From a virus (taxonomy: Duplodnaviria > Heunggongvirae > Uroviricota > Caudoviricetes): a DNA stretch of 64,000 nt. The stretch is from the IMG/VR virus record IMGVR_UViG_3300005831_000057; one strand, written 5' to 3'. A program made the position numbers and the translations under genes. Within the stretch, counting starts at the first letter, position 1. Every line of letters starts with the position of its first letter. Below are positions 1 through 64,000 of this stretch, one piece after another. The notes below the pieces were generated by a model that had not been told where the DNA came from, made no database searches, and was given only the letters and a program-made list of their open reading frames with translations.

Positions 1-12
1 TCGATAATTGAT

Positions 13-609
13 ATGATTAATATATTCATTCCTCATGTAGATAGTATACCACATTATATAGACACTAACTATTCCAATAAAGTAGATCTGAATGCTGTAA
101 AAAAACTTCTAGACAAAGGCACTAAAATAAAAGATATAGCTAACAGATTAGGTGTTAAAATACATAGAATTTACGACTGTATATATATTAATAGTTTAAG
201 TTATCCAGACGATTATGTTAAAATGGGAGAAATCGGTGTCGTGCAACTAAACTTAAATGGAGAGTATATTAATAGATTTGATTCTATTAAAGATGCCAGT
301 AGGTATAATAATATTAAGTACCACAATATATCTCATGCTATGAATAAAAAAAGAGTGTATTCATCTGGATACTTATGGGTAAAAGAATGTGAATACGATA
401 AAAATTTTAGTGATTATTATGTTAAGAATATAAACTATGATGTAAATGTGCATAAATACAGTTTAAAAAATGAATATATATGTTCGTACGATAGTATATT
501 GGAAGCAGAAGTTGACACTGGAATAAAAAAGAATATGATATATGCAGTAGCGTTTAAGAATAAAAGAAAAACTACAGGAGGATTTATATGGAAGAATACT
601 CTTGTATAA
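13..609 (+). CDS. Homing-endonuclease-like DNA-binding protein; the frame is open to the window edge, so it may be 5'-truncated
   Basis: Helix-turn-helix segment (DIANRLGVKIHRIY). The C-terminal FDSIKDASRYNNIKYHNISHAMNKKRVYSSGYLWV block resembles the DNA-binding tail modules of phage HNH/GIY-YIG endonucleases. There is no stop between nt 1 and the ATG at 13. Confidence 0.4.
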   Translation: MINIFIPHVDSIPHYIDTNYSNKVDLNAVKKLLDKGTKIKDIANRLGVKIHRIYDCIYINSLSYPDDYVKMGEIGVVQLNLNGEYINRFDSIKDASRYNNIKYHNISHAMNKKRVYSSGYLWVKECEYDKNFSDYYVKNINYDVNVHKYSLKNEYICSYDSILEAEVDTGIKKNMIYAVAFKNKRKTTGGFIWKNTLV

Positions 610-811
610 TATTATAAGAATCCTCAGAGACTGCGGGATGTATATGGTAACATATATATTGAAGTTGTTTTCCCTGTCGCAAGACGAGAATAATATACAG
701 TCCGAACCTCATGCAATAATCCGATATAAAAAAGAAACATGAGAATAAGCCAGAAATGACTTATCGCCATACTTAGTATGGTCAGTAGCCAGTCATGGCG
801 AAAGTAACAGA
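610..811 (+). ncRNA. Structured GC-richer non-coding segment; candidate group I intron core (P3-P9) between the endonuclease ORF and the tape measure reading frame
   Basis: Locally higher GC than the flanks. Short hairpins (ccatacttagtatgg; gccagtcatggc) and complementary GACTG/CAGTC segments. Lies directly between an endonuclease-like ORF and a structural gene whose N-terminus looks internal. Confidence 0.25.
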
Positions 812-3800
812 ATGATGAAAGGCGAACTAGATAAATTAGGCGAAGAATCTGCTGGAGTAGAGTCGATTAGTAAAATGCAGACTCAAATACTAAACCTTAC
901 CAAAGGACAAGTAAATATTTTTAAAGATAACGGAGATTTTAAAGACACTTACACTATAATGGAGGGTATATCAAAGGTATTCTCAGATTTAAGCCAAACA
1001 AACCAAGCAGAGTTATTAGAAACTGTATCTGGAAAACAAAGAGCAAATCAGATAGCAGCCATAATACAATCTTTTCAATCTGGTCAAGCACAAAAGGCGT
1101 ATCAAGCATCGTTAAATTCGACTGGTTCGGCTATGAAAGAAAACGAAGAGAGAGCCAAAGGTTTAGAATATAAAATGGCTCAATTAAAAGCTACCATAGA
1201 AAAACTGTCTTCTGTTGTGATAGATTCTGATTTCTTAAAAACTCTTATGGATTCTGGAATAGGAGCTTTAGATGTAATTACTAAATTAATTGATAAATTT
1301 GGACTTATGAATATCGCTCTAGTGACATTAACATCAGTACTTAGCGCTAAAGGAATTGGGGTTGCTCAATTATTTAGTGGATTAAGTGGTGGAACTAAAA
1401 TCGGCTCTGGTATGTTCGAAGATATTAACAAATCTATCAAAGAATATAATAATAGCTTATCAAAATCAATAGATATACAGAATAAAAGCATAGACTCGAT
1501 ATCGATAGAAAACGAATCTCTTGGAAACTACCTAAGAACTAAGAATGGTGCAACTGCTAGTACTGGTGAATATGTAAAAGGTATGGCAAAAGCTAGAATA
1601 GCTACAATAAAAATGGCGGCGGCTACAATGGCTATGAATGTTGCGATGACTGTGGCTGTGTCTGCGATAATTGGATTGGCAGTGTCTGAATTTCAAAAAC
1701 TTACAACAGCGACTACAGAATCTCTTGACAAGTTCACCGAAATGACTGATAAGCGTAAAGAAGAATCTGCTAGTTTAGACAAACAGATATCAAAATATAA
1801 AGAACTTAGATCTATAATCGAGAGCAATGCATCTACAACTGAACAAGTCAATACTGCCAAAAGTCAATTGTTGGAAATACAAGACAACTTATTAAGCAGT
1901 TATTATGACGAAGCAGATGGTATTGATTTAGTTAATGGCAAAATGGACGATCAAATAGCTAAGATGAAAAAGATATCGGTAGAAGCTTCAAGAAAATATA
2001 CTATATCTAATTTTGATAGTTATGAAAAGTCAAGAAAGTATTTGGAAGAAAACAAATGGTATAGTGCAATTCCTGCATTTTCAAAAACTGGAATAAAGAA
2101 AGATGCTGCCGACATAGGCGAAGACTTCTTTAAAAAGCAAGGATTTACAACTGAAAAATATACTGCTTGGGATAAGAGTAACCAAAGTTTAAAAAATCCT
2201 ATGGGAACAGCAGAGATGTTGAAAGTGTACCTTCCAGCTTCGACTAGAGAAGAGGCTATAAAGAAGTTTAACAACTTGTTCGACGCATTAAACAAAGAGT
2301 TCGGAAGTAATAATCCTAAGATAGCATCGCTTAAAAGTGCCATATCTAAACAGTTGGAAGATTATGGTCTTGACGAAGAGGCTATAGGAAAACAAAGAGC
2401 TAATATTGAAGAATATCTTAAGAATGTAGTAATATCTGATGATAGGCTCAGACCTATATACCAAAAGGCTCTTGACGCAAAAGATGCTTACGATACTGCT
2501 GTTAAAGCTGGTGACGCAGAAGCTATAAAATCAGCTCAGAATAATATAAAGGCTGTTAAAGAAGACGCTAAGATAGCAGAAGGTATTATAGAAGGATCTG
2601 GAAAAATATTTTCTAATTTATTTAGTGGCTTAGACTTATCAACTAAAGTTTTAGAAGAATTTAATGTAGTAGCAAAAGATACGTCGTTTAATATGTCAGA
2701 AGACGATGTTAAGCTATTAGAGACTTATAATACCAAGCTTAAAGATATTTATGACAAAATGCAATCAATGGACAAACTTAGTCAGTCTGATGCATTAGCT
2801 ATAATAACACAATATAGTGACTTTGATTGGAACTCTGTAGGAGCTATTAACAAAGACGGATCTATAAACGTCGAAAATATGGCTACTGGAATGAGTAAAT
2901 TATACAATTCCACTCTTAAGTTGGCACAAGAAGCATTTCCTAATTTATCAAGTGCTATGAACATATTTAAAAGCGAGGCTTCAAATCAAGACTCTATAAT
3001 AAAATCTTCACTTGACGACATAAAAGAACTTGAAGACGTAAGTAAGAAATTGGCATCAAAGCAATCATTATCTGGTGAAGAAATGGCTGCACTCATAAGC
3101 AAATATCCGACACTTAATAGTCTTATAAAGAAAACATCAAAAGGTTATTCATTGGAAGAAGATGCTTTAAACGAACTTATACGTGCTAGAGGTTCTGAGG
3201 GCAATACTGCTATCGCTTCAAGAGTTAAGGCTTCTAAGGCTATAATACTTACTGCCAAAGCCAATATAGATGCTATAAATAAAGAATTGAAAGCTATTCA
3301 TAATGCTACTGTGGGATTATGGAAATATGCCGAAACTGCTTACTCTGTATTTGCAATGTTAAATAATGGTAAATTCGTAGATTGGGATACTCTAGTTGAT
3401 AGAATTGGTAAGAGAATGATAGATACTAACCAAAAAGAAATATCTAAACAAAACAAAGAGTTAGATAAATTATATGGCGAAATGTCTGATATTGCTACAT
3501 CTACCGATAAAACTAAAAAAGACAAGACTAAGAACACAGCTACGCTATTTGATTGGATTGCTAAAAAGCTTGATATAATGGCTAAGGCTACAGAAAATGC
3601 TAAGAATAAAATCGAAGATTTCTATAGTTTAGTTAATAAGAATAAAGCTACAAAAGATGCCATATCTAGTATACGAAAAGAGATTGACGCAAATAAAAGA
3701 GCTATAACAGAATATGGTAAATTGGCTGGAAAGGTCAGTCTTAGCAAAGGATGGAAAGATAAAGTAAAAAATGGCGGATATTCTATTTCTAGTGTAAGTG

Positions 3801-5641
3801 ACGAAAATACTATAAAGAAAATTCAAGAATATCAAGAATATTATGACAAGATAAATCAATCAAAAGAAAAGATATCGCAATTAAAGAAAGAAGAGTTAGA
3901 ACTTTATAGACAAAGACTTGAAAATATAAAGACATTCTACAATCTTCAAAAGTCATATCGTTCGGCTAGCACAGATACTATTCAGTCGAGAATAGATTCA
4001 AGGTCTAATTTGGGAGCGTCTACTACTTCGGCTAGCTACAAGAAAGACTTAGAGAATCTAAGAAATTCACAACAAAAAGAGTTAAAGATTATAAAAGAAG
4101 AGCGTACTAAGTATAAAAAGGATTTGGACGTACTATATAAATCTGGAAATATTAGCGGAACTGCTTATGTAGAAGGATTGACATATGTAAAAGAATTAGA
4201 TTCTGCTATAATAAACATGAACTCTTCGATTGCTGATACGCAAAACTCAATAGATAACATTAATTATAATAAGCTAATAATTGCTAACGATTCTCTTGAC
4301 AATAGTATAAACAAGCTTAATAATAGTTTAGACGTGAAACTTAAAAAGGGAATGAAACTTAGTACATCTGATTATACTAGCATAATATCTCAATATGAAA
4401 AAGTAGGAAGCAATATAAAGTCTCAGATTTCCGAAGCTAAAAGGTTGCAATCTAAAGAAAATGTAAATTCAGATATATGGTTAAAGTATGCAAGTGATAT
4501 ATCTTCGCTAGAGAATGAACTTACCGATGTTCAGATATCCATAATTGATACAAAGACAGCGATGTTTGAATCATTAATATGGCAACCGATAGAACGTGCT
4601 AATCAAAGTGCTGAAACGTTAAGAGGTAATCTGTCCTCTTTGGCTAATCTTATAGACGATTCTGATATGTTTGATAAGAGTGGCAATATAACAGCTTTGG
4701 GTGTAGCTAAACAATCATTGTTACAACAAGAATTTGATAACTCTAAGAAGTCTGTTAATGAATATGTTAAAGAAATAGATAAGTTAAATACTGCATATAA
4801 AGGTGGCAAGACTGGACTTACTAAAGATCAATATACTGAAAAGTTGCAATCTTTAAGAAGTGGATTATTGTCTACTGCATCTGAAACCAAGTCTTTATAT
4901 GAACAACTTAATAAACTTGAAAAAGATAGAAGTACAAAAGAGATAGAAAGCTTAAAAGAGTCTATTGCTTTACGTGAAAAGGCTTTGCAGAAAAAGAAAG
5001 ATTATTATGACTACGACAAACAGATTTCAGAAAAGACAAAAGATATAAGGTCGTTGCAATCACAAATAATTTCTCTTGAAGGCGTTACTACGGCAGAAGG
5101 TAAAGCTAGAAGGGCTAGACTTAGATCTGAATCAGAAAGGTTAGGATCTGAACTTAAGGATATAGTAAAAGATCATCAAATACAAGTTATAACTGATGGA
5201 TTTAATAATCTTAGCGAAACATTAGATACTCAACTAGAAGAACTTAATAATTCATCGTCTATATCAGCAGAAATGCTTATGCAAATAAAAGATTCTATAC
5301 TTGGCGGAACTGGCAATTCTTTAGATATTAGTAGGAATAGCTTTCAACAAGTGGGCGATATAATAAATGACAGTTCTATGTCAAAACGAGATAAGACTTC
5401 TCAATTAAAAGGTATAAAGGGGACTTTTAGAAATTCACTTCCGTCTTCTTTAAGCAATTCAATAGACTCGTCTAAATTATCAAGTTCTGGAGCTTTGCAG
5501 AATATAAATATAGATAATAGTATTACTGTTCAAGGAAGTATGGATAGTGCAACAATGTCACAACTCAAAGGTCTTAAAGGACAAATAGTGAATGATACAA
5601 TTAAAGAAATTAAGAGAAATTTAGAAAGAGCTGGTTATTAA
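812..5641 (+). CDS. Tail tape measure protein
   Basis: 1609 aa, extensively coiled-coil, with an internal hydrophobic segment (AATMAMNVAMTVAVSAIIGLAV). Sits immediately upstream of the Dit/Tal genes. Confidence 0.8.
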   Translation: MMKGELDKLGEESAGVESISKMQTQILNLTKGQVNIFKDNGDFKDTYTIMEGISKVFSDLSQTNQAELLETVSGKQRANQIAAIIQSFQSGQAQKAYQASLNSTGSAMKENEERAKGLEYKMAQLKATIEKLSSVVIDSDFLKTLMDSGIGALDVITKLIDKFGLMNIALVTLTSVLSAKGIGVAQLFSGLSGGTKIGSGMFEDINKSIKEYNNSLSKSIDIQNKSIDSISIENESLGNYLRTKNGATASTGEYVKGMAKARIATIKMAAATMAMNVAMTVAVSAIIGLAVSEFQKLTTATTESLDKFTEMTDKRKEESASLDKQISKYKELRSIIESNASTTEQVNTAKSQLLEIQDNLLSSYYDEADGIDLVNGKMDDQIAKMKKISVEASRKYTISNFDSYEKSRKYLEENKWYSAIPAFSKTGIKKDAADIGEDFFKKQGFTTEKYTAWDKSNQSLKNPMGTAEMLKVYLPASTREEAIKKFNNLFDALNKEFGSNNPKIASLKSAISKQLEDYGLDEEAIGKQRANIEEYLKNVVISDDRLRPIYQKALDAKDAYDTAVKAGDAEAIKSAQNNIKAVKEDAKIAEGIIEGSGKIFSNLFSGLDLSTKVLEEFNVVAKDTSFNMSEDDVKLLETYNTKLKDIYDKMQSMDKLSQSDALAIITQYSDFDWNSVGAINKDGSINVENMATGMSKLYNSTLKLAQEAFPNLSSAMNIFKSEASNQDSIIKSSLDDIKELEDVSKKLASKQSLSGEEMAALISKYPTLNSLIKKTSKGYSLEEDALNELIRARGSEGNTAIASRVKASKAIILTAKANIDAINKELKAIHNATVGLWKYAETAYSVFAMLNNGKFVDWDTLVDRIGKRMIDTNQKEISKQNKELDKLYGEMSDIATSTDKTKKDKTKNTATLFDWIAKKLDIMAKATENAKNKIEDFYSLVNKNKATKDAISSIRKEIDANKRAITEYGKLAGKVSLSKGWKDKVKNGGYSISSVSDENTIKKIQEYQEYYDKINQSKEKISQLKKEELELYRQRLENIKTFYNLQKSYRSASTDTIQSRIDSRSNLGASTTSASYKKDLENLRNSQQKELKIIKEERTKYKKDLDVLYKSGNISGTAYVEGLTYVKELDSAIINMNSSIADTQNSIDNINYNKLIIANDSLDNSINKLNNSLDVKLKKGMKLSTSDYTSIISQYEKVGSNIKSQISEAKRLQSKENVNSDIWLKYASDISSLENELTDVQISIIDTKTAMFESLIWQPIERANQSAETLRGNLSSLANLIDDSDMFDKSGNITALGVAKQSLLQQEFDNSKKSVNEYVKEIDKLNTAYKGGKTGLTKDQYTEKLQSLRSGLLSTASETKSLYEQLNKLEKDRSTKEIESLKESIALREKALQKKKDYYDYDKQISEKTKDIRSLQSQIISLEGVTTAEGKARRARLRSESERLGSELKDIVKDHQIQVITDGFNNLSETLDTQLEELNNSSSISAEMLMQIKDSILGGTGNSLDISRNSFQQVGDIINDSSMSKRDKTSQLKGIKGTFRNSLPSSLSNSIDSSKLSSSGALQNINIDNSITVQGSMDSATMSQLKGLKGQIVNDTIKEIKRNLERAGY

Positions 5642-5703
5642 TTATTTTGGTACGTGTAGTAATATTATTATGCGTACCAATTTATTAGAAAGGGGGATTT
5701 ATT

Positions 5704-6513
5704 TTGGTAACTTTTACTTATAATAGCGTAAGTTTATCTTCTATGTTAACTGATAGTATGACAGTCTGTAGGCTCGATGCGTCACAAGATTATCCAAGTT
5801 TTCTAGGAAGAGAAATTATCAAAGGAGAGGTTAGAGCAAGCAGACCAGTTGCTAACTTTTACGGAACAAAAAATGCAAATGTAATCGAATTTTCTTTTAC
5901 AATTGTAAAGTCTAATAAGACAGCGTTTAGCGCAACAGATATAAGAACTTTAAACAGACAATTAACATCTACGAAATATCCAAGATTTATGGTGTGGACT
6001 GACACTCCAAATACAATAACGTATCGTGGATTAATAGATACAGAATCATACTTGGTGCTTGGAAAGAATGTGTATGGAATAACTTACAAGTTTACATCAA
6101 ATTCTCCATATGTATGGTCTGATATAACTACGTCAACTACAATAGTAACGACTACTAGTAACGTGTCTATAAGCTATCCTACTGACGAAATGTATAATTA
6201 TGGATATCCGTCAATAACATTAAATAATTCTAGCGTAACTGCTAAAACATATACGATAACAAATACAACAGACAATAACAGAAGTATGACAATAACCGTT
6301 CCTCCTAGCACTACATATTATATAGATACCGAATATAATCGAGTTTTAGATGATTATGGTTCTATATCGTTCGAGGATTTAGGATGGGAAAATTTGACAA
6401 ATCTACAATGGATAAGATTGGTATATGGGGCTAACGCATTTGTATTGACTGGAGCTGGAACTATAACATTTTCTTTTAGATATCCAATGAAAGATATAGG
6501 GGTGATTATTTAA
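5704..6513 (+). CDS. Distal tail protein (Dit-like)
   Basis: 269 aa ORF directly after the TMP and overlapping the start of the large tail protein, the canonical siphovirus Dit position. Confidence 0.55.
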   Translation: MVTFTYNSVSLSSMLTDSMTVCRLDASQDYPSFLGREIIKGEVRASRPVANFYGTKNANVIEFSFTIVKSNKTAFSATDIRTLNRQLTSTKYPRFMVWTDTPNTITYRGLIDTESYLVLGKNVYGITYKFTSNSPYVWSDITTSTTIVTTTSNVSISYPTDEMYNYGYPSITLNNSSVTAKTYTITNTTDNNRSMTITVPPSTTYYIDTEYNRVLDDYGSISFEDLGWENLTNLQWIRLVYGANAFVLTGAGTITFSFRYPMKDIGVII

Positions 6514-9500
6514 TGGCTATTTATAACTTTTTGGAAGGATTATTAATAAAGAAAAATGGAGCGTTCGGAAGGCTTAGACTTAGTCAAGAAGAAATACTAT
6601 TATCCAAGAATACATATCTATTAACTCCTAGTAAAATATATCTGTGTAAACCCAATAGAAAGCCTATATGCGTCTTAAATGGAGTTGATATAAATAGTGT
6701 ACAAACAAGCGTTAGACTACAAGATATATGCAAACTATCGTTTTCTGTTGATAAATATATAACAATAGGTGATTCTGAAATTGTAAGTGATGGATATGAT
6801 ATACTTCATGCTTATATGGAAGTTTATGTTGAGAATATTGGATATTTTAAAATACAAGAGCCGTCAATAATGATAGAAGATGGAAGAGAATATAAAACTG
6901 TAAGCGGAGAGTCTGTAGATAAAGAGCTTATAGACAAAGATTTGATTGGGCTATCTATAAATATGGGAACAGAAGATTCGCTAGAAATGTTAGTTGATGG
7001 CAACGTTAGTAATGCTGGATTTAGAATAGAGCCTATTACATTTTATAATGAATTCAGACCAGAGTTGTCGCTTCTTGATATAGTAATGGAAAAGATTTCT
7101 GGATGGAGTATAGCGTTCGTAGACGAAAGTTTAAAGAATAGAGTATTTAATTTTGAAATAGATTCTAAAAATATATATGCATTTTTAACACAAGATGTTT
7201 CTGGTTCTGCTGAATGTATATTCTTCTTTAACACAATAGACAAAACTATAAGTGTTTATGCCAAAGAAAATATAGGCGAAGATACTGGAATATTTATATC
7301 ACAAGAAAACCTAATGAATACTGTTGACATAAATTGCGACTCTGATAGCATATATACGAGACTTAATGTTAGAGGAGAAGGCGAATTAAATTTATCAGCT
7401 GTTAACTTTGGTGACTTAAGGATATTTAATAGAGATTATTTTATGACTACAGACTATGTGTCTCAAGATATAATAGATAAGCATACTTATTGGAAAAATT
7501 ACAGAGAACTACAAAGATCATTGTATATACAAAAATTCAAAGATTATACTACACAATCTGAAATAGTGGACGAAATAACATATCGTGTACCCAATGATGG
7601 ATGTAATACTTACCAGTGGAATCAGTTAACTCAACTTGAACTAAATGCTAATCTAGTATATTACCAAGCCGAACTTACTACAATGCAAATATCAGTAGAC
7701 ACTACGCCACAATATACCACAGATGGTAATTATATAGCATGGACTCTTAATGGAAGCATAAATCATCAAGCATATATGAATTTATTGTTATCTCAAAACA
7801 AAGGATATTACACATATTACGAAATACTTAATTATATAATGCCAAATATAGAATTAGCGATTGGTAATTATGGTTTATCAGAAGAAAACAAAACGCCTTA
7901 TGTGGAAGATTGGGATACTAACTTTGACTTATATGGAACTGTGGAATTATCGACAAAAAGGGAAGCTTACAAAGAACAACTAATGATACTTTCAAATGTG
8001 GTAATCTTAGATGTGAATAGATCTCCCATATATTTCGCATCATTAACGGCTTCACAGAAATCACAAAATGGTATTAACGAGTCTACGTATGACAACTATT
8101 GCAACACTTACGCTAGTACAAAATTGAATCTTGACAATTGTGAGATATCGCTAGAAGAAAGACAAATAGAACTTAATGATGCTACGGATTTGATGAATAC
8201 ATATATATCTGATTTAGAGAATATGCGAAATGACGTTGATATTTCTAATGTACAATTTGGATTTACTACTGACGAATTAAACACAATTAATATTTTAAAT
8301 ATAGATACAGATTACGCAAATGATAATATATTGGTAACAGAAACTAATACGAGTATTGAAGCTATAGATGTCGCAAATGATTTATATCTTGACGCTACTG
8401 AAAAGTTAATATCACTATCTCAGCCACAATATAATTTTTCTACCACAATAGATAATTTATACAACATGATAGAATTTTATGATTGGAAAATAGATTTCAA
8501 AGTTGGTAATTTTATAAGAGTAGCTATAAGAGATGGTTATGTAGTAAAGTTTAGGCTTTCAGACATTACATTTAATCCTTGTGATGCAGAAAGCGAATTA
8601 TCGGTAACATATACAAATATGGTAAGATCTAAAAATGGGCTTAATGATTTTACGACTTTATTTGATTCTACAATATCAGCACAGAAAAACAGTATATCTT
8701 ATGCGTCAACTAAAGCTACTGGACAAATAGAATTGACTGCTGAATTGCTACAGAAAATATCAAATTCAAGTCAGATATCAAGCAAGATTTCTAATAGTCA
8801 AAGCGCCACATCTACAGATACAGAGCTCAAAACTAGCACAGTTGTAGGCGACGTTATTGGAGCTAGAAAAGTGGACGCTGAAATAATGACTGTTACAAAA
8901 GCCAATGTTAATGAATTATTTTCTGGAGACATAACATTTACTGGAACTATAACTGGTGGATCTTATGATGGCGGAGTTGACAATGGAGTTATAAAAAGTT
9001 TGAATTATGTTCCTAATACAAGCGGAACTAGATTGGACTTGGTTAATGGAAGTTTCGAAACTAGTAGTGCATTACTTCGTGGAGATATTTATGCTGACAA
9101 TGGATACATTGGTGGAGTAGATGGATTTACAATAGATACTAACGCAATCAGAAATGGGAAAACGACGTTCGCTGACTACGTAAATCAAGGTGTGTATATT
9201 TCTACTTCTGGAATTAGTATAGGTGATGCATTGGGTGGATGGATAGGAATAGATATAGACGGAACTATGGAGTTAAGAAGATATAATGAACTAGGTGTGT
9301 TACTTTCTTCTAATCGAGTAGAACCAGATTTAATAAATATCTATACAGATGATACATATTTTACAACCATATCAGATGGGTTAGTTTTATGTAGCGGAGA
9401 TATTTTGGCTAATTACAATCCTACTACTACAAATGGTATATCATTAGCTACGATAGGTTACGATTCTGGGTGGATTGCTCCTACGATATTAGCATCATTT

Positions 9501-9809
9501 CAGAATTCCGATGTGGCAATATCTTACAGAAAACTAGGCAAACATATTGAATTAAGAGGATCATTTTCGTTAATCAGTGGGACATTATCTGGTTCGAGAA
9601 CAATATTTACACTTCCAGATGGATATAGACCGACTACAACTAGAAGATATGTAGCAAGAACAAGTACGCCAACGACAATGTTAGCAATAACAGTCAACAC
9701 AACTGGCGTGGTAACTATACAAGCACAATCAGTTACAACAACTCCTACGTACATTAATTTTACGACAGGTGTAGTGTATTATTTAGATCAAGTATCGTTT
9801 TTGATTTAA
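6513..9809 (+). CDS. Tail-associated lysin / tail endopeptidase-like protein (Tal) with a C-terminal receptor-binding-like region
   Basis: 1098 aa in the canonical position after Dit. The C-terminus is rich in G/T/S repeats typical of fibre or RBP modules. Confidence 0.55.
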   Translation: MAIYNFLEGLLIKKNGAFGRLRLSQEEILLSKNTYLLTPSKIYLCKPNRKPICVLNGVDINSVQTSVRLQDICKLSFSVDKYITIGDSEIVSDGYDILHAYMEVYVENIGYFKIQEPSIMIEDGREYKTVSGESVDKELIDKDLIGLSINMGTEDSLEMLVDGNVSNAGFRIEPITFYNEFRPELSLLDIVMEKISGWSIAFVDESLKNRVFNFEIDSKNIYAFLTQDVSGSAECIFFFNTIDKTISVYAKENIGEDTGIFISQENLMNTVDINCDSDSIYTRLNVRGEGELNLSAVNFGDLRIFNRDYFMTTDYVSQDIIDKHTYWKNYRELQRSLYIQKFKDYTTQSEIVDEITYRVPNDGCNTYQWNQLTQLELNANLVYYQAELTTMQISVDTTPQYTTDGNYIAWTLNGSINHQAYMNLLLSQNKGYYTYYEILNYIMPNIELAIGNYGLSEENKTPYVEDWDTNFDLYGTVELSTKREAYKEQLMILSNVVILDVNRSPIYFASLTASQKSQNGINESTYDNYCNTYASTKLNLDNCEISLEERQIELNDATDLMNTYISDLENMRNDVDISNVQFGFTTDELNTINILNIDTDYANDNILVTETNTSIEAIDVANDLYLDATEKLISLSQPQYNFSTTIDNLYNMIEFYDWKIDFKVGNFIRVAIRDGYVVKFRLSDITFNPCDAESELSVTYTNMVRSKNGLNDFTTLFDSTISAQKNSISYASTKATGQIELTAELLQKISNSSQISSKISNSQSATSTDTELKTSTVVGDVIGARKVDAEIMTVTKANVNELFSGDITFTGTITGGSYDGGVDNGVIKSLNYVPNTSGTRLDLVNGSFETSSALLRGDIYADNGYIGGVDGFTIDTNAIRNGKTTFADYVNQGVYISTSGISIGDALGGWIGIDIDGTMELRRYNELGVLLSSNRVEPDLINIYTDDTYFTTISDGLVLCSGDILANYNPTTTNGISLATIGYDSGWIAPTILASFQNSDVAISYRKLGKHIELRGSFSLISGTLSGSRTIFTLPDGYRPTTTRRYVARTSTPTTMLAITVNTTGVVTIQAQSVTTTPTYINFTTGVVYYLDQVSFLI

Positions 9810-9856
9810 TTAATTATAGATATAATAAATAGAGAAAGTACGAAGGAGGAAATGAG

Positions 9857-10291
9857 TTGAATCACGAGTGTATAAAACTAGATAAGATAGAAGCTATTGA
9901 TGACAAGGTAAATAAATTATCAGACAATTTAAAGAATTCAGAATACAGACTTGATAGATTGTTTGAAATTACTGGATGTATGCAAAAAATGGAATCATAT
10001 GTTATTATGCTTATCGACGCAGCTGACGTGCAGAACAAGTTTAATGATGGATTTGTAGATTCTGTCAACCAGATATCACACACATTAAGAGCTATATCTG
10101 ACACTAGCAATATCGCAATAATTGGGATGAACAAGTTAACAGAGAAGATTTTAAAAGTAGAGGAAGATTCTAAGATAACAATAGAAGCTACCAATATAAT
10201 ACCTTTTATCAAGAAACATGGTGGTAAAATTATTACTGGAATAATAGTAGGAATAACAGCTATAATTGCAAAGCTACAAGGTATTTTTTAA
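9857..10291 (+). CDS. XhlA-like lysis accessory protein (N-terminal coiled coil, C-terminal transmembrane helix)
   Basis: AAGGAGGA RBS then a TTG start. Coiled-coil N-terminus and C-terminal TM helix (IITGIIVGITAIIAKL). Immediately precedes the holin and endolysin. Confidence 0.4.
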   Translation: MNHECIKLDKIEAIDDKVNKLSDNLKNSEYRLDRLFEITGCMQKMESYVIMLIDAADVQNKFNDGFVDSVNQISHTLRAISDTSNIAIIGMNKLTEKILKVEEDSKITIEATNIIPFIKKHGGKIITGIIVGITAIIAKLQGIF

Positions 10292-10304
10292 GGAGGAGTT
10301 TAGG

Positions 10305-10502
10305 ATGAGGAGTAAAGTTATTAAGTTGCTAACAGTTAAATCTATTACTACATTAATGATGATGGCTGTATTTTGTTACTTATCAATAACGCAAGCAGTA
10401 AATACGCAGCAATTCTTAACAGTGTTTACAATGGTTATATCATTTTATTTTGGTACTCAGGCAAACAAAACAGATGGAAAAATAGTTAGAGAGGATGAAT
10501 AG
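10305..10502 (+). CDS. Holin
   Basis: 65 aa with two hydrophobic helices and a charged C-terminus. AGGAGGAG RBS. Directly upstream of the endolysin. Confidence 0.6.
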   Translation: MRSKVIKLLTVKSITTLMMMAVFCYLSITQAVNTQQFLTVFTMVISFYFGTQANKTDGKIVREDE

Positions 10503-10504
10503 TT

Positions 10505-11284
10505 ATGAATCAAAAAGGATTTGAATTATTAAAAGTTTTAGAAGGGTGTAGTCTTAAGGCTTATAAACTTGAAGGCGAGAAATACTTTACAATTGGATAC
10601 GGTTATAGCTTTGACGAGTCAATAACAGAAGACACAGTTTGGACACAAAAACATGCAGAAGAGATGTTAATGAAATCTGTTGGCAAATATGAAGATTATG
10701 TTCACATACACGCTGGAAGATATGGATTTAATTTCAACGAGAATCAAATATCAGCATTAACTTCATATTGTTACAATCGTGGCGAAGGTGGAATCATAGA
10801 ACTTTTGGGCGTAAGCAAAACAATCGAAGATGTATCAGAGAATATCGTTGAGTACTGGGGGCGTTCTTACAGATATAAAAATGCGCTAATCGAAAGACGT
10901 AAAAAGGAAAAGATTTTATTTGACACAAAAGTAAATAGTGATACCAAAGTAAATATAGTAAAACATACAACAAAAGTATCAAAAGGTGATATCGTTAAGT
11001 CTATGCAAAATGCTCTGAATTTAAGCTATGACAGTAAATTAGCGGTTGATGGTAAGATTGGAATGAAGACATTGAAAGTATTAAAATCTACATTTGTAAA
11101 AAATAGAACTGAAAACGAATATGCAAAATGGGTTCAATCAAGACTTAAAGAACGTGGGTATTGCATTAAAGTTGACGGAATTTTTGGCGATGAAAGCGAG
11201 AAGGTACTTAGGTCATTCCAAAGAAATAATAAAATTAAAGTAGATGGTATCTGCGGATATTATACAGTTACTAGATTAGTATAA
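10505..11284 (+). CDS. Endolysin: phage lysozyme (GH24-like) N-terminal domain plus two PG_binding_1-like repeats
   Basis: LEGCSLKAYKLEGEKYFTIGYGY matches the phage lysozyme catalytic region. C-terminal VDGKIGMKTLKVLK and VDGIFGDESEKVLRSFQ repeats match peptidoglycan-binding domains. Confidence 0.8.
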   Translation: MNQKGFELLKVLEGCSLKAYKLEGEKYFTIGYGYSFDESITEDTVWTQKHAEEMLMKSVGKYEDYVHIHAGRYGFNFNENQISALTSYCYNRGEGGIIELLGVSKTIEDVSENIVEYWGRSYRYKNALIERRKKEKILFDTKVNSDTKVNIVKHTTKVSKGDIVKSMQNALNLSYDSKLAVDGKIGMKTLKVLKSTFVKNRTENEYAKWVQSRLKERGYCIKVDGIFGDESEKVLRSFQRNNKIKVDGICGYYTVTRLV

Positions 11285-11358
11285 ATAAAAGTGCCATATC
11301 TTAATTGGTGTGGCACTATACTTATGATAAAAACAAACATTAAAAGGGAGGACATAAT

Positions 11359-13698
11359 ATGTACGCAGAAATCAATGATTTAGAAAATATATCTGGAAGT
11401 GTACAAACTACAGATTTAATAGTAATAGACAGAAATGATGGGCAAGACGCAAAAAATGCAAACATGTCACAAGTAAAAGAATATATGTGGAGAGATTTAG
11501 TACAAAGCGGAGGTGCTCCTACAAATCTTGCACTTGTATACGACACAGTTGACGACATGAAAGATTCCACAGCTACAGTTGGAACTAAGGTTAAGACTTA
11601 CGGTTATTATGTATTAGGCGACGGAGGTGGTGCTGATTATGTAATTTATGCATCTACATCAGAAGGGACTAGTTTCTATATAACACTTAATAATGGCAAT
11701 AAGGCTGTTTTGGCTGATAGAGAAGTACATCCATTACAGGTAGGATTTAGAACTAACTTAACAGATTTAGATACTATTGTAAAAGTTGATGCTAACTGGT
11801 TAATATTGAAAAATTTAATAGCAGACTTGAAAACAAACAAGACTAGAGATATGGTAAAATTTGACAGATTACTTAGCCTTAACAGAGTTTATACCGAGTG
11901 GATCAGTAACAGAAATTGTCCGATTGGCTTTTATAGTGACAGTACAACAGATGGAGCTACTACTACTGGTCATGTAAAAAACACTTATAGCGATGCTACA
12001 TTTAAAGTTACAATAAACGATTCTCCGAACGCATATCCTACAAAATTGGTAGACTATATAAAAATGGCAAGCAATAAGCCTTCGATTCCAGTATCATGTT
12101 ACAATGGTGGATTTGATGGTATGTCATTTGTTAGCGGATTCGGTCTTAGATATTGGTATAATACTTGGTTTAGAGGATTGTTAGGAAGTAACGTAGATTA
12201 TTCAGATGTAAGAATGATTGTGATAGGATTCGGAACTAATGATATTAAAAATGCTGGAAATACTGCCCCAGTTGTAGATTCGTTTTCAAGAGACTTAGAG
12301 TGTGCTATAATTGACAGTTTTCTGCGTGGAGTTCAGCCAGTAATTCAGTCTCCAGTTATTAATAGTAGACGTGTTGGATCTACGGTAAATTCTATCAACG
12401 GCGACGAAACAATTACTATAATAGAAAGTGTAGAAAAGGAGTTATGCTTGAAATATAATCTTGAGTATATAAGTATGAGAGATCCTCTTGATAATATACT
12501 AGATATGTATACAGTTCTTAATTTTGGAGATTTCATGTCTGCTACAGATATGCTACATCCGACAGATATGGGACATAGACTTCATGCTGGATATCTTTGC
12601 ACTTTGTTAAATCCTAATATTGCCAAGATAGACGAGAATAAATCACTTAAAACTTTATGGGCTGGACATCCCAACTTTGTAATGAATCCAACAGAAATAA
12701 TTGCACCTGTAGTATGGGATGGAACTGTACTTAAAGAGATTCCAGATCCATATAATGCACCAGAAACCTATTATTATGATTGGGCTGCGTCTGAAGGCAA
12801 TACTAAAGTTTATGGCGATTTATTAATGCAATTTCCATGTTGGTGCGATAGACCTACTGCTTTATATTATAACAAGATAGACAATGATGATACCACTGGC
12901 AGAAATATAGATGTATATTCAACAATAGTAAATACCACTGAGACGCTCACAGTCGTTCAAGAAAGCTATGTTCAGCCAGAGACTACTTACTATTCAGATA
13001 AGACATTTGTGTGCCTTCTACCAGCTGGATTAAGCCATATAAAGGTATATGCTAACCATAAAGCTTCTAATCAGAGAGTTGGATCGTTTTATTTAGCCGA
13101 AGTTAACGAACAGTTCTTATTCGAACTTGGACGTGGAAGTTCTACTTCTAACTACTATACAAAGCTTATAAACTTTCATCCAGTATTCAGCACATATACT
13201 AGCAAGATGACGAGACGTAAAAATTCTTTAATTGAATATTATAATGGAGCAGACGGAACTGCCGTTAACATAAGTTTTAAGTTGATAACTCCGCTAGACA
13301 CTGTTACTAGTTATGTAGTTTATAGTCATTTTAACGATGTTCAAGCATATAAGGATTGTTATAATAGTATTGTAATTCTTAATAATACAGTAACTCTTAG
13401 AACTAGGACATTGGCTGCGACAAATATTATAAACACACAAACAATAGCTGGATTAAATGCATTGTTAGTTTCTGGAGCGGAAGTTCTTATAACTTATATA
13501 TCAAACTTTTCTGGAGGCGGAGGAGTTTCTGTGAGAATGTATGTAGACGGAACTCTTAAGTATACGTACACATCAACAGTATTGGGACAGATATGGACAG
13601 AAGGATATGATTTGGCTATACCTTCAATACTAGCTAAAGATTTATGCATAGCTACCAAAGTTCCAGTTGATGGATTTGATTTGATTTATTTAATATAA
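11359..13698 (+). CDS. SGNH/GDSL-family hydrolase domain protein (779 aa), possibly an esterase-bearing fibre or depolymerase
   Basis: SGNH blocks readable: I FYSDSTTDG (Ser nucleophile), III IGFGTNDIKN, V DMLHPTDMGH (DxxH). Long flanking N- and C-terminal regions. Confidence 0.55.
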   Translation: MYAEINDLENISGSVQTTDLIVIDRNDGQDAKNANMSQVKEYMWRDLVQSGGAPTNLALVYDTVDDMKDSTATVGTKVKTYGYYVLGDGGGADYVIYASTSEGTSFYITLNNGNKAVLADREVHPLQVGFRTNLTDLDTIVKVDANWLILKNLIADLKTNKTRDMVKFDRLLSLNRVYTEWISNRNCPIGFYSDSTTDGATTTGHVKNTYSDATFKVTINDSPNAYPTKLVDYIKMASNKPSIPVSCYNGGFDGMSFVSGFGLRYWYNTWFRGLLGSNVDYSDVRMIVIGFGTNDIKNAGNTAPVVDSFSRDLECAIIDSFLRGVQPVIQSPVINSRRVGSTVNSINGDETITIIESVEKELCLKYNLEYISMRDPLDNILDMYTVLNFGDFMSATDMLHPTDMGHRLHAGYLCTLLNPNIAKIDENKSLKTLWAGHPNFVMNPTEIIAPVVWDGTVLKEIPDPYNAPETYYYDWAASEGNTKVYGDLLMQFPCWCDRPTALYYNKIDNDDTTGRNIDVYSTIVNTTETLTVVQESYVQPETTYYSDKTFVCLLPAGLSHIKVYANHKASNQRVGSFYLAEVNEQFLFELGRGSSTSNYYTKLINFHPVFSTYTSKMTRRKNSLIEYYNGADGTAVNISFKLITPLDTVTSYVVYSHFNDVQAYKDCYNSIVILNNTVTLRTRTLAATNIINTQTIAGLNALLVSGAEVLITYISNFSGGGGVSVRMYVDGTLKYTYTSTVLGQIWTEGYDLAIPSILAKDLCIATKVPVDGFDLIYLI

Positions 13699-13701
13699 CA
13701 A

Positions 13702-13746
13702 AATAGGATAGTTGAGATTGGTTTTCTCTTCTATCCTATTTTTTAC
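13702..13746. terminator. Bidirectional rho-independent terminator between convergent gene blocks
   Basis: AATAGGATAG ... CTATCCTATT inverted repeat followed by a T-run, at the plus/minus strand switch. Confidence 0.55.
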
Positions 13747-13749
13747 ATT

Positions 13750-14295
13750 TTATCCAATTATATAACTTTTGTTAAACATTGCTCTTCTTGGGCATTTTAT
13801 TTCGATATATTTCCCGTCTACGTATTGCCACCACTCTCTGTCTGATATCTTAGAGTACAATCCCTCTTCTATTTTTTCAACTACAACATACTTATATGCT
13901 TCGTCGTGAAGGTCGCTTACTATGTCATGTGCACATTCCGCTATGTCGTCAAAGAATCCAAAACATTTTCTTGTAGAATCATTTACGTCGTCAATATCTT
14001 TAAGCCCAATAACTAAATATATATATGGTATCGGTGGAGATTCTGGTTCTTCTGGTGGACAATACTCTTTAAAATCTCTGTCTATAGATCCTTTTATTAC
14101 TATTGATGTGTTACAATTAGTGCATTTATACACTCTACTTCCATTTCTAGTTACGCTTGATTTAGTTAACGGAGAATCACACATATAGCATTTTCCGCCA
14201 TTATACTTTAAATCTACCAACTTATTTATTCTAGTTCCAAATAAATATATTATTACACAAAATATAGTTAAATACATAATAGCTTCATATTGCAT
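13750..14295 (-). CDS. Membrane-anchored zinc-ribbon protein
   Basis: N-terminal TM helix, then CxxC...CxxC (CYMCDS...CTNCN), a proline-rich linker and an acidic C-terminal domain. Confidence 0.35.
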   Translation of the reverse strand: MQYEAIMYLTIFCVIIYLFGTRINKLVDLKYNGGKCYMCDSPLTKSSVTRNGSRVYKCTNCNTSIVIKGSIDRDFKEYCPPEEPESPPIPYIYLVIGLKDIDDVNDSTRKCFGFFDDIAECAHDIVSDLHDEAYKYVVVEKIEEGLYSKISDREWWQYVDGKYIEIKCPRRAMFNKSYIIG

Positions 14296-14321
14296 ATCAA
14301 ATCCTCCTAATTAAATCTTTC

Positions 14322-14636
14322 TCAGTCTTTATTTAAAAAATTTTCATGTATCTTTCTTGTACTTTCAATGCCACACTTGATAAAATCGGTAAATCTATTT
14401 ATCTTATCTAGTGCAATGTCTACTTGTTCAATATTCCTACTTAAATTCCATTTTTCAATTTCGATTAAATCCTTAAATCCGTCACTTAAATTTTCGACAC
14501 TTTGTTCCATTGTTATCTGTAGTTCTTTGCTTGCCTTCTTTAAGTCTGACAAAGTATTCAATGCAACATCTAAATCCTCGTCAATCATTTTTTGTATTCT
14601 CTTCCCAGTATCTACTATATCGTCTAACGTACGCAT
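14322..14636 (-). CDS. Hypothetical coiled-coil protein
   Basis: 104 aa ORF in an operon with the neighbouring minus-strand genes. Confidence 0.3.
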   Translation of the reverse strand: MRTLDDIVDTGKRIQKMIDEDLDVALNTLSDLKKASKELQITMEQSVENLSDGFKDLIEIEKWNLSRNIEQVDIALDKINRFTDFIKCGIESTRKIHENFLNKD

Positions 14637-14708
14637 TATAGCCTTTCTCCTTTTGTTTTTTTATTTTCACAAGCAGCCATATATAATCAACCACTTGTGA
14701 ATTTAGTA

Positions 14709-15494
14709 CTACTTATAAAACTTCTGTCCACTCGAATTTACATATGTACAGTTCAAACTATTCCACCATCTCATGTCTCCGACTAGACTTGGCTCACAAA
14801 AATATACTGCTCCATTCGTGAAGTCTTTTGAATATAAAGCTTTATTAACAGCATTCTTAGTAGATTCTGTAACTTTTACGCTATAATATCTACCATCTGA
14901 AATTGGAGAAAACTGACTTCGTTGAAACACAACACCTTTTATAGTGTCTGGAAATTGATTGCTTTTAATCCTATTCAATACAACAAAACATATTGACATT
15001 TTTGCATTAATATTGCCACCAGTTTCTTCGGCTTCAACTATCCTATATAGAATATTCAGATCGTTTTGTGAAAATTTCCAACCATTACTGTTACTCTCCT
15101 TTTTAACAACCCTCTTAGACTTTTTAATTACTTTTTTCTTAACTGGTTTAGCGGTAGCATGTACTTTATGACTTCTTACAATCTTTGGCTTTTTAACAAC
15201 CTTGCTCTTTCTTACTACTGGAGTATGGGTTTTAGTTACCACATTTTTAACTATTTTCTTTACCACTAAACTTTTTGTGGGGGCTGGCAATGAATCAGAA
15301 TCTTCGCTACCCTCCTTGTTGTCTTTTTTTTCGATACCTAAGCTTTTATGTTCTGCTGACATTAATACTTTATCAGTTTTTACGAACTTTGTATTAGAAC
15401 GAGTACTTGATTCAGAATAACAAATCATTGGTGTAGATAATACTCCAACTAAAACAGTTAACGCAAAGGTACGACTTAGTCTCCTCTTTTTCAT
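14709..15494 (-). CDS. Secreted SleB/CwlJ-like cell wall hydrolase (Hydrolase_2 domain) with a Lys-rich linker
   Basis: Signal peptide (MKKRRLSRTFALTVLVGVLS), a lysine/valine-rich low-complexity linker, and C-terminal IVEAEETGG...VVLNR...VVFQRSQFSP motifs of the SleB cortex-lytic family. Confidence 0.65.
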   Translation of the reverse strand: MKKRRLSRTFALTVLVGVLSTPMICYSESSTRSNTKFVKTDKVLMSAEHKSLGIEKKDNKEGSEDSDSLPAPTKSLVVKKIVKNVVTKTHTPVVRKSKVVKKPKIVRSHKVHATAKPVKKKVIKKSKRVVKKESNSNGWKFSQNDLNILYRIVEAEETGGNINAKMSICFVVLNRIKSNQFPDTIKGVVFQRSQFSPISDGRYYSVKVTESTKNAVNKALYSKDFTNGAVYFCEPSLVGDMRWWNSLNCTYVNSSGQKFYK

Positions 15495-15538
15495 ATACTA
15501 TCTCCTTTTGTTTTTATAGCATTTACACAAACACTATA

Positions 15539-15691
15539 TTATTCTTCCAATATAAGGTCTAGCGTACATAGATAGCATATCTGGGAGTCTTCTAACAACA
15601 CATATATATCTTTACCATTTAAACTAATTATACTTCTTACTTTCCCTTTACGCTTTGTTATAGTCTCTACGTAATCGCCAATTTCGACCAT
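15539..15691 (-). CDS. Small protein (50 aa), translationally coupled
   Basis: GAGGAGG RBS 6 nt before the ATG. The ORF (MVEIGDYVETITKRKGKV...) is not in the supplied track because it is under 60 aa. Confidence 0.3.
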   Translation of the reverse strand: MVEIGDYVETITKRKGKVRSIISLNGKDIYVLLEDSQICYLCTLDLILEE

Positions 15692-15695
15692 TGGA

Positions 15696-16019
15696 TTATT
15701 CCTCCTCGGTTACAATACTTATTTTGTTAGATATAATGTTGTCCATTATTTCCTTTCCGATTTCTTGTATTGTGAACCTTGTATTAATAATAACATAGAT
15801 ATTGCATAATGTCAATAGTATTTTTGAAATTTTTACAATATCTTCTATAAAAAATATAACATCGGTGTCATTAGCGTTGGAATTAAATGTTGCAATTTTA
15901 GTATCTGACGATATAATATCTTTAGACAAGTCTAATTCGTCTACATAAAATCCGTCTCTTAGGCTTAAAAATATAATATACTCTTTATTGGTTAGATAAA
16001 TACTTTTGGCAAACATCAC
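15696..16019 (-). CDS. Hypothetical protein
   Basis: 107 aa ORF whose start overlaps the stop of the upstream gene. Confidence 0.3.
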   Translation of the reverse strand: MMFAKSIYLTNKEYIIFLSLRDGFYVDELDLSKDIISSDTKIATFNSNANDTDVIFFIEDIVKISKILLTLCNIYVIINTRFTIQEIGKEIMDNIISNKISIVTEEE

Positions 16020-17137
16020 TTAATCCCTTTGATGGTAGTATATAAATCATCGTACGATTCACATCTTATCCCATCCCAATCGCTATTAAATGCATATTTC
16101 TTACCAAAACAAATATCAACATCTGCGTTAGAAGTCTTAAGATTAGAACCAAGATCGTCTATAAAAATACCATTCATCATATTTATAGAAGATTTATCCT
16201 TGTATTTGTTCTCGTCAAGTAAAATTAGATTTGCATATGGAAAAATTCTTCCTAGTAATTCCGACTTACCTTTTAGATTTTTGTCAGTACCAATAGTTAC
16301 AAAATTAATTTCATATCCATCGTCGTACAACTTGTTAATTACCTCTTCTGAATTTTCAAAGAAATGCATATTTTCTTTATTAAAAAACCTGTCATCGTTG
16401 AAATATCCTTTTATGGTTTCCATTTTACAATTTACTTCTTCAAAATCCCAACTCACAACAATATTAGGATCAATATCTGTATCAAAGTCTTTGTTGTACA
16501 TTCCAACTACAGTTTTAAATGTATCGTTTAATGTTCCGTCAAAGTCAAAGAATAGTCTTTTTAGATATCTTTTATCTGTAGACCACTTATCGATTATCTC
16601 GTCTAGCGTAACTGGAGCGTAATCATAAAACATGCATCCAACATTATAAGCATTACACTCATATCCGTTATTATTTAAATCCCTAATCATCTTAAGAGCT
16701 ACATCGTGCTCTGGGGTTTTGTGAAAATGTCCATATAGATGAATTCCACCATGATAATGACCGTCATAAAATGGCATTAAGTAATGTGAAAGCACAACTT
16801 TCTTTGTTTCTCCATTGTTTAACGTAACAGATATTTTGGAATAGTCTGAAATCCCATTGAAAGCTTTTTTGTTAGTTCCATTGCTTAGGAATTTATCATG
16901 ATTTCCAGTTACTATATTAATCTGTCCGTTAAGTTTCTTTAAAAGACTAGGGACATCGTCGTGTCTCCAAATCATATCGCCAAGAACATATACAACTCCA
17001 TCTTTTGGCACTTTTTCATTCCATCGTCTTATAAGCTCGTTTTCCATTTCTTCTGTGTCTCTGAATGGTCTGTCATCGAATCCTATACAGTTATAATGTC
17101 CTATGTGTAAATCTGATGTAAAAAAAACTTTGCTCAT
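16016..17137 (-). CDS. Calcineurin-like metallophosphoesterase fused to a HAD-superfamily (DxDGT) phosphatase/nucleotidase domain
   Basis: MPE motifs DLHIGH, GDM, GNHD, GHFH in the N-terminal half. C-terminal FFDFDGTLNDT (HAD motif I) and IFIDD (motif IV). Confidence 0.65.
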   Translation of the reverse strand: MSKVFFTSDLHIGHYNCIGFDDRPFRDTEEMENELIRRWNEKVPKDGVVYVLGDMIWRHDDVPSLLKKLNGQINIVTGNHDKFLSNGTNKKAFNGISDYSKISVTLNNGETKKVVLSHYLMPFYDGHYHGGIHLYGHFHKTPEHDVALKMIRDLNNNGYECNAYNVGCMFYDYAPVTLDEIIDKWSTDKRYLKRLFFDFDGTLNDTFKTVVGMYNKDFDTDIDPNIVVSWDFEEVNCKMETIKGYFNDDRFFNKENMHFFENSEEVINKLYDDGYEINFVTIGTDKNLKGKSELLGRIFPYANLILLDENKYKDKSSINMMNGIFIDDLGSNLKTSNADVDICFGKKYAFNSDWDGIRCESYDDLYTTIKGIK

Positions 17138-17140
17138 CTA

Positions 17141-18115
17141 CTAATCATCCTCCTCTTCTGGAAATGTTGCTATGTCATCCCAATTGCTTGTATCAAATGG
17201 TATATCGTCACATATGAAATTAGACATCCGTTCGCTAAGCGTTGTCGGTGTTATAGCACGATGAATAGCATCAATAGCACTATCGAGTCCAACGACGTGA
17301 GTCGGACTATTATATGTCGCACCTGCCAACGAATCTACTACATTGCCATTATTAAACATAATTGTACGAACATCATTAGTTGTAATATTAGAATCAACAT
17401 AACCACTGCCATAATTACTGCTGAAATAACTATTAAAACTACTAGGCATATTATATAGTATATACTCTTCAAACTTAGACATATTAGTGTATTCTTTTGG
17501 AGACCTAGGTAATGTAGGTATACAGTTATATATCTTATTACTTAAATTTGAAAGTCTTCCATTCATATATTCTGCACAGTCAACAACGTTATTAATAACA
17601 GTATCTATTAAAATATCTACATGGCATGAATTGATGTTATAAAAATCATAATTATCAGCTGTCATCCTTCTTTCAATTTCTTCTTGAGAATCTCCTCTTG
17701 ACAACAATCTAATTTTGGTCTCTTGGTCGGTACATTTAACTAATACAGACGCAAAATTTATACTAGTATTATTAGATACCGCACGAAGACCGTCTGGGTT
17801 AAGAATCAAAACATTATTCATTCCAGAAAGCATCTTGGTCAAAGGAGTTCCATAAAAGCATTTTCCAAACGAAGCATCATAACTTGTAGTTTCTAAAAAC
17901 ACACCTTTGTGATTCATATTATCAAATTCTTCTTCCGATACAAAATGATAATCAACTCCGTCAACCTCACCTTCTCGCATAGGTCTTGTCGTACAAGTAA
18001 CCACTTTGTTCCATCCAAACTTGACCAACTCATTGACGATGGTCGTCTTACCGCTTCCACTTCTGCCGATTATTACACAGTTAAAGTTATTATTTTCACT
18101 TAAATTTCTAGGCAT
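17141..18115 (-). CDS. Guanylate-kinase-like nucleoside monophosphate kinase with a C-terminal extension
   Basis: P-loop GRSGSGKTT and the guanylate kinase signature TTRPMREGEVDGVDYHFVSEEEF. Confidence 0.7.
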   Translation of the reverse strand: MPRNLSENNNFNCVIIGRSGSGKTTIVNELVKFGWNKVVTCTTRPMREGEVDGVDYHFVSEEEFDNMNHKGVFLETTSYDASFGKCFYGTPLTKMLSGMNNVLILNPDGLRAVSNNTSINFASVLVKCTDQETKIRLLSRGDSQEEIERRMTADNYDFYNINSCHVDILIDTVINNVVDCAEYMNGRLSNLSNKIYNCIPTLPRSPKEYTNMSKFEEYILYNMPSSFNSYFSSNYGSGYVDSNITTNDVRTIMFNNGNVVDSLAGATYNSPTHVVGLDSAIDAIHRAITPTTLSERMSNFICDDIPFDTSNWDDIATFPEEEDD

Positions 18116-18380
18116 TAAAACCCTCCTTTCTATTTTTTATTTTTTCTTATCATACTTATAAATACAAGCAATATTCCAGTTGCAATAATTACTTGCGAAA
18201 ATACAAGTGTAGAGTTAAAAAATCCTGCAAAATCCATACTATCTTCTCCTATTCTTTTTATTTTCCTTAATACACTCTTGAATCGTTTCTATTATTACAA
18301 CTACAGCTCCTAGCGAAACTGCTACAGATAAAGCTACTACTATGCTTAAGAATAATTCTGTAAAAGTAGCTTTGTTTATC

Positions 18381-18409
18381 ATTGTAGCGTAATTAAATAT
18401 ATTTGTCAA
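18381..18409 (-). promoter_or_regulatory. Sigma-A-type promoter (minus strand): TTGACA-N17-TACAAT
   Basis: Reverse complement reads TTGACAaatatatttaattacgcTACAAT, upstream of a small hydrophobic peptide ORF. Confidence 0.45.
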
Positions 18410-18575
18410 ATTTAGTTCCCTTGCCTTTCTCTGTGTCTTTATATTTCTTTTCTTTTTCTTTCATTCCTCTTAAAGCCATCGTTAGTATAGTAGCTGGAAT
18501 AATCATTGCGAATATTACAACTACCAATCTTGACGACATTTCTAATAAATATTCTTGCATAAACCCTCCTTTTAA

Positions 18576-18809
18576 TTATCTTTCTAGTTCTACGATATTT
18601 GAAACTACTATCGTTATGTCGTCTTCGCAATTTTCAAAACAGCTTTTCTTTATTTCTTTAGGCAGCATCTTTACATATTCAATATTTATTGGAACATACA
18701 TATTTCTTAGGAATATATTTCCGTCGCCGTTAATCATTTTTGTATTATTTTTAAATGTGTAGTGTACAAGAAAATTTCTTCCTTTGTCCTGTTTACTCGT
18801 ATCGTTCAT
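18576..18809 (-). CDS. Hypothetical protein
   Basis: 77 aa ORF downstream of a consensus promoter. Confidence 0.3.
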   Translation of the reverse strand: MNDTSKQDKGRNFLVHYTFKNNTKMINGDGNIFLRNMYVPINIEYVKMLPKEIKKSCFENCEDDITIVVSNIVELER

Positions 18810-18843
18810 TTTTTCTATCTCCTTTTTGTTTATTTATAATACT

Positions 18844-18872
18844 ATTATACATACTCTTCTTAGTATTGTCAA
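18844..18872 (-). promoter_or_regulatory. Consensus sigma-A promoter (minus strand): TTGACA-N17-TATAAT
   Basis: Reverse complement reads TTGACAatactaagaagagtatgTATAAT. Confidence 0.55.
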
Positions 18873-18881
18873 TACCTAATT

Positions 18882-19244
18882 TTATAAAAATACACTTTTA
18901 TCTGGTAGCGCCAAAGGGTTGTATTTGTTTAGTTTATTTATTGATGTAACTTCGTAAAAAGTGCTGCCATCAATCGAAAACGTAATATTGATTATATCAT
19001 CTGCACCATTTTCAAAAACGCTATATATTGATATTTTACCACTTTTCATTTTACCTATTGTCGCACTATCCACTTTCTTAACTATCCATTCTTGGGATTT
19101 TCTATATTCATAACATAAGCATATATACTCTACGTTATTGGCATTTCTACATATAAACAATATAGGATGGTTGTCGTATTCCATAAGTGTTTCTGCGATA
19201 TACAAATCTCCTATGTTATGAATACTTTCGAAATATTTCTTCAT
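18882..19244 (-). CDS. Hypothetical protein
   Basis: 120 aa ORF. Confidence 0.3.
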   Translation of the reverse strand: MKKYFESIHNIGDLYIAETLMEYDNHPILFICRNANNVEYICLCYEYRKSQEWIVKKVDSATIGKMKSGKISIYSVFENGADDIINITFSIDGSTFYEVTSINKLNKYNPLALPDKSVFL

Positions 19245-19250
19245 TTACTA

Positions 19251-19892
19251 TTAATCCCTTTCGTCTTTATTTTTGTATTCAAATCTTATACTCGAAATTT
19301 CGTTATCGTCCATAATAATAGCACATAATCTACCACCAAATACACATCCGTTATCAATACATATACAATTGTACTTAATATTAACTAAATTGTCTTCTAC
19401 TGTAGTATGCCCATGCATGGTAAGACATTTGCGCTTAGAATCTACATTTCTACTCCATAAAATATCATCTTTTGTATTTTCTTCTATATCTGGTTTTGAT
19501 AGTGACGAGTGACACCAAACAATATCGCCATCTTTGAAATATAAAGGTAGACTTTTAATCGTGTGATACATCGCTTTATAACTCTGTCCGTTTTTATAAA
19601 AACTTCTCTTCGTTTTGTTACCGCCATTTGAAATCCAAGACTTATCCACTTCGTTTACATAATCCAAAAACATCTGTTCGTGATTTCCTAACAGCCATAT
19701 AAATTTGTCACTTTTGGCAATAATTCTAGTATTTATGATAAAATTAAAAAGTTCATAACTATTACGTCCTCTGTCTATTACATCTCCAGTAATTATAAGT
19801 CTATCTTGTTGTGGATCATAATTTATTTTATCTAACAATGTCATAAGTGTATAATAACATCCATGTATATCTCCGACTGTTATAGTTCTCAT
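19251..19892 (-). CDS. PPP-family (lambda-phosphatase-like) metallophosphoesterase
   Basis: GDIHGCYY, GDVIDRG and GNHE motifs. This is the same fold as the phosphoesterase module of bacterial Pnkp. Confidence 0.75.
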   Translation of the reverse strand: MRTITVGDIHGCYYTLMTLLDKINYDPQQDRLIITGDVIDRGRNSYELFNFIINTRIIAKSDKFIWLLGNHEQMFLDYVNEVDKSWISNGGNKTKRSFYKNGQSYKAMYHTIKSLPLYFKDGDIVWCHSSLSKPDIEENTKDDILWSRNVDSKRKCLTMHGHTTVEDNLVNIKYNCICIDNGCVFGGRLCAIIMDDNEISSIRFEYKNKDERD

Positions 19893-19908
19893 ATTCTCTC
19901 CTTTTATT

Positions 19909-20835
19909 TTAATGCGAATTTACATCAGCGTCGTGTAATGTCATAAGTTGTCTATATAAATCATAGCCTAACATATCTTGATACTTTTTATACGTTTTTT
20001 TATACTTCCAAGAATAAGGCATCATGTGTAAATTTACCAATGTAGATATATTAATTATTTCGCTATCAGAATATCCATCACGCAATTGCAAAATATCATA
20101 AGCTCCTACATTTTCATGGTTGTAATAGTGAGCATCACTGTCAACTTCTCCTAAATGATTCAAAAATGTCTTAGTAAATGGTTTTCCGATATCATGCAAC
20201 TTCGCAGCAACCACGACTAAATCTGAATCTTTTAGTAAATCACGATTAGCGTACTTATTAATTACTTGCCATGACGTGTTGTACATATGCTTTCCAAGCG
20301 TGTCTTTGTGGTGTGAGTTTTCTTGGTCAAATCTGCATATCTCTTCTGTAAGAAAGTCTTTAATAGTTTTAGGCTTAAACGATATAGGCGTATGTATTTT
20401 AATATCATTCCACCCTTCATACATAGATGGAGTATTCCAATTAGTATACATCTTTTTTATTACATATTCTGGTACAATTCTATCTCTATTATTGTTATTT
20501 TTGATGCATTCTTCATAAGTATTATAGGCGATATGACATTCTTTGAATACCTCTAAATTATTTTTTCTAGCAAAAGAATCTAACTCTAACAAGAAAGCCA
20601 TTCTCTTTTTTCTACAAATATTAGTTGCGTCATATACCACGTCTTTGCCATCTAATAATGTATTAAAAGTTCTTTCTTTCATAATCCTGAACACTTCTGT
20701 AGCATCTTTCTGCACCCTTTCGTCGCCATATAATTCTTCTCTTATACTATCTGACGAATGAACGATTCCAGTAGCAGATTTAGCCAATGTAGACTTTCCA
20801 CTAGCTGGCAATCCTACTAACATAGCAAATTTCAT
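19909..20835 (-). CDS. Polynucleotide-kinase-like P-loop kinase fused to an HD phosphohydrolase domain
   Basis: AAGGAGG RBS before MKFAMLVGLPASGKST (Walker A, T4 Pnkp-like N-terminus). C-terminal H...LHDIGK HD motif. Confidence 0.6.
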   Translation of the reverse strand: MKFAMLVGLPASGKSTLAKSATGIVHSSDSIREELYGDERVQKDATEVFRIMKERTFNTLLDGKDVVYDATNICRKKRMAFLLELDSFARKNNLEVFKECHIAYNTYEECIKNNNNRDRIVPEYVIKKMYTNWNTPSMYEGWNDIKIHTPISFKPKTIKDFLTEEICRFDQENSHHKDTLGKHMYNTSWQVINKYANRDLLKDSDLVVVAAKLHDIGKPFTKTFLNHLGEVDSDAHYYNHENVGAYDILQLRDGYSDSEIINISTLVNLHMMPYSWKYKKTYKKYQDMLGYDLYRQLMTLHDADVNSH

Positions 20836-20837
20836 AA

Positions 20838-21821
20838 TCAATCCTCCTTTAAACATCTTTTTATTTCAATAGCTATCCCTTTTATTACAGGTACGCATAC
20901 AGAGTTTCCTGCTTGTTTATACAATCTAGCATCACTCATATCATCTGGTAAAACATAATATTCAGGAAATCCTTGTGCATTAAAACATTCTCTTGGTGTC
21001 ATTTTTCTAATACCATGCTTAGTCTTTATTAAGCAAACGTTATGTCCGCCTTCCCCTTGATTTGCCGTAAGAGTTGGCACAACTCCTGATCGATTTTTTC
21101 TTACATACTTCCTTCTCCACTGATATATTGCTGGATTTTCTGGTTCATCATTTTTCATCCCATCCACTAAAGCATCGTATATTTCGCCTTTATACTTACC
21201 TAATGTATAATAATACTTTTCGTCAACCTTGTTATTAAAATCGATAATATCTTTTACTGTAGTTGTCAAATGGGTAGCAAGCGGCCAATGAAATTTTTCA
21301 TAATCTTCTTCATCTCTAAATGCCACAATGTAAATTCTTTCTCTGTTCTGTGCTATGTTTCCATAATTCATCGCATTTAATACTTGATAAGTGTATTTAT
21401 ATCCAAGTATATCTAGTTGTTCACAAATCACTCTGAATGTATTTCCGTTATCATGTCCAACAAGATTTTTTACATTTTCAAAAAAAGCAAATCTTGGTTT
21501 CTTATCCTCTAGTATGCGTGTTAATTCAAAAAACAGCTCTCCACGCCCTTTTTCATCTTCAAATCCTTTTCTGTATCCCGCAATAGAAAAAGACTGACAT
21601 GGAAATCCAGCTAGCATAATATCAAAATCAGGTATTTCTTCACTTTTTACATCGCATATATCTCTCATGTCTACTTTTATATCAAAATTAAGTTCAAATG
21701 TCTTTGTTGGGTATAGATCGATTTCATTTGCATAAATAGTTTTAAAAATTTCTGCGCTTTCAAATCCACAGTCGATACCTCCTACGCCAGCAAAAAAAGA
21801 TGCACACCTTAACATAATCAA
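20838..21821 (-). CDS. DNA (cytosine-5)-methyltransferase
   Basis: FAGVGG (motif I), GFPCQ (IV), ENV (VI), GNSV (X). Confidence 0.85.
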   Translation of the reverse strand: MIMLRCASFFAGVGGIDCGFESAEIFKTIYANEIDLYPTKTFELNFDIKVDMRDICDVKSEEIPDFDIMLAGFPCQSFSIAGYRKGFEDEKGRGELFFELTRILEDKKPRFAFFENVKNLVGHDNGNTFRVICEQLDILGYKYTYQVLNAMNYGNIAQNRERIYIVAFRDEEDYEKFHWPLATHLTTTVKDIIDFNNKVDEKYYYTLGKYKGEIYDALVDGMKNDEPENPAIYQWRRKYVRKNRSGVVPTLTANQGEGGHNVCLIKTKHGIRKMTPRECFNAQGFPEYYVLPDDMSDARLYKQAGNSVCVPVIKGIAIEIKRCLKED

Positions 21822-23095
21822 TCCTCCTTTAAATACTTTTTTATTTCAGACATCTTTATGTATTTTGGTGACTTGGTGTTTTCGTTTTGCTTTATATAAT
21901 TAACGCTCTTCCCAAGATGTCTTCTTATTACATATTTTGCAATGCTTTTATCTACATTATTTCTTACATAAATCATAAAATCTTTAGTGTTGTCAGTGCT
22001 GCGAATTGCATCGGTGATACTTCTATCCACATCTTCGTTTATTGTATAAAGATATCTAAACACAATGTCTGATATATATCCAACTCTATGCTTATACGCC
22101 GCTGGTACTTTACTTATAAAATCGTCAAAATTGCCATCTCCTATACATTTAATTATAAGATTTACCGAAGATGACTTGTCTAGTATCTTGTGGATATTAA
22201 CATAATCGTCATACTTTATCTTAACCTTAAATCCATCAATGTCTAGCACGAATCCTTCTGCTTCATTTGATCTTACATCTTTTAATGAATTAAAGACTTT
22301 ATCTAATGTAGTATCAAAGAGTCTAGTAGACTTAACACTATATTGAGTTGCGAAACCTATTACGTCTTCATAAGAAAATTCTATTCCATTATTATTGTCT
22401 CTTATTCCGATTAAATACATTCCTTCGTATTCTTTCTTATAAACAACTACATGTTGATCTTTTAATGATATATATTCAAATATAAACGTAAGACCAATGT
22501 TGCTTTTAATCATCTTCAAATAATTGTTGTCATTTTCAATCATACTGTAAGCGTCTTCAAGTCGCCAAGAAGTCTTCCTATTTATGCTCATACTGCTTGC
22601 CATAACTAAATTATCATTATACCAAGTTGCAGTCATCATAGATCCGTCAAGCTTATCCGAGAATTCTACACTGTTAGCGTTTTCTATCATAGCTGAAATA
22701 TTCTCATAACTAGTTTCGTCGCTCTCGTTGAGATTCCTAAATTTTCTAAATGGACAAAGTACAATTTCGTCAGATATTAAGTTTATAACTACTCCTCTAC
22801 ACTCTTTGTAAAATCCTCCATAAGAATCCCAGAATTTATCATACTTATTTACTTCTTCTGAATTATTGAATACACTTGAATAATTTCCGTATCTTATAAT
22901 CGCCAAATTATGATGATATGAAATTTGCAAATCTCTAAACAAGCAACGATATTCTTCTAAACCAAGTCTCTCTATCCAGTTCTCTATTATGGTATTACCT
23001 TCTAATGCTTTAAAATCAAAAGCATAGCCAAACCTTTTTACATATTCATCTTTTATTTCTACTACTTTATTTAAAACTGCGTTCCAAGACTTCAT
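21818..23095 (-). CDS. RNA ligase (Rnl1-like covalent nucleotidyltransferase)
   Basis: Motif I SDKLDGS (KxDG), motif III FEYIS, motif IV EGFVL, motif V KVKIK. Embedded with the kinase and phosphatase genes. Confidence 0.6.
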   Translation of the reverse strand: MKSWNAVLNKVVEIKDEYVKRFGYAFDFKALEGNTIIENWIERLGLEEYRCLFRDLQISYHHNLAIIRYGNYSSVFNNSEEVNKYDKFWDSYGGFYKECRGVVINLISDEIVLCPFRKFRNLNESDETSYENISAMIENANSVEFSDKLDGSMMTATWYNDNLVMASSMSINRKTSWRLEDAYSMIENDNNYLKMIKSNIGLTFIFEYISLKDQHVVVYKKEYEGMYLIGIRDNNNGIEFSYEDVIGFATQYSVKSTRLFDTTLDKVFNSLKDVRSNEAEGFVLDIDGFKVKIKYDDYVNIHKILDKSSSVNLIIKCIGDGNFDDFISKVPAAYKHRVGYISDIVFRYLYTINEDVDRSITDAIRSTDNTKDFMIYVRNNVDKSIAKYVIRRHLGKSVNYIKQNENTKSPKYIKMSEIKKYLKED

Positions 23096-23123
23096 AATTA
23101 ACCTCCTTAATTATCATAAACAT

Positions 23124-23152
23124 ATTGTATCACATCACCGATGGTATGTCAA
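23124..23152 (-). promoter_or_regulatory. Sigma-A promoter with extended -10 (minus strand), driving the ligase-Dcm-kinase-phosphatase block
   Basis: Reverse complement reads AAAAAAAA..GTGTTGACAtaccatcggtgatgTGaTACAAT. Confidence 0.5.
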
Positions 23153-23217
23153 CACTTTATTCAAAAAAAAGATAAGAAAGCCAATTAAAACTTCCTCATC
23201 TTCTATTTATACACTTA

Positions 23218-23712
23218 TTAGTAGCGATTAACATAATCTAATCTTGTAACTTCAAATACTTTCTTATCGTGAAATTCTCCATCGAGTAAGATATCTTCGT
23301 TTTTATAAACTCCAACAACTCTACCTCCAAAATTATTAACAATTCTTTCATATTTTTCTATAGCTGGATTTCTAGTGTAACATCCAAAATTAAGCTTATT
23401 AAACTTGAACTTCATAAATATATCATCAAATAATTTTAGTAGATCTAGTCCAAACATAGGGTTGTCTGAAAAGTTTATAATAGACAATCCACTTGCATTA
23501 TTTGTAGTTCTATCAATTTCATACGAAAAATATCCTATTACATTACTATCTTTATCTATGCTTACAAATTCATGAGAACTCCATGTGTTTTCGCTGCATG
23601 TATATGACTTTCTGTAATTGCCACAAAACGCAAACATATATTTCAAATCTAGTCCAATATTTGTAAATAAATCTTTTAATTCTGATTCATATTTAGCAGC
23701 TATGTCAATCAT
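23218..23712 (-). CDS. Hypothetical protein, possibly GNAT-like acetyltransferase
   Basis: 164 aa. NPAIEKYERIVNNFGG is reminiscent of the GNAT motif A region. Weak call. Confidence 0.3.
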   Translation of the reverse strand: MIDIAAKYESELKDLFTNIGLDLKYMFAFCGNYRKSYTCSENTWSSHEFVSIDKDSNVIGYFSYEIDRTTNNASGLSIINFSDNPMFGLDLLKLFDDIFMKFKFNKLNFGCYTRNPAIEKYERIVNNFGGRVVGVYKNEDILLDGEFHDKKVFEVTRLDYVNRY

Positions 23713-23917
23713 TATTGTCTCCCAATTCTATTTTATTTCTTTGTGCGATATTATAATCGTTAGCATGTTGAGAAAACACTTCTTTCCCACAACTATTACA
23801 CAAGCAGATTTTACCATGATAATTATACTTTTCGCCATCGACCACTGTATACATAAGTTTCCATATAGTAACATGCGTAACATCTTTTTTGCAATTACCA
23901 CAAAATACTTTTCTCAT
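23705..23917 (-). CDS. Small zinc-ribbon protein
   Basis: CGNC...CNSC cysteine pairs. Confidence 0.3.
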   Translation of the reverse strand: MRKVFCGNCKKDVTHVTIWKLMYTVVDGEKYNYHGKICLCNSCGKEVFSQHANDYNIAQRNKIELGDNND

Positions 23918-23930
23918 AAAAGTCTCCTTG

Positions 23931-24161
23931 CTATTTTATTTCATTGAGTAATTTTAGTTTAATATGGCGCAACGCAAGGTCATATATTCCAAGATTCTTA
24001 CATTCTTCAATTGGTATAGTTTTATATCTATCTCGCATTATGTTAACTCCAAGCCTAGTATTCCAGTTTTTATGACCGCCAGAAACTTTATCTTCTACAT
24101 ATATTTCGTATGCAACATCATATTCAACTCCATCGTGAAGTATTTTAATTTTCATATACAT
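23931..24161 (-). CDS. Hypothetical protein
   Basis: 76 aa ORF directly downstream of nrdD. Confidence 0.3.
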   Translation of the reverse strand: MYMKIKILHDGVEYDVAYEIYVEDKVSGGHKNWNTRLGVNIMRDRYKTIPIEECKNLGIYDLALRHIKLKLLNEIK

Positions 24162-24165
24162 CCTC

Positions 24166-26304
24166 CTATAAATGCAACTTTCTTTCTTTTATCTCTTTTG
24201 TCTTGCCTAGATTCCAGAAATTAGTTCCGAGATATCCACAAGTTCTTCTAGTTATAGTCAGCTTAGATTCGTCACGATTATTACAATTAGGGCAATACCA
24301 TTTTATATTTTCATCTATCAACATTTCGCCTTCAAATCCACATACTTGACAGTAATCACATTTTGTATTAAATTCTGCATACTGAATTGTATCGTATATA
24401 AATTTTATTCCAGATTCTACAGCCTCGATATTATGCATCATATATGGGATTTCTGCGTAACTTATACATCCTCCGTTAGATATTGGCTGAAACTGCGACT
24501 CAAACATGAACTTACTAAACATGTCTATTTTCTCTCTTACGTCAACATGATAAGAATTGGTGTAATAACCTTTATCAGTTACGTTTTCTATAATTCCAAA
24601 TTGCTCTGTGTCTATTTTGGCAAATCTGTAACATAAAGACTCAGCTGGAGATCCATACAATCCAAATCCTATAGTGGTATCGTTCTTCCATCTTTCAGTA
24701 GTTTCCCTTAGTTTATTCATAACTCTTAAAGAGAACTTAAGTCCGTCTGTTTCTGTGTGGCTTTTACCAGTCATAAGTATTGATAGTTCGTATAAACCAA
24801 TATACCCAAGCGAAATTGTGGAATATCCATTATATAAATACTTATCTATAACCTCTCCTTTGTCTAGCCTTGCTATAGCGCCGTCTTGCCAATGTATAGG
24901 ACTTGCGTCTGAAATAGTTCCTTTTAATAGTTTATGCTTACACATCAACACTTCGTAACACATTTCTAGTCTTTCTTCCAATATTTTCCAAAACGTATCT
25001 TCGTCGCCATTACTTACAATTCCTATTTGTGGTAGATTAATACTGACAACTCCTTGATTAAACCTTCCTTCCCACTTATAATTACCATCTTCATCTTTGA
25101 AATTAGACAAGAAACTTCTACATCCCATACTCGAAAATACTTCTCCGTCATAAGCCTCTCGCATCTTTTTGGCAGAAATATAGTCTGGGTACATTCTTTT
25201 AGCACTGCATTTAGCACACAACTTTGTTATGTAATCGAACTTACCACCGCTAAGATTGTTATTCTCATCAAGTACATATATCAACTTTGGGAAAGCTGGA
25301 GTTATATTAGCATCTTGCTTATTCGTGATTCCTTCATATCTTTGTTTGATGATTTCGTATACAATCATTTGAATCTCGTCTATATATTCGTCTGACTCAT
25401 CGAGGTGTAAAAATATTGTAACAAAAGGGGATTGTCCATTAGTCGTCATAAGTGTATTAATCTGGTACTGAATCGTCTGTACACCAGACTTTAAATCATC
25501 CATCATCCTATCTATCGCCAAAGTGTTTGATAAACTCTCGCCAAATCCTAAATCGTTATGATAGTGGCAAAATGCTTTAATGCGTGTCTTTCTAAGATAT
25601 TTTCCAAGATGTTTTATGTTTACAGATTGTCCACCAAACTGACTACTTGCTACTGCTGCCATAATTTGCGTCATTACTGTACATGCCACTTGAAAACTTT
25701 TTGGACTTTCAATTTTAATCCCATTTATAGATGTCCCATTGTCTAACATATCTTTTATGTCGATTAAACAACAATTAAACATTCCTTTTTGCATAGAATA
25801 GTCTAAGTCGTGAACATGGTAAATTCCTTTGTCATGAGCATCAATCACATGTTGTGGAAATAAAATTCTTCTTGCTATATCTTTAGACGTTTCGCCAGCA
25901 ATCAAATCTCTTTGTGTAGAATTTAGAATAGAGTTTTTATTTGAGTTATCATAAGACACTTCATTTTTTTCTCTGTTGATTAGTTGCATAATGCTATCGT
26001 CGGTAGTATTTGATTCTCGTATCATACTTCTTTTATATCTATATAGCATATAATTCTTAGCTAAATCTTTATTTGGCAAATTCATCAATGCATTTTCTAT
26101 TTCGTTTTGGATATCCTCTACGGTTATTAATCCATCTTCTAAGCATATATAGTTGGCAACTTGACTTGTAATGTCTTCTGCCAATTCTAAGTCTTCGTCG
26201 TCTAAATCTGTCTTATATAATCCCTTCATGGAACTGCATATTGCGTTAAAAATCTTGCGACTATCAAACTTTACCTCTTCGCCATTTCTTTTAATTATAA
26301 TCAT
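24166..26304 (-). CDS. nrdD: Anaerobic ribonucleoside-triphosphate reductase (class III RNR)
   Basis: N-terminal ATP-cone. C-terminal zinc ribbon CDYCQVCG...CPNC and the glycyl-radical motif RRTCGYLG. Confidence 0.9.
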   Translation of the reverse strand: MIIIKRNGEEVKFDSRKIFNAICSSMKGLYKTDLDDEDLELAEDITSQVANYICLEDGLITVEDIQNEIENALMNLPNKDLAKNYMLYRYKRSMIRESNTTDDSIMQLINREKNEVSYDNSNKNSILNSTQRDLIAGETSKDIARRILFPQHVIDAHDKGIYHVHDLDYSMQKGMFNCCLIDIKDMLDNGTSINGIKIESPKSFQVACTVMTQIMAAVASSQFGGQSVNIKHLGKYLRKTRIKAFCHYHNDLGFGESLSNTLAIDRMMDDLKSGVQTIQYQINTLMTTNGQSPFVTIFLHLDESDEYIDEIQMIVYEIIKQRYEGITNKQDANITPAFPKLIYVLDENNNLSGGKFDYITKLCAKCSAKRMYPDYISAKKMREAYDGEVFSSMGCRSFLSNFKDEDGNYKWEGRFNQGVVSINLPQIGIVSNGDEDTFWKILEERLEMCYEVLMCKHKLLKGTISDASPIHWQDGAIARLDKGEVIDKYLYNGYSTISLGYIGLYELSILMTGKSHTETDGLKFSLRVMNKLRETTERWKNDTTIGFGLYGSPAESLCYRFAKIDTEQFGIIENVTDKGYYTNSYHVDVREKIDMFSKFMFESQFQPISNGGCISYAEIPYMMHNIEAVESGIKFIYDTIQYAEFNTKCDYCQVCGFEGEMLIDENIKWYCPNCNNRDESKLTITRRTCGYLGTNFWNLGKTKEIKERKLHL

Positions 26305-26322
26305 TTACTCTCCTTGTCGATA

Positions 26323-26508
26323 TTATTTATTTTCATTACTATTTCCGAACTCTTTCAGATTATCAAACATAAGACCATCTTCAATGTAAAAAATATCATA
26401 TCCATATGAACATATTGATACAATTTGTCCTAGCCTTAAATCTGGGTTGTCTTTCCAAATATCTCTAAGCTTATCAACTATAACATCTATTCTTGATTCG
26501 TCTCTCAT
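26323..26508 (-). CDS. Hypothetical small protein
   Basis: 61 aa ORF coupled to nrdD. Confidence 0.3.
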   Translation of the reverse strand: MRDESRIDVIVDKLRDIWKDNPDLRLGQIVSICSYGYDIFYIEDGLMFDNLKEFGNSNENK

Positions 26509-26786
26509 GCACAGTCTCCCATAACTTTAATAGATTCTATTTTACTAGCCATAATAATTATAGAACTATTATTGTCTTCCCAATCTCTAAATTCTATCAA
26601 CTTATCAGATCTAAGTATAAATGTTTTAATCTCTTGCGTAGTAGATACTGCCGATAAATACATGCAGTTTAATACGTCACCAGAACTCATTACGATTCTT
26701 AGCTTGTACTTATAAAATACTCTGTCGTCTGTGACACTTTCTGTTTTTGTCATATTTAATCCTTTCGTATACCTAAAACTCCACAC
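26505..26786 (-). CDS. Hypothetical protein
   Basis: 93 aa ORF. Confidence 0.3.
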   Translation of the reverse strand: MWSFRYTKGLNMTKTESVTDDRVFYKYKLRIVMSSGDVLNCMYLSAVSTTQEIKTFILRSDKLIEFRDWEDNNSSIIIMASKIESIKVMGDCA

Positions 26787-26819
26787 AAGATATACTCATA
26801 TGGAGTTTATTAAGGTATG

Positions 26820-27038
26820 TTATTTTATTCTTTCTATCTTTAAAATCTCGGAACTTCTAATAGCTATTGACGTGCTGTTTAGATTCACCACTCCGTCACT
26901 AATCTTAGATATTACTCCAATAAACGGATTGTGTTTAATCGTTGTGTATAATGCCACTTTGTCATCTTTTATAAATATTGTTTTCGCTTCGTTATATAAT
27001 ACATGCTGATTTGTACCAAGTTTCAAAGTTGAAATCAT
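26820..27038 (-). CDS. Hypothetical protein
   Basis: 72 aa ORF. Confidence 0.3.
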   Translation of the reverse strand: MISTLKLGTNQHVLYNEAKTIFIKDDKVALYTTIKHNPFIGVISKISDGVVNLNSTSIAIRSSEILKIERIK

Positions 27039-27195
27039 ATTTATGTCTCCTTATATTCTGCACATTTTATATCTTCGTGCATGTTATTTTGTATTTTTGA
27101 CGCAGAGTGCTCGTCCTTTTGATATTTACACTTACAATCATTATTCTTGAAATCGATATCATGATTTTTACAATTCCTGCAATTACTCATTAATG

Positions 27196-27636
27196 TTACC
27201 ATACGAAAGATATCGAAACGCTGTGTGTTTTAGGAGTTTCTCTTTCCCATAATAAATCTCTTGTATCTGCGTTAAATTTTAATTGATCAATTCCTACTTC
27301 TTTTGACAATCCATAAACTTTCATGATGTCGTATTTTTCATTTTTAGTATTGGTAAAATCTGACTTATATCTTCCAGCTCTAATAATTTCATTACCTTTT
27401 TGGTCTACTAGATTGTTATACTCGCTGCATGAAGAAACCATTAAAATTCTTCCATCTCTGATTTCTACCATCATAAATGGCTTTAAAGCTACTGGAGTAT
27501 CTTGTCTGTAAGAGCCATTGAATAATTCACTATAATTAATATATCTTTCATTCGTACTATCAACCACATAATCATTATGAACTCCAAATGGAGCATCTAA
27601 CACTACAACGTCGCCAATTCTTAATCCTTTAATCAT
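27196..27636 (-). CDS. Hypothetical protein
   Basis: 146 aa ORF. Confidence 0.35.
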   Translation of the reverse strand: MIKGLRIGDVVVLDAPFGVHNDYVVDSTNERYINYSELFNGSYRQDTPVALKPFMMVEIRDGRILMVSSCSEYNNLVDQKGNEIIRAGRYKSDFTNTKNEKYDIMKVYGLSKEVGIDQLKFNADTRDLLWERETPKTHSVSISFVW

Positions 27637-27906
27637 AATATTCTCCTTTATTTTGTCTTATTTTATTTTTTTAACACACTTATTAACTACTATCTTAGAT
27701 CATTAATGTAACATTCCTTGTTATTTAGCTTGTCACATAATTCTTCCATGTCATTTTCTTTCTTAGATCTGATTCCAGTATAAGACTTAAGTCCATGCTC
27801 GCTTTCTGCTTCGAAAATGCAAAAATTACCATCTACTAACTTTGTACTATAGAATTTGTTCATTAATTTTCTCCTTTCTAGTTATTTTATTTATACTCCC
27901 CGTATA

Positions 27907-28065
27907 CTAACCGAATTTCTTCATTAATTTTTCTGCTTCACTTATTGAAAGAGCTGGTATGCCTTTTTTTGGACAGTCATCATATAAAACGCATGATTTT
28001 TTTTCACATACTACTCTTTTACAGTAATTTTGTAAGCTAAGGATATTCTTTTGGTGCTTTGTCAT
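27907..28065 (-). CDS. Small Cys-containing protein (52 aa)
   Basis: GGAGGAAGG RBS. Lies downstream of a consensus promoter. Not in the ORF track because it is under 60 aa. Confidence 0.3.
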   Translation of the reverse strand: MTKHQKNILSLQNYCKRVVCEKKSCVLYDDCPKKGIPALSISEAEKLMKKFG

Positions 28066-28096
28066 TTTTCCTTCCTCCTTTCTTTATCATATACTT

Positions 28097-28125
28097 ATTA
28101 TATCATATATCTTTTTGGTTGTCAA
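28097..28125 (-). promoter_or_regulatory. Consensus sigma-A promoter (minus strand): TTGACA-N17-TATAAT with an upstream A-tract
   Basis: Reverse complement reads AAAAAAAAGTATTGACAaccaaaaagatatatgaTATAAT. Overlaps the last codons of the 2TM gene. Confidence 0.55.
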
Positions 28126-28366
28126 TACTTTTTTTTACATTATTTAAATTATTTTTCTTTATTACTTTAGCTATAAATAAATCTATAAAGTATCTTGGAA
28201 TGTAGTTTATAGAAAAACATGTAAATAAGCATATTGCAAATCTATCAAGGGCTGAATCTACACATATTTCAAGCTTTATAGTTATTAAGAAAATCAATAC
28301 TATAGACGACATAGATAGTATCATTGTTGATATAAATTCTGATAGGAACTTATCTAATTTATTCAT
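28103..28366 (-). CDS. Small two-helix membrane protein (last gene of the MTase-NTase cassette)
   Basis: 87 aa, two hydrophobic helices. Its start overlaps the upstream stop (ATGA). Confidence 0.4.
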   Translation of the reverse strand: MNKLDKFLSEFISTMILSMSSIVLIFLITIKLEICVDSALDRFAICLFTCFSINYIPRYFIDLFIAKVIKKNNLNNVKKSIDNQKDI

Positions 28367-28806
28367 AAGTTATCTGTTTTAATCATATATATAACTGCGT
28401 CAACACGATTGTCTTCGAGTTCTTTACGTATAATATCTATAAGGAAATTATATTTATCCTTATCTTCTAAGTAAAACGCAATAGAACATATGTTTCTGCG
28501 TGCCCAATCCTTAATATTACTTATATTTTTGCGAATAAATTCAATATTTCCGTCATAATCATCATGTCCAATATATGTCAAGGCAGAACTTACAAAAACT
28601 CTGTCTGAAAATGTCCAATCATTACGCATTGATAAGAAATTTATACTAGATAGAAATCTTGCATAATCAGACTTGGCTGTCTTGTTAATACTAAAACACT
28701 CTTCTACTATTTTGTTATTCATTCCTTCTCCATCACGTCCGCTTATAAAAAAATCCACACGTCTTTCTTCTTTCTTGTATTCTTCAATATCTAATACTTC
28801 TATCAT
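28363..28806 (-). CDS. Hypothetical soluble protein of the NTase cassette
   Basis: 147 aa. ATGA overlaps with both neighbours. Confidence 0.35.
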   Translation of the reverse strand: MIEVLDIEEYKKEERRVDFFISGRDGEGMNNKIVEECFSINKTAKSDYARFLSSINFLSMRNDWTFSDRVFVSSALTYIGHDDYDGNIEFIRKNISNIKDWARRNICSIAFYLEDKDKYNFLIDIIRKELEDNRVDAVIYMIKTDNL

Positions 28807-29888
28807 ACTTTCACTCCTTTGTTATTTTTTATATTTCCAACTACAATTCTTTCGTTTACCGACATTGTAAAATCTCTTATTTTCTTATAGTCGGGCTTAT
28901 CTGACAACTCTGTGTTTTTCTTTGCGTATTCTAACTTTTGTTCGTAATCTGCTATTATGTCGAAGAATTCTGTCACAACTTGCTTATTATCGTCTAAATA
29001 TTTACCATTTCTTATATCCATTAATAGATCATGCTCAGCGTCTCTATAAGTTACTATCTTTTGTTTCTCAAGTATATCTAAGCACATAATATATAATCTT
29101 AATAGGTGGCACATATGCTTTCCAAGTTTATCATGTTTCGCAGCGTTTTCGTTACGCTTACCTAAAACTCCATATTCTTTTACAATCGACTGCATTTCTG
29201 ACATCATCGACTTATAATCTCTTAATGGATAATTCTTAAAGTTTACATCCATAAAAATTTCAGTATCATATTCTTCTTGTGCTGACTCGCCAATATACAA
29301 ATTGATATTATCATCATCGTTGCTAAAATACCTATCTTTAAAATAATATTTGGCATTATTCAGTGTATTTAATATATGCTGCTCTCTTTCAGAATGAGAT
29401 ACGTCACGTTTAGATTTGTTAGTAAGTCGTCTAAGCTGTTGATTGGCATATCCTCCAAATGAATGAATTGCTAGTTTTGATAAGAATAAATCGCTATTAT
29501 CTAAAAGTTCTTGTCCAATATCGCTAACATGTAAATAATGTTCTTTGTTACATCCTAGAATTTCAATAGTGTTTGGATTGCAATTGGTTAAAAGTGTGAT
29601 TATTTTGTTAAATGAATAAATTGTAGTGTCAGTTTCGTTGTTAATAAATTGGTTAAAGTTACTATTTGTCAAGATATCTTCTTTTGAGTTTAAAGCAATT
29701 CCTCTTACATCTAGGTCACTGTCTTCGTTGTTAGTGCCATAAGCATAACTTCCACCAAGTGTTAGTAATATTATATTATCTTTTAATCTTGGTTCATCTC
29801 TAAGAAAGCTATATTTATCCGAATTTACTAACTGTTTGATTTCTTCTAAATTCATGACTCGCTCCTTTCTAAAACACATATTAACCAT
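28803..29888 (-). CDS. Pol-beta-superfamily nucleotidyltransferase (GS...DxD) with a helical C-terminal domain
   Basis: LGGSYAYGTNNEDSDLDVRG matches the minimal NTase G[GS]x(9-13)DxD signature. The true start may be the internal MNLEEI. Confidence 0.55.
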   Translation of the reverse strand: MVNMCFRKERVMNLEEIKQLVNSDKYSFLRDEPRLKDNIILLTLGGSYAYGTNNEDSDLDVRGIALNSKEDILTNSNFNQFINNETDTTIYSFNKIITLLTNCNPNTIEILGCNKEHYLHVSDIGQELLDNSDLFLSKLAIHSFGGYANQQLRRLTNKSKRDVSHSEREQHILNTLNNAKYYFKDRYFSNDDDNINLYIGESAQEEYDTEIFMDVNFKNYPLRDYKSMMSEMQSIVKEYGVLGKRNENAAKHDKLGKHMCHLLRLYIMCLDILEKQKIVTYRDAEHDLLMDIRNGKYLDDNKQVVTEFFDIIADYEQKLEYAKKNTELSDKPDYKKIRDFTMSVNERIVVGNIKNNKGVKV

Positions 29889-30636
29889 TATTCCAAACTT
29901 CTATTTTAGTGTCTATACACGCAATGTGATTATTAATTCTTTTATTTGATATGTTGTAATAATTCCTATCTAGTTCGAATCCTATGTATTGTCTATTAGT
30001 ATTTATACATGCTATAGCGGTACTCCCGCCCCCTATGCAATTATCCATCACAACTTCGCCGTCGTTTGTATACGTTTTAATTAGGTATTCTAATAGAGCT
30101 ACTGGTTTTTGTGTTGGATGTACCGTATTTTTATCACGCTTAAATTCTATAACCGACAAAGGATATCTTTCACCTTCACTTTTTGAAATATGTCCACCGC
30201 AGCTTTTATCGTAATTATAACTCTCGCTTCCGCTTCCTTGTTTGCAAATATACGGTTTAAATCCCAATCTCATTTGTGGGTTATATGTAGGAGTTTTCTT
30301 GTAAAATACTAATATATTCTCATGATTTTTTAGTGGCATCTTTTTAGCGTTAAGAAATCCAGTTCCATTCTCTTTTTGCCATATCCATTCATACTTTAGG
30401 TTTTTTATGTTGCTACATCCCAATACTTTGTCAAATGGAGATTGTGCAAATAGTACGATAGCTCCATCGTCTTTTATTACTCTATTATAAGCGTTCCACA
30501 ACTCTTGTAAATCGATAACAGTATCCCACTTGTTTCTAGTAGTTCCATATGGCAAATCACATAAAATCATATCAATTGATTTGTCATTTAATTTTTTCAT
30601 TCCTTCTATGCAATCTTCATTATATATTTCATTCAT
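29881..30636 (-). CDS. Beta-class DNA methyltransferase (N6-adenine or N4-cytosine)
   Basis: Motif IV ILCDLPYG near the N-terminus and motif I DNCIGGGSTAIAC near the C-terminus, the permuted beta-class order. Confidence 0.8.
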   Translation of the reverse strand: MNEIYNEDCIEGMKKLNDKSIDMILCDLPYGTTRNKWDTVIDLQELWNAYNRVIKDDGAIVLFAQSPFDKVLGCSNIKNLKYEWIWQKENGTGFLNAKKMPLKNHENILVFYKKTPTYNPQMRLGFKPYICKQGSGSESYNYDKSCGGHISKSEGERYPLSVIEFKRDKNTVHPTQKPVALLEYLIKTYTNDGEVVMDNCIGGGSTAIACINTNRQYIGFELDRNYYNISNKRINNHIACIDTKIEVWNNG

Positions 30637-30654
30637 ACAATAGCATTCTCCTTT

Positions 30655-30690
30655 TAATATATTGTATCACATATTTTGTCAAAAGTAAAT
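30655..30690 (-). promoter_or_regulatory. Putative promoter for the MTase-NTase cassette
   Basis: Reverse complement contains TTGACAaaatatgTGaTACAAT-like elements. The exact hexamer assignment is ambiguous. Confidence 0.3.
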
Positions 30691-30712
30691 AAAGATTAAT
30701 AATGTAATTGCT

Positions 30713-31177
30713 TTATAAGGTTGCAAAATATGGTATATCTCTATTCTTCCACGAAAATATATGACTTTTACACTTATTGTAGTAATTGATATACGAATTT
30801 TCTACATCTAACAACTTTACTTCTTCTGGCATACATTTTGGAGGAGTTGTAAATCCTATGTCTGCTATATTCGGCTCTGTCATATCTTCCATTATCTGTT
30901 GGCATTTATGAACTTTGCCATATCTGTAAGTATATTCTTTTGATATCGCAATTCCCAACTCTCTAAGATATTTCCAATTAGATAACGATTCTCTTGCCCA
31001 TATACAACTAGGATGATTTTTATGAGTAAGTTTATAATTAGCTAATTCTGATTGTTCACATACGTGATAAGTGGAACATAATATTTGAGCTGTTTCTGTT
31101 GGCATTTTAACTACATGTTTGTCTACATACATTTTTACATTGTTTTCTATATCATAGTCTAGTATAAAAATATTCAT
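30713..31177 (-). CDS. Hypothetical protein
   Basis: Start placed at MNIFILDYD, which follows an AGGAGGA RBS. The longer ORF in the track begins upstream without an RBS. Confidence 0.35.
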   Translation of the reverse strand: MNIFILDYDIENNVKMYVDKHVVKMPTETAQILCSTYHVCEQSELANYKLTHKNHPSCIWARESLSNWKYLRELGIAISKEYTYRYGKVHKCQQIMEDMTEPNIADIGFTTPPKCMPEEVKLLDVENSYINYYNKCKSHIFSWKNRDIPYFATL

Positions 31178-31199
31178 AAAAATCATCCTCCTATTTGTA

Positions 31200-32108
31200 T
31201 TATTTACTATTATACACCTTTTTAAACATTGTGTCAATACTATCTTCTAAATTATATCTAATTTCTGACGTGGAGTTATTTGCATACTTGCCGTCTACTA
31301 GATCGATATAAAATGTAAAGTTTCCATCATCTCCCATATAGAAAGACTTCCAATCTTTTTCGTCCATCTTGTTTTTTAAGTCTAATTGCTTCAATGCTAA
31401 ATTGTCAAAACTTACAACTTTAAAGTGCGTAAATATATCTATTATATTGTCACTCATAAACTTCTTTCTTGCTTCAATCAATTCTTCGTTATTTTTAAAA
31501 TTATCAACACCACGTCTAAATTGCTTATATCCCAATACTAAAATCTTTAAATCATTATTAGCTAAAGCTTCTATATCTCTTTGACTTACGATTCCATTAA
31601 TTATATGTATAACCGCATTGTCGAACTTCTTGATATCGGCTATAAACTTACTAGTCGGATTGCTTAATGACACTCCTAGCCCATTAATAAGTTTTTGTTC
31701 GTATAAGTATCTTATCTTGTCAAAATATCTATCGAAATGAACTTGGTTTACTGTCATGCTTACGATTATACTTTTACTCTTCATAAGCTCTAAAAATTCT
31801 ACGATGTCTGGATGCGAAATTGGATTGCCTCCACCAATAGCAAGTTCTGTATATGGATGCAGCGAATTATAAAAAGTTGGATTCAATATATCTCCGTGCA
31901 ACCCTTCGATACTGCTATTTTCATGACACATAGGACAGCTTAGATCGCAGTAGTTGGTAATTTTGACATCGCAACATTCACTAAACTCTGGAATAAACTC
32001 GTCATCTTTTGTTTGTCTTATTTTTGTTCCATTATCTAAATCTAATAGCACATTAAAGTTTCCATTTTTATAAGTAACAAATTTCATATTATTAGTCATC
32101 CCTTCCAT
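31200..32108 (-). CDS. Radical SAM protein (candidate glycyl-radical activase, NrdG-like, or another radical SAM enzyme)
   Basis: CDLSCPMCHE is a CxxxCxxC cluster motif of the activase type. AIGGGNPISHPD is a glycine-rich SAM-binding-like motif. Confidence 0.5.
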   Translation of the reverse strand: MEGMTNNMKFVTYKNGNFNVLLDLDNGTKIRQTKDDEFIPEFSECCDVKITNYCDLSCPMCHENSSIEGLHGDILNPTFYNSLHPYTELAIGGGNPISHPDIVEFLELMKSKSIIVSMTVNQVHFDRYFDKIRYLYEQKLINGLGVSLSNPTSKFIADIKKFDNAVIHIINGIVSQRDIEALANNDLKILVLGYKQFRRGVDNFKNNEELIEARKKFMSDNIIDIFTHFKVVSFDNLALKQLDLKNKMDEKDWKSFYMGDDGNFTFYIDLVDGKYANNSTSEIRYNLEDSIDTMFKKVYNSK

Positions 32109-32493
32109 ATACTCCGAATATATGAATTACTTCTCCAGATTTTGTAGTATAGGTATCTTCGTAGCCTTCTACACTGTAATTATCTTCGCTTTCAAGGAAA
32201 TCTTCGAGTGTGTATATGCACAACTCTTTTAACGCTTCGTCTAAACTCATTTCGTGTACTTTATACTTTTTAATAAGATCTGCAACTTCTTGTTTTTCGT
32301 ATATATTACCACCACTATCGACAAACGCCTCTTTGTTTAATAATCTTTGATACACGTCGTCCTCGCATACTGTAAGAGAGTGTGTGCTGCTTGAGTTTGT
32401 TTCGAATACATTTCTTCTAATTTGAATTTTCATAATTAATCTCCTTTTTTTATTTAATATAATAATACCACAACATTTTATATACGTCAACAA
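32092..32493 (-). CDS. Hypothetical protein sharing a conserved C-terminus with the ORF at 42746-43120
   Basis: 133 aa. C-terminal YTTKSGEVIHIFGVYG. Confidence 0.3.
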   Translation of the reverse strand: MLTYIKCCGIIILNKKRRLIMKIQIRRNVFETNSSSTHSLTVCEDDVYQRLLNKEAFVDSGGNIYEKQEVADLIKKYKVHEMSLDEALKELCIYTLEDFLESEDNYSVEGYEDTYTTKSGEVIHIFGVYGRDD

Positions 32494-32976
32494 CTATTTT
32501 AAAATAGATTCGTCTAAGCAATTTTTGCATATTTCGAATATCAATCTTCCAATATTTGCCTTTTTTATAAAGTACACATACATACCATTCCTTTTCTGCC
32601 ATGTAAGTATAGTTCTAAGAAACGCAATTTCGTTAAGTTTAGACTTGTATTTATGTGCGAATATATCGTCTAGCGAATCCTCTTCTATTAACAAGTAAAC
32701 ATTTGGTATATTTATAAATCTGTTAAACTCCATAAATATTCTTCCGCTATCATCTACGATATTGCCAGAAATCTCACTTAGACTATTTTTGCGTTCTATA
32801 CATAGTTCGTCGGTAAAATATGTATCTATTGGAAACCCTAGTTCTGGACAAGCGTTTATCCTGAACGAGTAATCACCAGTTTTCATAAGTCTATTTTCAT
32901 ATACTATTCCGCAGCTATCAAAATAATTAGTTATATGACCATTTACATTTTCACGAGTGTCTAAAAGTATAACCAT
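32494..32976 (-). CDS. Hypothetical protein
   Basis: 160 aa ORF. Confidence 0.3.
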   Translation of the reverse strand: MVILLDTRENVNGHITNYFDSCGIVYENRLMKTGDYSFRINACPELGFPIDTYFTDELCIERKNSLSEISGNIVDDSGRIFMEFNRFINIPNVYLLIEEDSLDDIFAHKYKSKLNEIAFLRTILTWQKRNGMYVYFIKKANIGRLIFEICKNCLDESILK

Positions 32977-33024
32977 ATTGCTTAGTAACTTTTCATAATT
33001 CTTTTTGGTGTAATAATATTTGAT

Positions 33025-36000
33025 CTAAATCGCCACCTTTCTATATTTTGTAATCCACATTTCTTTAGTGCCTACGACCGAAACATAACTATTGGTAGCT
33101 TCATCAAACGTACTCTGTGGCTTAGTTTCATATCCGTCAACATATATAACATCGCCTATTTCTAGTTTGCTTCTGCTAAAGCTTCTCTTATTTATTTTAA
33201 CCATCATAGATTTTCCGTTGGATAAAGAATATATGCTTAGTTTTGGTGAATATTTTGTGTCTACACCAGTTATTAATATCATTTTAGCATACTTCAAGTC
33301 TTTAATATCCACATATCCCATAAACTCCATCTGATAGTCTATTAGCTCTCTTAAAGTAATAGATTTTATAGCTGGTATCTTGGATATAATTTTTTTTATC
33401 AACTTACCCACATCTACATTACTATAAGTCTTTTCAGAAACTTTGTTGCACAATTTAGCCATCTCTGATTCCGAAATTCCTAATTTATCAAGTTCGCTTT
33501 TCTTAAATTGAGATCTGTCACATACGCTATTAAATATGTCAACTATTTTTAACAATCTATTAACATCTCCAAACTCGTCGAAGAAGTTTATCTTTATAAG
33601 TATCGATAATTGTTTGCTGTTTAGCGACGTGCTATTTTTTATACTCCATAACAAATCCACAAAATCATCAAATTTGCAATCTCTTAAATTATAAAGTTCG
33701 GTACAAGATAGTTCATTCATATACTTTACCGATCCAATTCCCCTATATACAACCTTATTGCTTATCATATATTTGTAGTTGGAATGTCTGAACTTTATTC
33801 CATTTATAGAAATTTCTTTCTGTTTAGCCAATAATTCTCCACTCACAATATCTTCTTCTGTATCGGAATTGTTAAGATATGCCATTACAAATAATTCTGG
33901 ATGGTAAAATCTTAGCATAGCACATAAATATCCAATCATGGAATATCCTACTGTATGGTTATATCCGAACTGATAAGCACTAGAACTTTCTATTATGTCT
34001 AAAAATTCCTTAGCTTCCTTTTCAGCAATATGTCTTGGTTGAGTAGATTTTGAACAATATCCTTCTAGTATAGACGGCAGTGCATCGTTAAGTCTATCTA
34101 CTTGTTTTCTTCCTATCGCACGTCTTATATTGTCAGCTTCACTTCCAGATAGTCCACATATCTCTATTAGAAATCTACTCGTATCTTCTTGGAAAGCTAA
34201 ATATCCTCTACTTCCTTTAAGCAATTCGTCTATTAATGGCGATGGATTTTTGTTTATTATTCCACTAGCAAGCCGATCTCTGTATATTTTCCCAGACGGT
34301 CTTATCGCAGCGTTAGTAAGTGAAATATGAGATATCTCTGTAGGTTTTATTCTTTGAAGCATATCAAAAGCAAATTTACTTTCGAACTGAAAAATTCCAA
34401 CAGCATATTTTATCATATCATCCCATACTTTCATATCGCTCCAGTCTATCTCATAAGATTTAGGATATTTCTTGCCAAGACATCTATATACATCTTTTAT
34501 TATCTCGATATTTTTAAGCCCAAGAATATCATACTTTACCAAACTAATCTCGTGTATTTCGTCCATATTTATAGACATACATCTTTTATTATCTTCCCAA
34601 AAAGTGCCATAGTTGTCATTCAACGTCGTCGGAGAAACAACTATTCCAGCTGGATGTATTCCTTTAGAAACAACTACGTTTACCATTCCTTTATAGTAGT
34701 AAAATATGTCGCTATATTTTTCAATACATTTATCCTTGTCGGTAGAAAACTCTTCTTTCACCTTTTTGGCAAAATCTAAACTTAAATTGTATGGAATTTT
34801 AACATTTTTGTCTTTAAGGCTATATCCATTATCTAACATCCACTTATTTCTAAATCCTCTTACAATCCCATCTATAGCAGCTTTATCTCCCATTGTGCCA
34901 GTAACAAGTATGTATGACGTATATTCAATTCCGAATCTATCTATTATATATTCATAAACTTTACATCTATCTGATGGAGCAAAATCTAAATCAATATCTC
35001 CGATCTCTTTTCTGTCTTTATTGGCAAATCTTGAGAAAACAGTATTCCATCTTATAGGATCTACGTCTGTGATATCTGTAATAAATGCTATAATAGAACC
35101 TCCTACAGAACCTCTGCAAAATCCAATTGGTATATCGTTTTCCCAACACCAACAACATAACTCAGACATAAATAATATAAATCCAATCATTCCAATTTCT
35201 TTAAATACTGCCAACTCTTCTTTAATGCCATTTATATAATCTTCATATTTTTCACTAACCAAATGTCCGTTATTATACTTGGTTTTTAGCATATCATTTA
35301 TTCTAGTTTCCAATATACAATATTCATCTTCGTACAACTTGGGATATTTAAAGCTTAAATCTAACTCGAAACCATCAACGCTATCAGCCATAACATTTGT
35401 ATTTTCTACAGCCAATTCATAAACTTCTTTATCTAATGAACCTTGAAGCCTAAACATATCTAAGACTTCTTCGTAGGATTTACATGTCAGATCAAAATCG
35501 TCTTCGTTGGAAAATAACATCCCTTTAGAATATTGAAGCATAGTTCTACACTCTGCTTTATAACCATCTAATGAATGAGTGTCAGTTCCAGCTATCAACG
35601 GTTTATTTGTTATCTTGGATAGTTCGTACAGATGACTATTATATTCAATCTGTTCCTTGCAATTAGTGTGAGGTTGAATTTCGTAGTAATCATATGCATA
35701 AATAAGTCTGCTATAATAATTATTAATTCTGTTAACTCTCGACGCTGCTTCTTCGTTTAAATTTTCATTTTTTGCAAGTTCTTCTTTTAATTTTATAAGT
35801 TTATTAAGAGGAGATGCCAAGCAGGCTGAAATTTTTATTACGTTGTCAGATATATTCAAGAACTCGTCAAATGTGAGTCTAGGTTTGTAGTGTACATGAT
35901 CCTTTTGTGTAGACAGATCTATTAGCGAATTAACCTCTTTAAAGCCTTCTGGATATGTCTTAGCTATCAATATACTATGATAATTATCTCTTATATTTTC

Positions 36001-36336
36001 ATCTAAAGTTTCAGTAAGATATATTTCAACTCCATGAATATATTTTATTGGTTTGAGCTCCAAAACTGAAACATCGCTAATTCCAGAAAGTATTTTATCC
36101 AGTCCATTCTTCTCTACATATATTGGACTTTTTAAACTTCCGCCATAAACTTTATATTGTGTCGATTCGCAGTACATTTTTTTATCAACCCAATCGTAGG
36201 TATTACCATGTTCGGTGAAGCATATTGACGTATGTCCTAGCTCTTTGGCTCTATGAATATAATCTTTGTAATTAGTAGTACTATCAAGTAAACTTAATTC
36301 GGTATGCACATGAAACCATGTAATATTTTTGTCCAT
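33025..36336 (-). CDS. DNA polymerase III alpha subunit (PHP-domain C-family polymerase, DnaE-like)
   Basis: N-terminal PHP HVHTELSLLD...HGN. Catalytic-region GFCRGSVGGS...IGDIDLDFAPSDR motif. 1103 aa. Confidence 0.85.
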   Translation of the reverse strand: MDKNITWFHVHTELSLLDSTTNYKDYIHRAKELGHTSICFTEHGNTYDWVDKKMYCESTQYKVYGGSLKSPIYVEKNGLDKILSGISDVSVLELKPIKYIHGVEIYLTETLDENIRDNYHSILIAKTYPEGFKEVNSLIDLSTQKDHVHYKPRLTFDEFLNISDNVIKISACLASPLNKLIKLKEELAKNENLNEEAASRVNRINNYYSRLIYAYDYYEIQPHTNCKEQIEYNSHLYELSKITNKPLIAGTDTHSLDGYKAECRTMLQYSKGMLFSNEDDFDLTCKSYEEVLDMFRLQGSLDKEVYELAVENTNVMADSVDGFELDLSFKYPKLYEDEYCILETRINDMLKTKYNNGHLVSEKYEDYINGIKEELAVFKEIGMIGFILFMSELCCWCWENDIPIGFCRGSVGGSIIAFITDITDVDPIRWNTVFSRFANKDRKEIGDIDLDFAPSDRCKVYEYIIDRFGIEYTSYILVTGTMGDKAAIDGIVRGFRNKWMLDNGYSLKDKNVKIPYNLSLDFAKKVKEEFSTDKDKCIEKYSDIFYYYKGMVNVVVSKGIHPAGIVVSPTTLNDNYGTFWEDNKRCMSINMDEIHEISLVKYDILGLKNIEIIKDVYRCLGKKYPKSYEIDWSDMKVWDDMIKYAVGIFQFESKFAFDMLQRIKPTEISHISLTNAAIRPSGKIYRDRLASGIINKNPSPLIDELLKGSRGYLAFQEDTSRFLIEICGLSGSEADNIRRAIGRKQVDRLNDALPSILEGYCSKSTQPRHIAEKEAKEFLDIIESSSAYQFGYNHTVGYSMIGYLCAMLRFYHPELFVMAYLNNSDTEEDIVSGELLAKQKEISINGIKFRHSNYKYMISNKVVYRGIGSVKYMNELSCTELYNLRDCKFDDFVDLLWSIKNSTSLNSKQLSILIKINFFDEFGDVNRLLKIVDIFNSVCDRSQFKKSELDKLGISESEMAKLCNKVSEKTYSNVDVGKLIKKIISKIPAIKSITLRELIDYQMEFMGYVDIKDLKYAKMILITGVDTKYSPKLSIYSLSNGKSMMVKINKRSFSRSKLEIGDVIYVDGYETKPQSTFDEATNSYVSVVGTKEMWITKYRKVAI

Positions 36337-36349
36337 ACGTCAACCTCCA

Positions 36350-37135
36350 TTATTCTTCTATATTATATTCGCATGTATATCTGAAATCGCATAATCTTTG
36401 GCATTGTATAAAATCTTTATTTGCAACAAAAGTCTTGTCTTTATATATTTTCTTTATAGTATCTTCTGCCCATAAAATACTGTTATTATATTCCTCTTGG
36501 TTGAATGGTATTGTGTAAAACTTACTATCCCTAAAATGCAACCATGTTATTTCGCTAGGATATGATCCATATTTGGTATATATATCTTTGCAGTATAAAT
36601 ACATTTGCTTTTTATACGATTCAAAGTTGTTCATGCAACTCTTTAATATTCCACCTTTTACCTTTTCTGGGAATTGAGAACTTTTAAAGTCTAACACAGT
36701 AATCTTGTCTTCGTTTTTATCCTTAATTACTAAGTCGATAAATCCTCTAAATTTATACTTATCAACCATAAAATCGCACTTATCTTCAATTCCTATAATT
36801 TCGTAGTTGTCAAACCAATCAAAATCGAACTCGGAAAGGAATTTGCAGCAATCGTAATAACCTTTGTCCATAGTCGAAGATTTCGTTACGTATTCTATAC
36901 TTTTGTAATTTTTAATGTAGTATTCAGTAATTTCTTCTATAGTTAGTTCTTTTTTGAAATACATCTCCAACGTCTTATGGATTAACTTACCATTTTCAGC
37001 CCACCAATTTCCAGAACCGCATCTCTCTTCTATATATTTTAAATAAAATGAGTATGGGCATTGCTCGTAAGAATGTATTCTACTATAAGAAAACGTCATC
37101 TTATCTAATTCTTTTTTATAAGACATATGCTCCAA
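36350..37135 (-). CDS. PD-(D/E)XK nuclease, Cas4/RecB-like exonuclease
   Basis: One N-terminal Cys, D and LDFK (ExK) motifs, QMYLY (QhxxY), and a C-terminal Cx3Cx5C cluster. Confidence 0.6.
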   Translation of the reverse strand: MEHMSYKKELDKMTFSYSRIHSYEQCPYSFYLKYIEERCGSGNWWAENGKLIHKTLEMYFKKELTIEEITEYYIKNYKSIEYVTKSSTMDKGYYDCCKFLSEFDFDWFDNYEIIGIEDKCDFMVDKYKFRGFIDLVIKDKNEDKITVLDFKSSQFPEKVKGGILKSCMNNFESYKKQMYLYCKDIYTKYGSYPSEITWLHFRDSKFYTIPFNQEEYNNSILWAEDTIKKIYKDKTFVANKDFIQCQRLCDFRYTCEYNIEE

Positions 37136-37273
37136 CTTCCTATTCTTATTTTTTGTAAAACATAAACGATATTACCATCCTTAATTTTTGATACCATTTA
37201 ATTTTAATTCCATGATGTAGCTCCATCTTATTTATCATTTTTAGCATATTAATCATCTTGCTATACATCCTCC

Positions 37274-37597
37274 TTATTTTAACTTTTTCTCTGCTCTTCT
37301 TTTTCTCTGCATCTCCATCTGTCTTTCTTTATTTTCAGCATACCAGTTAGATGCTTTGGTTATATTTTTATTTCTAAACTCTTCGTCATTATGATATCTT
37401 TCTCTTTGATAGTTAGCATAGTACTCTTTATTCTCTTCTCTATGCTTTGCACTTCTTTCTAGTTGCTTCTTGTCAGTCTTAAGTCCAGAAAACTCCTTGT
37501 CTCTTGCATTAGCCTTTATCTTTTCTTCTGTAGATATAGAATCGTTGATACAGTCTGAAAACTTACACGCAAAACATTTCATATCACATATAGCCAT
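37274..37597 (-). CDS. Hypothetical basic protein
   Basis: 107 aa, N-terminal Cys cluster and a K/R/E-rich C-terminus. Confidence 0.3.
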   Translation of the reverse strand: MAICDMKCFACKFSDCINDSISTEEKIKANARDKEFSGLKTDKKQLERSAKHREENKEYYANYQRERYHNDEEFRNKNITKASNWYAENKERQMEMQRKRRAEKKLK

Positions 37598-37613
37598 TTC
37601 AAAATCCTCCTAG

Positions 37614-38624
37614 TTATATAATTTTTGTTTTATTTTTATATAGTGAATTCCAAATATCTATCCCTTTGTCTATTGGAGAACATTTAGAATCTTTACCACC
37701 TAATAATTTATTACGGTCTTCTATTATATATACATCTAAAAATCTCTTTAATGTATCGATATCTTTTCTTACTCTTCTTTCGTTGTAATCAACATCAGAA
37801 TCATAACAGAATACAACTTTGCATCCTAGTTTTATCAATATTACAATCTGCTCATGAGTAAGCGTATGTTTCTCTGCTGCTACCGAATCTTTTACATCAT
37901 TCCCATAAAGTTTCATTACGCTCTTTATACTTTCAAATATTTTAATCTCTCCACTTTCTTTTATAAATGGAAGAGTATGATTTATTCCTTGAAAGTAGTC
38001 TAATGTTCCTATCGGATAGTAATTGGTATATTTTGACAATCCTATCTGTTTATAATTAGGAATTCTAGTTCTAGCCTTTATGTTTATAAAGTTCCCATTA
38101 TTATCATAAACTGGATAAACTATCTGATTAGATCTTTTGTCTACTCTTATCTCGAATAAATCTATTTCTTCTTGTCTTATTCCTTCTGATAGCCATTCAT
38201 CTATCCTATCAATAGTATAGCAATTATATATCGACTTGTCAAGTATTTTTCTTTCATTTACACAATCAATTTTTCTGCTATCCATTATCTTTTTTATATC
38301 ACGATTCACCTTTACTGTTTCTGATTGGCACATTGTACTCAAATCAATCTCTGCAAGCAACGAAGCTTTTTTTACCGATTCATCATATGGAAGCTTCTCT
38401 ACATTATTCAGCCACGAGATTATACCTCCTCCGATACCACAAGAAAAACAATAAAACCTATTCTTAATTGGAGTAACCGATAGCGAAGGAGTTAAATCTG
38501 TATGTAAAGGGCAAGTAATGAAATAGTCATTATTTTTCTGCTTCATTTCGTTGCTTCTGGATATATATTCTAGCAAATCTACAGATTCGTTTATTGACTG
38601 CAAAAATTCATAATCGTATTTCAT
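37614..38624 (-). CDS. DNA primase (CHC2 zinc finger + TOPRIM, DnaG-like)
   Basis: CPLHTDLTPSLSV...FYCFSCGIGG zinc-finger signature. Confidence 0.7.
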   Translation of the reverse strand: MKYDYEFLQSINESVDLLEYISRSNEMKQKNNDYFITCPLHTDLTPSLSVTPIKNRFYCFSCGIGGGIISWLNNVEKLPYDESVKKASLLAEIDLSTMCQSETVKVNRDIKKIMDSRKIDCVNERKILDKSIYNCYTIDRIDEWLSEGIRQEEIDLFEIRVDKRSNQIVYPVYDNNGNFINIKARTRIPNYKQIGLSKYTNYYPIGTLDYFQGINHTLPFIKESGEIKIFESIKSVMKLYGNDVKDSVAAEKHTLTHEQIVILIKLGCKVVFCYDSDVDYNERRVRKDIDTLKRFLDVYIIEDRNKLLGGKDSKCSPIDKGIDIWNSLYKNKTKII

Positions 38625-38636
38625 TTTGCCTCCTAC

Positions 38637-39998
38637 TTATATAAATGGATTTTCTTCTAAAATATGTTTCTTGGCTTCTACGATTCTTATGCTAGTTCCA
38701 AGAAATTTCATGTCAATATAATCATTTTGGTTTCTATGATTTTTACCAAGTCTGTTAAGTTTTACCGTAAATTTATGAGTGCCACACTCAGCTCCGTCAC
38801 GTATGATTTCTTCTGGTGTTTTTTCTTCAAACTTACATGCAACAGTACAATATCTCTCTATTCCGTCAGACTCGGCTACAACTCCAGTTCTTGATAACTG
38901 ACAAAATGCTAACACTGGAATTTTTAACTCGCCAGCAACTCTGTTTTTTAAAAAGTTGGTTAACGATCCCATTTCTAATGATCGGCTTGCACTATCAATT
39001 ATCGAATCAGCACCTTTAATATAGTCATATATAACCATTTTTAGCCCAACTTCTATCTTTTTTTGCGCCACAATCGAGAACATTTGTTCTTTTGTCATGC
39101 TCGGAGCGTAATGATGGTATATTGGCAACTTTGAAATATTTTCTATAGCTCTTTCTATCTTTATATTTTCTTCATTTGTAAGACTTTCATGCTTTATTTT
39201 TTCTCCAGACAATCCACTAAAATAAGATATTAATCGCAAAGAGAATTGATCTGATGGCATTTCTGTATCAAATATCAATACTGGAATTCCTTGAAGTGCC
39301 AAATTTACCGCAGTAGCTAACGATAACAAAGATTTGCCCACCTTCATTCTTGCCTCGATAATGTATAATTCTCCGTCCTCGAAATGAAAAAAGTTATTAA
39401 TGCTTTCGTACGGAGTTGGAAATCCATAAGTTCCGCATCTTTCTTTTATAGACTTTATACTATTCCATGTTGACATAACATTACCTCCTATGGTTGAAAT
39501 TTCGCCATCGGTCACAAATTTTGTAGTGAGTGAATTAAAGTCATTATATATGTTACCACTCATCTCCTCAAGAGTTACATCTTTTTTTGTACACATTTGC
39601 TGCCAATTCATTGACTGCTTTAGAAATTCTCTTTTGAAGGCAAGAGTCATAACTATTTTTACCAACATCAAATATTCTTCCACCGTATCTCGCTTGCTGT
39701 TAAAACAAAGGTCTATATATTCTTGTATCTTGGGAAGATTATACTCTTCCGTCTTTCTCTTTACGGCTGGATGCGAAGATATTATTTGCTCAATATTCAA
39801 TGCAGTAATATTTGTTATTTTACTATTAAGAAGTTCTTTTACAGCCCAATAAATACATGCATTGTCTGTATGATAGAAAAACTTTTCATGAAAGTATACC
39901 GAGTGCGTAATAAATTCTGGATGATAAATTAAAGTAGAAACAATTCCAGCTTCGGCTTTACTATCAACCATCTCTGATAATTGTTCGGTTAATCCCAA
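38637..39998 (-). CDS. Replicative DNA helicase (DnaB-like)
   Basis: 453 aa. DnaB-like N-terminal domain followed by a RecA-fold with Walker A EARMKVGKS. Confidence 0.65.
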   Translation of the reverse strand: MGLTEQLSEMVDSKAEAGIVSTLIYHPEFITHSVYFHEKFFYHTDNACIYWAVKELLNSKITNITALNIEQIISSHPAVKRKTEEYNLPKIQEYIDLCFNSKRDTVEEYLMLVKIVMTLAFKREFLKQSMNWQQMCTKKDVTLEEMSGNIYNDFNSLTTKFVTDGEISTIGGNVMSTWNSIKSIKERCGTYGFPTPYESINNFFHFEDGELYIIEARMKVGKSLLSLATAVNLALQGIPVLIFDTEMPSDQFSLRLISYFSGLSGEKIKHESLTNEENIKIERAIENISKLPIYHHYAPSMTKEQMFSIVAQKKIEVGLKMVIYDYIKGADSIIDSASRSLEMGSLTNFLKNRVAGELKIPVLAFCQLSRTGVVAESDGIERYCTVACKFEEKTPEEIIRDGAECGTHKFTVKLNRLGKNHRNQNDYIDMKFLGTSIRIVEAKKHILEENPFI

Positions 39999-40038
39999 TA
40001 AGCATACCTCCTCTTTGAGTTACATTTTATTAATTAAA

Positions 40039-41238
40039 TTATTCATTGTCAAAAATACATTCTAGCACTTTAGCCATTCTTGTAATCATCGGAACTACTA
40101 ATGCATTCCCCATGCAAAAATATCTCATTCTCTCCGTCATTCCAGTATTTGTCCAGTTATCGTCAAATCCATTTAGACGTTCAGATTCTAACGGCGTAAT
40201 TACTCTTAGTTTATTAGTGCTATTACACATTACTACGTGCGAACTTCTGTTGCAAGTACTTTCGCTAGTTAGCATAGTCCTACTAGGTCTGTCTAAGAAA
40301 TCTGGAAATGGCACTGCTCCTTCGGAATATATGTATTCATGACCAGTCTTCGAAATTCTATTTATCTTTTTAGAATTTTTAAGATATTCCCACTTAGATA
40401 TATTCTGTCCTAAGTAATACTTTTCGTCAACAACTTTTTCTAATACATCGCAAAGATTTATAGTGGTTTCTCTTTTTTCTAATACTTTAACTGTGTATAT
40501 TTCCCCGTCGCTCATATATCCCGCATTCTCAAATTCAAACATATAGTTGTCAGATACATTTTGTATATAATTATATTCTACAGTTGAATATTTTAATACC
40601 TCGCATTCACTTATTGGAAATGCTTTGCAAAAAAAACCATCCTTTGTAATTATATCTAACTTATCATCAATGTTCATCCTTTGTTTAAATTTAGTACTTG
40701 TTTTGTATGCAAATATAAATACTCTTCTCCTTCTTTGCGCTGCCCCATACGACGCTGCGTTTACAACTCGCCATTCTACGTCATATCCGAGTTTGGCAAA
40801 GCACGATAGTATTATTCCAAAATCCCTACCTCTTTGCGTTGAAGGTGATTTTAAAAGCCTATCTACATTTTCAAGCAATACAAACGGAGGACTTTTAGCT
40901 AATAATACATCCATTATAGACCACCATAGTACTCCTTTTTTACCTTTAATTCCTTCTTGACCATTCAAGCATCTGGCAACTGAATAATCTTGACATGGAA
41001 ATCCTCCTACTAATAAATTATGATTTGGAATATTTTCTTTATTTACTTCGTTTATATCTATATTTGTAAATTGATCAATATACCCATAATGTTTTAGATA
41101 ACAGTCGTGCGCCCACTGATTTTTTTTATTAGGTTCGTATTGATTAAACCACACAGTATCCCAGTCTTTATTTTGTCTTTCTAGTCCCAATCGAAATCCA
41201 CCCACACCAGCAAACAACTCGCAAACGGTCTTTTCCAT
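40039..41238 (-). CDS. DNA (cytosine-5)-methyltransferase (second copy)
   Basis: FAGVGG, GGFPCQDYS, ENV and QRRRRVF motifs. Confidence 0.85.
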   Translation of the reverse strand: MEKTVCELFAGVGGFRLGLERQNKDWDTVWFNQYEPNKKNQWAHDCYLKHYGYIDQFTNIDINEVNKENIPNHNLLVGGFPCQDYSVARCLNGQEGIKGKKGVLWWSIMDVLLAKSPPFVLLENVDRLLKSPSTQRGRDFGIILSCFAKLGYDVEWRVVNAASYGAAQRRRRVFIFAYKTSTKFKQRMNIDDKLDIITKDGFFCKAFPISECEVLKYSTVEYNYIQNVSDNYMFEFENAGYMSDGEIYTVKVLEKRETTINLCDVLEKVVDEKYYLGQNISKWEYLKNSKKINRISKTGHEYIYSEGAVPFPDFLDRPSRTMLTSESTCNRSSHVVMCNSTNKLRVITPLESERLNGFDDNWTNTGMTERMRYFCMGNALVVPMITRMAKVLECIFDNE

Positions 41239-41271
41239 TGCCCACCTCTTTTCGTTGTATTTTGTTAATTG

Positions 41272-41742
41272 CTAGAATATATCACCAAATAGACTAGTAG
41301 GTTTCTGACGCTTTACTTCGCTTTGAACAGGAATAAACTCGTTGTCACATTCGTCTTCAATATTATCTATAATTTTGCTAGATTTAAATATATTCCAAGC
41401 CTTCAAAACATCGTCTCGGTCTATTAAATAATATATGCTCTGTGGGTATGAAACTTTTATATTGTTAGACACCGAATATTTTAACGCAAAAAGAAGATAG
41501 TCGGAATCAATTCTTTTTGCAAATATTATATTGTTTATAACTTTCATTAGATTGCTAAAGACAACAGTCTTACTTATATTTTCTGCGAAGTAATCTCTTA
41601 TCTTTATTACGTTTTCTTTGTTTTTGGCACAGTCTTTGTGATATTTACGCCTATTAACTATAACAACATCCTCCCCTAAAATATCTGGGGAGTCATGCTG
41701 ACATTTAATATATGTACACTTATATATATTATCTTCTGCCAT
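41272..41742 (-). CDS. Hypothetical protein with N-terminal Cys/His cluster
   Basis: 156 aa ORF. Confidence 0.3.
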   Translation of the reverse strand: MAEDNIYKCTYIKCQHDSPDILGEDVVIVNRRKYHKDCAKNKENVIKIRDYFAENISKTVVFSNLMKVINNIIFAKRIDSDYLLFALKYSVSNNIKVSYPQSIYYLIDRDDVLKAWNIFKSSKIIDNIEDECDNEFIPVQSEVKRQKPTSLFGDIF

Positions 41743-41752
41743 AATCTACCTC

Positions 41753-42124
41753 CTAATTAAAAGGAAGTTCTTCGTCTAAATCTGTAGGGATATTCATAAA
41801 TCCATCAGATTGTGGTTTTGTTGGCAAAGGATTTGTGCTATCTAGCATTTCGAAGTCGAATACTAAAAAGTTAGTGTAGTATTTTTCATCTTGTTTTGAA
41901 GTAGTAACGTCGCAAGATTCGATCTTTACTCTTCCGTTAAATCCTACAGTTGAATTAATCTTTGTGTGTGCGTCTCCAATAAATCTTACAAACTTGGAAG
42001 AAAAGTCTGTCTCGTATTTATCGGTACTCTTATCCTTTCTACTTGTGCTAAGTTCCACAATTGAATACTTACCTTTGTTGTCTACGTTCCAAATCTTTGC
42101 ATATGCTCCAGTTCTAAATCCCAT
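41753..42124 (-). CDS. Single-stranded DNA-binding protein-like
   Basis: 123 aa with an acidic C-terminal tail ending DLDEELPF, similar to the SSB DD(I/L)PF tail. Confidence 0.45.
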   Translation of the reverse strand: MGFRTGAYAKIWNVDNKGKYSIVELSTSRKDKSTDKYETDFSSKFVRFIGDAHTKINSTVGFNGRVKIESCDVTTSKQDEKYYTNFLVFDFEMLDSTNPLPTKPQSDGFMNIPTDLDEELPFN

Positions 42125-42142
42125 AATCTATACCTCCGTTTT

Positions 42143-42724
42143 TTATTTTCTTACTTTACATAATTCGTCGTATAATCCTTTTAGTATATCTACATCTTTA
42201 ATATTTCTAGGATCTCCATCTTCAATAGCAGCTTTACATAAATCGCCTACTTTTTCTTTTGCTTTATCTGACAACTTACATTTAGCTACCATCGTATCGA
42301 AACACATCTGTCTGTATTTGGTTAAATCAATGGCAAGTTCAGTATCTTCCATTTTTTCGTAAATATAAATACCTAATCCCATTAATGCCAAACATTTAAC
42401 TAAACATCTTTGATTTGACTTGTTAGCATCCATTGACGTAATCATATCTGCTGGGATTGACTTATTTTTAAAGTCCATAATTGGCAAATAAGAAGTTTGT
42501 TTTGCGTCTTGGCTAGGAATTGTAACTGTAACATTAACCCATCCAGTCCTTCCGTCGTCAAACCACGGTCTTCCATCGGCATTAGTTCCAGTTTCAAACG
42601 TAGTGTCTGGATATTTACCTTTGATTGTAGCCCAAGCTGATGCCCAATCTAAATAAGTCAGTCCATTTTTGGTGCTTGTCCTGTCGTTTACAGAAATTTC
42701 TGATAAGTTTTTAAAATAATCCAT
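42143..42724 (-). CDS. Rad52/Sak-like single-strand annealing protein (DUF1071-like)
   Basis: GLTYLDWASAW...YPD resembles the Sak/Rad52-like SSAP signature. Adjacent to the SSB. Confidence 0.4.
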   Translation of the reverse strand: MDYFKNLSEISVNDRTSTKNGLTYLDWASAWATIKGKYPDTTFETGTNADGRPWFDDGRTGWVNVTVTIPSQDAKQTSYLPIMDFKNKSIPADMITSMDANKSNQRCLVKCLALMGLGIYIYEKMEDTELAIDLTKYRQMCFDTMVAKCKLSDKAKEKVGDLCKAAIEDGDPRNIKDVDILKGLYDELCKVRK

Positions 42725-42745
42725 GTAAATCCTCCTTTATTTTTA

Positions 42746-43120
42746 TTAAGACTCGTTAAGTCCATAAAACCCGAAAACAACAATACTTTCTCCTTTTGGA
42801 GTTGTGAAATAATCTTCAAAATATTCAATTCCTTGCTCTACACATGCATCAATATATTGCTCTTGTGTAAGAAACCCTGCATCTTTGATGCACCATTCTT
42901 TATCCTCTTCTGACATTTCATTAAAACCTTTATATATAGGCTTTCCATAAGGATCTTTCATATTTCTAACAGCTTTTTCTACTTGTGTAATTATAACAAG
43001 CTCTTCACTTACTACGTCAAATAGTCTGTGTTTTCTTTGCCAAAATATAAATGCTTCGTTAGTGCATATATTTCTGTCGCACCTAACTATTTCTTCGCCA
43101 TCTTCATTATTAAAAATCAC
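42746..43120 (-). CDS. Hypothetical protein sharing a conserved C-terminus with the ORF at 32092-32493
   Basis: 124 aa. C-terminal FTTPKGESIVVFGFYG. Confidence 0.3.
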   Translation of the reverse strand: MIFNNEDGEEIVRCDRNICTNEAFIFWQRKHRLFDVVSEELVIITQVEKAVRNMKDPYGKPIYKGFNEMSEEDKEWCIKDAGFLTQEQYIDACVEQGIEYFEDYFTTPKGESIVVFGFYGLNES

Positions 43121-43380
43121 TCTACCACTCCAATCTCTTCGATTTTTTCAACCTTTTCAGTTTCTTCAAACTCTTTTACTCCGTCTATTATAAAAAATTC
43201 TGTATGCGAACCAACATCTACAAATATTCTTCCATTTTCTTCCCAACTTCTTGAGTAATAACTCTTGTAATTCTTTGATTCAAGGAACATATTTATAGTA
43301 ATATAAGCCTCTTCCATCGATTCTACATTATTACATATCGTCACTTCTTCTCCGTTAGCTCGCATAAATATAACTTTCAT
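43117..43380 (-). CDS. Hypothetical protein
   Basis: 87 aa ORF. Confidence 0.3.
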   Translation of the reverse strand: MKVIFMRANGEEVTICNNVESMEEAYITINMFLESKNYKSYYSRSWEENGRIFVDVGSHTEFFIIDGVKEFEETEKVEKIEEIGVVE

Positions 43381-43393
43381 GTTACACCTCCAT

Positions 43394-44347
43394 TTATTTG
43401 TCTTTAATTATTGCACTTACGCCTTGAACAGTAACTTTGCTACCGTTCCATTTTTCTATTTCTTTATATTTAACAAGATTATCATTAATTGATGCTGAAA
43501 TCTTCTTGTTGGCAGTAGCTTCTGCACTAGATTTAATAATTACTGCATCTGCATCGGCTTTTGCTTTTGATAAAATCTGTTTATTCTTGTTTTGCTGCGT
43601 AATAATATTCTGTTCGGATGAAAACTTTTGGTTAATTGACTTCTGAATAGACGCATCTTGATAAGTTAATCCATTTTTCATACCTAAAACTGTAATGGTA
43701 ATTCCACGTCCACTAAAATAATCCACTACATCTTTTCTTACACTGTCCATAATAACACTTTTGTTTGCTAGCACATTATTTAACGTGTATTTTGCACACT
43801 CTTCGACAAATTTAGACTCTACTCTTGCCCTAATTTCAGTATCCATAATATTTGCTAACGTCTTATTATTGTATCTATATAAGAATTTTGTAGCATTAAA
43901 CTCGTCAATTTGAGCAGAACAGTTCATTCCGACACTGAAACCGATTGATTCTTTTGATTCAGCCATAATTACTTGATTTTTTGGGGTAGTTCCAGTCTTG
44001 CTATCGGATGTCCACTCTCTTGTTTCTGGCTTTCTTTCCACGATAACTAATTTTACTGTTGCACGATAATACCCAGAGTCTTCAAATCTTCCAGTTTGAA
44101 CCCATCTTTTAGAAATCGTGATCTCTTTTGATGCGACTTTTGCACTATTTAACGCTTCTTCTGACTTAAAAACTTCTTGATCAACTACATCTCCAGTCAA
44201 TGGAATCAAAAATGCCGTCTGCGAAGCCTCTATTGTTTTAATTTCTGGCTTATTATATGGTCTGCATCCCATAAACGAGCATGATACTAATACAAATAAT
44301 ACAACTAAAATACTTCTTCTAATTCTTACGCTTGGTTTAATTTTCAT
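43394..44347 (-). CDS. SPFH/band-7 (prohibitin-like) domain lipoprotein
   Basis: Lipobox LVSCSF. The central region resembles a band-7 domain and is followed by an Ala/Lys-rich coiled coil. Confidence 0.45.
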   Translation of the reverse strand: MKIKPSVRIRRSILVVLFVLVSCSFMGCRPYNKPEIKTIEASQTAFLIPLTGDVVDQEVFKSEEALNSAKVASKEITISKRWVQTGRFEDSGYYRATVKLVIVERKPETREWTSDSKTGTTPKNQVIMAESKESIGFSVGMNCSAQIDEFNATKFLYRYNNKTLANIMDTEIRARVESKFVEECAKYTLNNVLANKSVIMDSVRKDVVDYFSGRGITITVLGMKNGLTYQDASIQKSINQKFSSEQNIITQQNKNKQILSKAKADADAVIIKSSAEATANKKISASINDNLVKYKEIEKWNGSKVTVQGVSAIIKDK

Positions 44348-44615
44348 CTTTCTCTCCTTTTACTAAATAAATAAGTTTACGAGTTGCATATTTTATATCA
44401 TTTCCAAAAACTATTGCTGCCAAAACTAAATAGCTTGCAAAACTAACATTTTTAATATTATTATATAGCCTAAACGCACCAGATTCGATTTCTCCGCCAT
44501 TCAACTGCTTAAGGCACATACTTGTAGATACTGATGGCTCAAACGCTTCTATAAGGCAAATAGATGTAATAACCACTAATGCATATATTATAATTTTAAT
44601 AACCATATTCTTCAT
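44337..44615 (-). CDS. Small membrane protein
   Basis: 92 aa with two hydrophobic helices. Overlaps the SPFH gene start. Confidence 0.35.
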   Translation of the reverse strand: MKNMVIKIIIYALVVITSICLIEAFEPSVSTSMCLKQLNGGEIESGAFRLYNNIKNVSFASYLVLAAIVFGNDIKYATRKLIYLVKGEKDEN

Positions 44616-44814
44616 ATCTTATCGCCCTTTCTTTCTTATCAATAGTTTCGTCTACATCAGTCAAGGCTGCTCTTGCTTTTATGTAATCTTGATTATCTGT
44701 AGTATCAAATCTTCCTACTTGTGTGTATTTGTCAAGCAAAACTAATATGTCTGATCTTTGCCTTCTCAATTCAACTACTTCTTTCCTAGTTCTTGTAATA
44801 TCTTCTTTCGTCAT
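44596..44814 (-). CDS. Hypothetical protein
   Basis: 72 aa ORF. Confidence 0.3.
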   Translation of the reverse strand: MTKEDITRTRKEVVELRRQRSDILVLLDKYTQVGRFDTTDNQDYIKARAALTDVDETIDKKERAIRYEEYGY

Positions 44815-44967
44815 AATTCCTCCTATTTAATTAATTTGTTGGCATAAAATTAAGACCATCCAAAATATATCAATATATAACTCTTTGGTCTTATTGTGCC
44901 TAAACACAGAGTTTTCATCATATGGGTTTTGTTTGCTGTTAGAATCCTATACAAGATTCGTAATATA

Positions 44968-46473
44968 TTACATAATCTCTTTTAAAATATCTTCTAATGG
45001 CTGATATCTTTCAGAGTTAAGTACGTCTAACAATACTTCATATGGATCCATTTTGTCAGATAACACCATCTTGAAAGTGTTTACTGAAAATCCACTTACT
45101 AAGGCAACTCCAAGTTCATTTTGAATTACTGGAATAGTACTGCTTCTTGAACATACATTCCAAAATACCAACCTTGGCATATTATATCCATGATCTTTGA
45201 AATCTTGTGTTAGCTTGTCAAAGATTCTTACTTCTGCATTTTCTTTGCATTCGTCAAATTCCATATCGGATATAACCAAAATATTACTTGGCAAATCCTC
45301 TTGTTTCATATTGCCATTAATCGCAGTGTCGAGAATAAGCTTAAACACAGCCTCGATGTCGGTGTTACTTACTTCCCATTCATCATTAGCTCTGTGAAGT
45401 TTTGCCAATAATGAATCGCGTCCGCTTAAATCGACAAGCTGAGGTTTACTTGAAAACGTAATAAACTTATCCTTAAACTCTCCACTACACCTTTCTGAAA
45501 AATATATAGAAAGTGAAGTAGCTACATCGTGTGCAGTTACAGTGGTATTTCCTACACTTGTACCCATACTACCCGAACCATCTCTTACGACAATTGTATT
45601 CGAATTTCCATCAACAATATCTTTCTGATTAGCCCACAACATTTCAAGATTACTGTCTAAGTCTGTGCGATACTCACTTTTATACCTAGAAACTATCTCG
45701 TATGGCATAAGAACTCCAGCGTTAACAGTCTCTTCTCCACTTTTAACCTTCTCTATAAACTCTGAACGCCTTGCTTCGTCATGCTTATAGAACGCTGCGT
45801 TGTAAAGAAGATTATTCTTTGATGTAATTGTCTTGTAGTTAATTTCATCCCATCTTCCACTACACATTTTAACTTCTACCACGTCGATATATCTTCTAAG
45901 ACTTGATAATGCTTTTCTATATTCCTTTTCAGTAAGTCCAAGATATCCGCTTACAATTTTTCCAAGTCTCTTAGTATTCTTAGAGCTTGCATTAATAGAT
46001 GGTAGCCACTTACCAAGCAATGAAACTTCTTGATCATTGTCTAAAGCATTAAGATCTTGATCAAGAGTACGTTTGATCATTGATAATACTAATTCTGACA
46101 ACTTTGTGTCTAGTAAGCATAAAATGTCGTCGAATCTTCCATAGAAAGGAATAAACTTAATTAAATCCTTTACCACTTCTTTGTTGTTTTCAGCCAAATA
46201 GCAAATAATAATCTTGAACAAATTTCTTTCTCCTAGTCCTTCTCTTATATCTCTGGCGTAAAATAACCACTTGATTGAATTCTTTGCATCTTCGTCATAA
46301 GCCTTAACAAAAGATTTGATAATTTCTTCACTCGTAGAATTTCTAAATGAAGAAACTTTAAAATTTAAATCCAATAAATATTTTCCAGTAGTCTTATATC
46401 CTAAACCACCATTCTCTGTGATACTAAAATTGTTATCTAAATCTAACTGTTTTTCTAATTTTGTAATAAACAT
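44968..46473 (-). CDS. TROVE-like + vWA protein related to Ro60/Rsr (DUF2828-like)
   Basis: C-terminal vWA MIDAS VVRDGSGSMGT...T...D. The ~290-aa helical N-terminal region is compatible with TROVE. AGAGGA RBS. Confidence 0.55.
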   Translation of the reverse strand: MFITKLEKQLDLDNNFSITENGGLGYKTTGKYLLDLNFKVSSFRNSTSEEIIKSFVKAYDEDAKNSIKWLFYARDIREGLGERNLFKIIICYLAENNKEVVKDLIKFIPFYGRFDDILCLLDTKLSELVLSMIKRTLDQDLNALDNDQEVSLLGKWLPSINASSKNTKRLGKIVSGYLGLTEKEYRKALSSLRRYIDVVEVKMCSGRWDEINYKTITSKNNLLYNAAFYKHDEARRSEFIEKVKSGEETVNAGVLMPYEIVSRYKSEYRTDLDSNLEMLWANQKDIVDGNSNTIVVRDGSGSMGTSVGNTTVTAHDVATSLSIYFSERCSGEFKDKFITFSSKPQLVDLSGRDSLLAKLHRANDEWEVSNTDIEAVFKLILDTAINGNMKQEDLPSNILVISDMEFDECKENAEVRIFDKLTQDFKDHGYNMPRLVFWNVCSRSSTIPVIQNELGVALVSGFSVNTFKMVLSDKMDPYEVLLDVLNSERYQPLEDILKEIM

Positions 46474-46512
46474 AATCTTCCTCTTTTCTTTTCATTTTTT
46501 TATTTAATCACT

Positions 46513-46562
46513 AGATACCATATTCATCGCATATGATTTTTTTAATTTGCTGCGTGTACCTA
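46513..46562. repeat. Direct repeat copy R1 (core TTCATCGCATATGATTTTTTTAATTTGCTGCGTGTACC)
   Basis: Near-identical to R4. Read directly from the sequence. Confidence 0.8.
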
Positions 46563-46586
46563 TGATTATGTTTTATTTTTTACTTA

Positions 46587-46627
46587 CAAGATGCCATATT
46601 TCATCGCATATGATTTTTAATTTGCTG
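46587..46627. repeat. Direct repeat copy R2 (CAAGATGCCATATTTCATCGCATATGATTTTTAATTTGCTG)
   Basis: Shares the core with R1 and R4. Directly flanks the tRNA-like element. Confidence 0.8.
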
Positions 46628-46639
46628 TTAACATCTTAA

Positions 46640-46752
46640 TCGACACAGTAGGGCTCGAACCTACGACATATAGTTTTCTTTTTTATTGCTGTATAAATAT
46701 TTTACAATATTTTAAATTTTGCTATCGCTCTCCCAGCTGAGCTATGTGTCGA
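46640..46752 (-). ncRNA. tRNA-like ncRNA with a ~50-nt expansion replacing the anticodon arm; candidate Y-RNA-like (YrlA-type) RNA
   Basis: On the minus strand: a perfect 7-bp acceptor stem (CGACACA/TGTGTCG), a D-arm GCTCAGCTGGGAGAGC and a T-arm GTAGGTTCGAGCCCTAC. ~50 nt of AT-rich insert with an AAATATT-GTAA-AATATTT hairpin lies between the D- and T-arms. No CCA is encoded. Confidence 0.5.
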
Positions 46753-46782
46753 ATCTACTAGATGCGCTTTAACTTTAAAATA

Positions 46783-46807
46783 GTTTTTTTAATTTGCTGC
46801 TTACATC
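46783..46807. repeat. Partial direct repeat copy R3 (TTTTTTTAATTTGCTGCTTACATC)
   Basis: Matches the 3' half of R1/R2/R4. Flanks the tRNA-like element on the other side. Confidence 0.6.
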
Positions 46808-46817
46808 TATTTTTTTA

Positions 46818-46870
46818 CAAGATACGTTATTTTCATCGCATATGATTTTTTTAATTTGCTGCGTGTACCT
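46818..46870. repeat. Direct repeat copy R4 (CAAGATACG...TTCATCGCATATGATTTTTTTAATTTGCTGCGTGTACCT)
   Basis: 38/38 identity with the R1 core. Located at the predicted 5' end of the transcript from the 46881-46909 promoter. Confidence 0.8.
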
Positions 46871-46880
46871 TACTTTAATC

Positions 46881-46909
46881 ATTATATCATACTTATTTTT
46901 GCTTGTCAA
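46881..46909 (-). promoter_or_regulatory. Perfect-consensus sigma-A promoter (minus strand): TTGACA-N17-TATAAT with an A-tract UP element
   Basis: Reverse complement reads AAAAAAAGTGTTGACAagcaaaaataagtatgaTATAAT. Confidence 0.6.
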
Positions 46910-46960
46910 CACTTTTTTTATTTATTTTTTTATTTAATTTGCATCAACTACTATAAAAAT

Positions 46961-46989
46961 ATTATATCATGTATATTTCAAGATGTCAA
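46961..46989 (-). promoter_or_regulatory. Second perfect-consensus sigma-A promoter in tandem (minus strand)
   Basis: Reverse complement reads AAAAAAAGTATTGACAtcttgaaatatacatgaTATAAT. Confidence 0.6.
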
Positions 46990-46997
46990 TACTTTTT

Positions 46998-47720
46998 TTA
47001 AATTATTACTAAGTTATTTATATAATCTCTATTCTTTGTGAATATTGGTATTTCGTTATCGATCACCCATTCGCCAAGTCCGTTTCTTATGGCGCAAGAT
47101 CCTCTTTTGAAACTAGTCTCGACATTATTCCAATTAATATCCTTCTCCATCAACATATCTTGTACCTCCGACGTATTCTTAAATTGTAAAGACTTGTGAG
47201 AAAATACCGACTGAGCCAATCCATTTATACTATTCCTTGTGGCATCTTGCTGTCGCCAAACTAAGCAGTTAGCAGCGTCTCCTTTTGGTATGTTGAAAAC
47301 TCTTGAGTCAAATGTAGCACTCTTAAGTTTTTCATATTTATCTATATTGCAACCGTCTATTCTACTACATATACTCTTATTAAATTCCAAAGTAGCAATA
47401 GAAGCTGAAACGCTTACCATCTTTTGGATATTATTACTAAACCAAGGCTGAGTTTCAAGTCTAAAATAATCCACTATCAATAGCGTTATTTCGTCAGACT
47501 GTGTATACCCAAGCACGCAACCTTGTATTTTCTTGCACAATTGTAGCATCGTATCTTGCATCGCACCAGATAAAACTGTGTCGTATGGACGATCTATTCC
47601 TTTGGCTAAAGTGTGAAACGCACAGCCGTCAAGTCTTATAATGACTGGAGTTCGTCTCATTAATTCTCCATTACTAACTCTTTCATAAGCCTTCATTCTA
47701 TCTCCTAGCGAATCTACCAT
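46998..47720 (-). CDS. Thg1-like protein (tRNA-His guanylyltransferase family 3'-5' polymerase, TLP)
   Basis: KAYERV, VIIRLDGCAFHTL, GYTQSDEITLL, VWRQQDATRNSINGL and the C-terminal block align with the Thg1/TLP hallmarks (KFEYVR, VVVRLDGRNFHRF, AYGQSDEYSF, SWRQADCHINNL). Confidence 0.85.
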   Translation of the reverse strand: MVDSLGDRMKAYERVSNGELMRRTPVIIRLDGCAFHTLAKGIDRPYDTVLSGAMQDTMLQLCKKIQGCVLGYTQSDEITLLIVDYFRLETQPWFSNNIQKMVSVSASIATLEFNKSICSRIDGCNIDKYEKLKSATFDSRVFNIPKGDAANCLVWRQQDATRNSINGLAQSVFSHKSLQFKNTSEVQDMLMEKDINWNNVETSFKRGSCAIRNGLGEWVIDNEIPIFTKNRDYINNLVII

Positions 47721-47731
47721 AAACTCACCTC

Positions 47732-48511
47732 CTATAATATTATTGCGTCAAGTCCTATATTTACACTGTCGAACGCATTTCTCTTCTCTTCTTTAGTTAT
47801 TCCAATATATTCAAGCGTAATAGAGCTAGAACTGTGCCCTAAAATACTCTGCAATACAGATAACATTTTTCCTTTATCTTCTGACGTATCATATCTAAAT
47901 CTGCAAAAACTACGTCTTAGGCTATGTGTGCCAACATCGTACCTTACACATGCGAAGTCTGATGCATCCTTTATGCTCTTGTAAAAAGCAGGATAATTCA
48001 TATGTCCGCCTCTAGCACCTTCAAATACATAATCTTCATGATTTACATATTTTATATTCTTGCCAACAGACTTAAGATAATTACTTATTGCCATTCTAAA
48101 TCCTTCATTAAAAGACAAAAAAACATGCTTGTCATATCTACTTGTTTTTTCTGGCTTAATCGTTTTGCCATCTTTGAAATTATTATTATCGTCTAGTATA
48201 TCGCCAAACTTAATAGACAATAAGTCATTTATTCTAAGCCCGAGATTTATATTGCATAAGAATATTGCCTTTTGGCATCTATAAGAATCTCTATATCTAT
48301 ACTGCGATTCAGTTATCATTTTGTCATAATATGCTACAAACTTATTTACATCTTCTAGCCTAATATATTCGCCTTTATCTTCACGATTACTTTTGGCGTT
48401 AGACTTCGTTTGTTTTGGAAGTCCATCTTTTCTTAATTTTGCTACTTTACCGCCGTCTATAACTTCTAACGGCTTACTTGTTTCAAAAGAATAAATTCTT
48501 GCAGTATTCAT
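47732..48511 (-). CDS. Tyrosine recombinase / integrase family protein
   Basis: R (GLRINDLL), HSLRRSF (HxxR) and LGHSSSSITLEYIG (catalytic Tyr) motifs. Confidence 0.7.
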   Translation of the reverse strand: MNTARIYSFETSKPLEVIDGGKVAKLRKDGLPKQTKSNAKSNREDKGEYIRLEDVNKFVAYYDKMITESQYRYRDSYRCQKAIFLCNINLGLRINDLLSIKFGDILDDNNNFKDGKTIKPEKTSRYDKHVFLSFNEGFRMAISNYLKSVGKNIKYVNHEDYVFEGARGGHMNYPAFYKSIKDASDFACVRYDVGTHSLRRSFCRFRYDTSEDKGKMLSVLQSILGHSSSSITLEYIGITKEEKRNAFDSVNIGLDAIIL

Positions 48512-48683
48512 ATCGATTCCTCCTATCCAATATAATAATTTACTTTCTCTTTAACTAATATAATCCCTACTACTACTAAACATATTAAAAACATATTATT
48601 CCTCCTATGGTAGCTAATATTAACTTGCTTGCTTACCTTGAATATAGTATACCAAAGATAAACAAGAAAGTCAATAGTAAAAT

Positions 48684-49787
48684 TTAATTTATTTCAGTTA
48701 TCCACAGAAAATCTTCGCCGTCTTCATTTCGTCCGATTACTTCAAAGTCTATCTGTACTGTCTGCTCTGTAACAGAACTCGTAAAAACTATGCATCCTTC
48801 TTCTGGTTTAAAATCAATGTCGCACATTCCGTAAAATCCTAAATCCATCATGTCTGTGTTAATATCGTCAAATGTAAGCGTACGTCCTAAAATATTATCT
48901 TCTACAGAACTCTTTTCGTTGGCAGTTTGAGCTTCTTCTATCTCTTCTAATACACCAGACGGTTTGTATTTATTTCCGCTATAATAATATCCATTATAGT
49001 AATATTCGTCAGTATCATACTCGTCGTCTTCGTCAATTTCTTCGGCATTGTAATAACTGTGCTTTGGAATATAATTATAGTTGTATTTAAATACATACTT
49101 TTCATATGCGAACGCTTTAGGATTCTCGGCTGCGTCATCTAGCATATTTTCTACTTTCTTAGCAGTATTCATCATTGCGTTTATAGAAATATATTCAGAC
49201 GTGCTATGTTCGTTAAGATACCCAATACTAAGATTTACACTTGCTACATCCCATGCGTCAGATAATTTACAGATGTCAGAAAAACTTCCAGTCTGCTTAG
49301 TAAATCCAAAATTGGTAACGTATTCTTGGAATTCTTTATTTTCACAGCTATAAAATACTGCGTCATTAACCCCACGTCTATCCAATTCGATCATATAGTT
49401 TATCTTAGGACAATTCATTAGTCTAACTGCTTGCGACGCTCCTATAGCACCAATCTCTTCGTCATGTGTAAATAGAATATGCGGTCTATATCCATCATTT
49501 AAAATTTCTTTGATGGCATAAACTCCACATCTATCATCGCCGCCAATTCCTTGAGGAGACCACATAAATTTTTCCCAAGGATCATGAACGATATTTGTTG
49601 GCAAGTTTTTATGAACAGTATCTAAATGAGCGACTAATAAAACTGGAATACTTCCTTCTGCGTAAATGAATTTATCACTTTCAAATACGTAGTCGTAGCA
49701 ACCATTCAAGAATCCCATAACGCTGTCGTGCAATTCATCTTGTGTCATTCTTAATATTTTCTTAAACTTCTTTGCTTTAAATTCCAT
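48684..49787 (-). CDS. M20/M28/M42-type dinuclear metallohydrolase-like protein
   Basis: VAHLDTVH, GGDDRCGV and THDEEIGAIG motifs. Start set at MEFKAK, which follows an AGAGGG RBS. Confidence 0.45.
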   Translation of the reverse strand: MEFKAKKFKKILRMTQDELHDSVMGFLNGCYDYVFESDKFIYAEGSIPVLLVAHLDTVHKNLPTNIVHDPWEKFMWSPQGIGGDDRCGVYAIKEILNDGYRPHILFTHDEEIGAIGASQAVRLMNCPKINYMIELDRRGVNDAVFYSCENKEFQEYVTNFGFTKQTGSFSDICKLSDAWDVASVNLSIGYLNEHSTSEYISINAMMNTAKKVENMLDDAAENPKAFAYEKYVFKYNYNYIPKHSYYNAEEIDEDDEYDTDEYYYNGYYYSGNKYKPSGVLEEIEEAQTANEKSSVEDNILGRTLTFDDINTDMMDLGFYGMCDIDFKPEEGCIVFTSSVTEQTVQIDFEVIGRNEDGEDFLWITEIN

Positions 49788-49788
49788 A

Positions 49789-51234
49789 TTAATCCCTCTT
49801 CTCTGATTTTTCATTTTGTGAATCGAAACACTCTTGACATATCACTCTCTCCGTATATGAGCCTACATCATTCATTGTTTTTCCGCAATAAACACATTTT
49901 GCATCAACTCCTATATCAAATACTGCGTCTTTATCTATGTCGACAGATTCTGAATGAGCTATTGACACATGCTCATCTCTTACGGCATCCCTATAAATTG
50001 TTGTCGCATAGTTAATTTTACCACCATAACTATTTCTGGTAATCCTCCACTTGTTTATAATGCCTAATTTGTCGGACATTATCTTTTCTAGCATTTGTCT
50101 GACACATTTAGAAATTGATTCATTCTTGCTTGTGAATTGCTTTGAGAATATAGTGCAGCAAGTATTCTTATCTAGGTGTATAAATTGTACCCAAGACTTA
50201 AATGCTCCGTCAACTGCAAATCCATATTTCTTCTGAGTAGTAATCTCGTTGCCACATGCAAATCCCACCAAAGTACATTCATCTAACATTCTTCCGATTC
50301 CACTAGACACATATCCGTCTATGCCGTGAATAAATCCGTCTAAATCTCCATCACGACACATAATATAATCGTATGGATCAATAGAAATTGTAACATTTGA
50401 TTTTACCACTTTTGACTTCATGATATCGTCGAAATCTTTAATGAAGTCTTTATTTTTTACAATATGCCTAATAATATCTGAAACCTTGTTAGATTTAACG
50501 TATAAGTTTGAAGCTATAAGCCTAATCACATGTCTATCCGTATATCTTATCGAATCTCGTAAAACTTCATCTGTCTGAAAATTCATCATAAGCGTAGCAT
50601 ATCTAGGATGTTTCATACATAAAGAACTAATCATATTTGCCATTAACGGCTCGTTGATATCGACTTCAACTTCCTCTGTGACAGATAAATTATTCCCCAT
50701 CATTACATAAAAATCATATTTAGCCACAGCCCAATCTTTAAGATATTCGTTAACCACATCTTTATTTGGCATCTTTTTATTATAACTATTGCTGCCAGCG
50801 ATTGCAAGTAATTTTTTAAATCTTTTCAAATCAACTTTACTAATCATTTCCTTTATTATCTCTTCATTTTTTTCGTTTACAATGCTATATTTAGTTGTCG
50901 CCAATTTATCACCTTCCTCTTCTTTATTTAAACTATCTTTATACTCGTTAAGAAATTTTAACATTATAATACGAGTTGACTCGGTTACAGAATACTCATC
51001 TATATTATTTATTGCAAAATCTATCTCTTCTTCTGTAGGAAAATATCTCTCAAAGCTATTAATTCGAACTATACTCCACCATTCTAAACCTACTTCATTA
51101 TTCCTAGAGCTTATAGTTACCATTCCTCCTATATCGGTACATAATCCTATGAATTTATTAAATAATGATGTTTCAGTATAACTATTGTCTATAGCTCTCC
51201 AGAACTTTCCTATGTATCTATCCCACTTATCCAT
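49789..51234 (-). CDS. Hypothetical 481-aa protein, paralog of the upstream gene; C-terminal Cys4 cluster
   Basis: Collinear similarity with the 492-aa neighbour (MLKFLNEYKD vs MLKDYLNNEE; ISIDPYDY in both; C-terminal CVYCGK...CQEC). Confidence 0.5.
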   Translation of the reverse strand: MDKWDRYIGKFWRAIDNSYTETSLFNKFIGLCTDIGGMVTISSRNNEVGLEWWSIVRINSFERYFPTEEEIDFAINNIDEYSVTESTRIIMLKFLNEYKDSLNKEEEGDKLATTKYSIVNEKNEEIIKEMISKVDLKRFKKLLAIAGSNSYNKKMPNKDVVNEYLKDWAVAKYDFYVMMGNNLSVTEEVEVDINEPLMANMISSLCMKHPRYATLMMNFQTDEVLRDSIRYTDRHVIRLIASNLYVKSNKVSDIIRHIVKNKDFIKDFDDIMKSKVVKSNVTISIDPYDYIMCRDGDLDGFIHGIDGYVSSGIGRMLDECTLVGFACGNEITTQKKYGFAVDGAFKSWVQFIHLDKNTCCTIFSKQFTSKNESISKCVRQMLEKIMSDKLGIINKWRITRNSYGGKINYATTIYRDAVRDEHVSIAHSESVDIDKDAVFDIGVDAKCVYCGKTMNDVGSYTERVICQECFDSQNEKSEKRD

Positions 51235-51243
51235 TATCTCCTC

Positions 51244-52722
51244 CTAATAATCATCATCGTCATCGTCATCGTCTCCGTTACAAGAACGACATGACACTCT
51301 ACTGCTGCTATTCTTCATTATTTTGCCACAATACACACAAGGAGCATCTTTGCCTACATTTACACATCCAAGCGATTCGGAATTTTCAGGATGCGAAGAT
51401 ATATGGTCATATCCATGCAATACGTCATGATATCCTAGGTTGCTTATATCATTGTATTCAAATGGCAACTCACTATTATAGCTTTGGTAGTATGCGTCAA
51501 CTCCAAAATAATCATTTATACTTTTAAACATCAACTTCCTTACTTCTGACGACAATTCTTCTGACTTATTCGGGTATTGTCTGCTAAAAATAACAGAACA
51601 TGATTTTTTATCCATATACACACATTGTCTCCAATATTTTGAATTTCCAATAAACTCAAACCCTAAAATATTATATCTGTAATTTTCGCCATTTTCTCGA
51701 TAGGCTATCAATGTACTTTCGTCGGTCATATAACTCACCATTCCAGTTGAATAACATCCATCAATAATATTATGGCATGAATCCCAATTATGTTTGTTGG
51801 TAGACATTGTAAGATAATCGTATGGATCAATAGAAATTACAATTTTACCTTTTACTTTCTTGTTTTGCATTGATACAGATAAATCGCTATTAAACTTACC
51901 ATCTTCGTGCAGTCTTGCCATAAATGACGATACTCTTCCGCCAATCTTAAATAGCTTTGGCATATATCTTGAAAATAAATCGTGAAATTCCATTTTATTG
52001 TTTATTAATTCTTTGCTTTTGAACGCATCTAAGTTACATGCCATTTCTGGATATCTCATCTGCAACTTTTCAATCTCTTTTTTCATTTCACTTTCGTCCA
52101 TGGAGATATCTACTTCTGCTTCAATAGATAATTTATTTCCAAACAAAACATAGAACTCAGCTTTATTTTCAGCCCAAACATCCAAATACTTACGAACAAT
52201 ATCAGCACTAGCTGCTTTCGATGTGCTTTTAGTACTCCCAGCAATTGACATCATATTGAAAAATCTTTCGTCGTCAATTTTGCCAATCATTTCTTTTTTT
52301 ATAGCCGCTTTGTCTTCTAGCGTTATATTATAGCTAAACTTTTCAACTTCTTTTATATCTTCCGCTTTAAAGTTTTCTTCATTATTTAGATAGTCTTTCA
52401 ACATATTAATAACGACTGGATATCTTTCAAAATTATTATTCCCTTTGACGAAATCAACATAACTATTCACCTCGTCTTTTGTCGGATTATAAATATCAAA
52501 GCAATTTGAATCTTTATTTCTTACGTCATAACCAACTACATAAGGACTAATATCTAAGCAACTACATACAAAAATCTTTAAGTCGTAATATATACCTATA
52601 AACTTATTCTTCTTATTAGTAACTATAAACTCGCCATTAGAATTTTCATTTGCGATAACTATATTGCCATTTGTAAACACCTTTCTTTTTAGCGCATCTA
52701 ACTTTTTAAAAGTTTCTACCAT
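51244..52722 (-). CDS. Hypothetical 492-aa protein, paralog of the downstream gene; C-terminal Cys cluster and poly-Asp tail
   Basis: Same conserved blocks as its neighbour. Ends CVYCGK...CRSCNGDDDDDDDDY. Confidence 0.5.
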   Translation of the reverse strand: MVETFKKLDALKRKVFTNGNIVIANENSNGEFIVTNKKNKFIGIYYDLKIFVCSCLDISPYVVGYDVRNKDSNCFDIYNPTKDEVNSYVDFVKGNNNFERYPVVINMLKDYLNNEENFKAEDIKEVEKFSYNITLEDKAAIKKEMIGKIDDERFFNMMSIAGSTKSTSKAASADIVRKYLDVWAENKAEFYVLFGNKLSIEAEVDISMDESEMKKEIEKLQMRYPEMACNLDAFKSKELINNKMEFHDLFSRYMPKLFKIGGRVSSFMARLHEDGKFNSDLSVSMQNKKVKGKIVISIDPYDYLTMSTNKHNWDSCHNIIDGCYSTGMVSYMTDESTLIAYRENGENYRYNILGFEFIGNSKYWRQCVYMDKKSCSVIFSRQYPNKSEELSSEVRKLMFKSINDYFGVDAYYQSYNSELPFEYNDISNLGYHDVLHGYDHISSHPENSESLGCVNVGKDAPCVYCGKIMKNSSSRVSCRSCNGDDDDDDDDY

Positions 52723-52748
52723 TTCGCTCCTCCTTAAACTATTTTATA

Positions 52749-53009
52749 TTATCTTCCTTCGTAAATTCTTTTTATTCTATTCCAATCTACGCACTTATGT
52801 TTCTTTATTATTTCTTCGATTCCATATCTATATCCAGCCTCTAGCGTAAATATAGAGTCTGTGTGCGTCTTTATGAATTTAACTGGCAACTTATGAATAC
52901 GAGACCAAGTTCTTATAATTTCTGTGCGGTTCATATTTTTTCTTACAGTCTCTTTTTCTCCAACCAAAATCCCAAACCCTTGCATTACTACTTTCTTTTT
53001 GAATGACAT
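52749..53009 (-). CDS. Hypothetical protein
   Basis: 86 aa ORF. Confidence 0.3.
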   Translation of the reverse strand: MSFKKKVVMQGFGILVGEKETVRKNMNRTEIIRTWSRIHKLPVKFIKTHTDSIFTLEAGYRYGIEEIIKKHKCVDWNRIKRIYEGR

Positions 53010-53010
53010 A

Positions 53011-53250
53011 TTAGATTCCTACCTTAACTAATTTATAGTTGGTAATAGCTGGAAGATAAAAATACTTAAATCTTGCCTTAATATTTTCTGCGACAACCAC
53101 TAAATCCATCTGCCCAGTAATTCTTTTACTTGTAGTAATTTCTGTGCTTGCAGTGTGCTCAACTCTTTTAGTCACGCCAGTTTCATATGTATAAAAAATG
53201 ATATATTTATAAGTAGCCATTAGATTTCCTCCTTTTCTAGTAATTCCCAA
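53011..53250 (-). CDS. Hypothetical protein
   Basis: 79 aa ORF. Confidence 0.3.
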   Translation of the reverse strand: MGITRKGGNLMATYKYIIFYTYETGVTKRVEHTASTEITTSKRITGQMDLVVVAENIKARFKYFYLPAITNYKLVKVGI

Positions 53251-53489
53251 GTTATGTGTATTGCGAATTCGCCATCTTTACACACTGCCTCGGTGATGTA
53301 AATAAACGCTTGTAATTTATTTACTATTGGTACATTTGTTTCTACTTCGGTACTTCTTGGCGAATCAGAAGCTCTCTTATACACGTCTGACGTTTTTACA
53401 AGACAATTTATCCTATATTTGTATCTATATTTTTTCATACTTCTATTTCCTTTACTTTTTTTTGCTTTATTTATAATTACTTGTGACAT
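53220..53489 (-). CDS. Hypothetical basic protein
   Basis: 89 aa ORF. Confidence 0.3.
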   Translation of the reverse strand: MSQVIINKAKKSKGNRSMKKYRYKYRINCLVKTSDVYKRASDSPRSTEVETNVPIVNKLQAFIYITEAVCKDGEFAIHITWELLEKEEI

Positions 53490-54109
53490 TTACAAGCTAA
53501 ACATTATAACCAAACTAAATATATAGCTATAACGCCTAGCCTATACAATTTACTTCTTTAACATTCTATCCATATACATCTTAGCATTTCCGACTCTAAT
53601 TTCACGAGCAGAATCTTTTTGTTTGCTATCCATATACGTTACACATGTACGATTTGGACATTCTATAGACTTCCATCTACACTTTTTACAACATGCTGCT
53701 TGCTCCATTCTATCTCTCCTTTGCTATTCTATTTTTTATTTATTATCATCTATATTTTCAATTTCTTTCATCATTCTCTTGATTTTTATTCTGCTAATCT
53801 GAAAGCATGATACAAAAGAAACAAAAATTAATATTGCCATAATTTCTAACATACTCATATTACTTACCATTCTTTCCGTTTATCATATTATAATATCTCT
53901 TAAATTTTTCGTCGTCCATTCTGTAAATATCTTTCATTGCTATTCTGGTCTTAATACTATCAACTAGAACGCATAATGCAAAAATTACCACTAATATAAT
54001 TTCAAATATTCCCATAATTATCTCTTTCCTTTCCCATTTTTTATATTGTCACAGATAGAAACTATCCACAACATGATTAATGTAACCGACATCACTAATA
54101 ATACATCCA

Positions 54110-54313
54110 TTAATTCCCACTCCTTCTTTCCATTACTTTCTTAATTATCTCTTCCTTATTCTTTGGGTAATAAACTCCATTATAATACTTCTTATGATTT
54201 TCATTCGCAGCAATAGCACTGCATTTTTCGCTACAATTCTTAGCATCACTTCTGTTAGAAATAAACTTGTCGCCACATATTTGACAAACTTTATCATACT
54301 TTTGACCTCTCAT
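54110..54313 (-). CDS. Small zinc-ribbon protein
   Basis: CQIC...C..KC cysteine pairs. Confidence 0.3.
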   Translation of the reverse strand: MRGQKYDKVCQICGDKFISNRSDAKNCSEKCSAIAANENHKKYYNGVYYPKNKEEIIKKVMERRSGN

Positions 54314-54356
54314 TACAATTCTCCTATTCTTTTCTCGTATTTTTTTAATTCACTCA

Positions 54357-54638
54357 TTATGAAACCCTTTCGATTGACTCGATGCACTTTTTTGTACATA
54401 GATAAACTGAATACACTTCGTTTATACTAACAAGTGAAACGTATGTCGAAAACAGGCATTTAATTGGCGTAGCAACTCCGTCAGTAGCTACTTTTTCTAT
54501 GTTGCAATCTCCCCAATCTACTAATTTTCTCACATTTGACATTACGACACTTTCCCCATCTATAGAATCTAGCGTTCCAAAAAATACTCCAGCTCTATCT
54601 GATCTAACAATAACTCTTTTCCCGATAAATTGTTTCAT
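54357..54638 (-). CDS. Hypothetical protein
   Basis: 93 aa ORF. Confidence 0.3.
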   Translation of the reverse strand: MKQFIGKRVIVRSDRAGVFFGTLDSIDGESVVMSNVRKLVDWGDCNIEKVATDGVATPIKCLFSTYVSLVSINEVYSVYLCTKKCIESIERVS

Positions 54639-54685
54639 ACTATCTCCTTCGCTATTTAGGTAGCTGCCTATTTATTTTTTTATTC

Positions 54686-55030
54686 TTAAAATAGTCCTTC
54701 TACATAGTTAGTACTTCTACCAAATATGAAATAATTTTCTGCGTCATACCATTCTTTTCTTGGCATAAACAGCCCCTTCATATGTTCTAATTCCATCTTT
54801 GCTTTGTTAGACTCTCTTTCAGCCCAGTCGTTCGCTGCGTTATGATCGTCGGCGGCTATAGTAAACATGTCTTCGCCTCGATATAAATCTGATATCTGAT
54901 TGCTTTTATAAGTGTCATAAAGCTTTCTTTCAATTGCTTCATGCAACTCTTTCATTACAGAATATCTTTCTCTACTAGAAAGTTCATCCCATTTTCCCAA
55001 CTTTAATTCTATATATTTTATTATTCTCAT
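54686..55030 (-). CDS. Hypothetical protein
   Basis: 114 aa ORF. Confidence 0.3.
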   Translation of the reverse strand: MRIIKYIELKLGKWDELSSRERYSVMKELHEAIERKLYDTYKSNQISDLYRGEDMFTIAADDHNAANDWAERESNKAKMELEHMKGLFMPRKEWYDAENYFIFGRSTNYVEGLF

Positions 55031-55082
55031 TTCGTCACCTCTAATTTTATTTTTTTGTAGCTGATTCCAATTGCAGTATTTG

Positions 55083-55313
55083 TTATTTTTCTAGGAAGTC
55101 TTCGGCTTCTTTCAAAGTTTTACTCTGAAACTCGACTTCTCTAAGCTTTGTACATATGTTAAATTCTGACACATGCATAATCACATACTTGTTATAAATT
55201 CCAAGTTTTTTCATATCGTTTCTATTTAATTCCACAATACAATTTCCCTTAACTGTTTTCAGCTTTCTCATGTTAATCCTCCTTAATAATTTTGTATTCA
55301 ATTGGATGATCAT
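55083..55313 (-). CDS. Hypothetical small protein
   Basis: 76 aa ORF. Confidence 0.3.
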   Translation of the reverse strand: MIIQLNTKLLRRINMRKLKTVKGNCIVELNRNDMKKLGIYNKYVIMHVSEFNICTKLREVEFQSKTLKEAEDFLEK

Positions 55314-55593
55314 CTGTTACATATTTTGTGCCATTTGTTTTAAACTTGACACTAATTAAACTTCCGTTTTTGATATTGTAATCCACCAAGAATTTACTAC
55401 CATCTTGAGTAATTACACATCCATTCTGGTAAACACACTCTCTCGTAACCACATATTTTGGTACTTGCTTTTGTTCTAAAACTTTAACACCCCCGTCGAT
55501 AAGTATGGTGGCTAACATGACTAAAATTCCTATTCCTAAAATCCTAAGCGAATCCATTCTATTTCCTTTCACTAAAACCCTCCTTTTATACAC
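55273..55593 (-). CDS. Membrane-anchored hypothetical protein
   Basis: 106 aa with an N-terminal TM helix. Confidence 0.3.
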   Translation of the reverse strand: MYKRRVLVKGNRMDSLRILGIGILVMLATILIDGGVKVLEQKQVPKYVVTRECVYQNGCVITQDGSKFLVDYNIKNGSLISVKFKTNGTKYVTDDHPIEYKIIKED

Positions 55594-55847
55594 TTATTTA
55601 TTTCTGTTCGAACATCCACGCTCCACAAAAACTGCATAGCTTGTTCTACAGTTATTTTTCCACTTAATAACGCGATCTGCTTCTCTACAAATAACTCCGA
55701 TAGCCAATGTGGGTTGAAAGTTTTAAGTCTATTCTTTCCACGTTTTCTACTGACGCTCAATTGCTCATTATATTCCATGCTATTAAGCCTTGTATTCCAT
55801 TTAAACAATACTCTGTTAATCTTTGATGGTAAATTTTTCTGTTCCAT
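55572..55847 (-). CDS. Hypothetical protein
   Basis: 91 aa ORF, first gene after the promoter. Confidence 0.3.
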   Translation of the reverse strand: MEQKNLPSKINRVLFKWNTRLNSMEYNEQLSVSRKRGKNRLKTFNPHWLSELFVEKQIALLSGKITVEQAMQFLWSVDVRTEINKCIKGGF

Positions 55848-55875
55848 AACTACCTCCTATGTATGTTCTATTATT

Positions 55876-55904
55876 AATATACCATATATGATTTTACTTG
55901 TCAA
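55876..55904 (-). promoter_or_regulatory. Sigma-A promoter (minus strand): TTGACA-N17-TATATT
   Basis: Reverse complement reads TTGACAagtaaaatcatatatggTATATT. Confidence 0.45.
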
Positions 55905-55913
55905 CTATTATTT

Positions 55914-56222
55914 TTATTCTGTATCTTTTAAATCTTTAATGTCTTGTACGTAATCAGATATTTTTCTACGTATCACTCTTATCAGACACTTAAATTCCAA
56001 TACTGCGCTACATACTATTGCAGCTTTTCTACTTATAAAAGTATATTTTAGATATTTATTCCATGTTGGTATGTCCAGTTCTGTTATTCGTTCCGTATTC
56101 ATGTTGTAGACATTGTTCTCGTCTGATCCATGAAACTTATTCTTGCAAATAACAAAGCTAAAAGGATTAACCATGTAATAATAATCACCAGATTTTAAAT
56201 TGTCAGCTTTTTTCTTAGTCAT
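55914..56222 (-). CDS. Hypothetical protein
   Basis: 102 aa ORF. Confidence 0.3.
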   Translation of the reverse strand: MTKKKADNLKSGDYYYMVNPFSFVICKNKFHGSDENNVYNMNTERITELDIPTWNKYLKYTFISRKAAIVCSAVLEFKCLIRVIRRKISDYVQDIKDLKDTE

Positions 56223-56235
56223 AATACACCTACTT

Positions 56236-56457
56236 TCATACTAAATTCATTGATATCCATCTTTTAGCGCTTGTCAAGGTCTTGCATACTACCAATACCG
56301 ATAACTCCTCGCTACACTCCTCTACGTTATAGACATCATTCTCTTTTGATATCCATACGTATTTTCCATATTTCTTGTGGTTAATTTCTCTAGCCCAACA
56401 TGTAGGACTCCCGTCATCATCGTCACTTTCGTGTATTACACTATATGTAGTCTTCAT
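56236..56457 (-). CDS. Hypothetical protein
   Basis: 73 aa ORF, first gene after the promoter. Confidence 0.3.
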   Translation of the reverse strand: MKTTYSVIHESDDDDGSPTCWAREINHKKYGKYVWISKENDVYNVEECSEELSVLVVCKTLTSAKRWISMNLV

Positions 56458-56503
56458 CTGTTCTCCTCTGCTTTACGAAGCATAACTTTTTTTGTTATAA
56501 CTA

Positions 56504-56532
56504 ACTATACAATAAATAATTATATCTGTCAA
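56504..56532 (-). promoter_or_regulatory. Sigma-A promoter (minus strand): TTGACA-N17-TATAGT with an A-tract UP element
   Basis: Reverse complement reads AAAAAAAGTGTTGACAgatataattatttattgTATAGT. Confidence 0.5.
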
Positions 56533-56568
56533 CACTTTTTTTAAAAATGTTATAAAGAATTTAATATG

Positions 56569-57279
56569 TTATTTTATTCCATATCTTTCCAATTCTTCTT
56601 TTAACTCTTCTCTTAGTATTGAATCATTCCTTAATTCATTTCCGTAGTATCTTAGAACTGCCATAGCCTCTAAATATCCATTACTTAATTCGCCATACAA
56701 TTCTTCTAGTGTTTTACGATTTATAAAATCCTCATCTGTCCTCATGATAGTTTCATAAATCTGTGGGTATTTTTCATGTACACCACTAATGTGAATAAGT
56801 TGATAATATCCTCCACCTAAATATTTTATCCAATGGGAATCGTTAGCATCTCTAATATTAACGTAAGATCCATTCACCATATAACTGCTTTTATATTCAA
56901 GAAATGCTTTTCTATCAGCGTCGTTCTTAAATGTAATACCATCATTATGTTCTATGTATGTTCTCATGGTTGAATGTTCTCCTTTACTTGTAATTGCCAA
57001 AGCTTCGTTGTAATAGATATCTACTTCGAAACTATAATATCCATCTTGTTCTGAATAACAAGGAATAAAATACATCTTCCCTTCGTTTCCGAACCTAAAT
57101 CCAAAATCTAATCCATTTTCAAATGTGAGTTCTTCGTCAAAATCCTCGTCATACGCAGCGCACTCCAACTCTTCAAACGCAGCGTAATTAATCTCGTTAC
57201 AATCTGGTAAGAATACATATGTGATACTATTCCCGTTATCGAAAAATATTCCATCTTCGTTTACTTCTCTTATTTTCAT
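56569..57279 (-). CDS. Hypothetical protein
   Basis: 236 aa ORF. Confidence 0.35.
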   Translation of the reverse strand: MKIREVNEDGIFFDNGNSITYVFLPDCNEINYAAFEELECAAYDEDFDEELTFENGLDFGFRFGNEGKMYFIPCYSEQDGYYSFEVDIYYNEALAITSKGEHSTMRTYIEHNDGITFKNDADRKAFLEYKSSYMVNGSYVNIRDANDSHWIKYLGGGYYQLIHISGVHEKYPQIYETIMRTDEDFINRKTLEELYGELSNGYLEAMAVLRYYGNELRNDSILREELKEELERYGIK

Positions 57280-57352
57280 ATCGTTCTCCTTTTTATTTTA
57301 ATACTTATTACAACACCTCAGATTAAGGTGCTGAGTAAATACTAAAATATGT

Positions 57353-57703
57353 TTATTCTGTATATTCAGAGTATAGTAAATGTAATATTTCGTCACTAGA
57401 CATACCGTCGTCAATCAAATCCATTCCAAGACTCGCGAACTTCTGTTCTAAATATTCTTTGTTTCGTTCTCTAAGTTCCTCTTCTGACATTTTAGCCAAA
57501 TTATTTTTTAATCTTTCTTCGGCTCTGTTATATGACTCTTGCGATATTTCTTGCTCGTACACGCATTCCCTTCTTATAGTAAGTGCAGTTTGTCCGCACA
57601 TATCACACTTATAATATATGAAACGTCTACTAGCACTTCGGAACTGTTCTATATAGTCATGAAAACATGTATTTCTTTTGGTAAATATATTAAACATTCC
57701 CAT
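57353..57703 (-). CDS. Hypothetical protein
   Basis: 116 aa ORF. Confidence 0.3.
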   Translation of the reverse strand: MGMFNIFTKRNTCFHDYIEQFRSASRRFIYYKCDMCGQTALTIRRECVYEQEISQESYNRAEERLKNNLAKMSEEELRERNKEYLEQKFASLGMDLIDDGMSSDEILHLLYSEYTE

Positions 57704-57735
57704 TATATCTCCTCACTTTTTTTATTTTTGTTCTA

Positions 57736-58242
57736 TTAAATACTGTATTTAGCTTTAATACTTTTATATGCTTCAAGCGCTGCAATGCAGTCATATAATG
57801 GATTGTGACAATTTCCAACTACCACTATATTATTGTTTTTGTTATACGTATCCACCGAAGTTCCAATTTCTGGAAATGCGCTAATATCGATCAATGGGTA
57901 TGGTGCGTCAAAGTCGCCGATAAACCCAAACTCTCTCGCATCTATAAACAGTTTAGCTTCCACTGGAACTCCCATATGAACTATAATTTCAGCGTCATTT
58001 TTGTTCTCCATATAGAAGTCTATGAAGTCGTTTAGCATCCATTTATAGCTTCCATGAGTCATAGGAATATCTTCCATTACTGGCAATACATTATCCCTAA
58101 CAAACTCATTCGTAACTCCTTCAATTGGGCATCGAAAAGTTACACTTGTTATAATTCCATTTTCTTCTAATACCGCAGAGATACTAAATGCCTTGCCATA
58201 TAATCCATTTGTTTCTGCGTCTATACTGATTATTTTTTTCAT
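57736..58242 (-). CDS. DEDDh-family 3'-5' exonuclease (DnaQ-like)
   Basis: Exo I ISIDAETNGL and Exo III CHNPLYDCIA (HxxxxD) motifs. Confidence 0.65.
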   Translation of the reverse strand: MKKIISIDAETNGLYGKAFSISAVLEENGIITSVTFRCPIEGVTNEFVRDNVLPVMEDIPMTHGSYKWMLNDFIDFYMENKNDAEIIVHMGVPVEAKLFIDAREFGFIGDFDAPYPLIDISAFPEIGTSVDTYNKNNNIVVVGNCHNPLYDCIAALEAYKSIKAKYSI

Positions 58243-58382
58243 TATACTTCCTTTCTTTAGATTATTTTATTTTTATTAATCGTTCCATGATTTTATAAGA
58301 CAAATTACAACAAATATCAACGCTAGTACTGTAATAATTAATACCGCTGCGTTAGCATCTCCGTGCATCATAGTATAATATT

Positions 58383-58583
58383 TTATTTTGTCACCTCCTT
58401 CTGTTCTATTTGTTCTATACTGTCAACCAACTCTACTTCGAAGTAATTTTCTTCCGCCTCCTCGAACTTGTCGAATGTTTCTTTAAATCTGATATCGTAA
58501 ATACGCTCTTCCTCATATGTCGCTTGTCTATTAATTGCATAGTAAGCACCAGTTGGATGATATTTGTATACATGAATTCCCAT
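58383..58583 (-). CDS. Hypothetical small acidic protein
   Basis: 66 aa ORF. Confidence 0.3.
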   Translation of the reverse strand: MGIHVYKYHPTGAYYAINRQATYEEERIYDIRFKETFDKFEEAEENYFEVELVDSIEQIEQKEVTK

Positions 58584-58613
58584 CTTTATTTCCTCCTATT
58601 TTTTGTTATACGT

Positions 58614-58940
58614 TTATTGTAAAAATTCAAAATCATACCCATTTACTTTTATATTGATATATAGCCCTTCTTGTTCTATTCCTTGGTCATCACCATTAAC
58701 GAAATAATCATAGTCAAAATGTCCTATTTCGTCACGTAATTTTCGAATACCTTCTACGACTTTATTATATCTATCTTCTGCAATCTTTTTTGACACATTG
58801 AAATGTTCTGTAGCCTCCTCTTTTGTAGCGAAGCAATTTGTCCAATATCGGTTTACTTCCTTTAGTATAAAATCGTTTACACCGTCTTGCTGATTCTGGT
58901 ATGTATAATATATTCTCTTTTCCATTTTTGTTTCCTCCAT
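58614..58940 (-). CDS. Hypothetical protein
   Basis: 108 aa ORF. Confidence 0.3.
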   Translation of the reverse strand: MEETKMEKRIYYTYQNQQDGVNDFILKEVNRYWTNCFATKEEATEHFNVSKKIAEDRYNKVVEGIRKLRDEIGHFDYDYFVNGDDQGIEQEGLYINIKVNGYDFEFLQ

Positions 58941-59121
58941 TCCTCCTATTTATATTTTTCTTTAGCTTCTTTCACAGTCCCACAAAATCCGACTGTTATA
59001 ATAGACGTTCTGCCATTTATTACAATCTTTTCTTTCACCTCTACAGTCTTAAAATGACCATTCTCATGTTCTACAAATTCATACTTATTTACCATCAATT
59101 TTCCTCTTTTCATTTATTTTA

Positions 59122-59670
59122 TTAGTCAATTATAATTCCATCTTTTTTCAAATATTTTCTTAGGGCGTTATAGCTTAATGTTACGCTATATTCTTGCTGA
59201 GTTCCATAATACCTTATGATATTACAAGCGAGTCTAAAATTCGCCCCAGTTTCTCCATATGTAGGAATTTCTTCTATATCAATCCATCTGTCTGTTATAT
59301 TAACAATGTCTTCTGTTATAACAAACTGCCCATGATTATTGTTCCTTACATTTACAACTTTGTATATATCTTCTCTTTCCTCGTAACAGTCTACCCACGT
59401 TTTGCCGTGAATGAATCCATTTAAAGCTCCGAACTCTATCCACCCATTACACGCTCTATTATCCAAGTGTGCTATTGTATATTCTTCTGCATGTTCTGTG
59501 CTTTTAAACGACATTGAGAAAGATAAATTTTCTATCTCCTCTTGTACATTTGTGCCATTTGCTACCAGAAAATAATCTAAGTTACTTAAGTCTACAGATA
59601 TAATTCCGTCGCTAAGTACTTCGCATCCTATTATTTTAACCATGTTATACCTTCTTTCAATTTTTGTCAT
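59122..59670 (-). CDS. Hypothetical protein
   Basis: 182 aa ORF coupled to ardA. Confidence 0.3.
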   Translation of the reverse strand: MTKIERRYNMVKIIGCEVLSDGIISVDLSNLDYFLVANGTNVQEEIENLSFSMSFKSTEHAEEYTIAHLDNRACNGWIEFGALNGFIHGKTWVDCYEEREDIYKVVNVRNNNHGQFVITEDIVNITDRWIDIEEIPTYGETGANFRLACNIIRYYGTQQEYSVTLSYNALRKYLKKDGIIID

Positions 59671-60182
59671 ATTACCTTTATAGCTCCATTGCTCGTAAAG
59701 CTATATCCAGCGTCTCGCCCATATGCTTCATAGTCGAAATATTTTGTAATACAATTGTCTATTCTTAGCATTTCGCCATCTTCTAATAACTTCATTCCTA
59801 AATCTTTATAGTTTGTTATATCATGAAGATAATAATAATTTTTCTGTCCTACCATTTGTAAATAATGTCCTATACATTGAGTATATTCGTCATATTCTGC
59901 TAATGCTTGCAGTTCTTCCATTTCTATTTCGCATAAGCTTTCATACGATTTGTAAACCTTGTTAATGTCGGAATAATTAGTATATGTATATCTTTCAATC
60001 TTTATATCTATATCGCAATCAATATCAAAAGTGGAAAACATTCTATCTCTGTCGCTTATTACATTATTCTTATAGAGTAATGTCTCAAATGCTTGCTCTG
60101 TTATAGGAAACTCAACCCATATCCCTATAACCTCAAAATTATTAATATACTTATTTGTATTTACTACATATACGCTAAACAT
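59667..60182 (-). CDS. ardA: ArdA-like anti-restriction protein
   Basis: N-terminal VVNTNKYINNFEVIGIWVEFP and C-terminal YFDYEAYGRD...SNGAI resemble the ArdA family. Acidic composition. Confidence 0.55.
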   Translation of the reverse strand: MFSVYVVNTNKYINNFEVIGIWVEFPITEQAFETLLYKNNVISDRDRMFSTFDIDCDIDIKIERYTYTNYSDINKVYKSYESLCEIEMEELQALAEYDEYTQCIGHYLQMVGQKNYYYLHDITNYKDLGMKLLEDGEMLRIDNCITKYFDYEAYGRDAGYSFTSNGAIKVI

Positions 60183-60197
60183 CTTATTTTCCTCTTT

Positions 60198-61325
60198 TCA
60201 TTTTATTTTACATCTTGTGAGTATAGTCTGCTTTATTCCATTATACTCATTGAATTCTTTAATAGTTCCTAGCACTGTTATACATCTATCTAGTATTTCA
60301 TTTTGTGTCTTCCATATAAAGATTATTCCATCATTTGACGTTAATCTATACATGTAAGTCAATATAGTTTTGTAATAACTATAACTCGTCGGATAACTAG
60401 TGACAAGTTCTACTTTTAAATTCTCAATAGTGTATCTCTTACCTATTTCGCCATTAAAATGTTTTGTTTCATTATTCTTATTGTTTTGTTCTACGCTTTT
60501 CTTATACTGTACATAAGCATAGGCTATAAAACCATTAGGCTGTTCTATATAATCCCTTGATAAGCTTGATACAATGTTATCAGAGAAATTATTATATGTC
60601 AAGCCCAGATTTTTGAAGTAACTTATTACCTTTTGTGCTACCTCAACGGCTTTCTGTTCTACGTTATTTATACACACGACATCATTGAACGATTTATTTT
60701 TTGTCTCGTCCTTTTGATATCCATATTTATCTATGTTTTCAATACACCTACACAAATAGCTAAATGTTTTGAACATAGGCTTAAATGCACTGCTTTCTAT
60801 GTCTTCTAGTTTGCTTTCTTCGTAACAGAATACATCTAAATCAACATATCCTTTTACGATATCTAAGCAACTGATTCCAGTAAATTCATTGAGACATGTA
60901 CTTCCGACTTGAACAAAATTACCACTAGAATCCACTAGTATGATAGTTTTATTCCTATTTCTTATAGTATTACAGTGGTCACAATTGCCCTTACTTGTTA
61001 TATATTTGTAAGGTACTGTATAGCTATAATCAACCATGTTAACCACGTTTATATTATTTGATTGACTCTGGTTTTTATGGTCTATTACGGCGACGATTTT
61101 ATAATCACCGATTTTTAACTCTCCCATACTAAACTCATAATTGCATATAGTCGTATATGATTTACTATATGTTCTATCAGTTTCGTTGTAGTATGCTACC
61201 TCCTCTATGGTATTTTCAAGTCGTTCAAACGTGTAATTGATACCTAGTTTGTCCAACTTTTTTATAACATGTTCTATCTTTTTTTTGACTTGATAAAACC
61301 GACTTTCCAAGCACTTGTATTCCAT
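60198..61325 (-). CDS. Hypothetical 375-aa protein
   Basis: Start placed at MEYKCLE, which follows an AGGAGG RBS. The longer track ORF overlaps the upstream gene. Confidence 0.4.
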   Translation of the reverse strand: MEYKCLESRFYQVKKKIEHVIKKLDKLGINYTFERLENTIEEVAYYNETDRTYSKSYTTICNYEFSMGELKIGDYKIVAVIDHKNQSQSNNINVVNMVDYSYTVPYKYITSKGNCDHCNTIRNRNKTIILVDSSGNFVQVGSTCLNEFTGISCLDIVKGYVDLDVFCYEESKLEDIESSAFKPMFKTFSYLCRCIENIDKYGYQKDETKNKSFNDVVCINNVEQKAVEVAQKVISYFKNLGLTYNNFSDNIVSSLSRDYIEQPNGFIAYAYVQYKKSVEQNNKNNETKHFNGEIGKRYTIENLKVELVTSYPTSYSYYKTILTYMYRLTSNDGIIFIWKTQNEILDRCITVLGTIKEFNEYNGIKQTILTRCKIK

Positions 61326-61390
61326 GACGTACCTCCTTTTGATTAATACGCAAGCACGCAATAGACTTGTATGCTTGCATGTAACCAAAA

Positions 61391-61711
61391 TTATTTTATA
61401 AATTGTGAAATAAAACAACAATTCTCTGTTTTGCAATATTCAAATGCGCCGTTCAAGACGTTATAAAACCATCTTTCGTCAGAGTTAGCCATTTCTATCT
61501 GTTTTTCTGGTAGCTTTTCAGCTAACCTTTCGCAAACGTCCATAACTAAATTTTCTGGCAACATTAAGTTAACTTTTGCCATATCCCAAATATTCGCTGG
61601 CTCTTCTGTGAAGGTAGTATTATTTACAATGCTATCTACCACCTTTTTATAGTTTTCGTAACCTCTTACTAGTTCTAAATATTCGCTTGACTCCATACTT
61701 ACTTTTGCCAT
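61391..61711 (-). CDS. Hypothetical protein
   Basis: 106 aa ORF downstream of the palindromic operator-like site. Confidence 0.3.
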   Translation of the reverse strand: MAKVSMESSEYLELVRGYENYKKVVDSIVNNTTFTEEPANIWDMAKVNLMLPENLVMDVCERLAEKLPEKQIEMANSDERWFYNVLNGAFEYCKTENCCFISQFIK

Positions 61712-61756
61712 AATTATTATACCTCTTTCGATTTTTTATTTTTGTTATATATTAAT

Positions 61757-61770
61757 GTTTCACGTGAAAC
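61757..61770. promoter_or_regulatory. Perfect 14-bp palindrome GTTTCACGTGAAAC (putative operator)
   Basis: Identical copy at 62544-62557. Both sit in the 5' regions of consecutive small minus-strand genes. Confidence 0.5.
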
Positions 61771-61774
61771 GTTC

Positions 61775-62227
61775 CTATTCATTGATGTTAATCGGTAATA
61801 CTAAACCTATCATATTTTCACTTAAGTCATATATAAATATCGGACTTAATTTTTTACTATTCTTAAATACAATATCTTTTCCGAACATATCTATGTATCT
61901 TTTGTCGGCGTAAACTTTGTACTCTTTATCATTTTCTTTTTCGAACTCTATAGCAGTATACTTATTAAAAACTTTACAATTTGCAGTAGGTTTTACAGTT
62001 TCTGTTGTGTCGCAATTTATAACCTTGTCAAGCGATTCTAATACTCTGATTTTTTTTAATTTTAGCTTATCAATGTCTAAAATCCACTCTTGTTTTTCTA
62101 CAAGAATGATATAATGTCCATTGCTAACTCCAAAATATTTTTCATTCGTAAAGATTGTAAAATCAACTCCACTATTTTTCTTTATAGCCTTTAATATGTC
62201 CATTTGAATTTTTATTGTATCTGTCAT
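61775..62227 (-). CDS. Hypothetical protein
   Basis: 150 aa ORF. Confidence 0.3.
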   Translation of the reverse strand: MTDTIKIQMDILKAIKKNSGVDFTIFTNEKYFGVSNGHYIILVEKQEWILDIDKLKLKKIRVLESLDKVINCDTTETVKPTANCKVFNKYTAIEFEKENDKEYKVYADKRYIDMFGKDIVFKNSKKLSPIFIYDLSENMIGLVLPININE

Positions 62228-62264
62228 TATTTTTTACCTCTTTCAATTTTTATTTTTTGTTATA

Positions 62265-62531
62265 TTAATATATTACCAATACCGACATATTTAATACGCA
62301 AGTACATTGCATGTTTAGCGTATACGCCTTGCCTCTTTTGTATATGAAGGTGTTTAGCGATACTTTTTTGTATAGCTCGCATACCTTTATTTTATCATTC
62401 AATCTGTTATCGGCTATTTCGTCAGCACCAATAAACATAAAATTTTCTAGATGCGCAACATTCTTTAATTCTGTCGCACACATTCTTAAACTTTGAGACT
62501 TTATTATTTTCTTTTGCAATCTTTTATTCAT
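62265..62531 (-). CDS. Hypothetical protein
   Basis: 88 aa ORF. Its 3' end overlaps a repeated TTAATACGCAAG block, so the boundaries are uncertain. Confidence 0.25.
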   Translation of the reverse strand: MNKRLQKKIIKSQSLRMCATELKNVAHLENFMFIGADEIADNRLNDKIKVCELYKKVSLNTFIYKRGKAYTLNMQCTCVLNMSVLVIY

Positions 62532-62543
62532 TTTCCTCCTTAT

Positions 62544-62557
62544 GTTTCACGTGAAAC
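62544..62557. promoter_or_regulatory. Second copy of the GTTTCACGTGAAAC palindrome, immediately 5' of an AGGAGG RBS
   Basis: Read directly from the sequence. Confidence 0.5.
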
Positions 62558-62560
62558 AAT

Positions 62561-63037
62561 TTAATACAAATATATGCACCCACTAGACACGAAATTATAA
62601 CCAGCGTGTATGATGCTTGCGCCATAACTTTTGTAGAAAAAGAAGTTATCAAAATTCAATTCATTTAGCATATCTATGCAGTTGTTTTGTTCTAACATAT
62701 TTTTAACAACTGCTCTACCCAGTTCCTCCTCATTGTTTACATTCCAATAGTACTCATATCTTTTACTAAGTACTATTTCAAGTGCGTCCTGTAGACAACA
62801 CCCTTTTACTTCTATTATAGCGTTAATTATATCAATGTCCACGTTTTCATTATTGGCACGTTCCACCAATAAATTTAATGCATAGATATCATCATAACTA
62901 TTAATCATACCATTAATTACATTTGTTTCCATGTCATCAATGATACATTCCTTCTCTTGCGTTATATTTTTAAGTTCTGTTGCGTCCATAGGCAACGTTA
63001 TCCAATCGCCATTAATTAAAACTTTTATCTCTAACAT
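62561..63037 (-). CDS. Hypothetical protein
   Basis: 158 aa ORF. Confidence 0.3.
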   Translation of the reverse strand: MLEIKVLINGDWITLPMDATELKNITQEKECIIDDMETNVINGMINSYDDIYALNLLVERANNENVDIDIINAIIEVKGCCLQDALEIVLSKRYEYYWNVNNEEELGRAVVKNMLEQNNCIDMLNELNFDNFFFYKSYGASIIHAGYNFVSSGCIYLY

Positions 63038-63064
63038 TTTTTGTTCCTCCTTGTTATATTTTTT

Positions 63065-63619
63065 TTAAAACATTAATCTTAATCTATCCTTTTCATCAAC
63101 CATATGAGGGATATAGTCAATAAAATTTTCAATATACCTCATTTCGCAAGTTTTTGGGTTTGTTATATAAACCCCCTTTTCGTCCATTTCTAGTTTTGAC
63201 GTATACTCTAAGCCTAACATATACGTTTTACCTATTATGTAATACTGATTAATGAAACTTTTTAACTCCTCTCGTATTTTTTCAGGAGAGTAATTGTCTC
63301 TCTTTGACAGTCTAGCGTATTCATGTATAGGGATTATTTTAAACTCCCTTACACTTTTGTAGCTTCCATCTCCCCAACTATAGCAAGAAAATTTAGTGGG
63401 AATATACCCAGCGGGAGTATATGAGTACACAAGTCTGTCATTGAACATAGGAATTGAGTCAACTATTCTTTGATAGTAGTCAACCTCTACGAATTTCGAG
63501 TTTTGTTCTAATGGTTTTGCTGAAAATCCACCACTAGGATTTCTTTTGTATTTTGAAACTGTTACCATTATCACACAATTATTTAGTTCTGATGTATTCA
63601 CATATATACTTTTTTTCAT
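63065..63619 (-). CDS. Hypothetical protein
   Basis: 184 aa ORF. Confidence 0.3.
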   Translation of the reverse strand: MKKSIYVNTSELNNCVIMVTVSKYKRNPSGGFSAKPLEQNSKFVEVDYYQRIVDSIPMFNDRLVYSYTPAGYIPTKFSCYSWGDGSYKSVREFKIIPIHEYARLSKRDNYSPEKIREELKSFINQYYIIGKTYMLGLEYTSKLEMDEKGVYITNPKTCEMRYIENFIDYIPHMVDEKDRLRLMF

Positions 63620-63696
63620 TTTTTGTTCCTCTTTTCATTTTTAATATAGATATCCAAATATACAAAATAGTTAATGTTGCATACTTGGTAAAAATA

Positions 63697-63972
63697 TTAA
63701 AGCATATAGACGTTAGTGATACGTACCTCTATATCTTCAAGTGCTGGGCGAGGTCTTGGAGTTTGACACACGCCGAACCCGTCCGCATTACCGCAATCGA
63801 AACAACATGGCTGTTGGTCTTTTGTTATGCCTAGGTGACAAATTGTATACGTGTTCTCAAATTCATAATTTATCCATAGACTCTCGCCTATTTTGTAACT
63901 ATATGAGTCTTTATTTTTTAGATATAAAGGACGCTCTCCCTCTCCGTCCCAAATTTCTAATAACTTTACCAC
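63697..63972 (-). CDS. Hypothetical protein with a Cys-rich segment
   Basis: 91 aa ORF with CCFDCGNADGFGVC. Confidence 0.3.
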   Translation of the reverse strand: MVKLLEIWDGEGERPLYLKNKDSYSYKIGESLWINYEFENTYTICHLGITKDQQPCCFDCGNADGFGVCQTPRPRPALEDIEVRITNVYML

Positions 63973-64000
63973 GTCGCCAATTTGGACATTTGGTAAATTA

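What the first reader, a model, noticed from the sequence alone, without database searches (positions are those of the whole stretch)
46480..46997. Dense regulatory locus: two tandem perfect-consensus promoters feeding four ~40-bp direct repeats that bracket the tRNA-like RNA
Two promoters 80 bp apart both read TTGACA-N17-TATAAT with A-tract UP elements on the minus strand, implying very high transcription. The transcript begins at repeat R4, passes partial R3, the tRNA-like element, then R2 and R1 before the Ro60-like gene. The repeats (core TTCATCGCATATGATTTTTTTAATTTGCTG, R1/R4 identical over 38 nt) are direct, not inverted. They are not ordinary terminators. They could be processing signals, protein-binding sites, or remnants of duplicated ncRNA modules.
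Basis: seen in the sequence. Interest (0 to 1): 0.7.

Follow-up and report, generated by a model that had tools for sequence, protein, structure and literature searches.

The report
Repeated RNA partners of Ro-like protein
The four "repeats" and the tRNA-like element are copies of a conserved phage RNA motif that is absent from Rfam and always lies beside a Ro60-like protein gene. It most likely forms a Y-RNA-style RNA-protein particle linked to tRNA repair.

Summary
There are two perfect TTGACA-N17-TGnTATAAT promoters, four direct repeats, a tRNA-like element and a downstream gene with a Ro60 fold. The repeats are not DNA-level regulatory sites. Each is a ~57-nt structured RNA module: a 7-bp closing stem (5' strand AGRCRC), two free bases, an invariant ACAGCAA, a variable loop, then GYGYCUUG.

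Covariance models built only from other phages recover exactly these four copies in the window. They also recover two hairpin-permuted copies, one inside the anticodon arm of the tRNA-like RNA and one just 3' of the gene. The family occurs in hundreds of phages, including Listeria P100, FelixO1-like phages, KVP40 and mycobacteriophage JoeDirt. It always lies on the strand of a DUF2828 gene, usually inside tRNA arrays, and often near RNA ligase, Thg1-like and SPFH genes. The stem shows abundant compensatory change.

Rfam 15 and the searchable literature do not describe it, and the canonical Y-RNA motif GNCGAA is absent. Best reading: these are Y-RNA analogues of a divergent Ro60 paralogue, expressed at high level. 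Protein binding is inferred, not shown. I rate it a new variant of a known kind.

The parts
46961..46989 (-). Promoter P1: TTGACA-N17-(TG)TATAAT, with an A-tract upstream
   Evidence: 12/12 consensus match. It is one of 5 exact matches in the window against 0 expected.
46919..46955 (-). Degenerate remnant of a module start downstream of P1 (…GTTGATGCAAATTAAATAAAAAAA). It has lost CAG and the closing stem.
   Evidence: The P1 and P2 units align over ~86 nt, including the remnant. No covariance model hit.
46881..46909 (-). Promoter P2: TTGACA-N17-(TG)TATAAT. The predicted start lies ~46874, at the first base of module R4.
   Evidence: the module begins at 46873.
46815..46873 (-). Module R4 (stand-alone form): stem AAGGUAC/GUAUCUU, AC, GCAGCAA, loop with a UCAU-AUGCG-AUGA hairpin
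   Evidence: Model R2, built without window sequences: 40.0 bits, E 2.9e-7. Fold.
46755..46811 (-). Module R3 (stand-alone form): stem UAGAUG/CAUCUA, UAA, GCAGCAA, loop with AACU-AUUUUAA-AGUU (a 7-nt loop resembling an anticodon loop)
   Evidence: R2: 33.0 bits, E 1.5e-5. Fold.
46640..46751 (-). tRNA-like RNA with intact acceptor, D and T arms. The anticodon loop is replaced by a 48-nt insert and no credible anticodon remains.
   Evidence: Rfam tRNA 46.4 bits. ARAGORN finds none. The best candidate 'loop' is AAAGAAA, with no U33. It belongs to a class of 110-140-nt 'long tRNAs' in related loci.
46681..46714 (-). Hairpin-permuted core inside the tRNA-like RNA: AAAUAUU-GUAA-AAUAUUU-AU-ACAGCAA
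   Evidence: Model R3, built without window sequences: 26.3 bits, E 1.5e-5.
46584..46639 (-). Module R2 (stand-alone form): stem AAGAUG/CAUCUU, UUA, ACAGCAA. It abuts the 3' end of the tRNA-like RNA.
   Evidence: R2: 36.1 bits, E 2.6e-6.
46508..46564 (-). Module R1 (stand-alone form): stem UAGGUAC/GUAUCUA, AC, GCAGCAA. It ends 35 nt before the start codon.
   Evidence: R2: 33.7 bits, E 9.9e-6.
44968..46473 (-). DUF2828/DUF7788 protein (501 aa). It has a Ro60-like fold: a helical repeat ring plus a vWA domain with an intact DxSxS MIDAS motif.
   Evidence: Pfam and PHROG hits (phrog_850, 'RNA-binding protein'). AlphaFold model with pLDDT 80. The top 11 Foldseek hits are all Ro60, full length. 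D298, S300 and S302 are invariant.
44928..44961 (-). Hairpin-permuted core just 3' of the stop codon: GAAUCUU-GUAU-AGGAUUC-UA-ACAGCAA
   Evidence: R3: 29.5 bits, E 1.6e-6, the best hit in the window.
46998..47720 (-). Thg1-like 3'-5' nucleotidyltransferase (tRNA 5'-end repair family), directly upstream of the promoters
   Evidence: Pfam Thg1 E 3e-29 and phrog_4717. Homologues lie near DUF2828 in 19 of 81 viral loci.
43394..44347 (-). SPFH/Band-7 protein, two small ORFs downstream of the DUF2828 gene
   Evidence: Pfam Band_7. An SPFH family gene lies within 2.5 kb of DUF2828 in 31 of 81 viral loci.

Best explanation
The locus is a cluster of small RNA genes, not a set of DNA control sites.

**What is there.** Two strong sigma-70-type promoters drive a transcript that carries six copies of one RNA recognition core. 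The core is a short helix (5'-GYGYCUU-3' paired with 5'-AAGRCRC-3') followed by two free bases and single-stranded ACAGCAA.
- In four copies (R4, R3, R2, R1) the helix closes a ~57-nt stem-loop.
- In two copies the same helix is a local hairpin. One replaces the anticodon loop of a tRNA-like RNA. The other lies just after the Ro60-like gene.

**Inferred mechanism.** The DUF2828 protein encoded immediately downstream has the ring-plus-vWA fold of Ro60. I infer that it binds this core and forms particles analogous to Ro60-Y RNA complexes.
- The stand-alone modules would act like YrlB/Y RNAs, as gates or regulators of the ring.
- The tRNA-embedded copy would act like YrlA. It would tether the protein to a tRNA-shaped handle that tRNA-handling enzymes recognise, such as the neighbouring Thg1-like enzyme, RNA ligases in related phages, and host RNase P, RNase Z and the CCA-adding enzyme.
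- RNase P and RNase Z cuts at the tRNA-like element would release R3 and R2, because these modules abut it within 0-3 nt.
- The likely purpose is tRNA or RNA quality control and repair, or countering host anticodon nucleases, during infection.

**Shown:** the family, its structure, its strand and position linkage to DUF2828 and tRNA arrays, and the Ro60 fold.

**Inferred:** transcription, processing, protein binding and biological role.
For: 1. **Leave-out detection.** Model R2, built from 150 hits in other phages, finds only the four repeats in 64 kb (E 3e-7 to 1.5e-5). Model R3, built from 81 hairpin cores in other loci, finds 44928-44961 and 46681-46714 as its two best hits.
2. **RNA-level selection.** The 7-bp stem is 98-100% paired, and all 7 pairs show double compensatory changes. 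There are 94, 140 and 80 double-change cells in three alignments, one of them from an independent collection. Slid controls pair only 29-59%. The hairpin form is 95.6% paired with 172 double-change cells.
3. **Linkage.** All 235 hits in the 81 viral loci searched (80 alignment-derived plus L001), and all 52 hits in 82 genome and metagenome loci, lie on the DUF2828 strand. In the viral loci they cluster just 5' or just 3' of the gene. The [AG]CAGCAA motif reaches 116 and 108 copies per 250-nt bin upstream, against 0-5 inside the gene and about 0 antisense. In the reverse test, 19 of 42 true modules found by DNA pattern have DUF2828 nearby, against 2 of 81 chance matches.
4. **Protein fold.** The 11 best PDB matches are all Ro60, aligned full length (E 1.6e-8 to 1e-3, TM 0.46-0.61). 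The MIDAS residues are invariant.
5. **Y-RNA-like logic.** The conserved motif lies on and after the 5' strand of a terminal stem. That is where GNCGAA/GGUCCGA lies in Y RNAs (PMC4201824, section 6). In mycobacteriophage JoeDirt, one module encloses a circularly permuted tRNA-like domain, which is the YrlA topology.
6. **Repair context.** Within 2.5 kb of DUF2828, an RNA ligase occurs in 20 loci, Thg1-like in 19 and SPFH in 31. RtcB lies near the Listeria P100 copy. 74 of 80 loci lie in tRNA arrays, and all 217 tRNAs are on the same strand.
Against: - No binding, expression or processing data exist for any member. Protein binding rests on adjacency and analogy.
- The canonical Y-RNA motif is absent: 0 of 150 modules carry it, and there is none in the window. 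The protein is not a Pfam TROVE member.
- The individual modules are thermodynamically weak (z -0.3 to -1.4).
- Some true modules lie in large tRNA arrays with no DUF2828 in the stretch held. Linkage is therefore strong but not shown to be obligate.
- In Vibrio phage KVP40 the single module overlaps the gene's ribosome-binding site and start codon, which fits a cis-regulatory role there.
- In other phages no promoter directly precedes modules (0 of 74). The window's promoter arrangement is therefore local.
Confidence: 0.6

Rival explanations
1. Cis-acting leader. The modules are binding sites in the 5' UTR (and 3' UTR) of the DUF2828 mRNA, through which the protein autoregulates its own translation or stability. 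They would not be free-standing RNA partners.
For: R1 ends 35 nt before the start codon. In most loci the nearest module ends 30-110 nt before the ATG. In KVP40 the 3' strand of the only module covers the start codon, and the Shine-Dalgarno sequence lies in its loop. No terminator separates the RNAs from the gene.
Against: - There are four to nine copies per locus.
- Copies are embedded in tRNA bodies and lie up to 1.5 kb upstream within tRNA arrays.
- In Staphylococcus phage 6ec, FelixO1-like VpaE1 and JoeDirt the copies lie only 3' of the gene.
- True modules also lie in arrays with no DUF2828 nearby.

This role can coexist with a trans-acting one.
Confidence: 0.15
2. Processing punctuation. 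The modules are recognition or spacer elements for host or phage ribonucleases that mature polycistronic tRNA-array transcripts, independent of the DUF2828 protein.
For: Modules abut tRNAs or the tRNA-like element within 0-5 nt. 74 of 80 loci lie in tRNA arrays on the same strand. Some modules lie in 20-tRNA arrays with no DUF2828 in view.
Against: - The window has no canonical tRNA at all, yet keeps six copies.
- Known tRNA arrays are matured by RNase P and RNase Z without such elements (established knowledge).
- Module density peaks at the DUF2828 gene boundary rather than evenly across arrays.
- An invariant 7-nt single strand plus a sequence-constrained helix looks like a specific protein-binding site.
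Confidence: 0.1
3. Intervening or mobile sequences. The core is a small intron-like or selfish insertion that has invaded tRNA anticodon arms and intergenic spacers. It would be removed by cleavage and ligation (RtcB or Rnl nearby), with the Ro-like protein as a splicing or maturation cofactor.
For: At least 12 of the 36 long tRNAs from related loci become perfect tRNAs (5-bp anticodon stem, CU-NNN-AA loop; Asn GUU, Lys UUU, Thr GGU, Ser) if a 41-55-nt insert between nt 28 and 29 is removed. RNA ligases or RtcB are frequent neighbours.
Against: - The insert position (28/29 or 31/32) is not the canonical 37/38.
- The inserts are far too small for group I introns, and no self-cleaving ribozyme family matched.
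- No splicing endonuclease was seen.
- The window's tRNA-like RNA has no anticodon loop to restore.
- Stand-alone copies have nothing to be spliced from.
- There are no copies elsewhere in the 64-kb window, which argues against mobility.
Confidence: 0.08
4. DNA-level repeats. The units are operator, iteron or transcription-factor sites, or plain low-complexity duplication in AT-rich DNA, with no RNA function.
For: The units are direct repeats next to strong promoters in a genome of 32% G+C. The P1/P2 region does show recent tandem duplication.
Against: - Every hit lies on one strand: 287 of 287 module hits on the gene strand.
- Compensatory base-pair changes preserve a stem across phages of Bacillota, Actinomycetota and Pseudomonadota.
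- A circularly permuted form of the same helix exists.
Confidence: 0.02

Closest known systems
Bacterial and phage Y RNAs, especially YrlA and YrlB, the partners of Ro60/Rsr (Chen et al. 2014, PMC4201824; Wang et al. 2018, bioRxiv 10.1101/312249; phage phiLo Yrl1/2, PMC12135203)
   Same: - Small RNAs encoded next to a Ro60-fold protein gene, on the same strand.
- A terminal stem whose 5' strand carries the conserved motif.
- A modular design that joins a protein-binding module to a tRNA-like domain through the anticodon stem.
- Several RNAs per locus.
- Frequent linkage to RNA ligases.
   Different: - The partner protein is DUF2828, 11-16% identical to Ro60 and with no Pfam TROVE hit.
- The motif is AGRCRC-NN-ACAGCAA rather than GNCGAA(N)G/GGUCCGA (0 of 150 modules carry the latter).
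- In the window the tRNA-like domain has normal topology with free ends. The binding module is inserted in the anticodon arm, rather than the permuted, loop-closed acceptor of YrlA.
- The modules are embedded in tRNA gene arrays.
- They are not matched by any Rfam 15 family except tRNA.
b7a-tRNA: a Band-7-associated tRNA-like RNA predicted next to RtcB (Burroughs & Aravind 2016, as cited in bioRxiv 10.1101/312249; the original paper could not be read here)
   Same: A tRNA-like non-coding RNA in an RNA-repair neighbourhood that includes a Band-7/SPFH protein and, in relatives, RNA ligase or RtcB.
   Different: The defining sequence features of b7a-tRNA could not be checked. Here the SPFH gene is optional (31 of 81 loci), and the constant partner is DUF2828 plus the ACAGCAA core.
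tRNA genes with intervening sequences (archaeal and eukaryal bulge-helix-bulge introns; bacterial group I introns in anticodon loops)
   Same: An insertion of tens of nucleotides in the anticodon arm of an otherwise canonical tRNA. Ligase genes lie nearby.
   Different: - The insert sits at a non-canonical position (28/29 or 31/32).
- There is no bulge-helix-bulge motif or group I core.
- The identical motif also exists outside tRNAs.
- The window copy has no anticodon.

Membership tests
Y RNA / YrlA-type Ro60 partner RNAs | Encoded within a few kb of a Ro60-family gene, on the same strand | tested here: met
   All 6 window copies lie on the gene strand, within 400 nt 5' of the gene or 40 nt 3' of it. 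All 235 and all 52 hits in related loci lie on the gene strand.
Y RNA / YrlA-type Ro60 partner RNAs | The partner protein is a Ro60 (TROVE ring plus vWA) protein | tested here: inconclusive
   The fold matches Ro60 over its full length. The sequence belongs to Pfam DUF2828/DUF7788, not TROVE. A profile search of PDB sequences gives only E 0.7 to TROVE chains.
Y RNA / YrlA-type Ro60 partner RNAs | Conserved GNCGAA(N0-1)G / GGUCCGA Ro-binding motif near the 5' end | tested here: not met
   No match in 46474-46960, and 0 of 150 family members carry it. The conserved motif is AGRCRC-NN-ACAGCAA.
Y RNA / YrlA-type Ro60 partner RNAs | The 5' and 3' ends pair into a stem that closes a large loop or effector module | tested here: met
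   A 7-bp closing stem with compensatory change at all 7 pairs.
Y RNA / YrlA-type Ro60 partner RNAs | YrlA only: a circularly permuted tRNA-like domain with a loop-closed acceptor stem | tested here: not met
   The window's tRNA-like RNA has normal topology. A permuted version does occur inside a module of mycobacteriophage JoeDirt.
Y RNA / YrlA-type Ro60 partner RNAs | Physically bound by the Ro60-family protein | not testable with these tools
   Needs immunoprecipitation, gel-shift or structural work.
tRNA (Rfam RF00005) | Cloverleaf scoring above the family's gathering threshold | tested here: met
   46.4 bits against a threshold of 29 for 46640-46751.
tRNA (Rfam RF00005) | Seven-nucleotide anticodon loop with U33 on a 5-bp stem (decoding competence) | tested here: not met
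   48-nt insert. The best candidate loop is AAAGAAA on a 4-bp stem. ARAGORN finds no tRNA.
Intrinsic terminators | G+C-rich hairpin followed by a U-run | tested here: not met
   0 sites in 45000-48500.
tRNA introns (group I or bulge-helix-bulge) | Insertion at 37/38 with a bulge-helix-bulge motif, or a ≥200-nt group I core | tested here: not met
   Inserts are 39-68 nt, at 28/29 or 31/32. There is no intron or ribozyme family hit, even at E ≤ 10.
b7a-tRNA (Band-7-associated tRNA-like RNA) | tRNA-like RNA adjacent to a Band-7 gene and an RNA ligase | tested here: inconclusive
   The SPFH gene lies at 43394-44347. No ligase homologue of the type linked to DUF2828 in related loci was found in the window. 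The source paper was not available, so its sequence definition could not be applied.

The most novel reading that the evidence does not exclude
Phages graft the binding site of a Ro60-like protein directly into otherwise perfect tRNAs (Asn GUU, Lys UUU, Thr, Ser) at nucleotides 28/29 of the anticodon stem, and also into minimal anticodon-stem-loop mimics. This would be a new class of tRNA-protein particle. Two forms are possible:
- (a) a protein-assisted tRNA splicing or maturation pathway in bacterial viruses, using the neighbouring RtcB/Rnl ligases; or
- (b) 'armoured' tRNAs and anticodon-loop decoys that the Ro-like ring shields from, or presents to, host anticodon nucleases.

The window's six-copy, anticodon-less locus would then be a stripped-down decoy version.
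Probability: 0.15. Interest if true: 0.9.

Novelty: new variant of a known kind. Interest (0 to 1): 0.68.

Why it matters
DUF2828 proteins occur in at least 692 sequenced phage records, including Listeria P100/A511-type, FelixO1-type, KVP40, Staphylococcus, Enterococcus, Campylobacter, mycobacteriophage cluster L and jumbo phages. They also occur in thousands of metagenomic proteins. Yet they are annotated only as 'RNA-binding protein', 'vWFA protein' or 'hypothetical', with no known RNA partner.

This analysis supplies a concrete candidate partner with a defined sequence and structure. It shows that the partner is modular and can be fused to tRNAs. It also ties the pair to RNA ligase, Thg1-like and SPFH genes.

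That makes a long-unannotated, very common phage gene directly testable in tractable phage-host pairs. It extends the Ro60-Y RNA principle to a second, divergent protein-RNA lineage. It also explains many 'long tRNA' and unannotated gaps in phage tRNA arrays.

Tried and rejected
- **Rfam.** Searches at gathering threshold and at E ≤ 10 gave only tRNA, so no known ncRNA, riboswitch or ribozyme family explains the repeats.
- **Single-sequence folding.** The 402-nt transcript and each module gave non-significant z-scores. Thermodynamics alone would have dismissed the structure. Covariation rescued it.
- **ARAGORN in intron mode.** It forced an implausible tRNA-Tyr(AUA) with an intron at 32/33 and a long variable arm. 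I rejected this.
- **Close relatives of the window phage.** Megablast of 20 kb found nothing. Single-protein scans of viral and metagenome contigs found only relatives at about 36% identity. An exact-protein lookup found nothing. Copy-number variation of R1-R4 among close relatives could therefore not be examined.
- **Promoter-at-module-start as a general rule.** It is seen in the window and in Bacillus phage FADO, but in 0 of 74 modules elsewhere.
- **A cis complement of ACAGCAA.** I looked for a base-pairing partner near the gene. There is no enrichment of the reverse complement.
- **Literature.** Searches for DUF2828, ACAGCAA, Ro-like, interrupted tRNA and b7a-tRNA found no description of these RNAs. 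Burroughs & Aravind 2016 and two Wolin-lab reviews are not in the library, so prior mention there cannot be excluded.
Full report
**1.

All features lie on the minus strand.
- Two sites at 46989-46961 and 46909-46881 read TTGACA-N17-TATAAT, each with a TG extended -10. The exact 29-nt pattern occurs five times in the window, always on the minus strand, and never in 100 shuffles.
- The two promoter units are an 80-nt tandem duplication. It includes a decayed copy of the start of the first repeat.
- Four direct repeats follow. R1 and R4 share a 39-nt identical core.
- Between R3 and R2 lies a 112-nt element that scores 46.4 bits on Rfam tRNA, with 48 extra nucleotides in the anticodon loop. ARAGORN does not call it.
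- No terminator-like site is present.
- The gene that follows (44968-46473) hits Pfam DUF2828/DUF7788 and PHROG 850, 'RNA-binding protein'.
- An AlphaFold model of the protein (pLDDT 80, pTM 0.77) has Ro60 structures as its 11 best PDB matches, aligned over the full length. These are Thermus phage phiLo Ro60 (E 1.6e-8, TM 0.57-0.61) and Xenopus and human Ro60. The MIDAS residues D298, S300 and S302 are invariant in the family.
- 'Ro60-like' is therefore right at the fold level, although identity is only 11-16%.

**2. What the repeats are**

Each repeat folds so that its ends pair: GGUAC/GUAUC in R1 and R4, AGAUG/CAUCU in R2 and R3. These are already compensatory differences within the window.

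I collected 80 viral loci that encode relatives of the protein at about 50% identity. The heptamer [AG]CAGCAA is hugely enriched on the gene's strand just upstream. It reaches 116 and 108 copies per 250-nt bin, against 0-5 inside the gene and almost none antisense. The same holds in 55 loci from bacterial genomes.

The extended consensus over 367 non-redundant instances is A-G-R-C-R-C, two free bases, ACAGCAA, then a U-rich run. Two architectures appear:
- **Stand-alone form:** AAGRCRC-NN-ACAGCAA, a ~35-nt loop, then GYGYCUUG.
- **Hairpin form:** GYGYCUUG, a ~4-nt loop, then AAGRCRC-NN-ACAGCAA. This is the same helix, circularly permuted. It is typically inserted in the anticodon arm of 110-140-nt 'long tRNAs'.

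**3. Tests of membership and structure**

- A covariance model seeded with 55 modules found 235 hits in the 81 viral loci searched (these 80 plus L001), every one on the gene's strand. Most lie within 300 nt 5' of the start codon or within ~130 nt 3' of the stop codon.
- A second model, built only from those hits with no window sequence, recovers exactly R4, R2, R1 and R3 in the whole 64-kb window. Scores are 40.0, 36.1, 33.7 and 33.0 bits, with E from 2.9e-7 to 1.5e-5, and there are no other hits.
- A third model, built from 81 hairpin-type cores of other loci, gives two best window hits: 44928-44961, just after the stop codon (29.5 bits), and 46681-46714, inside the tRNA-like RNA (26.3 bits). 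The locus therefore holds six copies of one core.
- The closing stem is 98-100% paired, with double compensatory changes at all seven pairs. Slid-partner controls pair only 29-59%. This includes an independent set of 52 hits from bacterial genome contigs. The hairpin form behaves the same way.
- Caveat: the seeds were chosen for pairing, and model-fitted alignments lean towards the model. The variety of pair types, the independent collection and the leave-out detection are the stronger arguments.

**4. Breadth of the family**

- The protein family has 692 matching phage records.
- Modules lie directly 5' of gp165 in Listeria phage P100, with RtcB ('tRNA splicing ligase') four genes downstream.
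- They are scattered through the tRNA array of Bacillus phage FADO.
- They lie directly 3' of the gene in Staphylococcus phage 6ec, in FelixO1-like VpaE1 and in mycobacteriophage JoeDirt.
- In JoeDirt the middle module encloses a T arm, a loop-closed acceptor stem and a D arm. This is the circularly permuted tRNA-like layout described for YrlA (PMC4201824; bioRxiv 10.1101/312249).
- In KVP40 the single module covers the gene's ribosome-binding site and start codon.
- In the reverse test, a DNA pattern scan of IMG/VR gave 42 matches that also have the closing strand. Of these, 19 have a DUF2828 gene on the same strand in the stretch held, against 2 of 81 matches without the closing strand. The remainder lie in large tRNA arrays.

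**5. Gene neighbourhood**

- 74 of 80 viral loci carry canonical tRNA genes within 2.5 kb, and all 217 are on the same strand.
- Recurrent neighbours within 2.5 kb are SPFH/Band-7 (31 loci), an RNA ligase with an OB domain (20 loci, immediately 3' of the gene), a Thg1-like enzyme (19 loci) and a NifS-like enzyme (9 loci).
- The window has the Thg1-like gene (46998-47720) and the SPFH gene (43394-44347). It has no ligase of that type and no canonical tRNA.

**6. Mechanism**

The parallels with Ro60-Y RNA systems are these:
- a Ro60-fold protein;
- adjacent same-strand small RNAs;
- a conserved motif on and after the 5' strand of a terminal stem, which is where Ro60 contacts Y RNA (PMC4201824, section 6);
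- a tRNA-like domain joined to the binding module through the anticodon arm;
- RNA-ligase neighbours.

I therefore infer that the DUF2828 protein binds the helix-plus-ACAGCAA core. The stand-alone modules would be YrlB/Y-RNA-like regulators. The tRNA-embedded copy would be a YrlA-like tether to tRNA-handling enzymes.

R3 ends 3 nt before the tRNA-like 5' end, and R2 starts at the base after its discriminator. RNase P and RNase Z cleavage would therefore liberate them (inference). R4 starts at the predicted +1 of P2.

Binding, transcription, processing and biological role are all untested. An overexpression screen found the homologous mycobacteriophage LeBron gp53 toxic to the host, and mentions no RNA partner (PMC13148394).

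**7. Comparison with known families, and novelty**

- The canonical Y-RNA motif GNCGAA(N)G is absent from the window and from all 150 modules examined.
- The protein is not a Pfam TROVE member.
- The window's tRNA-like RNA is not permuted.
- No Rfam 15 family other than tRNA matches.
- Ten full-text searches found no description of these RNAs. Three relevant papers could not be read, so earlier mention cannot be ruled out.
- I therefore do not file this as a YrlA member. It works like a Y RNA for a divergent Ro60 paralogue: a new variant of a known kind.

**8. Rivals**

- **Cis-acting autoregulatory leader.** Supported in KVP40, and may coexist with a trans-acting role. The many copies, tRNA-embedded copies and 3' copies argue against it as the sole role.
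- **Processing punctuation for tRNA arrays.** The window has no tRNAs to process, yet keeps six copies.
- **Intron-like or mobile insertion.** At least 12 of 36 long tRNAs from related loci would become perfect tRNA-Asn, -Lys, -Thr or -Ser if a 41-55-nt insert between nt 28 and 29 were removed. But the position is non-canonical, no ribozyme or endonuclease was seen, and the window copy has no anticodon.
- **DNA-level repeats.** Excluded by strict strand bias and covariation.

The most novel reading that survives is that these are protein-marked tRNAs and anticodon-loop mimics, used for splicing-like maturation or as decoys against anticodon nucleases. In support, 33 of 90 stand-alone modules carry a mini-hairpin resembling an anticodon stem-loop, against 9.5 in shuffles, mostly with UUU or UGA triplets.

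Noticed in passing
window 18844-18872, 28097-28125, 31209-31237 (minus strand): Three further perfect TTGACA-N17-TATAAT sites, all on the minus strand and all with TG or a similar sequence before the -10 box. Perfect consensus promoters appear to be a general feature of this phage's leftward (probably early) transcription, not unique to the RNA locus.
   Followed up: partly
L067:1391-1507, L046:1946-2060, L032:1766-1882, L002:2077-2193, L079:1866-1993 and others: 'Long tRNAs' that are canonical tRNA-Asn(GUU), Lys(UUU), Thr(GGU) or Ser, apart from a 41-55-nt hairpin+ACAGCAA insert exactly between nucleotides 28 and 29 of the anticodon stem. A second class carries the insert at 31/32, with loops such as AUGGGGA.
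   Followed up: partly
L166:3990-4110 (Mycobacterium phage JoeDirt, 3' of gp52): A module whose loop holds a T arm, a tetraloop-closed acceptor stem and a D arm. This is a circularly permuted tRNA-like domain, as in YrlA, but flanked by the GCAGCAA-type core instead of the GNCGAA motif.
   Followed up: partly
L168:2445-2484 (Vibrio phage KVP40, 5' of KVP40.0300): This is the only module in the locus. Its loop contains the Shine-Dalgarno sequence and its 3' stem strand contains the start codon of the DUF2828 gene. That arrangement suggests translational autoregulation in this phage.
   Followed up: no
stand-alone modules of L016, L018, L020, L024, L033, L069 and others; window R3 (46755-46811): Module loops often hold a 3-4-bp mini-hairpin with a 7-nt N-U-NNN-R-A loop, about 11 nt after ACAGCAA. 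This occurs in 33 of 90 modules, against 9.5 in shuffles. Triplets are mostly UUU and UGA. The window's R3 has AACU-AUUUUAA-AGUU.
   Followed up: partly
window 46789-46827 (minus strand): The 3' strand of R4 can pair with the 5' strand of R3 to imitate the hairpin form of the core (model R3, 16.8 bits, E about 0.01). Neighbouring modules may therefore switch between intra-module and inter-module pairing.
   Followed up: no
window 46919-46955 (minus strand): Downstream of P1 lies a decayed copy of the module start (GTTGATGCAAATTAAATAAAAAAA). The two promoters arose by tandem duplication of a promoter-plus-module unit, and the upstream module has since degenerated.
   Followed up: yes
window 47732-48511 (minus strand): A short (259 aa) tyrosine-recombinase/integrase-family gene sits next to the Thg1-like gene, within what otherwise looks like a replication and RNA-metabolism block of a large phage.
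   Followed up: no
L164 (Listeria phage P100, NC_007610.1 123714-126399): The record's five tRNA features are annotated on the strand opposite to the one on which Rfam finds the tRNAs, which is the strand of gp165. The 620-nt gap that holds the three modules is unannotated.
   Followed up: no
window 44825-44900 (minus strand): After the 3' core lies a second hairpin, AAGACCA…UGGUCUU. Its stem resembles the family's closing helix but it lacks ACAGCAA. It could be a decayed module or a weak terminator.
   Followed up: no

What the first reader, a model, noticed from the sequence alone, without database searches (positions are those of the whole stretch)
46640..46752. tRNA-like RNA with an expanded anticodon region beside a Ro60-like gene: candidate phage Y-RNA-like (YrlA-type) ncRNA
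The minus strand carries a textbook tRNA acceptor stem (7 perfect bp), D-arm (GCTCAGCTGGGAGAGC) and T-arm (GTAGGTTCGAGCCCTAC). The element is ~113 nt because ~50 nt of AT-rich sequence, including an AAATATT-GTAA-AATATTT hairpin, replace the anticodon arm. It is not a canonical tRNA. It lies immediately upstream of a TROVE/vWA (Ro60-like) gene. Bacterial Ro60 orthologs (Rsr) are known to sit next to tRNA-mimicking Y RNAs. The architecture here, with the expansion inside the tRNA frame, may be a distinct variant.
Basis: partly seen in the sequence, partly recalled or inferred. Interest (0 to 1): 0.85.

Follow-up and report, generated by a model that had tools for sequence, protein, structure and literature searches.

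The report
Phage Ro60-like protein's tRNA-shaped partner RNA
A tRNA-shaped RNA gene with a conserved "hairpin + ACAGCAA" insert sits with four related hairpin RNAs just upstream of a Ro60-like gene. The same RNA module accompanies this protein family in phages of many bacterial phyla, pointing to a widespread and apparently undescribed Y-RNA-like partnership.

Summary
Window 46640-46751 (minus strand) is a full tRNA frame (Rfam tRNA 46.4 bits) with 48 nt where the anticodon loop should be.

The neighbouring gene (44968-46473) is DUF2828/DUF7788 by sequence. Its predicted structure matches Ro60/TROVE proteins over the full length.

The element is not a YrlA. It has no Rfam Y-RNA hit, no GNCGAA motif, and ordinary rather than permuted tRNA topology.

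It belongs to a large family that I could not find in Rfam 15 or the searchable literature. The family's RNA module is a short helix, about 2 unpaired nt, and ACAGCAA followed by a U-rich tract. The module occurs in two forms:
- grafted into tRNA anticodon arms (131 distinct frames in 80 relatives);
- as stand-alone stem-loops.

The window has one grafted copy and four stand-alone copies, R1-R4. A covariance model trained only on relatives scores the window element at 79.5 bits.

Modules lie beside the Ro-like gene in all 80 metagenomic relatives and in all 10 cultured phages examined, including P100, KVP40, Felix O1-like and mycobacteriophage.

The most likely role is as the protein's partner RNA, Y-RNA-like in function, within a tRNA-repair context. 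Binding is inferred, not shown. A rival is that some relatives are interrupted tRNA genes, but the window copy cannot decode.

The parts
46640..46751 (-). tRNA-scaffolded module RNA. It is a full tRNA frame (acceptor, D arm, variable loop, T arm, discriminator A, no encoded CCA) with a 48-nt insert in the anticodon arm.
   Evidence: Rfam tRNA 46.4 bits, model positions 1-71. Model R1, built from relatives only, scores it at 79.5 bits, E~1e-17, at 46639-46751.
46695..46712 (-). Module hairpin AAAUAUU-GUAA-AAUAUUU (7 bp, A-U only), immediately 5' of the motif.
   Evidence: Read directly from the sequence. The equivalent hairpin in relatives has 5 pairs, all with compensatory changes, and 94.9% of cells paired. 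A local hairpin 5' of the motif averages 6.2 bp, against 2.6 bp in the control.
46686..46692 (-). Conserved single-stranded motif ACAGCAA, two nt after the hairpin. It is the proposed recognition element for the Ro60-like protein.
   Evidence: The C-GCAA columns are invariant in 38 diverse frames. The motif is present in 109 of 131 distinct expanded frames. The extended consensus is aAGRCRC-NN-ACAGCAA-wUUU over 311 distinct units.
46670..46725 (-). Remnant anticodon stem AUAG/CUAU (46722-46725 with 46670-46673) closing the insert. Positions 31-39 form a C-A mismatch. The 7 nt before the 3' strand read AAAGAAA, with no U33, so there is no usable anticodon loop.
   Evidence: Rfam alignment. No single excision restores a canonical arm in this copy. 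Its closest relatives have AUGGGGA or GUUGGGG (Pro-type loops) at this place.
46817..46873 (-). Stand-alone unit R1: closing stem GUAAGGUAC/GUAUCUUGU, then AC, then GCAGCAA, with an inner UCAU-AUGCG-AUGA hairpin in the loop.
46759..46809 (-). Stand-alone unit R2: closing stem UAGAUGU/GCAUCUA with GCAGCAA.
46587..46638 (-). Stand-alone unit R3: closing stem UAAGAUGUUA/UGGCAUCUUG (10 bp) with ACAGCAA.
46512..46562 (-). Stand-alone unit R4: closing stem UAGGUAC/GUAUCUA with GCAGCAA. It is 82% identical to R1 over 67 nt.
46881..46909 (-). Promoter P2: TTGACA, 17-nt spacer, TATAAT, with a TG extended -10 (12 of 12 matches). It would start a transcript a few nt before R1.
   Evidence: This is a consensus match only, not evidence of function.
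46961..46989 (-). Promoter P1: a second perfect 12/12 sigma-70 consensus with TG.
44968..46473 (-). Ro60-fold protein (DUF2828 + DUF7788; HEAT-like helical half plus a vWA half with the MIDAS motif DGSGSM). It is the proposed protein partner.
   Evidence: Pfam. PHROG 850 'RNA-binding protein', E 6.5e-128. AF2 model. Foldseek PDB top 9 are all Ro60/TROVE (9kop, 9l5y, 2i91, 9nep, 1yvr, 1yvp, 9nen), E from 1.4e-8 to 6.5e-4, TM 0.46-0.62.
46998..47720 (-). Thg1-like protein (3'-5' tRNA nucleotidyltransferase family), immediately upstream of the RNA cluster.
   Evidence: Pfam Thg1 E 3e-29. PHROG 4717 E 1e-85. Homologs lie within ~2 kb of the Ro-like gene in 19 other loci, always together with an RNA ligase.

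Best explanation
**What it is.** The element is one of five tandem small-RNA units: R1, R2, the tRNA-shaped unit, R3 and R4. They are encoded in a 524-nt gene-free leader behind two consensus promoters, and are probably co-transcribed with the downstream Ro60-fold gene.

**The shared module.** Every unit displays the same module: a short helix (consensus ...AGRCRC), about two unpaired nucleotides, then single-stranded ACAGCAA followed by a U-rich tract. I propose that this module is the binding site of the DUF2828/DUF7788 Ro60-like protein. On this reading the RNAs are the functional counterparts of Y RNAs for this divergent Ro60 branch.

**What the tRNA frame adds.** In the unit under study the module is grafted into the anticodon arm of an otherwise intact tRNA body. 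That body would supply three things:
- a stable L-shaped fold;
- RNase P and RNase Z processing sites that release the RNA from the transcript;
- tRNA mimicry that can bring tRNA-handling enzymes to the RNP. Candidates are the adjacent Thg1-like enzyme, the RNA ligases or RtcB found at this locus in relatives, and host nucleases.

**Likely role.** This follows the logic of Ro60-Y RNA tethering and of the bacterial rsr-yrlBA-rtcBA repair operon. The RNP most likely acts in tRNA or structured-RNA surveillance and repair, or in countering host tRNA-targeting defences during infection.

**Shown:** the anatomy, family membership, covariation, the protein's fold, and the genomic linkage.

**Inferred:** transcription and processing, protein binding to the module, and the downstream function.
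For: 1. **Real tRNA frame with a conserved insert.** Rfam tRNA 46.4 bits. Model R1, trained on 38 relatives without the window, gives 79.5 bits, E~1e-17, with both the hairpin and ACAGCAA aligned.
2. **Conserved, structured module.** The motif columns are invariant. The hairpin's 5 pairs all show compensatory change and are 94.9% paired. Whole-structure pairing is 97.9%, against 64% when shuffled and 37-50% when partner columns are slid.
3. **Same module in stand-alone stem-loops.** Their closing stems average 7.4 bp against 5.2 bp shuffled, 77% are >=7 bp, and the sequences covary (GACAC/GUGUC, GGCGC/GCGCC, GACGG/CCGUC, ACAUCCC/GGGAUGU).
4. **Linkage to the protein, metagenomic relatives.** The motif occurs 4.8 times per 1200 nt upstream on the gene strand, against 0.06 on the opposite strand and 0.55 elsewhere. 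It is upstream in 79 of 80 loci, and the 80th (L017) has two expanded frames just downstream. Unit density is 1.48 per kb, against 0.000 and 0.069.
5. **Linkage to the protein, cultured phages.** All 10 lineages examined have 1-6 units beside the gene, at only 29-39% protein identity to the window's protein: Listeria P100, Bacillus FADO, mycobacteriophage Kahlid, E. coli Alf5, Vibrio KVP40, Staphylococcus 6ec, Enterococcus EF1, Fusobacterium FNU2 and phiKSUM, and Campylobacter F348. Six of them were scanned against Pfam and all are DUF2828 + DUF7788.
6. **The protein has the Ro60 fold**.
7. **Precedent.** Canonical Ro60 proteins, including the phage phiLo Ro60, bind small RNAs encoded next to their gene (PMC4201824; PMC12135203).
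8. **tRNA-repair context.** Thg1-like here; a PF09414 RNA ligase plus Thg1-like in 19-20 relatives; RtcB in P100; tRNA arrays beside the gene in most phages.
9. **Units carry tRNA parts.** 53 of 178 loops have T-arm-like hairpins (1.9 expected) and 71 of 178 have anticodon-arm-like hairpins (5.8 expected). This parallels YrlA and YrlB, which carry tRNA-like parts (PMC4201824).
10. **No terminator** is predicted between the units and the gene.
Against: - No expression, processing or binding data exist. The link is guilt by association.
- Thermodynamic folding of the AT-rich window copy is unremarkable. The z-score is -2.4 for the whole element, and the MFE is not the cloverleaf. The R units fold no better than shuffles.
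- The window's module hairpin lacks the C residues that are common at -5 and -3 in the consensus.
- In about half of the relatives' expanded frames, a perfect canonical anticodon arm is recovered by removing the insert (61 of 130, against 1.5% in shuffles). These anticodons rarely duplicate neighbouring ordinary tRNAs (8 of 61). This could mean that those frames are true tRNA genes whose insert is removed, in which case the protein might be a processing factor rather than a stable partner.
- Units close to the start codon (KVP40 at -27) could also serve as translational operators.
- The literature check was limited to Rfam 15 and an open-access library.
Confidence: 0.6

Rival explanations
1. 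It is an interrupted tRNA gene. The helix-ACAGCAA insert is a new kind of small intervening sequence that is excised and the halves religated, perhaps with the Ro60-like protein as recognition factor and the locus-encoded RNA ligase or RtcB as sealer. The product would be a decoding tRNA.
For: - A single excision restores a perfect 5-bp stem plus a 7-nt loop with U33 and R37 in 61 of 130 relatives' frames, against 39 of 2600 shuffles. The loops are authentic (CUGUUAA Asn, CUUUUAA Lys, Pro NGG types).
- The restored anticodons mostly do not duplicate the ordinary tRNAs in the same locus (8 of 61).
- RNA ligase or RtcB genes recur at the locus.
- Many frames encode a 3' CCA.
Against: - The window copy cannot give a canonical anticodon arm: C31-A39 mismatch, loop AAAGAAA, no U33.
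- The insertion point varies (28/29, 29/30, 31/32, 37/38).
- The insert is far too short for a group I intron, and no intron family matches in Rfam.
- No splicing endonuclease is evident at the locus.
- The same module occurs in stand-alone stem-loops with no acceptor stem. These cannot become tRNAs, yet they are the universal form across phyla.
- Sister loci change the displayed anticodon on an otherwise unchanged body.
Confidence: 0.13
2. The units are cis-acting operators in the 5' leader of the Ro-like mRNA. The protein binds them to autoregulate its own translation or stability, and the tRNA frame is merely a processing or punctuation signal.
For: - The units are on the gene's strand and usually upstream.
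- The last unit typically ends 20-100 nt before the start codon. In KVP40 the single unit is at -27.
- No terminator separates the units from the gene.
Against: - In mycobacteriophage Kahlid, Staphylococcus 6ec and E. coli Alf5 the units lie downstream of the gene, or inside a tRNA array.
- L017 has its frames downstream.
- There are up to 10 units per locus, and they carry elaborate tRNA parts (T arms, anticodon arms, whole tRNA bodies with RNase P/Z-type ends). That is unnecessary for an operator.
- The window has two dedicated consensus promoters.
Confidence: 0.15
3. It is a decayed tRNA pseudogene into which a selfish repeat (MITE-like DNA element) has inserted. On this reading the flanking repeats are copies of that element with no RNA-level function and no relation to the protein.
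For: - The window copy has lost its anticodon loop.
- There are five copies of a repeat within 360 nt.
- The folding energies are not better than shuffles.
Against: - The motif is conserved across phages of at least five bacterial phyla. It is strictly strand-specific relative to the gene and always beside a DUF2828 gene.
- The stems covary, which indicates selection on RNA structure.
- The acceptor, D and T arms of the window copy are flawless.
- The units share only the module, not extended DNA identity.
Confidence: 0.03

Closest known systems
Bacterial YrlA / YrlB Y RNAs with Rsr (Ro60), including those reported next to TROVE-type Ro60 in phages (Chen et al. 2014, PMC4201824)
   Same: - Small RNAs encoded next to a Ro60-fold gene, often several per locus.
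- At least one mimics tRNA (D arm, T arm, acceptor stem), and others carry only a T arm.
- The protein-binding element sits at the junction of a closing stem and a large loop, on the 5' side.
- The locus is associated with RNA ligase or repair genes (rsr-yrlBA-rtcBA).
- M. smegmatis YrlA is cut by RNase P and receives CCA.
   Different: - The binding motif differs: ACAGCAA after a helix, instead of GNCGAAN0-1G.
- There is no hit to any Rfam Y-RNA model.
- The tRNA-like unit has normal tRNA order with an open acceptor stem and the module inserted in the anticodon arm. YrlA is permuted (T arm, closed acceptor-like loop, D arm) and closed by the Ro-binding stem.
- The protein belongs to DUF2828/DUF7788, not Pfam TROVE.
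Thermus phage phiLo Ro60 with Yrl1/Yrl2 (PMC12135203; PDB 9KOP, 9L5Y)
   Same: - A phage-encoded Ro60-fold protein with partner RNAs encoded just upstream of its gene.
- It is the best structural match to the window protein (E 1.4e-8, TM 0.58-0.62).
- It is proposed to hijack host RNA enzymes (PNPase).
   Different: - The phiLo RNAs were found through a CGAA motif in a stem-bulge-stem. They are not tRNA frames.
- Sequence identity to the window protein is only 14-16%, and the profile E-value is 0.13.
Deinococcus radiodurans Yrn1
   Same: It is a Y RNA with tRNA-like T-arm features whose orientation differs from YrlA, with a stem-loop at the anticodon-arm position (PMC4201824). This shows that tRNA mimicry in Y RNAs has arisen more than once.
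   Different: Yrn1 keeps the metazoan-type Ro-binding helix formed by its 5' and 3' ends. It is not an intact tRNA frame.
Intron-containing tRNA genes (bacterial group I introns; archaeal/eukaryal protein-spliced introns)
   Same: - An insert in the anticodon arm of an otherwise normal tRNA gene.
- In many relatives, removing it restores a canonical anticodon arm.
- ARAGORN reports them as 'introns'.
   Different: - At 40-70 nt the insert is far too small for group I, and no Rfam intron match is found.
- The positions are mostly inside the 5' strand of the anticodon stem.
- The same module exists outside tRNA frames.
- The window copy restores nothing.

Membership tests
tRNA (Rfam RF00005) | Cloverleaf with a 7-bp acceptor stem, D arm with G18G19, T arm with TTCGA loop, and variable loop | tested here: met
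   46.4 bits against a gathering score of 29, model positions 1-71. Features located.
tRNA (Rfam RF00005) | 5-bp anticodon stem closing a 7-nt loop with U33 and a purine at 37, directly or after a single excision | tested here: not met
   48 nt stand in place of 9. No excision gives a canonical arm; the stem has a C-A mismatch and the loop would be AAAGAAA. ARAGORN default finds 0 tRNAs.
YrlA-type Y RNA | Match to the curated Y-RNA / YrlA covariance models | tested here: not met
   No such hit in 46300-47100 at E<=10, nor at gathering score in 13 related loci.
YrlA-type Y RNA | GNCGAAN0-1G Ro60-binding motif in the stem formed by the 5' and 3' ends (PMC4201824) | tested here: not met
   The motif is absent from the window leader and from all leaders and flanks examined.
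YrlA-type Y RNA | Permuted tRNA-like domain: T arm, closed acceptor-like stem-loop, D arm | tested here: not met
   The order here is acceptor(5'), D, [insert], variable loop, T, acceptor(3'), with an open acceptor stem.
YrlA-type Y RNA | Encoded adjacent to a Ro60 ortholog | tested here: met
   It lies 167 nt upstream of a Ro60-fold gene. The caveat is that the protein is DUF2828/DUF7788, not Pfam TROVE.
YrlA-type Y RNA | Bound by the Ro60 protein in vivo or in vitro | not testable with these tools
   Needs RIP/CLIP or EMSA.
Ro60 / TROVE protein family (the neighbouring gene) | HEAT-repeat ring plus C-terminal vWA domain with a MIDAS motif | tested here: met
   The AF2 model has a helical N-terminal half and an alpha/beta C-terminal half. 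Its nine best full-length PDB matches are all Ro60/TROVE. DGSGSM aligns with the MIDAS motif of 9l5y. Ring closure and the central cavity were not inspected.
Ro60 / TROVE protein family (the neighbouring gene) | Sequence-level match to Pfam TROVE (PF05731) | tested here: not met
   Only DUF2828 and DUF7788 match, plus a sub-threshold VWA_2. The same holds for six cultured-phage homologs. The PDB sequence profile gives E=0.13.
Group I intron in a tRNA gene | Self-splicing ribozyme core (>~200 nt) matching Rfam intron models | tested here: not met
   The insert is 48 nt, and there is no intron hit at E<=10.
Protein-spliced (archaeal/eukaryal-type) tRNA intron | Bulge-helix-bulge motif at the exon-intron junctions, and a canonical mature tRNA after excision | tested here: not met
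   No canonical mature anticodon arm is obtainable for the window copy. The BHB geometry itself was not scored.
Helix-ACAGCAA module RNAs linked to DUF2828 genes (family defined here) | Short helix, ~2 unpaired nt, (A/G)C(A/U)GCAA, on the strand of and next to a DUF2828/DUF7788 gene | tested here: met
   Window: one grafted and four stand-alone units. Model R1, trained without the window, gives 79.5 bits.

The most novel reading that the evidence does not exclude
The RNAs are programmable tRNA decoys or baits. The Ro60-like protein holds a conserved handle (helix-ACAGCAA). The rest of each RNA displays an authentic tRNA part: a whole tRNA body, a T arm, or a bare anticodon stem-loop of Lys, Asn, Asp, Arg, Ser, Thr, Cys or Ile. 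That part lures, sequesters or reports host tRNA-targeting defence nucleases, or feeds damaged tRNA pieces to the locus-encoded ligase and Thg1-like repair enzymes.

The rapid switching of the displayed anticodon between sister phages would then be an arms-race signature.

A still more radical variant, also not excluded, is that the grafted modules in Asn- and Pro-type frames are a new class of protein-dependent tRNA intervening sequence in bacterial viruses.
Probability: 0.25. Interest if true: 0.93.

Novelty: new variant of a known kind. Interest (0 to 1): 0.85.

Why it matters
**What is known.** Ro60-Y RNA particles are known from animals, some bacteria and a few phages. Their bacterial RNAs are defined by one motif and one architecture.

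**What this adds.** A much larger and sequence-divergent Ro60-fold family (DUF2828/DUF7788) appears to have its own dedicated RNA partner family with a different, very conserved handle. The protein family is found in 692 cultured phage genomes, including Listeria P100, Felix O1-like phages, KVP40, mycobacteriophages, Campylobacter phages and Staphylococcus phages, and in thousands of metagenomic sequences.

The partner family shows a graded series of tRNA mimicry, from a bare hairpin, through an anticodon arm or a T arm, to a full tRNA body.

**Consequences.**
- A 'domain of unknown function' becomes a testable RNP.
- Long gene-free stretches and 'intron-containing' or missed tRNA calls in many phage genomes are explained.
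- The RNP is linked to tRNA repair enzymes (Thg1-like, RNA ligase, RtcB), and therefore to the phage-host conflict over tRNAs.
- It can be tested immediately in well-established phage-host systems.

Tried and rejected
- **Folding energy.** Single-sequence folding of the element, the insert and R1-R4 was uninformative for this AT-rich RNA.
- **Nucleotide similarity.** A distant-mode search of the locus against cultured phages gave only two weak hits.
- **Exact-protein look-up.** The window protein was not on record.
- **Literature.** The 'DUF2828' hits were irrelevant plant and genome papers. A bare 'ACAGCAA' search returned 13,085 papers, mostly primer sequences, and was useless. Searches for phage tRNA decoys, intron-containing phage tRNAs and 'Ro-like' found no prior description. 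Two Ro60/Y-RNA reviews and the supplement of Chen et al. 2014 are not held.
- **Model of the stand-alone units.** MAFFT could not keep the 3' stem strands in register because loop lengths vary. I used an explicit stem+motif definition with controls instead. That loose definition also picks up about 8 scattered matches elsewhere in the AT-rich window, against about 2.3 expected from shuffles. I treat those as probable chance matches.
- **Small self-cleaving ribozyme in the insert.** Considered and rejected: no Rfam ribozyme match at E<=10.
- **Chance repeats.** Considered and rejected: the motif occurs 4 times in the leader, against 0.64 expected in the whole window.
- **Redundancy test.** Comparing restorable anticodons with neighbouring tRNAs was inconclusive, because only 6.5 kb per genome was visible.
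- **L003.** It carries an expanded frame but has no DUF2828 gene in the 13 kb held. The rest of that 72-kb contig could not be inspected.
Full report
**1. The observation**

On the minus strand, 46751 to 46640 reads CGACACA-UA-GCUC-AGCUGGGA-GAGC-G-AUAG-[48 nt]-CUAU-AUGUC-GUAGG-UUCGAGC-CCUAC-UGUGUCG-A. Rfam's tRNA model matches over its whole length (46.4 bits, gathering score 29), with 48 nt where positions 31-39 belong.

ARAGORN in default mode finds no tRNA anywhere in the window. With introns allowed it makes an arbitrary call, 'Tyr(ata)' with a 24-nt intron.

A 4-bp remnant of the anticodon stem, AUAG/CUAU, closes the insert, so the arm is interrupted rather than replaced.

**2. Surroundings in the window**

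The element lies in a 524-nt gene-free stretch (46474-46997) on the strand of all neighbouring genes. That stretch contains:
- Two perfect 12/12 sigma-70 promoters with TG extensions (46989-46961 and 46909-46881). No terminator is predicted.
- Four ~50-nt stem-loop repeats: R1 46817-46873, R2 46759-46809, R3 46587-46638, R4 46512-46562. Each carries (A/G)CAGCAAAUUAAAAA right after the 5' strand of its closing stem. Motif occurrences are 4 here, against 0.64 expected in the whole window.

The tRNA-shaped element's own insert contains the same ACAGCAA (46686-46692), two nt after its hairpin.

| Gene (minus strand) | Position relative to the leader | Identity |
|---|---|---|
| 44968-46473 | downstream | 501-aa DUF2828 + DUF7788 protein (PHROG 850, 'RNA-binding protein') |
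| 46998-47720 | upstream | Thg1-like protein |
| 47732-48511 | further upstream | integrase-like protein |

**3. Is the neighbour Ro60-like?**

Not by sequence. There is no Pfam TROVE hit, no PDB hit with the single sequence, and only E=0.13 with a family profile, aligned at the MIDAS motif DGSGSM.

By structure, yes. The AlphaFold model (40-sequence alignment; pLDDT 81.5, pTM 0.79) has nine best full-length PDB matches, and all are Ro60/TROVE proteins:
- the TROVE-domain entry 9KOP and the Thermus phage phiLo Ro60 dimer 9L5Y
- Ro60 entries 2I91, 1YVP and 1YVR, and the cryo-EM Ro60 complex 9NEP
- human Ro60 9NEN

E-values run from 1.4e-8 to 6.5e-4, and TM-scores from 0.46 to 0.62. After them come only isolated vWA domains. 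Some mycobacteriophage homologs are already annotated 'Ro-like RNA binding protein'.

**4. Relatives show a family**

*Loci.* Homologs at ~53% identity (L004-L007) have a 640-710-nt leader holding two expanded tRNA frames plus three stem-loop units, all with ACAGCAA.

*Motif enrichment.* In 80 IMG/VR loci, the motif AC[AT]GCAA|GCAGCAA occurs 4.8 times per 1200 nt upstream on the gene strand. It occurs 0.06 times on the other strand and 0.55 times per 1200 nt elsewhere. 79 of 80 loci have it upstream. The exception, L017, has two expanded frames immediately downstream.

*Expanded frames.* ARAGORN with introns reports 204 'intron-containing' frames, which are 131 distinct sequences of 105-148 nt. 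Of these, 109 carry the exact motif.

*Insert plan.* The insert runs: a few nt, a 5-8-bp hairpin, 2-3 nt, ACAGCAA, then a U-rich tail.

*Alignment and covariation.*
- In an alignment of 38 diverse frames, the C-GCAA columns are invariant. RNAalifold recovers the acceptor, D, T and module-hairpin helices.
- A covariance model from these sequences, with the window excluded, scores the window element at 79.5 bits, E~1e-17. It aligns both the hairpin and the motif.
- On 145 distinct matches, the module hairpin's five pairs all show compensatory changes, with 94.9% of cells paired. The whole structure is 97.9% paired, against 64% in shuffles and 37-50% with slid partners. These counts lean towards the model, because the alignment was fitted to it.

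**5. Stand-alone units**

Outside tRNA frames, the motif sits 0-3 nt after the 5' strand of a closing stem. That stem averages 7.4 contiguous bp against 5.2 bp in shuffled controls, and 77% of stems are >=7 bp. Its sequence changes in a compensatory way between loci.

Unit density is 1.48 per kb in leaders, 0.000 on the opposite strand and 0.069 elsewhere. The extended consensus over 311 distinct units is aAG-R-C-R-C, NN, ACAGCAA, wUUU.

Many loops contain tRNA parts:

| Part in loop | Observed (of 178) | Expected from shuffles |
|---|---|---|
| T-arm-like hairpin | 53 | 1.9 |
| Anticodon-arm-like hairpin (5 bp + YU-NNN-R-N) | 71 | 5.8 |

Some of these loops equal real anticodon loops, such as CUUUUAA, CUGUUAA, CUGAUAA, CUGCAAA and CUUGAAA. 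Sister loci differ in the anticodon only. The family therefore spans bare hairpins (the window's R1-R4), units displaying an anticodon arm or a T arm, and full tRNA bodies.

**6. Breadth**

tblastn finds the protein in 692 cultured phage records:

| First word of organism name | Records |
|---|---|
| Escherichia | 120 |
| Mycobacterium | 95 |
| Salmonella | 77 |
| Vibrio | 56 |
| Listeria | 54 |
| Staphylococcus | 42 |
| Campylobacter | 38 |
| Enterococcus | 36 |
| Bacillus | 28 |

. I examined ten lineages: P100, FADO, Kahlid, Alf5, KVP40, 6ec, EF1, FNU2, F348 and phiKSUM.
- All ten have 1-6 stem-NN-ACAGCAA-loop-stem units beside the gene, upstream or downstream and on its strand. Protein identity to the window's protein is only 29-39%.
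- None has GNCGAAN0-1G.
- Rfam finds only tRNAs in the nine loci scanned.
- The six proteins scanned against Pfam are DUF2828 + DUF7788 with no TROVE hit. The TROVE-based survey of Chen et al. 2014 would therefore not have sampled them.

Expanded tRNA frames appear to be a speciality of the gut-phage clade that includes the window. In the cultured panel, model R1 found mostly ordinary tRNAs.

**7. Context**

The Ro-like gene is repeatedly embedded in or next to tRNA arrays. Recurring neighbours are:
- a PF09414 RNA ligase with an OB domain directly after it (20 of 80 loci);
- a Thg1-like enzyme (19 of those loci, plus the window);
- a Band_7 protein (23 loci, window included);
- in P100, RtcB.

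This parallels the bacterial rsr-Y RNA-rtcBA arrangement (PMC4201824; PMC7790460, listed) and jumbo-phage RNA-repair islands (PMC7824862).

**8. What it most likely is and does**

The simplest reading of items 4-7 is that the helix-ACAGCAA module is the recognition handle of the DUF2828 Ro60-fold protein. On this reading the RNAs are this branch's Y-RNA counterparts.

The analogy is concrete:
- Canonical Ro60 binds small RNAs encoded next to its gene.
- The binding element lies in the closing stem, next to a large loop.
- The remaining RNA mimics tRNA and tethers other enzymes (PMC4201824; PMC12135203).

In the window element, the tRNA body would give processing by RNase P/Z, stability, and mimicry towards tRNA enzymes such as the adjacent Thg1-like protein. 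Transcription, processing, binding and the biological role are all inferred. I put 0.6 on this reading.

**9. The main rival**

In 61 of 130 relatives' frames, removing the insert restores a flawless anticodon arm, against 1.5% of shuffles. These are mostly Asn-GUU with the insert at 28/29-29/30, and Pro-NGG with the insert at 31/32. The restored anticodons seldom duplicate neighbouring tRNAs (8 of 61).

Some frames may therefore be genuine interrupted tRNA genes. Against this as a general explanation:
- Stand-alone units cannot become tRNAs, yet they are the universal form.
- Insertion sites vary.
- No intron family or endonuclease is evident.
- The window copy is Pro-type, with D and T arms identical to the L083 frame. 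It has AAGAAAA where relatives have AUGGGGA or GUUGGGG, and a C-A mismatch at 31-39. It cannot decode.

A cis-operator role is possible for start-proximal units, but it does not fit the downstream or array-embedded units.

**10. Comparison with known families, and novelty**

It works like a Y RNA but fails the YrlA membership tests on the covariance model, the GNCGAA motif and the permuted topology. It is a tRNA frame but fails the anticodon-arm test.

I found no matching family in Rfam 15 and no description in the searchable literature. That library omits most subscription journals, so prior description cannot be excluded.

I class it as a new variant of a known kind: Ro60-type RNPs with tRNA-mimicking partner RNAs. 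It has a new protein branch, a new RNA handle and a new architecture.

Noticed in passing
window 46998-47720 (-): A Thg1-like (tRNA-His guanylyltransferase family, 3'-5' polymerase) gene lies immediately upstream of the RNA cluster. Homologs recur within ~2 kb of the Ro-like gene in 19 other loci, always together with a PF09414 RNA ligase carrying an N-terminal OB domain. The window itself has no such ligase.
   Followed up: partly
window 46881-46909 and 46961-46989 (-): Two perfect 12/12 sigma-70 promoters with TG extended -10 lie 80 nt apart, just after the Thg1-like stop codon. The stretch between them contains GAUGCAAAUUAAA, which looks like a degenerate, truncated copy of the repeat unit.
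   Followed up: no
window 1-64000: The 64-kb window has no ordinary tRNA gene (ARAGORN 0; Rfam finds only the expanded frame). Most relatives carry arrays of ordinary tRNAs around the Ro-like gene.
   Followed up: partly
window 43394-44347 (-); L004 5588-6478; L006 5586-6476: A Band_7/SPFH-domain gene follows the Ro-like gene in 23 loci, the window included (two small ORFs later in the window). Its relation to the RNP is unknown.
   Followed up: no
L003 988-1232 and 1310-1530 (-): A viral contig with no DUF2828 gene in the 13 kb held carries an expanded frame (ACUGCAA variant, 84.6 bits with model R1) inside a tRNA array. It is followed by a Leu-type tRNA with ~37 extra nt between the D arm and an intact CUUAAAA anticodon arm. 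It is preceded by ~230 nt of unannotated, GC-richer sequence behind a promoter-like TGTGATATAAT.
   Followed up: partly
L004 2324-3358 and L005 1443-2477; L004 8790-8861: A 344-aa reverse transcriptase (RVT_1) gene sits directly upstream of the RNA leader in two relatives. Further downstream, L004 has Rfam hits just above the gathering score to the abiF RNA and DUF3800-XI RNA motifs.
   Followed up: no
sister loci L025/L052 (-89/-86), L025/L049 (-159/-165), L041/L054, L049/L050: Near-identical units or frames differ only in the displayed anticodon: CUGUUAA vs CUGAUAA; CUUGAAA vs CUUUUAA; GUU vs UCU; UGA vs UGU. This suggests rapid anticodon switching on a fixed scaffold.
   Followed up: partly
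L088 (Listeria phage P100, NC_007610) 2662-2900 and 5771-7054: P100 has three ACAGCAA units in the ~620-nt gap upstream of gp165, and an RtcB 'tRNA splicing ligase' (gp160) plus an HD phosphohydrolase 1-1.3 kb downstream. The record annotates its tRNAs on the opposite strand, whereas Rfam places them on the gene strand.
   Followed up: partly
window 47732-48511, 40039-41238, 42143-42724 (-): The same gene block holds a tyrosine-recombinase (integrase-like) gene, a C-5 cytosine DNA methyltransferase and a Sak single-strand annealing protein. The only nucleotide-level hits among cultured phages are a weak one to Fusobacterium phage phiKSUM and one to an unannotated human-faecal phage fragment, and the window is AT-rich, which hints at a Fusobacterium-like host.
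   Followed up: no
window 45584-45702 (-): Model R1 gives a weak hit (12.1 bits, E 0.46) inside the Ro-like coding sequence. I judge it to be noise.
   Followed up: no

Follow-up and report, generated by a model that had tools for sequence, protein, structure and literature searches.

The Thg1-like 3'-5' nucleotidyltransferase (TLP) encoded in the 64 kb stretch of phage DNA analysed here (the window) is probably an active, bacterial-type enzyme that serves as an accessory in tRNA 5'-end repair within a phage RNA-repair toolkit. This reading is based on family membership, an intact active site, the TLP type of the protein and the repair enzymes encoded within the same window, together with the gene neighbourhoods of related phages and published work on TLP recognition and phage RNA repair (PMC4820378, PMC7824862). 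The TLP gene heads a Ro60-like locus, in which two consensus promoters are followed by five module RNAs (one of them tRNA-shaped), a Ro60-like gene and a sixth module (Table 1). Tape measure, minor tail and endolysin genes identify the window as phage DNA; a DNA-level search of GenBank found no close relative of this phage, only two short matches, and synteny of the window with Fusobacterium phages phiKSUM and Fnu1 was absent.

Table 1 Features of the TLP gene, the Ro60-like locus and the RNA-repair genes, by position in the window.
Feature	Position	Strand	Basis
Calcineurin-like metallophosphoesterase, 213 aa	19251..19892	-	Pfam Metallophos E=1.3e-18
P-loop polynucleotide-kinase-like + HD phosphohydrolase fusion, 315 aa	19909..20856	-	Pfam AAA_33, HD; PHROG 505 'polynucleotide kinase'
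Rnl1-family (T4) RNA ligase, 425 aa	21818..23095	-	Pfam RNA_lig_T4_1 E=2e-24; PHROG 562
RlaP-family (RNA ligase-associated Pol-beta) nucleotidyltransferase, 361 aa	28803..29888	-	Pfam RlaP E=3.5e-17; PHROG 388
Sixth module: hairpin GAAUCUU-GUAU-AGGAUUC, UA, ACAGCAA	44933..44959	-	Directly after Ro-like stop codon
Ro60-like protein, 501 aa, TROVE-like helical ring + vWA/MIDAS	44968..46473	-	Pfam DUF2828, DUF7788
R4: closing stem UAGGUAC/GUAUCUA, AC, GCAGCAA, loop	46512..46562	-	Repeat family
R3: closing stem AAGAUGU/GCAUCUU, UA, ACAGCAA, loop	46588..46637	-	Repeat family
tRNA-shaped RNA, 112 nt, native tRNA topology	46640..46751	-	Rfam tRNA; ARAGORN intron mode
Module in tRNA-like RNA: hairpin AAAUAUU-GUAA-AAUAUUU, AU, ACAGCAA	46686..46712	-	Conserved module
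R2: closing stem UAGAUGU/GCAUCUA, AA, GCAGCAA, loop	46759..46809	-	Repeat family
R1: 7-bp closing stem AAGGUAC/GUAUCUU, AC, GCAGCAA, A-rich loop	46819..46871	-	Repeat family
Promoter P2, perfect TTGACA-N17-TATAAT, extended -10 TG, directly before RNA array	46881..46909	-	Consensus match
Promoter P1, perfect TTGACA-N17-TATAAT, extended -10 TG	46961..46989	-	12/12 consensus match
TLP gene, 240 aa, ATG start	46998..47720	-	ORF, Pfam Thg1, 4KGK, PHROG 4717, catalytic residues
AGGAGG Shine-Dalgarno of TLP gene	47728..47733	-	Read from sequence
Tyrosine recombinase (Xer/integrase-like), 259 aa	47732..48511	-	Pfam Phage_integrase E=4.6e-12; NCBIfam Xer-like matches

A first-pass annotation made from the letters alone had read the gene as Thg1-like, and both the frame and the identity held: the ORF coordinates, 46998..47720 on the minus strand, are exact, and the motifs KAYERV, IIRLDGCAFH, GYTQSDEITL and WRQQDA are all found in its translation. 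The protein matches Pfam Thg1 (PF04446, E=3.1e-29) well beyond chance over profile positions 2-130 of 130, scoring 101.9 bits where the cut-off is 29.2; it also matches the TLP of Bacillus thuringiensis for which a crystal structure exists (BtTLP; PDB 4KGK, E=2.6e-59, residues 2-238) and PHROG 4717, 'tRNA-His guanylyltransferase' (E=1.2e-85). The same annotation had proposed a search against both Thg1 profiles, and the second of these, Thg1C (PF14413), reached only 15 bits (E=0.03), under its cut-off of 26.3, although residues 146-238 align continuously to the C-terminal half of BtTLP. The AGGAGG site stands 7 nt upstream of the ORF and overlaps the TAG stop of the preceding Xer-like recombinase gene, which is immediately upstream and probably co-transcribed with the TLP gene. 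No recombinase homolog was found in 80 related TLP loci, nor was any recombinase-TLP relation seen in other loci.

The window TLP (240 aa) and BtTLP (245 aa; PDB 4KGK/4KGM) align end to end, are about 50% alignable over the full length, and share three carboxylates, the activation and transfer residues, and a TLP-type C-terminal region that lacks the anticodon-reading motif of Thg1. The metal-binding carboxylates D31, D76 and E77 correspond to D30, D75 and E76 of BtTLP and to D29, D76 and E77 of human THG1, and are invariant among the 26 homologs aligned. Neither outcome that the first-pass annotation had named as refuting its reading, catalytic acidic residues lost or profile match absent, occurred. 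With the roles of active-site residues taken from PMC3701042, and human K43/S74/N158 and R27/K95/R130 as well as BtTLP E12 as references for activation and transfer, the corresponding K40, S75, N163, R29, K100, R140 and E13 are all present in the window protein; all are invariant across the same homologs except position 40, which is K or R. Unlike BtTLP, which is encoded on a bacterial chromosome, the window TLP is phage-encoded, lies among RNA-repair genes and a Ro-like locus, and has an 8-residue insertion around residues 118-125. Eukaryotic Thg1 (human THG1, PDB 3OTB; yeast Thg1) shares the palm-like catalytic domain and two-metal chemistry but is distant in sequence, human and Candida Thg1 matching at E about 1e-4 against the BtTLP value given above. 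At the anticodon-recognition motif of Thg1, WRQADCHINNLYN, the window protein has WRQQDATRNSINGLAQ, and it carries TRNSINGLAQ at the place of the Thg1 HINNLYN. Judged by these sequence features, it is of the bacterial TLP type and not the eukaryotic Thg1 type, and templated repair would be expected of it rather than the non-templated G-1 addition of the eukaryotic enzymes.

TLPs activate the 5'-monophosphate of a tRNA-shaped RNA with ATP or GTP and then restore missing nucleotides singly, in the 3'-to-5' direction and templated through Watson-Crick pairing by the 3' strand of the acceptor stem; addition ends once this stem is of full length. Despite structures and in vitro repair activity, no in vivo role has to our knowledge been established for bacterial TLPs. 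Their recognition of RNA depends on the acceptor stem and elbow and is anticodon-independent (PMC4820378). Phage TLPs are themselves already known: 164 GenBank phage records contain homologs, a PHROG family covers them, and papers of 2013 and 2021 singled out phage Thg1-family genes in large phages as unusual genes for tRNA modification or repair (PMC3601020; PMC7824862), comparative genomics being used in PMC7824862 to group phage Thg1 with the RNA-repair enzymes of phages. The novelty first claimed for a phage copy was thus overstated, phage TLPs being widely annotated. Phage homologs named tRNA-His guanylyltransferase, for example those of Bacillus phages Bc431v3 (gp143) and Goe8, Fusobacterium phage Fnu1 and Xanthomonas phage XacN1, belong to the same family and are 46-52% identical to the window TLP over the full length. 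In Fnu1 and the Bacillus phages the TLP gene is apart from the Ro-like gene, whereas in the window it directly precedes the Ro-like/Y-like RNA locus. Identity of 50-60% is kept over thousands of metagenomic proteins of the TLP family.

The 5'-kinase, phosphatase and RNA ligase reported at first reading from elsewhere in the window were all located by Pfam or PHROG matches (Table 1), the ligase staying below the cut-off of TIGR02308. The kinase-HD protein resembles the kinase domain of bacterial Pnkp joined to the HD domain of CCA-adding enzymes, and the metallophosphoesterase aligns with positions 185-324 of TIGR04075, the bacterial Pnkp phosphatase domain, which makes it a candidate 2',3'-phosphate end-healing enzyme. 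In such a toolkit, the 5'-phosphate would come from the Pnkp-like kinase, 2',3'-phosphates would be removed by the HD and metallophosphoesterase proteins, 3' nucleotides would be put back by RlaP, and Rnl1 would rejoin broken strands. In this way tRNAs, and perhaps also the tRNA-shaped Y-like RNAs of the phage itself, would stay usable under host nuclease attack. The predicted Rnl1-family ligase, kinase and phosphoesterase recall the Pnkp and Rnl1 of T4, which repair PrrC-cleaved tRNA-Lys; unlike in T4, kinase and phosphatase are on separate proteins of bacterial-Pnkp/HD type, and RlaP and TLP would add nucleotide-restoring steps missing from T4. The suggestion that this capacity heals tRNA ends against host nucleases, made in the first-pass annotation, agrees with PMC7824862 and with gene neighbourhoods in related phages, and is still something that we infer.

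The gene downstream of the RNA array, overlooked at first reading, encodes a protein that matches PHROG 850, 'RNA-binding protein' (E=6.5e-128). Pfam TROVE gave no match to it even at E<=10, only DUF2828, DUF7788 and a weak VWA_2 being found, and a sequence-level PDB search was likewise without a match. A Foldseek search of the PDB with its AlphaFold model (mean pLDDT 76) nonetheless returned Ro60 structures as best matches, over ~500 columns and with E=2e-9 to 4e-4: phage phiLo Ro60 ranked top (E=2e-9), and Xenopus and human Ro60 and D. radiodurans Rsr were also among them. The MIDAS motif D298-G-S-G-S302 is invariant. The model thus places the gene in the Ro60 class, by predicted fold and not by sequence. 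GenBank has 711 phage records with homologs of these DUF2828 Ro-like proteins, among them model phages such as P100/A511 and the Felix O1-like phages.

The RNAs of the locus (46512..46871 and 44933..44959) are adjacent to the Ro-like gene on the same strand, share a conserved helix and motif, and include one tRNA-like copy. Only five perfect promoter sites exist in the 64 kb window, P1 among them. Since a scan for a closing stem plus motif is unspecific in this AT-rich genome (shuffled sequences gave ~5 matches per 64 kb), R1-R4 rest on their mutual similarity, on the covariation of their closing stems between copies and on the parallel in Listeria phage P100, where the R1 architecture is also present. 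The tRNA-like RNA reported beside the TLP gene is real, lying 250 nt downstream at 46751..46640 on the minus strand, and forms a full cloverleaf with the conserved module behind the two consensus promoters; its tie to the TLP was less obvious than first proposed, as it belongs to the adjacent Ro60-like gene. The Rfam tRNA model scores it at 46.4 bits (gathering score 29), and apart from this model only ARAGORN in intron mode detects it, the default mode missing it. Its acceptor stem is 7 bp long, its D and T arms are canonical, the discriminator is A73 and no CCA is encoded; about 48 nt stand in place of the anticodon loop. Given this elbow and acceptor stem, the RNA carries the known recognition determinants of TLPs. 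We considered whether the insert could be a tRNA intron and rejected this for the window copy: its removal leaves no canonical anticodon loop (7-nt, U33, purine 37), the equivalent positions reading AAAGAAA with no U33. A canonical loop is retained in 28 of 64 relatives, for which the intron reading is still possible.

The same arrangement is common beyond the window. A single-protein query retrieved one DUF2828 locus from viral contigs, and an alignment query was used instead; of 80 metagenomic phage DUF2828 loci, 74 have insert-bearing tRNA-like RNAs no more than 1.8 kb upstream of the gene and on its strand. Among 136 unique tRNA-like RNAs upstream of DUF2828 genes, 130 contain the ACAGCAA module, and all 7 pairs of its hairpin change on both sides. 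The module adjoins the Ro-like gene in P100, EC6, FADO, F365 and Bromden, and it stands beside DUF2828 genes in Listeria, E. coli, Bacillus, Campylobacter and Mycobacterium phages. In Rfam 15, no family except tRNA matches the window RNAs, the helix-NN-ACAGCAA module being absent, and a literature search found no description of such a module. On this sequence evidence, the tRNA-like RNA and the Ro60-like gene form a putative Y RNA-like locus, the small RNAs beside the gene look like an undescribed class of Y RNAs, and DUF2828 'Ro-like' proteins appear to have a widespread RNA partner in the helix-NN-ACAGCAA class. The bacterial Rsr-YrlA-RtcB operon for RNA repair and the phiRo60 of Thermus phage phiLo (with Yrl1/Yrl2) similarly combine a Ro60-fold gene with small structured RNAs on the same strand, at least one of which has a tRNA-like domain, and the RNA ligase linkage has its counterpart in relatives of the window. 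They differ in that the window protein is DUF2828/DUF7788 and not Pfam TROVE, and in that TLP, not RtcA, accompanies the locus. YrlA has a conserved motif of the GNCGAA type (PMC4201824) where the window RNAs have helix-NN-ACAGCAA, and the window's tRNA-shaped RNA, with free acceptor ends and the module in its anticodon arm, is a circular permutation of that layout.

Gene neighbourhoods in related phages tie TLP to RNA repair and to Ro-like genes. An RNA-repair gene is the immediate neighbour of TLP in 8 of the 80 closest TLP loci, namely kinase-HD genes (L086, L088, L090), metallophosphoesterase genes (L088, L090, L108, L111) and RlaP genes (L114, L119, L148). The order tRNA-like RNAs, Ro-like gene, RNA ligase (PF09414 + OB) and TLP recurs in two other lineages, with 11 loci of the L007 type and 8 of the L029 type, and a looser TLP/Ro-like linkage is seen in L147 and L149. 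Only 2 of the 80 closest TLP loci have a Ro-like gene nearby, and most Ro-like-bearing phages (Felixounavirus, Listeria, Staphylococcus) appear to be without TLP, as judged by the organism lists of homolog searches; the two genes are therefore linked only facultatively. Of 8 near-identical L029-type relatives, 3 have a disrupted TLP gene, and a truncated 154-aa record of the window TLP exists, so the gene is dispensable in some conditions.

There are other accounts of what the TLP does. It could serve the phage's own tRNA-shaped Y-like RNAs within a Ro60-like RNP, maturing or maintaining their 5' ends once RNase P has processed them or nucleases have damaged them, with the RNP then acting as decoy, sensor or repair platform. 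We regard this as unlikely. The TLP gene is directly adjacent to the array, the operon recurs in the two lineages above, the tRNA-like RNA has an acceptor stem and elbow of the kind TLPs recognise, and the layout parallels both the bacterial rsr-Y RNA-rtcB operon and the Ro-like, HD and RtcB arrangement of Listeria phage P100; yet the window RNA already encodes a completely paired acceptor stem and would not require editing, TLP would find no tRNA body to bind in R1-R4 or in the sixth module, and the majority of Ro-like loci and of TLP loci each lack the other gene. A broader version, which we hold only tentatively and at low probability, makes the TLP a component of an undescribed phage RNP in which the Ro60-like (DUF2828) protein binds the new helix-NN-ACAGCAA class of Y RNAs. 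Some of these Y RNAs would be complete tRNA bodies in native topology, circularly permuted with respect to YrlA and in many relatives still with a canonical anticodon loop, and the TLP, joined in sister phages by an RNA ligase, would rebuild the 5' ends either of these bait or scaffold RNAs or of tRNAs captured by the RNP, following attack by host nucleases.

Quite improbable, in our estimate, is the classical Thg1 task of adding G-1 to tRNA-His of the phage or its host, such as the product of a phage tRNA-His gene without encoded G-1 or a host tRNA-His after G-1 loss. GenBank does name the phage homologs tRNA-His guanylyltransferase, but the protein is TLP-type and nearest to BtTLP, an enzyme active mainly in 5'-end repair; bacterial tRNA-His has its G-1 encoded in the genome and retained by RNase P; and the window contains neither a tRNA-His nor, by default ARAGORN, any standard tRNA gene. 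All fetched loci together contained only two tRNA-His genes, too few to judge whether phage tRNA-His genes lack an encoded G-1. We find it very unlikely that the gene is a passenger in decay or without function, or that its product acts on a non-tRNA substrate such as other RNA or DNA 5' ends. The disruptions and the truncated record noted above, and the relaxed substrate requirements of TLPs in vitro, would fit such a case, but the window ORF is intact behind a strong ribosome-binding site with all catalytic and nucleotide-binding residues kept, and the family is conserved across metagenomes. Accessory tRNA 5'-end repair, the reading we prefer, also has observations against it: the TLP gene is 24 kb from the ligase/kinase/phosphatase cassette, the lack of standard tRNA genes in the window applies here as well, and the Ro-like link is facultative and the gene sometimes dispensable. 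Moreover, the well-known host anticodon nucleases cut the anticodon loop, which is beyond TLP mending, and we know of no phage-defence nuclease that has been shown to trim tRNA 5' ends.

Phage TLPs inside RNA-repair cassettes, and TLPs beside a Ro60-like protein and tRNA-shaped RNAs in the window and two other lineages, offer concrete candidate substrates and partners for bacterial-type TLPs. If the TLP is indeed part of a Ro60-like RNP, this would be the first physiological substrate of bacterial-type TLPs. Bas63 gp130, a member of the DUF2828 family, reportedly counters a defence system, and the RNA partner of DUF2828 proteins, once defined, would open this anti-defence mechanism to testing.

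All four motifs from which the first-pass annotation had called a phage-encoded Thg1-like 3'-5' nucleotidyltransferase (TLP) lie in a single open reading frame, and the observation was confirmed, with both the identification and the general interpretation supported. Of the two profiles proposed as a check, Thg1 matched strongly (PF04446, E=3.1e-29; 101.9 bits, gathering score 29.2) and Thg1C reached only E=0.03, although the C-terminal half aligns readily to the Bacillus thuringiensis TLP (BtTLP). The protein also matched PHROG 4717 'tRNA-His guanylyltransferase' (E=1.2e-85) and, over residues 2-238, crystallised BtTLP (PDB 4KGK, E=2.6e-59); such E values leave no room for chance as the source of the Thg1 match. 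The window is of phage origin: among its genes are those for tape measure and minor tail proteins and endolysins, as well as for DnaB, a primase, NrdD, and a polymerase of the Pol III alpha type.

Residue roles described for BtTLP and human THG1 (PMC3701042) were transferred through pairwise alignment. The catalytic acidic residues, on whose retention the first-pass call depended, are all kept (metal-binding carboxylates D31, D76, and E77), alongside the activation residues K40, S75, and N163 and the transfer residues R29, K100, and R140, plus E13. When the protein is aligned with 25 metagenomic homologs, none of these positions varies apart from position 40, which is K or R. Human and Candida Thg1 are far more distant than BtTLP (E about 1e-4), and the HINNLYN-type segment of the eukaryotic enzymes is absent from the phage protein. 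Because of this much closer match to BtTLP and the missing segment, the window protein is a bacterial-type TLP; enzymes of this class are known for mending 5'-truncated tRNA in a templated manner.

A phage-encoded TLP is not new as such. Homologs were detected by tblastn in 164 GenBank phage records (Bacillus, Prevotella Lak, Caulobacter, Mycobacterium, Fusobacterium, Xanthomonas, and other phages), most of them annotated as tRNA-His guanylyltransferase, and about 8000 metagenomic proteins matched at E<=1e-20. The gene was remarked on in Bacillus phage Bc431v3 in 2013 (PMC3601020), and a 2021 jumbo-phage survey grouped phage Thg1 with RNA-repair functions (PMC7824862); we found no biochemical study of any phage TLP in the literature searched. 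The gene is frameshifted or internally deleted in three of eight near-identical relatives of the L029 type (viral loci L028, L032, and L044; about 7956-8860), and a 154-aa version of the window's own TLP in the protein database (P0001) ends just before W155, a codon that reads TGG in the window, where the frame is uninterrupted. Such disrupted or shortened copies are consistent with a dispensable, accessory gene that is of use under certain conditions only.

Features of the TLP locus, in order reading downstream on the minus strand, followed by RNA-repair genes of the window and of related loci
Feature	Coordinates	Strand	Remarks
Xer/integrase-like tyrosine recombinase	47732..48511	-	short, 259 aa; immediately upstream of TLP
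TLP ribosome-binding site	7 nt upstream of TLP gene	-	AGGAGG; overlaps stop codon of the preceding recombinase gene
TLP gene	46998..47720	-	intact ORF, 240 aa, ATG start
Promoter	46989..46961	-	perfect TTGACA-N17-TATAAT; tandem, before RNA array
Promoter	46909..46881	-	perfect TTGACA-N17-TATAAT; tandem, before RNA array
R1	46871..46819	-	roughly 50-nt element
R2	46809..46759	-	roughly 50-nt element
tRNA-like RNA	46751..46640	-	between R2 and R3
Module inside tRNA-like RNA insert	46712..46686	-	7-bp hairpin, GUAA loop, then AU, ACAGCAA
R3	46637..46588	-	roughly 50-nt element
R4	46562..46512	-	roughly 50-nt element
Ro-like gene	46473..44968	-	501 aa; Pfam DUF2828 + DUF7788
Sixth module	44959..44933	-	directly after Ro-like stop codon
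Metallophosphoesterase	19251..19892		resembles Pnkp phosphatase domain
Kinase-HD gene	19909..20856		P-loop kinase domain (like bacterial Pnkp kinase) + HD domain (like CCA-adding enzymes)
RNA ligase	21818..23095		Rnl1 family
RlaP nucleotidyltransferase	28803..29888
RNA ligase of related loci	L007:6839-7822; L029:6733-7860		PF09414 + OB; between Ro-like gene and TLP

The first-pass reading of the neighborhood overlooked a Ro-like gene and an RNA array beside the TLP gene (Table). All five perfect TTGACA-N17-TATAAT sites of the 64 kb window (46989, 46909, 31237, 28125, and 18872) lie on the minus strand. When an AlphaFold model of the Ro-like protein (mean pLDDT 76) was compared with the PDB, the top matches, spanning its full length, were the Ro60 of Thermus phage phiLo (E=2e-9), those of Xenopus and human, and Rsr of Deinococcus, and the vWA MIDAS motif DGSGS is invariant; by predicted fold, this DUF2828/DUF7788 neighbor is a Ro60-like protein. 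Homologs occur in 711 GenBank phage records and are named 'Ro-like RNA binding protein' by SEA-PHAGES annotators. A preprint describes Bas63 gp130, from a Felix O1-like phage, as Ro60-like, located beside tRNA genes, and countering the ppl defence system. On the other flank, the Xer-like recombinase is unusual in a phage of this size (roughly 113 kb) and with a replication module this large, and it had no homolog across 80 TLP loci. At most a few kb separate the TLP gene from an SPFH/Band-7 (prohibitin-like) gene in the window (43394..44347, minus strand), in Fusobacterium phage Fnu1 (L002:7398-8207), and in one metagenomic locus (L086:11770-12645), which could be synteny or a weak association.

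R1-R4 each consist of a 7-bp closing stem, two nucleotides, (A/G)CAGCAA, and then a loop, with covarying stems (AAGGUAC/GUAUCUU vs. AAGAUGU/GCAUCUU), and no further copies of this type were found within the 64 kb window. In the tRNA-like RNA, the acceptor stem is 7 bp long, both the D and the T arm are canonical, and the discriminator is A73, but about 48 nt stand in for the anticodon loop. The 5' strand of the acceptor stem is followed by the D arm, the hairpin, NN, ACAGCAA, a linker, the T arm, and the 3' acceptor strand.

This helix-NN-ACAGCAA module recurs with DUF2828 genes. Among 80 fetched viral-contig loci encoding DUF2828 homologs, 74 carry one to five insert-bearing tRNA-like RNAs on the same strand, <=1.8 kb upstream (ARAGORN intron mode), and few such RNAs occur in other parts of the flanks. 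The motif ACAGCAA, exact or with one base changed, which the ARAGORN search does not take into account, is present in 130 of 136 unique tRNA-like sequences, and in 42 of 62 representatives it is preceded, at a distance of 0-4 nt, by a perfect stem of >=7 bp (vs. about 10% of shuffled controls). Each of the seven pairs varies on both sides across the 46 copies that share the 7-4-7-2 register; the hairpin covariation score is 0.90, compared to 0.27 for shuffled sequences and <0.2 with the partner slid, and since these rows were preselected for >=6/7 pairs, the percentage paired is biased while the variety of pairs is not. The R1-R4-type arrangement is found three times upstream of the Ro-like gene gp165 in Listeria phage P100, four times in a tRNA array downstream of the Ro-like gene in Escherichia phage EC6, three times downstream of the Ro-like gene in Mycobacterium phage Bromden, and also in Bacillus phage FADO and Campylobacter phage F365 (module sites in relatives: L164, i.e., P100, 3100-3400; L165:4200-4900; L166:3950-4260). 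The module accompanies DUF2828 genes in gut phages and in those of Listeria, E. coli, Bacillus, Campylobacter, and Mycobacterium, and its two topologies are circular permutations of each other.

The second Bromden copy encloses a T arm and then a D arm, sharing the permuted tRNA-like domain described for the bacterial Y RNA YrlA (PMC4201824). Opened at the acceptor loop and closed at the terminal stem, this structure is exactly the window's tRNA-like RNA. The motif of YrlA, GNCGAA (PMC4201824), differs from ACAGCAA. None of these module-bearing elements is represented by a family in Rfam 15, and we found no description of the motif in the literature searched; the module appears to be undescribed. 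In our reading, these RNAs are the Y RNAs of DUF2828-type Ro-like proteins, to which we infer they bind. A canonical anticodon stem-loop (U33, purine 37) is kept 3' of the insert in 28 of 64 representative insert-bearing RNAs (L034:4266-4383, L004:4577-4694, L016:3491-3616, L081:4365-4494, and other loci), most commonly with anticodon GUU but also UUU, GGG, GCU, and GUC; here the insert interrupts the anticodon stem on its 5' side, in most cases following position 28, and the stem that it splits shows covariation. These copies may be tRNA genes of an intron-like kind, may act as decoys for anticodon nucleases, or may serve as scaffolds. Separately, P100 shows a sub-threshold ROOL RNA-like match (86 bits against a gathering score of 99.1; E=5e-16) at L164:1959-2510, among its tRNA genes upstream of gp165.

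The ligase, kinase, and phosphatase-type enzymes that the first-pass annotation placed elsewhere in the window are indeed present (Table). Three DNA methylases, two C5-cytosine and one N6/N4 (20838..21821, 40039..41238, and 29881..30636, respectively; all minus strand), are also encoded, with one C5 methylase interrupting the repair cassette between the Rnl1 ligase and kinase-HD genes, and the N6/N4 methylase abutting RlaP. A TLP gene lies about 1.3 kb downstream in 19 of the 80 Ro-like loci, from two lineages. Because an RNA ligase that combines PF09414 with a PHA02142 OB domain at its N terminus intervenes in both, the operon in these two phage lineages is ordered tRNA-like RNAs, Ro-like gene, ligase, TLP. 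This arrangement recalls the rsr-Y RNA-rtcB operon of bacteria, and also P100, where the Ro-like gene is followed by those for an HD phosphohydrolase and an RtcB ligase. In the converse search, a Ro-like gene was near only 2 of the 80 closest TLP loci, kinase-HD, metallophosphoesterase, or RlaP genes were immediate TLP neighbors in 8, and the TLP and Ro-like genes are far apart in Bacillus phages PK-3 and FADO. The association of phage TLPs with RNA-repair genes is thus firm, while their link to the Ro-like RNP is recurrent, yet facultative. Since recognition by TLPs relies on the acceptor stem and elbow but not on the anticodon (PMC4820378), the window's tRNA-shaped RNA, whose acceptor stem requires no editing as encoded, could be a TLP substrate if its 5' end were damaged.

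As phage TLPs are an already known kind of gene, the TLP gene is by itself of modest significance, and the chief result is its context. In the window, TLP heads a Ro60-like/Y-like RNA locus, which provides a testable candidate partner or substrate for this class of enzymes.
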